Source: a virus
Taxonomy: Duplodnaviria; Heunggongvirae; Uroviricota; Caudoviricetes
Strand: one strand, 5' to 3'
Virus record (IMG/VR): IMGVR_UViG_3300046315_000035
DNA length: 13,862 bases
The position numbers and the translations under genes are program-made. The notes below the pieces were generated by a model. That model was not told the origin of the DNA. It did no database searches and was given only the letters and a program-made list of their open reading frames with translations. This document shows, piece by piece, positions 1 through 13,862 of this stretch; positions within the stretch are counted from its first letter, which is position 1, and every line of letters starts with the position of its first letter.

Positions 1-349
1 GCGTTGACTTATATAAGCGTTGACTTATATAAGCGTTGACTTATATAAGCGTTGACTTATATAAGCGTTGACTTATATAAGCGTTGACTTATATAAGCGT
101 TGACTTATATAAGCGTTGACTTATATAAGCGTTGACTTATATAAGCGTTGACTTATATAAGCGTTGACTTATATAAGCGTTGACTTATATAAGCGTTGAC
201 TTATATAAGCGTTGACTTATATAAGCGTTGACTTATATAAGCGTTGACTTATATAAGCGTTGACTTATATAAGCGTTGACTTATATAAGCGTTGACTTAT
301 ATAAGCGTTGACTTATATAAGCGTTGACTTATATAAGCGTTGACTTATA
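1..349. repeat. Perfect tandem array of the 16-bp unit GCGTTGACTTATATAA (21 full copies plus a 13-nt partial copy); may extend beyond the window
   Basis: Read directly: period 16 from base 1 to 336, partial copy 337-349. The unit junction contains the palindrome CTTATATAAG. Confidence 0.97.
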
Positions 350-371
350 GCATAAAAACAACATCAAATAG

Positions 372-402
372 TTATCCACAGGTTTTGCACAGGTTATAAA
401 CA
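372..402 (+). promoter_or_regulatory. Three DnaA-box-like 9-mers at 11-bp spacing
   Basis: TTATCCACA (372-380) and TTTTGCACA (383-391) match the consensus TTWTNCACA. TTATAAACA (394-402) has one mismatch. Another one-mismatch copy, GTTTACACA, lies at 441-449. Confidence 0.6.
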
Positions 403-651
403 ATGAATACTTTTATTTGCAATAATATTGAGAAACAAAAGTTTACACAGGGTTTATCCCTATAAAAATAGTTGCGTTGTTGCAGAAAAACAACGGAAAT
501 ATCTATATAATTGATAGCAAGGGGGCAGTAATCGTACTAACCCGGTAAACTGAAAACAAAGGTTTACATGTTCGTTAAAAATTGAGAGTTTTCCATTATT
601 AGTGCAAATAAAAGTACTAATAACCCCAAAACTCACAAATGAAAGTATTAA

Positions 652-789
652 ATGAATATCAAATTACAATCAGAGAATGCATTAATTGAAGCAATTCAAA
701 AACGTTTAGATTTTTCATGCTTGGGTTTCTCAGATAATGGCAAGATTTCCCGATTTTGCCGCATTAGAAACGAATGGATTATTTATTAA
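652..789 (+). CDS. Small hypothetical protein (45 aa, MNIKLQSENALIEAIQKRLDF...)
   Basis: Translated by hand; ATG652 to TAA789, GAAAG upstream, co-oriented with the cluster. Below the ORF-track length cutoff. Confidence 0.55.
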   Translation: MNIKLQSENALIEAIQKRLDFSCLGFSDNGKISRFCRIRNEWIIY

Positions 790-804
790 ACTGGAGTTTA
801 TATT

Positions 805-966
805 ATGACAAAATCAAATCTTTTAAATGTTTTCACGATTATCTTTTTATTTGTTGTAGCATTATCTTGTATTTTCTCAGCCTTGATTTTTAATATCTGG
901 CCATTATGTTTTTTGAGTATATTGTGCTCATTATGTGCATTTGTTTTAATGTTCAACGGTGAATAA
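805..966 (+). CDS. Small membrane protein (53 aa, two predicted TM segments)
   Basis: GGAG RBS at 793-796. The translation MTKSNLLNVFTIIFLFVVALSCIFSALIFNIWPLCFLSILCSLCAFVLMFNGE is almost entirely hydrophobic. Confidence 0.7.
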   Translation: MTKSNLLNVFTIIFLFVVALSCIFSALIFNIWPLCFLSILCSLCAFVLMFNGE

Positions 967-972
967 TGTTAT

Positions 973-1022
973 CTGATAATATATTGGTTTAAACAGTATA
1001 TTATCGGGCTAATATTGGCCGA
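973..1022 (+). repeat. Intergenic double-hairpin element, copy E1
   Basis: CTGATAATATA...TATATTATCGG stem, overlapping a second near-palindrome TCGG-gct-AATATT-gg-CCGA. Related copies at 1311-1363 and 1846-1897. Confidence 0.75.
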
Positions 1023-1041
1023 TTTTGATAATGAGATTATC

Positions 1042-1305
1042 ATGCAAAAACTTTATACAAAAACTGTATTCATTAAATCCACTGACCAATATAATGAATT
1101 TGCGAAACTTAAAATCGGACAATGGGTTAGTGGATTATTCCTTGATAACAAATCGGTATTATATAGGGGTCAATTTATGGGTTTCGACAATAATGATAAA
1201 CCGATTATTAATTTCCGAATTGATAATGCAAAGCATAATCTAGATTGGAAAAACCAATTTATATCTAATAAATATCTTCGACAGTTTGCTAAAGTGAAAG
1301 CCTGA
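1042..1305 (+). CDS. Hypothetical protein with GQWV motif (likely paralog of 1611-1832)
   Basis: ORF track gives 1015..1305, but the TTG at 1015 lies inside hairpin E1. ATG1042 has GAG upstream and is the more likely start. Confidence 0.75.
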   Translation: MQKLYTKTVFIKSTDQYNEFAKLKIGQWVSGLFLDNKSVLYRGQFMGFDNNDKPIINFRIDNAKHNLDWKNQFISNKYLRQFAKVKA

Positions 1306-1310
1306 TAATG

Positions 1311-1363
1311 TCAGATATAATACCTTAATAATATAGGGTATTATGTCGGATAATATTGTCCGA
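1311..1363 (+). repeat. Intergenic double-hairpin element, copy E2
   Basis: TCAGATATAATACC...GGTATTATGTCGGA stem, then TCGG-at-AATATT-gt-CCGA. Confidence 0.75.
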
Positions 1364-1365
1364 AA

Positions 1366-1596
1366 ATGAAAGTTAATATCATGAAATTGATTTCCACTAT
1401 TAATAAGTCAATCGGTTTTCAAGCTAAAGTTTATTATAATTCAGACTATAATGAATATGTCGTTAAATATTATGATGAAAACAAACGGATTATGTCAGAT
1501 AATACATGGTATTATACTGATGATAAAGAAGACGCAATTAACACGGCATATAAAGAAATAGAATACATGTCGAATAATAAAGTATTGGCAGATTAA
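1366..1596 (+). CDS. Hypothetical phage protein (76 aa; alternative start at 1381)
   Basis: ORF track. The pattern AKVYYNSDYNEYVVKYY...YYTDDKEDAINTA resembles small uncharacterised phage proteins (from memory, unverified). Confidence 0.8.
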   Translation: MKVNIMKLISTINKSIGFQAKVYYNSDYNEYVVKYYDENKRIMSDNTWYYTDDKEDAINTAYKEIEYMSNNKVLAD

Positions 1597-1610
1597 TCGG
1601 AGATAATCAA

Positions 1611-1832
1611 ATGAAATATATTCAAGCATTTAATATCTGGAATATACCAAATGAATTGATTAAGTATATTCAACCGGGACAATGGGTTTATGCGGGTGCA
1701 AAAGACAATAAAGGAATATATCAGGGGATTAAAAAATCAGGTATTATTGTAGTTGCTTGGCAAGGGAATATAAATAACCATAAAGATAAAAAGCAATATA
1801 TTAAAACATTAAGGGATTATGCAAAATCATAA
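1611..1832 (+). CDS. Hypothetical protein with GQWV motif
   Basis: ORF track; GGAG RBS at 1599-1602. Confidence 0.8.
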   Translation: MKYIQAFNIWNIPNELIKYIQPGQWVYAGAKDNKGIYQGIKKSGIIVVAWQGNINNHKDKKQYIKTLRDYAKS

Positions 1833-1845
1833 TTAATAGTATTTT

Positions 1846-1897
1846 CTGATAATATCTTAGATTATATCTAGGGTATTATCGGGTTAATATTAACCGA
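1846..1897 (+). repeat. Intergenic double-hairpin element, copy E3
   Basis: CTGATAATATCTTAGAT-tat-ATCTAGGGTATTATCGG forms a 17-bp stem that is fully paired if G-U is allowed, followed by the perfect palindrome GGTTAATATTAACC. Confidence 0.8.
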
Positions 1898-1920
1898 TAA
1901 TCAAACCAAGGATAATGATT

Positions 1921-2697
1921 ATGTCATGCTCAAAAACCAACGCACAATATACAGAAGATAACATTTTCACGGGTTTCAAGTCAGACAATTTATTATCTAT
2001 TTCAAGCGATGCAAAAACATCAAAAGGAGAGAAATTAGGGTTTCTAACTGGCATTCTATATCTGGCCCCATATAAAACAATATCCATTTATAATACGTGT
2101 GCAATGGCCGAAATAGCAGGTTGTGACGTGGCTTGCTTATATACGGCAGGCAGGGGTGTATATTCAAGCGTACAAAATGCACGCATTAATAAAACAAATT
2201 GGTTTTATCAGGATAGACAATCATTTATTAATCAATTGATTAAGAATATATATTCCCTTATTTATAAGGCTAATAAACTAGGATTAACCCCATTAATCCG
2301 ATTAAATGGTACAAGTGATATTAAATGGGAAAATATCGGTTTTGAATATGAGGGTAAATCGTATAATAACATTATGCAATTATTCCCCGATATTCAATTT
2401 TACGATTATACAAAGATTATTAATCGAGATAATATCCCGAGTAATTATGACCTTACATTTTCATATTCAGGTAAACCAGAGTTTATTAAATATGTTAATC
2501 AAGCCATTAATAAACAAATGAGAATCGCCGTAGTATTTAAAGACAAGAATAATCTGCCTAATGAATATATGGGGTTAACTGTAGTTAATGGCGATAATTC
2601 AGATATTCGACATATTGACCCACACGGGGTTATTGTCGCATTATACGCAAAGGGTAAAGCGAAGAAGGATAATACGGGTTTTGTTGTGCATAACTAA
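1921..2697 (+). CDS. GP88-like phage protein of unknown function with a CX7CX3C cysteine motif
   Basis: Motifs RLNGTSD..W, FYDYTK, YDLTFS and GD.SD.R..D..GVIVAL.AKG.AKKD.TGFVV resemble the phage GP88 family as recalled. The AAGGA RBS at 1908-1912 favours ATG1921 over ATG1915. Confidence 0.75.
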   Translation: MSCSKTNAQYTEDNIFTGFKSDNLLSISSDAKTSKGEKLGFLTGILYLAPYKTISIYNTCAMAEIAGCDVACLYTAGRGVYSSVQNARINKTNWFYQDRQSFINQLIKNIYSLIYKANKLGLTPLIRLNGTSDIKWENIGFEYEGKSYNNIMQLFPDIQFYDYTKIINRDNIPSNYDLTFSYSGKPEFIKYVNQAINKQMRIAVVFKDKNNLPNEYMGLTVVNGDNSDIRHIDPHGVIVALYAKGKAKKDNTGFVVHN

Positions 2698-2708
2698 TAA
2701 GGGATTAT

Positions 2709-2834
2709 ATGAATATAATTGAATATTGGTTTATTATCTTGGGTTTAATCTATTTATTTTGTTGGGTTATTATCGGCGGCATTGTATCGGTTGCAATAAT
2801 CAAGCATAAAATAAAGGAGTTTGCAGGGGTTTAA
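2709..2834 (+). CDS. Small single-pass membrane protein (41 aa)
   Basis: AAGGGA RBS; hand translation MNIIEYWFIILGLIYLFCWVIIGGIVSVAIIKHKIKEFAGV. Confidence 0.65.
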   Translation: MNIIEYWFIILGLIYLFCWVIIGGIVSVAIIKHKIKEFAGV

Positions 2835-2857
2835 ACAGGGGTTTAAGCGCATAGAAT

Positions 2858-2894
2858 AGCCGGGTTATATCGTAGGATGTAATCCGGCTTTTTT
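2858..2894 (+). terminator. Intrinsic terminator closing the left-arm gene cluster
   Basis: AGCCGGGTTATATC-gtag-GATGTAATCCGGCT 14-bp stem (two G-U pairs) ending in a run of six T. Confidence 0.85.
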
Positions 2895-3471
2895 ACGTTA
2901 TAGCGCCTATAAATCATTATAGGTTTATTTAATTAAGTGCTTAAACCGATAGCCAGTGACATGGGCCAGGTTTTACTAATGACCAATGAGTCAGTAAAAA
3001 CAGCGATAAAATGAGTACTGTATAAAAACACAGTAATACCATGCAAAAAAATTCGCCTAAGCCACGTTATACATTATTGATTATTCAAATATTAATTAAT
3101 ACCGAATACCAATACCATAATACAATTATATGATGCTAACGCATGATATAACGAAAAGGAATAACAGATATTTTAAAATCATAGTATTATCATACTTTAC
3201 CTAATGCCGACCTATCAAGCACCCAAGACTTACAGCAAATAATAATCCGCATATCTATCCCGTAGCTTTTACCCTAAACAATCACCTAACAATTGCTTCC
3301 AATACTGTTATCAGCACTTTACACCCTCAACAAGCTACTTAAAACCGCTGTGGATAGCCTCAATCTGCACTCTACATAGCATCTATGCAGTTAAACCTTA
3401 TAATGCCTTCTAGAGCGTTTAAAGCCTTGTACGTGCTCGAAGAGTTCGAACACTTGCTATGATATTTACCC

Positions 3472-3507
3472 AAAGAAAAAACCCCAAGGCTGTTAAACCA
3501 AGGGGTT
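3472..3507 (-). terminator. Intrinsic terminator of the phoH/clpP-like operon
   Basis: On the - strand: AACCCCTTGG-tttaacag-CCTTGGGGTT (2-nt internal mismatch) followed by a T-rich tract, just downstream of the clpP-like stop. Confidence 0.75.
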
Positions 3508-3525
3508 GTAAATTTTAATTTTTAT

Positions 3526-4206
3526 TTATTTAGAATTATCTTCTTTAAGCAGTTGCTTAAGATTCTTAGCTTCAGCTTTTGCTCGTTTCTCTTGCATTTG
3601 ACTTCTGATCTCTAATCTGCGAACAATCTCTTCAGCGTCAAACCACATCTCTTTACCCATGATAACTTCTTCAAGTTCTTTATCGGTTAAGAAATCACGA
3701 TAGACACTGTGCATCAATACTCTAACTTGCTTATCTACGAATGAAGCATGAGAGATAACATCTGACTGCTTACCGAAAGCTCCAAACGTAGCAGAGTGAA
3801 CCATCATTGTAGCGTAAGGCGATACACTGATACTTGGTGCAGCTAGTGCAATAAGCGAAGCCGCTGATGCAGCTACACCGTCAATCTCAGCATGTACATC
3901 AGCATCTGTATTGTCAATAGCGTTAATAATTGCAATTGCACCATCAAGTTGACCACCGTAGCTATTAATCTTCATGAGCACAACATCGCCTTCACCTAAA
4001 GATTCAATACCTTGTAGGACTGTGCGATAATATTTAGCTTCTCTGATATTTTCATCCAAAGGAATCTTGATGCAGCGATTAGTCTTTGTGCTTTCAAAAT
4101 AAGGTAAATACTGCGGGTTACTTCTGATATTTACTTCACCCTCTTCATCATCGTCATCATTACGGGCTACTCTTGTAAAATTTTTATATTTACTTGTGTT
4201 TGGCAT
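3526..4206 (-). CDS. clpP: ClpP-like serine protease (peptidase S14 family)
   Basis: INSYGG, GVAASAAS (catalytic Ser) and MMVH (catalytic His) motifs, plus EMWFDAEE. AAGGAG RBS; 17-nt overlap with phoH. Confidence 0.85.
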   Translation of the reverse strand: MPNTSKYKNFTRVARNDDDDEEGEVNIRSNPQYLPYFESTKTNRCIKIPLDENIREAKYYRTVLQGIESLGEGDVVLMKINSYGGQLDGAIAIINAIDNTDADVHAEIDGVAASAASLIALAAPSISVSPYATMMVHSATFGAFGKQSDVISHASFVDKQVRVLMHSVYRDFLTDKELEEVIMGKEMWFDAEEIVRRLEIRSQMQEKRAKAEAKNLKQLLKEDNSK

Positions 4207-4969
4207 TGGCTACTCCTTTAGTATTAAATTGATCAACTACACTAGACTTAGTAAATTCAGCTTCAATCTCGTCTTCAAAAGCAATTACGAACTCTTTAGT
4301 CAAACCACTACGAACTACGTGCTCTCTACTGAAGGTAGTAAAGCTGCAATCATTGATGTTGTACTTCTGGCAAATCTTCTCTAAGTACGTCAGTCCATCC
4401 ATGCCTTTTTTAACATCAGTTTGTGGACCTGTGTTATCACCGCAAAAGATAATCTGAGAGTCGTTACCTACACGAGTAGTCAGTGCTTGAATCTCAGGTA
4501 CATACAAGTTTTGACTTTCATCTACAATAATGATACTGTCATTCCAGCTTCTACCTCGGATAGTCTCCAAGCTACAAATCTCAATTGTCTTATTCTTTAG
4601 GTGAATCTCTGTAGTTGCCTTACCTAAGTAATCCTCAAAGTAGTCAATCATTTGCTGATAAAAAGGAAGTAACTTCTCTTCTGCAGTACCGGGAAGAAAA
4701 CCAATGCTTCTACCAGCTAACGGTTGATATGCACGAATCAATACAACTTTCTTGATGTCACCATAATGCAATTTCTTAGCTGCATGATGAATTGCAAGCA
4801 ACGTCTTACCTGTACCTGCAGAACCACGAGCTACCACTAAAGTATTATACTTCAAAGCTTCCAGTAATTCCTGCTGTTTATCATTCATTGCATGTAAAAC
4901 AGGAAATTGACTACGTTGGAACTTCTCTTTTTGGATTCGCTGAGATTGCACTTTTTGATTTCTTTTCAT
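4190..4969 (-). CDS. phoH: PhoH-like ATPase
   Basis: Walker A GSAGTGKT, IGFLPG..EEKL.P, RGRSW..SIIIVDESQN and GD..QTD motifs. The AAAGGA RBS overlaps ATG4975, so ATG4969 is preferred. Confidence 0.92.
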   Translation of the reverse strand: MKRNQKVQSQRIQKEKFQRSQFPVLHAMNDKQQELLEALKYNTLVVARGSAGTGKTLLAIHHAAKKLHYGDIKKVVLIRAYQPLAGRSIGFLPGTAEEKLLPFYQQMIDYFEDYLGKATTEIHLKNKTIEICSLETIRGRSWNDSIIIVDESQNLYVPEIQALTTRVGNDSQIIFCGDNTGPQTDVKKGMDGLTYLEKICQKYNINDCSFTTFSREHVVRSGLTKEFVIAFEDEIEAEFTKSSVVDQFNTKGVANAKHK

Positions 4970-4998
4970 TACCATCCTTTACTGCTTAGGATAAATTA

Positions 4999-5033
4999 AT
5001 ATAATACCTTAATTATTATCTCAAGGTATTATG
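4999..5033. repeat. Fourth, partial copy of the intergenic hairpin (E4), upstream of phoH
   Basis: ATAATACCTT...AAGGTATTAT 10-bp inverted repeat. 4999-5013 is identical to 1315-1329, and 5025-5033 is identical to 1337-1345. Confidence 0.65.
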
Positions 5034-5048
5034 CTTTATAATATTACA

Positions 5049-5303
5049 TTATTGTTTTGGTTTACGACCACGTTTAACTTCAGTATTATCTTGCGCTTCA
5101 GTATCTGAACTATCTTGCACAATAACTTGAGTATCTTCAGTTTGCTCTTCAGCTTTAACCATACCTGCAACTAGCATTGAACCAAACATAGTTGGAAACA
5201 ATTCGTTGCTGTCAAAGTCAAATCTCCAGCCTTCAGTTACAGCTTGTTCTACGGTCTGACAGAACTCATATAAGCTATAAGTTTCAATTTTCTTAATTTG
5301 CAT
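5049..5303 (-). CDS. Hypothetical protein (84 aa) with an acidic linker and a basic KRGRKPK tail
   Basis: ORF track; AAAGGAA RBS upstream; first gene after the - strand promoter. Confidence 0.8.
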   Translation of the reverse strand: MQIKKIETYSLYEFCQTVEQAVTEGWRFDFDSNELFPTMFGSMLVAGMVKAEEQTEDTQVIVQDSSDTEAQDNTEVKRGRKPKQ

Positions 5304-5348
5304 AATATTCCTTTGTTAATTTAGGTTTAAACGATTGCGACATGTCAA

Positions 5349-5377
5349 ATTATAGCACAATCTAAAGTTGAAGTCAA
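5349..5377 (-). promoter_or_regulatory. Sigma70-type promoter with extended -10 for the - strand operon
   Basis: On the - strand: TTGACT-N17-TATAAT with TG one base upstream of the -10. Confidence 0.85.
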
Positions 5378-5399
5378 CTAAAATATTTTGTAAAAGTAC

Positions 5400-5428
5400 T
5401 TGACAAACGATAAAACGTGTGATACCCT
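5400..5428 (+). promoter_or_regulatory. Divergent sigma70-type promoter
   Basis: TTGACA-N17-TACCCT with an extended-10 TG; the -10 is weak. Confidence 0.55.
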
Positions 5429-5442
5429 AAGAAATACATAAG

Positions 5443-5677
5443 ATATAACATAGGTAATAACATTGGTTATTACAGCAGGTATACATAGGTTACAACATAC
5501 ATTAACCTTATATTTGTACTTATATAAGTATATCTAATAGTAACATCAGATGTTAACATTAAATGTACTTATAGTTTAATTGATTTATTAATAAGATATA
5601 TATAAACTAAAGATTAATATAGGTTATAACATAGGATAAACTTCAGTTGATACTTTAAGTTATAACCTATGTTATAT
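5443..5677. repeat. AT-rich region of nested direct and inverted repeats (ATAACATAGGT-type motif) and palindromes
   Basis: ATATAACATAGGT 5443-5455 is inverted at 5665-5677. ATAGGTTATAAC 5619-5630 is inverted at 5659-5670. Palindrome TACTTATATAAGTA at 5517-5530. Confidence 0.65.
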
Positions 5678-5964
5678 TCTATAATAGTCGTAGTGCTATT
5701 TTATTTTAAATTATCAATTCCTTATTTTTAGTTATTTCGTATAGACGCTCAAGGCGCTCTGCCTGTCCTACGGACGGTTAGCTGCACTAGTCACTGAAGC
5801 TGCTCAGTCAAAACCTTCAGCAAACCCCCTAGAAGCCTCTACAAGCTCTCAACTTCAGTTAGTCTAGGGCTTGGTAGCCTGAAGGTACGAAACGAGCGTA
5901 TAGAGCTTTTAAACAAATTGATAATTGTGCAAGAAGATTAGATGTCAACTTTAAGAAGGTAAGC

Positions 5965-6447
5965 ATGAAAATAAAAGAATTAATTGATTATGATTTGCTT
6001 GAAGGTAGTTTCTTTATTTTAAAGAATAACACTAGATACCGAAAGATATTTCCAAATGAAGAAGGTTATTTAGTATTTTATAAACAAAGTAAAAGAATAA
6101 AACTTAAAGCTAATAAAGTAGCAATTGAATTGGTGCAAAACATAATTGTGCAAAAAGATAAAGTAGTATTGCACAAAAACTTAAATGAAACAGATTATAG
6201 ATATTGCAATTTAAAATTAATATCCAAGAAAATATATAATACTATAAAAGAAGCTTATAGAAACTTGAATGGATATTTAAAACTGCAGCCTCATCCTAAA
6301 GATATGTTTTCATATGTACTTATCTGGAAAGAGAACGGCAAAGACAAAATATTAGTTGTGCAAGATGTAGTCGTTGCGAAACGAATGCTGAACAAGTTGC
6401 AGTTGAAGTACGCTAAAATCTTAAATAGGCACTGTATATTTGACTGA
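5965..6447 (+). CDS. Degenerate HNH (HNH_3-like) endonuclease-derived protein
   Basis: YD...G.F, GY, KANKVA and VLHKNLNETDYRYCNL align by eye to the HNH_3 pattern (AHRLA; IDHINGDRxDNRxxNL), with the DNR Asn replaced by Tyr. Confidence 0.55.
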   Translation: MKIKELIDYDLLEGSFFILKNNTRYRKIFPNEEGYLVFYKQSKRIKLKANKVAIELVQNIIVQKDKVVLHKNLNETDYRYCNLKLISKKIYNTIKEAYRNLNGYLKLQPHPKDMFSYVLIWKENGKDKILVVQDVVVAKRMLNKLQLKYAKILNRHCIFD

Positions 6448-6462
6448 TCCTTGATATTACGC

Positions 6463-6491
6463 TTGAAATTACCAATTTTATATGATATAAT
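6463..6491 (+). promoter_or_regulatory. Sigma70-type promoter with extended -10
   Basis: TTGAAA-N17-TATAAT with TGn. Confidence 0.8.
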
Positions 6492-6780
6492 CAAGCATCT
6501 ATGTAAATTAAACTTACAATCTTTAGTAAATCATGGTATTAAGCGCCACGACCCTGCGTAAGATACAACTTGGTTTAACCCTGCTAGATATAAACCTTTG
6601 TATGTTAGCCTATGTATCTTTAAACTCCTTTCAGTCATAGGTACTTCAGTACAAGCTGGATAAGTAACCAGCACTAATTTCGCTTCGCTAATTAGTCAAG
6701 CACTAACAACAAATCGTATCTCATTGTAGACAAATCTACAGTGTTTGTCCATAATGGTTAACAAAAAGAATAATACAACT

Positions 6781-6993
6781 ATGAACTGCATTACATGCAA
6801 TCGTTACTTTAAGCAAAACGCTTTCAACAAAACAGCAGAGTGTGAAGAATGCTTGGATGCTGCTTTTTTGAACTTAGATTCAGAAGTGCAAGTTGACTTT
6901 GAATTGCTTAAGAATCCTTCTGGTAAAACAATCCCTGTATTCTATGATGACGAGTACAACGATCCAGAAATAGATACAAGAGATTCTATTTAA
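6781..6993 (+). CDS. Small putative zinc-binding protein (CxxC...CxxC) with an acidic C-terminus
   Basis: CITC and CEEC motifs. The start is uncertain (6745 TTG, 6754 ATG or 6781 ATG). Confidence 0.7.
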   Translation: MNCITCNRYFKQNAFNKTAECEECLDAAFLNLDSEVQVDFELLKNPSGKTIPVFYDDEYNDPEIDTRDSI

Positions 6994-6997
6994 AGTA

Positions 6998-7026
6998 TTG
7001 ACAGAAGGTAAAACTGCTGTTACAAT
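6998..7026 (+). promoter_or_regulatory. Sigma70-type promoter for the tRNA cluster
   Basis: TTGACA-N17-TACAAT with TGn, 10 nt upstream of tRNA-Thr. Confidence 0.88.
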
Positions 7027-7036
7027 AGCTTTATTG

Positions 7037-7110
7037 GCTGGATTAGTTCAACGGTAGAACAGGGGTTTTGTAGTCCTCAGATGAGTGTTCGATTCATTCA
7101 TTCAGCACCA
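7037..7110 (+). tRNA. tRNA-Thr(UGU)
   Basis: Acceptor GCTGGAT/ATTCAGC, D stem GTTC/GAAC, anticodon loop TT-TGT-AG, T loop TTCGATT, encoded CCA. Confidence 0.9.
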
Positions 7111-7115
7111 AACAT

Positions 7116-7191
7116 GCTATCATCTTCTAATGGTTAGGAAAACGGGTTTTCATCCCGTCAATCGTGAGTTCGATTCTCCGTGATAGCTCCA
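7116..7191 (+). tRNA. tRNA-Glu(UUC)
   Basis: Acceptor GCTATCA/TGATAGC, anticodon stem ACGGG/CCCGT with loop TT-TTC-AT, T loop TTCGATT (one bulge in the T stem), encoded CCA. Confidence 0.88.
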
Positions 7192-7278
7192 GTAAACGTG
7201 TATTCCGCAACTACGTTAAAAGTTCGGCTGCTCAATCGCCAACGGAAAGAGCATAAGGTTACAGTTGGATAAATTTAT
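7192..7278 (+). ncRNA. Candidate structured spacer RNA between tRNA-Glu and tRNA-Asn
   Basis: Stems AACGTG/TACGTT, TGCTC/GAGCA and GTTCGGCTG/CAGTTGGAT; loop-loop complementarity TTCCG/CGGAA. Confidence 0.35.
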
Positions 7279-7357
7279 TCCGTAAAACCCGAGCTAGGCG
7301 CATGGGCGTGACTGTTAATCACTGGTTAGATTGGTTCGAATCCAATGTACGGAGCCA
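7279..7357 (+). tRNA. tRNA-Asn(GUU) with an atypical enlarged D arm
   Basis: Acceptor TCCGTA/TACGGA, anticodon loop CT-GTT-AA, T arm ATTGG-TTCGAAT-CCAAT, G73 and encoded CCA. Confidence 0.85.
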
Positions 7358-7360
7358 TTA

Positions 7361-7436
7361 CTGAGTGTAGCCTAGATAGTCAGGCACTTGATTTGGGGTC
7401 AAGATCACGGGTATGCGAGTTACTCCATTCAGACCA
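7361..7436 (+). tRNA. tRNA-Pro(UGG) with a non-canonical D/T elbow
   Basis: C1-G72, A73 and CCA; anticodon stem CTTGA/TCAAG with loop TT-TGG-GG; D loop AGATAGTC; T loop TGCGAGT. Confidence 0.85.
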
Positions 7437-7460
7437 ATTTAACGTCATCGAAGGATAGAC

Positions 7461-7865
7461 ATGATAGATAAAAAGAAAGAGCAACTTGGAATGAATCCAA
7501 GTACAGCAAGCGGTAGACTAGTAAAAGATATTTTATGGTCTTTTATTGTAAAAAATTGTCAAGATACTTGTTGCAAATGCGGTAATCAAATGACAAGAGA
7601 AACGTTTTCAATTGAACATTTAAAACCTTGGTTAGATAGTGATGATCCTGTTGGGTTGTATTTCAATCTAGACAATATCTCGTTTAGTCATCTATCTTGT
7701 AATATATCTGATGCTAGAAAACAAGAAGCTGTTTGTGGAACATACACCAGATATAAAAATCACTCGTGTCGCTGTGATCCGTGCAAATTAGCTGCGTCAG
7801 ATTTCAAAGCAAAGTATTATACAAAAGAGTCCAGACAAAAACAATATGTTAGAACTGGAAACTAA
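7461..7865 (+). CDS. HNH homing-type endonuclease inserted in the tRNA cluster
   Basis: CCKC...SIEHLKPW...NISFSHLSCN (HNH core with Zn ligands) and a C-terminal CGT..Y....CRC.PC Cys cluster. Confidence 0.8.
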   Translation: MIDKKKEQLGMNPSTASGRLVKDILWSFIVKNCQDTCCKCGNQMTRETFSIEHLKPWLDSDDPVGLYFNLDNISFSHLSCNISDARKQEAVCGTYTRYKNHSCRCDPCKLAASDFKAKYYTKESRQKQYVRTGN

Positions 7866-7869
7866 TTTA

Positions 7870-7954
7870 GGATGAGTATCCCTTTAAAGAGGAGGTGTGG
7901 CCTGTAAAGCCGCTGTCATTGACTCGCTAGGAGCGTTACCTAGATCATCCACCA
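7870..7954 (+). tRNA. tRNA-Tyr(GUA), long variable arm, non-canonical T loop
   Basis: Acceptor GGATGA/TCATCC, A73 and CCA; anticodon arm GTGGC-CTGTAAA-GCCGC; variable arm GTC-ATT-GAC; T arm CTAGG-AGCGTTA-CCTAG. Confidence 0.83.
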
Positions 7955-7959
7955 AACAT

Positions 7960-8289
7960 GACCTGAAATAACGGTCCGACAGGTGAAATGCCTGTACCTA
8001 ACACCAAAGAACCGTTCGAGAGGTAGCTTCGGCTATTACGGGAAGTAGCAGGGGATGCGCCCTACGCTATAAGTTAAAACGCATACCTTTATTTTAATAA
8101 AGGGTATAACTTACATTAAAGAACCTACCTTGGGTCCGAAGTCCCTTCGGTTTTAGGCGTCCCACGAATCTGTTGCGTGGTAACACGGAGTTTAGAAGCT
8201 TCGGGTGAGTATTGCCAAATGCTCATGCAAAGGATACAGCGTATTATCTGCGGTAGATACGAAAAGGCTACTCGGGAATCGTAACCCGA
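7960..8289 (+). ncRNA. Candidate ~330-nt structured non-coding RNA between tRNA-Tyr and terS
   Basis: No ORF of 60 aa or more; at least nine local hairpins including a C(UUCG)G tetraloop; nested long-range helices 8044-8049/8267-8272 and 8063-8068/8238-8243. Confidence 0.65.
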
Positions 8290-8310
8290 ACTAATTTATA
8301 AGGAAATAAT

Positions 8311-8655
8311 ATGACGTTCAAAAAAGGCGAAAGTGGTAATCTAAAAGGAAGACCCAAAAGCGTAAACTTACTTGAAAAGCCAACTAACCGTGAACTAAAA
8401 GAGCGTGAATTAGTAATGCTCTTACGTAAGATTAAACCTCACGTAGCTGAAGCTATTATGCAAGCTGCTGCGATTATGAAGAATGAAGAAGCTAGTCACC
8501 AAAACCAACTAAAAGCTGCAACTATCCTTTTGGATAACTATCGCAGACTAACTCTTGATATGTATGATGGTGAAGAACAAGCCGAAGAAGCTGGTGTAGA
8601 AGTACAGCAAAATAATGCTCCAATTTTCAGCTTGAAGGTTGTAAACGAAGAATAA
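8311..8655 (+). CDS. Putative terminase small subunit
   Basis: N-terminal FKKGESGNLKGRPK motif (DUF5681-like, common in TerS), a helical body, an AAGGA RBS, and its position upstream of terL. Confidence 0.7.
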   Translation: MTFKKGESGNLKGRPKSVNLLEKPTNRELKERELVMLLRKIKPHVAEAIMQAAAIMKNEEASHQNQLKAATILLDNYRRLTLDMYDGEEQAEEAGVEVQQNNAPIFSLKVVNEE

Positions 8656-8665
8656 TTTTATGCAA

Positions 8666-8738
8666 CAGCTAGGTTGGCCCACCGAAAAGACGATTACTCA
8701 CCGTCCTGCTGCTTGTCTATTCAGTGAGATCGTTGGAG
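8666..8738 (+). promoter_or_regulatory. Structured RNA leader (three-way junction plus pseudoknot or alternative helix) abutting the HNH RBS
   Basis: Helices CAGC-T-AG/CT-GCTG, TTGG/CCGA and GACG/CGTC; loop CTCAC (8697-8701) complements GTGAG (8724-8728); the RBS GGAG is at 8735-8738. Confidence 0.5.
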
Positions 8739-8744
8739 AATGAA

Positions 8745-9266
8745 ATGAAAATTTGTAGCACATGTAATGACGAAAAAGATTTTAACTTTTTTGCTAAGAA
8801 TAAATCTAAAGCTGGTGGATATCAGTCACAATGTAAAAGTTGTGTAAAAAGTCATTACCATAAAAATAAAGAAAAAATATCAGAAAAATATAAAATCTGG
8901 TATGATAAAAATAAAGAACAAAAACAAGGTAATCACAGAGAGTGGTACGAGAAAAATAAAACACTTCGTAGTGAATACAACAAAGCTTGGCGAGAAAATA
9001 ACATTGCTTATTGTAGAGCAAGAAACATGCTACGTTATGCTGAAAAAAGTAGCGCAACACCACCTTGGTTGACAAATTTGGATAAATTACTTATTCAGGA
9101 ATTTTACATAACTGCTAGAAAACTAGAACTTGAGACAGGAACTAAATATCACGTAGATCATATTGTACCACTTCAAGGTGAAAATGTTTGTGGTTTGCAC
9201 GTACCGTGGAATTTACAAGTAATTACAGCAGAAGAAAATTTAAAGAAAAGTAATAAATATGAATGA
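8745..9266 (+). CDS. HNH homing endonuclease with an N-terminal Zn finger, between terS and terL
   Basis: CSTC...CKSC; ATPPW; YHVDHIVPLQGENVCGLHVPWNLQVITAEENLKKSN. ATG8745 follows GGAG; the gene overlaps terL by 8 nt. Confidence 0.9.
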   Translation: MKICSTCNDEKDFNFFAKNKSKAGGYQSQCKSCVKSHYHKNKEKISEKYKIWYDKNKEQKQGNHREWYEKNKTLRSEYNKAWRENNIAYCRARNMLRYAEKSSATPPWLTNLDKLLIQEFYITARKLELETGTKYHVDHIVPLQGENVCGLHVPWNLQVITAEENLKKSNKYE

Positions 9267-10728
9267 ACAAGTGATTATTGGACCTGCAAGTAAAAAACAG
9301 GAGTTATTTTTAAATAGCGAGGCAACAATTACTTTAGCGGGTGGTGCAGCAGGTTCTGGTAAAACATACACGGCTTTACTAATTGCACTAAAGTTTATGC
9401 AGAATCCGAGGGCTACTGGTGTAATCTTTCGTAGAACTTCTAAGATGCTTACTGCTCCCGGTTCAATCTGGCATGAAGCAGTGCATTTATACACAAGTCT
9501 TTATCCTAACTTAAGAATTAGATCGAGAGAGCTAGAACTTGTATTTCCTAATGGAGCACTTCTAAAATTCAGTCACATGCAACATGCTACTAATGCTATG
9601 GATCACAAAGGTGGTCAGTACTCATTAGTTATTTTTGATGAAGCAACTGACTTTGAAGAAGAAATGGTAGTATACCTATTATCCCGTATGCGAAATGCTT
9701 ATGTAGATTATAAACCACAGATGTTTTTAATGACGAATCCCGATTATAATTCATTCTTGAGAAATTGGTTAGAAGATTACTACTTAGACCCAAACACAGG
9801 TATTCCGTTACCTGAGCGCACAGGACACAAGCGTTATTTCTTTCGTCAAGGTAATACAATGCTTTGGTACAATAGTCTAGCTGAAGCTGAAGCTGCTCAC
9901 GGTGCTGGTAACGAATCAGGTATTTCATCTTTTACCTTTATTGGTGCTACTTGTCGAGATAACCCTCCGCTACTCAAAGCACAACCAGATTATATCAGTC
10001 GATTGATGTCACTTCCTCGTGTAGAGAAAGAAAGACTACTAGACGGTTCATGGTTTGCTCGTCAAGAGTCTGCTGGTCTATTCAAACGTGAATGGGTGGG
10101 TTTAGTCGATCATGCCAACGGTAGAGCAAGAAAAAGAATTAGAGCTTGGGACTTTGCGTTTAGTAAACCATCTGAACAATATCCAAATCCCGACTGGTCA
10201 AGAGGTGTTTTAATCTCTAAAGACCCACACAATCTATACACAGTAGAAGATGTAGTATCCATTAGAGATAGAGTACACGAAGTAGAAAAGCTGGTATTCG
10301 ATACTGCACTACAAGATGGTCAAGACGTAACGATCAGCATTCCGCTAGACCCTGCTGCAGCCGCTGGCGCTTACGCCAAGGATTTACAGCGCAAGTTAGC
10401 TGAAATGGGTTTTAACGTAAGATTAACAAAGCCTGTCAAATCAAAGATTACTCGCTTTGCACCTTTCTCAAGTATAGCACAAGCTGGTTTCGTAAACGTA
10501 GTAAAAGCCAACTGGAATAAAGATTTCTTTGACGAATTAGAAGTCTTTGATGGTGATCCGAAGAAGAAAGACGATCAAGTTGACTGCTGCTCAGATGCAA
10601 TGCTTTTGTTGAATAAAGATACTCAGCTACCGCAGTTTACTCTACCAGATTTTACAGGTACTAGTCCATTTGATGGAAGTGTATCAGGTTTCAATATCCC
10701 TACTTTTAATAGTTCATTAGTTTCATAA
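9259..10728 (+). CDS. terL: Terminase large subunit
   Basis: Walker A GGAAGSGKT, Walker B LVIFDE, coupling motif MTNP, and RNase H-like nuclease motifs RAWDFA and DDQVD. Confidence 0.95.
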   Translation: MNEQVIIGPASKKQELFLNSEATITLAGGAAGSGKTYTALLIALKFMQNPRATGVIFRRTSKMLTAPGSIWHEAVHLYTSLYPNLRIRSRELELVFPNGALLKFSHMQHATNAMDHKGGQYSLVIFDEATDFEEEMVVYLLSRMRNAYVDYKPQMFLMTNPDYNSFLRNWLEDYYLDPNTGIPLPERTGHKRYFFRQGNTMLWYNSLAEAEAAHGAGNESGISSFTFIGATCRDNPPLLKAQPDYISRLMSLPRVEKERLLDGSWFARQESAGLFKREWVGLVDHANGRARKRIRAWDFAFSKPSEQYPNPDWSRGVLISKDPHNLYTVEDVVSIRDRVHEVEKLVFDTALQDGQDVTISIPLDPAAAAGAYAKDLQRKLAEMGFNVRLTKPVKSKITRFAPFSSIAQAGFVNVVKANWNKDFFDELEVFDGDPKKKDDQVDCCSDAMLLLNKDTQLPQFTLPDFTGTSPFDGSVSGFNIPTFNSSLVS

Positions 10729-10743
10729 TCAAAGGAGCCGTTG

Positions 10744-12219
10744 ATGGCACGTAAATCACAAAATAACTCAGTACAAAAAGCAGTGGATGATACACCGGAT
10801 CGTTTCAAGTTAAGTGAATCAGGATATCTTGGTTTAAACGTCTTCAGTGGTGTTTCCAATGATGAACTAAAGCGAGAACTGAACTTTCCTAGTAGCATCA
10901 ATACCTATAAGCAAATGTCTTATCACGGTACTATCAATGCAGCTTTAACTTTGTATGAAAACTTAGTTGGTAAAGTCGATTGGAGTTTTAAACCGATTAA
11001 AGATGCTAATGCTGAAGAAACTCGTCAAGCTGAAATGATCAATGAAATGATGCATGACCTTACTGATCAAAACTGGTCAGAGTTTATTTCAGAAGCAATG
11101 TCTGCAAACATGTACGGTTTCTCAGTGCAAGAAAAAGTATACCGTAGACGCTTAAAAGCAAATGGTTCAAAGTACAACGATGGTGTAATCGGTTGGAAAA
11201 AGCTACCAATTCGTAATCAAGAGACAATCGAAAAGTTTATCTTCAGTGAAGATGGTAACGAAGTAAAAGGTGTAAAGCAAAACCTTTCAGCCGTTTCAGA
11301 TGTATATAATCGCTACTCAAGTCGTGTAAATAATGAAGTAATTTTACCTCGTAGTAAGGTTATGTTGTTTCGTGCAGGTAAGCACAAGGGTGATCCATTC
11401 GGTAAATCAATGCTTCGTGATGCGTACTTAGCTTGGAGATTTCTAAGCGTAATCGAAGAGATTGAAGCCAACGGTGTAGCCAAGGACTTAGCGGGTTTAC
11501 CCGTACTAAAGCTTCCTCCACAGTATCTGTCTTCAGATGCATCTCCAGATCAAAAAGCAATTCGTGCTTACTATGAAAATGTAATGCGTAACTTGCAGCT
11601 AAATCAGCAATCTGCTTTGATTCTACCACAAGCACATGATCCTGATTCCAAGCAACCAATGTTTGAGCTAGAGCTACTATCGCTAAACGGTAGTAAAGCA
11701 ATGGATACGTCTAAGATTAAAGAATACTATAAAAATCTAATTTTAACATCCTTGTTTGCTGATATTCTAGTATTGGGTCAATCAGGTGGTGGTTCTAACG
11801 CTCTTGGTCAGGTTAAAAACTCCTTATCCGCTACTGCAGCAGAGGCAATGCTTCGCAAGATTCGTGATGTAATTAATGAAGACTTAATTAAGCAAACATA
11901 CGAACTAAACGGTTGGGATACTTCTAGAATGGGTCACATGGACTTTGACAACCTAGAAACCGAAGACCTAGAATCATTCTCTAAAGCTGTTCAGCGTTTC
12001 GCTAGTACTTCTGTTATTGAAATTGACCGTGCTGTACTAAATAGAGTTCGTGAGAGTATTGGTGTTGATGCACTACCTCAAGATCAGGAACCTAATCAGG
12101 AATTATTACCTGCAATGACCTCTCGTAGTGGTGATGGTTTTGCTACTGCAGGTGAAGGTACAGCAACTTCTCCTTCCGGTAACGATACCAGTTCTGGTAA
12201 CTTAGAGAATGCAGCGTGA
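10744..12219 (+). CDS. Portal protein (DUF935-like)
   Basis: About 490 aa directly after terL, with MYGFSVQEKVY, WKKLPIRNQ, GDPFGKSMLRDAY and G.AKDLAGLP motifs. The AAGGAG RBS favours ATG10744 over TTG10741. Confidence 0.88.
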   Translation: MARKSQNNSVQKAVDDTPDRFKLSESGYLGLNVFSGVSNDELKRELNFPSSINTYKQMSYHGTINAALTLYENLVGKVDWSFKPIKDANAEETRQAEMINEMMHDLTDQNWSEFISEAMSANMYGFSVQEKVYRRRLKANGSKYNDGVIGWKKLPIRNQETIEKFIFSEDGNEVKGVKQNLSAVSDVYNRYSSRVNNEVILPRSKVMLFRAGKHKGDPFGKSMLRDAYLAWRFLSVIEEIEANGVAKDLAGLPVLKLPPQYLSSDASPDQKAIRAYYENVMRNLQLNQQSALILPQAHDPDSKQPMFELELLSLNGSKAMDTSKIKEYYKNLILTSLFADILVLGQSGGGSNALGQVKNSLSATAAEAMLRKIRDVINEDLIKQTYELNGWDTSRMGHMDFDNLETEDLESFSKAVQRFASTSVIEIDRAVLNRVRESIGVDALPQDQEPNQELLPAMTSRSGDGFATAGEGTATSPSGNDTSSGNLENAA

Positions 12220-12601
12220 CGAGTTTTGCGAGACAAAGCTCTTGCAGGATAAAATTGCTGCTGTCTACTGGTTGCACCTAAAAGATGACACTGACGTGTT
12301 CACACAAGGATACGTTGGTGTTACGACCCGTTTGATTGAAGTTAGGTTTAAAGAGCATTGTAGTAAGTTTATGAATTCTTACAACCCTTACAATCCTTTG
12401 CACTTAGCATTTGCCAAACACGGAATAGAAAATATCGTAATAACTAGACTTTGTGTGTGCAATGAAAAAGAAGCATATAACATAGAAAAGATTTTTCGAC
12501 CATTTGAATACATGGGTTGGAATTCCGCACAAGGTGGTAAATTCTCACCAAAAGTAATAGAAATTATACATAGGAAAAGAAATGCCATACTCAGCAGATA
12601 A
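12209..12601 (+). CDS. GIY-YIG family endonuclease (free-standing homing type)
   Basis: VYWLHL...GYVGVT...RFKEH, LHLAFAKHG, EKEAYNIE and GWNSAQGG motifs; overlaps both neighbouring genes. Confidence 0.82.
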   Translation: MQRDEFCETKLLQDKIAAVYWLHLKDDTDVFTQGYVGVTTRLIEVRFKEHCSKFMNSYNPYNPLHLAFAKHGIENIVITRLCVCNEKEAYNIEKIFRPFEYMGWNSAQGGKFSPKVIEIIHRKRNAILSR

Positions 12602-12803
12602 CGTCCCTCAATGGGCAAGCAAAAAATCAAAATCAGTTCAAGAAGTAGCTATTAGAGTATTTAACCAGACTTTAAAAGATACAGGTTCTGAAGAGAAAGC
12701 TAGAATTGCTTCCTTGGCAGCTATGTCAAATGCAGAAGAAGCGAACAAAAAGAATAAAGTAAAGAAAACCGTAGAGGATATTATTAAAAGTAAATACACT
12801 TGA
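12582..12803 (+). CDS. ChaB-like small protein
   Basis: MPYS..NVP....KS..VQEVAIRVFNQ....GSEEKARIASLAAM matches the ChaB pattern MPY....LP......A..I....FN.A......EE.A...AWAAVK by eye. Confidence 0.6.
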   Translation: MPYSADNVPQWASKKSKSVQEVAIRVFNQTLKDTGSEEKARIASLAAMSNAEEANKKNKVKKTVEDIIKSKYT

Positions 12804-12828
12804 ATTAATAGTAATTCTATGATATAAT
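12800..12828 (+). promoter_or_regulatory. Sigma70-type promoter with extended -10
   Basis: TTGAAT-N17-TATAAT with TGn. Confidence 0.8.
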
Positions 12829-12838
12829 AGTTTAAAAT

Positions 12839-12871
12839 ACCCCGGCTAACTGCTCGGGGTTATTGTTGTTT
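12839..12871 (+). terminator. GC-rich hairpin with a weak T-rich tail (terminator or 5' stabilising hairpin)
   Basis: ACCCCG/CGGGGT stem followed by TATTGTTGTTT. Confidence 0.4.
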
Positions 12872-12885
12872 ATAAAGGAGAGAAC

Positions 12886-13862
12886 ATGCCGTGGTCAGCA
12901 AATAATACAGTACCCGCTATTCAAAGTAAGTCTTTAAAGTTAAGGGAATTATTTGCAAAAGTAGCTAACGCTTCTCTCGATAAAGGTTTATCTGAACAAG
13001 AATCAATCTTCGCTGGAATTAACGCAGTAAAGATAGAAGAACGTAAGAATCAACCTGCAAAAGTAAAAGAACCTAAGAAACCTTCACACGTAGAATCCCT
13101 AAGAAGCTACACAAATCCTTTTGAAGTAGTTACTAAGGCTGAAAACGAACTACCTGTAGCTGCTACTGTAAAAGCTGCAGAATTTGACGCACAAGGTCAT
13201 CTTGTTATTTTAATGTCAGATGGTAGACGAGTAGTAACCAAAGGTAAAGCTGTAGAGCAACATATTGATCAAAGGATTGGTGTAAGCGTAAACCCTGTAT
13301 TTGACCATGTTCAAATGAACACAACTGCTAACTATACAGCAGAAGATAGAGTTCCCGGTATGCTCATTTGGAACGAATTTGAAGATTGTTTAGATATCGT
13401 ACAGAATGATAACACAATTCTTCAAGTAGGTCTTGAGCAATATATTGAAGTAATTAATAAAACAGATAGCACTTTAACCAATGGTTCCGTAGTTAGATTT
13501 TCTGGTGTTAGCTTAGATGAAATTCCAGAAGCAACACCTTTGCTTGCAGACGGTAGTATTCCTTCATTATACATTATTGGTGTCTTAACAAATACTTTGA
13601 TTCCCGGTCAAAGAGGTAGAGCTACTATTTTAGGTAAAGTTCGTAACCTTAATACTACAGGTTCTGATGTAGGTGAGACTTGGCAAAAAGGTACACTACT
13701 TTGGGCACACCCTACAATACCCGGAAAACTCACAAGCGTTCAACCAACTGCACCTAACGTAGTAATTTCAGTAGCTGCTGTTTTAAAAGCAGATGCAACT
13801 CAAGGTATTATCTTAGCAAGACCTGTGATCTTCCCTCGTTTATTTTACGGTGTTTTCTCAAG
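12886..13862 (+). CDS. Partial CDS (>325 aa): N-terminal ChaB-like domain fused to a beta-rich, probably virion-structural region
   Basis: AAAGGAG RBS; ATG12886 is open to the window end (hand-translated MPWSANNTVPAIQSKSLKLRELFAKVANASLDKGLSEQESIFAGINAVK...). Absent from the ORF track because it has no stop codon here. Confidence 0.8.
   Translation, partial: MPWSANNTVPAIQSKSLKLRELFAKVANASLDKGLSEQESIFAGINAVKIEERKNQPAKVKEPKKPSHVESLRSYTNPFEVVTKAENELPVAATVKAAEFDAQGHLVILMSDGRRVVTKGKAVEQHIDQRIGVSVNPVFDHVQMNTTANYTAEDRVPGMLIWNEFEDCLDIVQNDNTILQVGLEQYIEVINKTDSTLTNGSVVRFSGVSLDEIPEATPLLADGSIPSLYIIGVLTNTLIPGQRGRATILGKVRNLNTTGSDVGETWQKGTLLWAHPTIPGKLTSVQPTAPNVVISVAAVLKADATQGIILARPVIFPRLFYGVFS

What the first reader, a model, noticed from the sequence alone, without database searches (positions are those of the whole stretch)
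7960..8289. Ornate ~330-nt RNA between the last tRNA and the small terminase gene
Seen: it follows tRNA-Tyr CCA after the same AACAT spacer that separates tRNA-Thr from tRNA-Glu, which suggests a processed 5' end at G7960. It opens with two hairpins whose loops both begin TGAAAT (GACC/GGTC and ACAGG/CCTGT), resembling T-loop motifs. Then come TAGC-TTCG-GCTA (8024-8035); long-range helices AGTAGC/GCTACT (8044-8049/8267-8272) and TACGCT/AGCGTA (8063-8068/8238-8243); and inner arms 8070-8113, CCGAAG/CTTCGG (8136-8150), CCACG/CGTGG (8162-8180), TGAGTATT/AATGCTCA (8206-8225) and TATCT/AGATA. It ends with TCGGG-AATCGTAA-CCCGA. It lacks tmRNA ends, the RNase P P4 helix and the group I P7 motif. Known: large phage ncRNAs such as GOLLD and ROOL lie beside tRNA clusters but are longer, and phi29 pRNA is an RNA component of a packaging motor. 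Inference: a possibly new phage ncRNA class co-transcribed with tRNAs and terS, with a role in tRNA handling, defence decoying or packaging.
Basis: partly seen in the sequence, partly recalled or inferred. Interest (0 to 1): 0.75.

Follow-up and report, generated by a model that had tools for sequence, protein, structure and literature searches.

The report
Mix-and-match pseudoknot RNAs in phage
The stretch between this freshwater phage's last tRNA and its DNA-packaging genes is not one 330-base RNA but a string of separately folding RNA modules, most of them small knots (pseudoknots), which many unrelated phages carry in different combinations; they match no catalogued RNA family and their job is unknown.

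Summary
The phage is a relative of Limnohabitans phage DC31 (TerL 93%). Across 54 related loci the region splits into modules gained and lost separately: A (7955-8003, two UGAAA-loop hairpins; 5 of 54), B (8011-8084, hairpin plus pseudoknot; 21 of 54) and C (8123-8294). C holds three predicted pseudoknots. Its 5' domain recurs in dozens of unrelated phages (up to 354 kb) with interchangeable 3' domains, before hsp20 or capsid genes or inside tRNA arrays, sometimes again preceded by B. No Rfam match; not manA. Best reading: a stable, nuclease-resistant phage RNA whose function does not depend on the neighbouring gene; packaging-RNA role unlikely. Expression untested. The scan found C, and probably its hsp20 form, before on other DNA; the modular architecture, the third pseudoknot, the recurring B-C link and module A appear new here.

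The parts
6998..7026 (+). sigma70-type promoter-like site (11/12) just before tRNA-Thr; likely start of the tRNA-RNA-terS transcript (inferred)
   Evidence: no comparable site between it and terS
7870..7954 (+). atypical tRNA-Tyr(GTA) ending in CCA, last tRNA of the cluster
   Evidence: sequence; orthologues called by ARAGORN in relatives; missed in the window
7955..8003 (+). Module A: conserved 5' leader plus two hairpins (7960-7963/7973-7976; 7979-7983/7991-7995), each loop starting UGAAA (T-loop-like); optional
   Evidence: 5 of 54 related loci and two unrelated phages (L049 before a DUF5681 gene, L079 in a tRNA/Y-RNA-like array), stems changed with pairing mostly kept
8011..8044 (+). Module B1: hairpin 8012-8015/8038-8041 with inserted UUCG hairpin 8023-8036; short form without the insert in other phages
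8045..8084 (+). Module B2: H-type pseudoknot (stem 8045-8053/8060-8070; loop 8055-8059 pairs with 8080-8084; A-rich linker)
   Evidence: compensatory change in the loop pairing and several different pseudoknots in the same slot; pseudoknot score 10.3 against 6.2 in shuffles
8085..8105 (+). optional AU-rich hairpin (4 loci only)
8123..8161 (+). Module C domain I (the family core): P1 8123-8125/8133-8135 with loop ending CCUU(A/G); P2 8136-8139/8147-8150; pseudoknot PK1 between P2 loop 8141-8146 and 8156-8161
   Evidence: loop word in 50/51 copies found through terS; P2 7 and PK1 4 compensatory events (PK1 imperfect in the window); 69 further stretches mostly in unrelated phages
8162..8239 (+). 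Module C domain II: P4 8162-8166/8176-8180, P5 8186-8190/8199-8203, P6 8206-8213/8218-8225 with GCCA loop, pseudoknot PK3 8170-8173/8236-8239
   Evidence: 14, 18 and 28 compensatory events for P4, P5, P6; PK3 >=4 bp in 48/51, own partner 87.5% against 21.5% crossed, 11 events
8240..8294 (+). Module C domain III: pseudoknot PK2 8240-8244/8257-8261, P7 8253-8256/8268-8271, terminal hairpin P8 8272-8289 and a conserved 5-nt tail
   Evidence: P7 10 and P8 13 events, PK2 3-bp core paired in 51/51; four different PK2 pairings in 19/19 copies from unrelated phages
8311..8655 (+). putative small terminase gene (DUF5681), upstream of HNH/EndoVII, terL and portal
   Evidence: function inferred from position and domain

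Best explanation
The interval is a string of independently folding RNA modules (A; B; C with domains I, II, III), four of them H-type-like pseudoknots, in the RNA-rich front of the phage's late operon. Shown here: the structures by covariation, the + strand, independent gain and loss, and the reuse of the same domains in different combinations by unrelated phages. Inferred: they are co-transcribed with the tRNAs from the promoter at 6998-7026, cut out or trimmed by host RNases at the A/U-rich spacers as tRNAs are, and survive because stacked pseudoknots and the 3' hairpin resist nucleases. The function is carried by domain I, the only constant part, whose conserved CCUU(A/G) loop is presented to a partner outside the RNA (a host or phage RNA-binding protein, nuclease or ribosome component), so that the RNA acts as a stable decoy or scaffold during late infection whatever gene lies next to it. 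B, II and III are interchangeable stabilising domains; A is a separate small passenger RNA. The partner is a guess.
For: Covariation: 91.9% of cells paired, 36/44 pairs with two-sided changes, 0/500 shuffles as high, slid controls 35-41%; tree-based compensatory events in P2-P8, with only 6 of 15,719 unrelated column pairs reaching 3 events at 85% pairing; PK3; PK2. G.U 108 against A.C 8 fixes the strand. Modularity. Domain combinations I+II, I+III, I+II+III with and without B in unrelated phages. Context independence: copies flanked by tRNAs on both sides with no ORF to control (L183, L187, L200, L203, L209, L079), and before hsp20, an RF-1-domain gene, a capsid-like gene or terS. One copy per genome in DC31 and five larger records. 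The P1 loop has no covarying partner inside the RNA. Precedent for stable RNAs of unknown role in tRNA regions: T4 RNAC and RNAD (PMC3014915).
Against: No expression, processing or binding data. Within this phage family C stays within 100 nt of terS in 47/51 copies but within 200 nt of a tRNA in only 24/51, which fits a leader. PK1 is only 63-100% paired and has a mismatch in the window; PK2 has one compensatory event inside the family. The wider set was found with a pattern containing the P1 loop and the PK1 strand, so their invariance there is not evidence. Module A rests on three lineages.
Confidence: 0.5

Rival explanations
1. C (with B when present) is a cis-acting leader of the late mRNA: after tRNA processing exposes a new 5' end, the pseudoknots protect the terS-terL-portal (or hsp20) message from 5'-end-dependent decay or tune its translation.
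For: C ends 17-25 nt before the terS start in most copies (47/51 within 100 nt); it stays with terS when 1.6 kb of ORFs separate it from the tRNAs and in tRNA-free P26059A; in large phages B+C follow a late-promoter-like word and precede hsp20; the P8-type hairpin occurs just twice per genome, both times before a gene.
Against: Short members lie between two tRNAs with no ORF; downstream genes are unrelated; complementarity of the P1 loop to the next ribosome-binding site is no more frequent than background (16/34 against 48/100); no alternative terminator or switch helix covaries.
Confidence: 0.25
2. The RNA assembles into protein-free multimers, with some of the covarying loop pairings formed between copies, as manA, ROOL and GOLLD do in vitro.
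For: Similar size and genomic slots (tRNA arrays, hsp20 leader) to manA; several exposed conserved loops; cage formation reported for manA (10.64898/2026.07.01.735769) and ROOL/GOLLD (PMC12286853).
Against: All four pseudoknots have linker lengths compatible with ordinary intramolecular folding (sequence inspection, inference); domains are freely dropped, which a closed cage would hardly tolerate; no manA match.
Confidence: 0.12
3. One of the modules is a self-cleaving ribozyme that frees the tRNA 3' end or the mRNA 5' end, like theta ribozymes beside gut-phage tRNAs.
For: Position directly after tRNA CCA (1 nt in DC31); compact pseudoknots; theta precedent (PMC10879173, abstract only).
Against: No match to any Rfam family, ribozymes included, in the window or some 40 homologous loci; helices are in tandem, not the nested HDV arrangement; many copies have no tRNA upstream.
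Confidence: 0.05
4. A single 330-nt RNA closed by long-range helices.
For: Both helices are perfect in the window and one appears in the minimum-energy fold; B directly precedes C in unrelated phages too, so a B-C transcript of about 280 nt is plausible.
Against: Helices fully paired in 5/17 and 8/17 loci, no compensatory change; partners absent in most relatives or 1.6 kb apart; the same bases are used by covarying P7, PK2, PK3 and B2.
Confidence: 0.04
5. A packaging-motor RNA like phi29 pRNA.
For: C is about 175 nt and lies beside terS-terL-portal in this family; a terminase lies about 1-2.5 kb upstream of two other full-length copies.
Against: Most homologues in other phages have no terminase nearby; Otagovirus and Pakpunavirus genomes with 45-47% identical TerL have no match; two-subunit terminase motors are not known to need RNA (own knowledge).
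Confidence: 0.04

Closest known systems
Phage T4 RNAC and RNAD (species 1 and 2 RNAs; PMC3014915)
   Same: Small non-tRNA RNAs of unknown role encoded in a phage tRNA region.
   Different: Those are shown transcripts; homology was not tested directly here, and nothing indicates it. This family is modular, pseudoknot-rich and also found away from tRNAs.
manA RNA motif (Rfam RF01745; PMC2864571; cages in 10.64898/2026.07.01.735769)
   Same: About 170-190 nt, aquatic phages, found before ibpA/hsp20 genes and beside tRNAs.
   Different: No match even at E<=10 in five records; published manA sequences lack the P1 loop and PK1 words; different helix order.
GOLLD and ROOL (PMC12286853)
   Same: Phage RNAs near tRNA islands with several pseudoknots and variable domains.
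   Different: Several times longer; no Rfam match; no long-range closing helices here.
OLE RNA P6 anti-Shine-Dalgarno mimic bound by bS21 (PMC12054373)
   Same: A non-coding RNA showing letters of the 16S rRNA 3' tail.
   Different: OLE mimics the paired SD/anti-SD helix; here only five unpaired loop letters resemble the tail, and binding is untested.
phi29 pRNA
   Same: Similar length to module C; near packaging genes in this family.
   Different: No Rfam match; distribution does not follow terminase type.

Membership tests
manA RNA motif (RF01745) | covariance-model score above 55.2 bits | tested here: not met
   no match at E<=10 in five records; none
manA RNA motif (RF01745) | conserved sequence words of the published alignment | tested here: not met
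   first three rows of manA.sto read and compared by eye
GOLLD / ROOL | Rfam model match and length of several hundred nt | tested here: not met
   modules are 49-175 nt
GOLLD / ROOL / manA-like multimers | protein-free oligomer formation | not testable with these tools
   needs native gels or cryo-EM
tmRNA | tRNA-like ends and tag reading frame | tested here: not met
   ARAGORN and Rfam negative in the window; no frame through the interval
RNase P RNA / group I intron / known self-cleaving ribozymes | Rfam model match and catalytic-core topology | tested here: not met
   no match over the interval or homologues, while group I introns elsewhere in related loci were detected
self-cleaving ribozyme of a new kind | site-specific self-cleavage | not testable with these tools
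   needs in vitro assay
phi29-type pRNA | obligate link to the packaging motor | tested here: not met
   absent from relatives with the same TerL type, present away from terminase genes
T4 RNAC/RNAD-like stable RNAs of tRNA clusters (a kind, not a sequence family) | location in a phage tRNA cluster | tested here: met
   true for about half of the family copies
T4 RNAC/RNAD-like stable RNAs of tRNA clusters (a kind, not a sequence family) | discrete stable transcript | not testable with these tools
T-loop motif (module A) | 5-nt U-N-N-R-A loop on a Watson-Crick pair followed by 1-3 extruded bases | tested here: inconclusive
   sequence fits in hairpin 2 (two extruded bases), four extruded in hairpin 1; UGAAA invariant in three lineages; the fold itself cannot be tested

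The most novel reading that the evidence does not exclude
Domain I is a widespread phage mimic of the 16S rRNA 3' tail, shown on a nuclease-proof pseudoknot scaffold with plug-in domains, that titrates a host factor or defence nuclease acting on the anti-Shine-Dalgarno end; module A is a minimal two-T-loop RNA that binds tRNA elbows. This would be a shuffled toolkit of RNA domains traded among phages like protein domains.
Probability: 0.1. Interest if true: 0.85.

Novelty: new variant of a known kind. Interest (0 to 1): 0.55.

Why it matters
Phage tRNA regions have long been known to hold stable RNAs with no known job. This family is compact, well supported by covariation, spread over unrelated phages from about 75 to 350 kb, shows natural domain swapping that points to a 40-nt core as the functional part, and is present in two cultured phages (DC31, P26059A), so expression, structure and deletion tests are directly possible.

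Tried and rejected
Rfam scans of the window and about 40 homologous loci: nothing on the modules. manA recalled from memory as a lead: rejected. Resemblance of the P8 loop to 16S rRNA 1492-1501 or to a T loop: rejected, the middle of the loop varies in length and sequence. Resemblance to pistol or SAM-II/V seen by eye: no model match, key residues not conserved. Pairing of the P1 loop with the next gene's ribosome-binding site: no enrichment. Pairing of the first CGU (8158-8160) rather than the second (8240-8242) with the P7 loop: broken in L137 and absent in the short forms. BLAST of the region or of three homologues against cultured phages: only DC31 and P26059A. Pattern scans for module A in viral, metagenome and bacterial collections: three lineages only, the other hits are chance matches, mostly in coding DNA. 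bS21 gene in carriers: 1 of 5 records, uninformative. Supplements of the Fremin 2023 phage RNA catalogue are not held, so overlap with its candidates is unchecked. Literature searches found no description.

Full report
Setting. The window is a phage segment with a tRNA cluster, an HNH gene (7461-7865), an atypical tRNA-Tyr (7870-7954), the flagged interval, a DUF5681 gene in the terS position (8311-8655), a second nuclease gene, terL and portal. The nearest cultured phage is Limnohabitans phage DC31 (TerL 92.8%); its paper mentions no non-coding RNA. A sigma70-type site at 6998-7026 precedes the first tRNA and no comparable site lies before terS, so co-transcription is inferred, not shown.

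Observation. Rfam finds nothing at E<=10. Folding energy alone is borderline (z -1.9).

Not one RNA. Loci fetched through terS show three blocks that come and go separately. Of 54 distinct loci with the 3' block C, 28 have none of the upstream blocks, 21 have all or part of B, 5 have A. DC31 has C one base after the tRNA-Tyr CCA.

Structure of C. On 42 aligned copies the proposed structure has 91.9% paired cells and 36 of 44 pairs with two-sided changes; no shuffle reaches this and slid controls fall to 35-41%. Counting on a tree of 51 copies gives compensatory events P2 7, P3 5, P4 14, P5 18, P6 28, P7 10, P8 13, while 6 of 15,719 unrelated column pairs reach three events at 85% pairing. G.U outnumbers A.C 108 to 8, so the + strand RNA is under selection. 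Three pseudoknots are predicted. PK1 (P2 loop with 8156-8161) has 4 events and is imperfect in the window. PK3 (P4 loop 8170-8173 with 8236-8239) has at least 4 bp in 48 of 51 copies, 87.5% with the own partner against 21.5% crossed, and 11 events; its register was chosen per sequence, which the crossed control allows for. PK2 (8240-8244 with the P7 loop) is paired in all 51 but varies once in the family; unrelated phages supply four different complementary triplets in 19 of 19 copies. Unpaired conserved words are the P1 loop ending CCUU(A/G) (50/51), GCCA in the P6 loop (51/51) and a 5-nt tail. A model of C finds, outside its training set, Curvibacter phage P26059A (107 bits) and a tRNA-array copy in the unrelated L079 (40 bits), one copy per genome in DC31 and five larger records, and nothing in an Otagovirus and a Pakpunavirus with 45-47% identical TerL.

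A wider, modular family. A pattern for the 5' domain returned 69 stretches, mostly in unrelated phages up to 354 kb. They combine domain I with domain II (7 distinct copies with the GCCA hairpin, 6 minimal ones lying between tRNAs), with domain III (19) or with both (7); 8 were not classified. Downstream neighbours include hsp20, an RF-1-domain gene, a capsid-like gene, nuclease genes and tRNAs. Module B also recurs: a short B1 hairpin and an H-type pseudoknot of varying sequence lie directly 5' of domain I in large phages without tRNAs nearby, in three of four counted cases after a late-promoter-like word. Pseudoknot scores of the B2 slot average 10.3 against 6.2 for shuffles.

Module A. The 49-nt double hairpin occurs in this family, before a DUF5681 gene in a G+C-rich phage (L049), and in a tRNA array with Y-RNA-like genes and a Ro60-like ORF (L079), with both UGAAA loops invariant and stems changed. 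Hairpin 2 fits the T-loop pattern; tRNA binding is speculation.

How it most likely works. Shown: structure, strand, modularity, spread. Inferred: the modules are transcribed with the tRNAs, released at A/U-rich spacers and persist as nuclease-resistant RNA; domain I, the only constant part, presents its loop to an outside partner (0.5). The loop equals the last letters of the 16S anti-Shine-Dalgarno tail (own knowledge), and OLE RNA offers a precedent for such mimicry (PMC12054373), but five letters are only a lead, and pairing with the next gene's ribosome-binding site is not enriched. The main rival is a cis leader that stabilises or tunes the late mRNA (0.25): C stays within 100 nt of terS in 47 of 51 family copies, though tRNA-flanked copies have no ORF to control. 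Multimer (0.12), ribozyme (0.05), single 330-nt fold (0.04) and packaging RNA (0.04) are less likely. No expression data could be obtained.

Comparison. It works like the stable tRNA-region RNAs of T4 (PMC3014915) and fills the same slots as manA, but is not manA, GOLLD, ROOL, tmRNA, RNase P RNA or a known ribozyme by model search. Earlier notes of this scan describe C on two other genomes and a pseudoknotted hsp20 leader that is probably the I+III form; all structure claims above were tested here independently. Verdict: a real, uncatalogued, modular phage RNA family; new variant of a known kind; interest 0.55.

Noticed in passing
window:6498-6672 (+): A second conserved non-coding RNA starts at the promoter-like site 6463-6491, has invariant words and ends in the same kind of hairpin as module C; that hairpin occurs exactly twice in the window, in the DC31 genome and in the part of P26059A read (shuffle mean 0.9). 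Conserved in DC31, P26059A, L014, L107, L157; no Rfam match.
   Followed up: partly
window:8662-8729 (+): int-alpA-like RNA (33.3 bits, cut-off 35.8; 51.5 bits in L024) directly before the HNH/EndoVII gene; similar elements travel with such nuclease genes in L012 and L015.
   Followed up: partly
L079:5500-8600 (-): One array holds module A, the C core, many tRNAs, two weak YrlA-like matches and an ORF that looks like Ro60/TROVE by eye.
   Followed up: partly
L014, L018, L024, L029, L107, L110, L116; L010: Two further small, probably pseudoknotted elements (about 30 and 55 nt) occupy the slot just before module C in some relatives.
   Followed up: no
L186:3552-3741 and 4091-4146: One contig carries both a full-length C and a short tRNA-array form, the only double occurrence seen.
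   Followed up: no
L142, L143, L007, L035 just before terS: The terminal hairpin and tail are duplicated or tandemly repeated, suggesting a binding or processing site in its own right.
   Followed up: no
L033:3428-3636, L150:1260-1461, L156:1972-2183: Group I introns downstream of terS in relatives.
   Followed up: no
G006 (320-kb record of L164): Carries both the C core and a bS21 gene; 1 of 5 records tested.
   Followed up: partly
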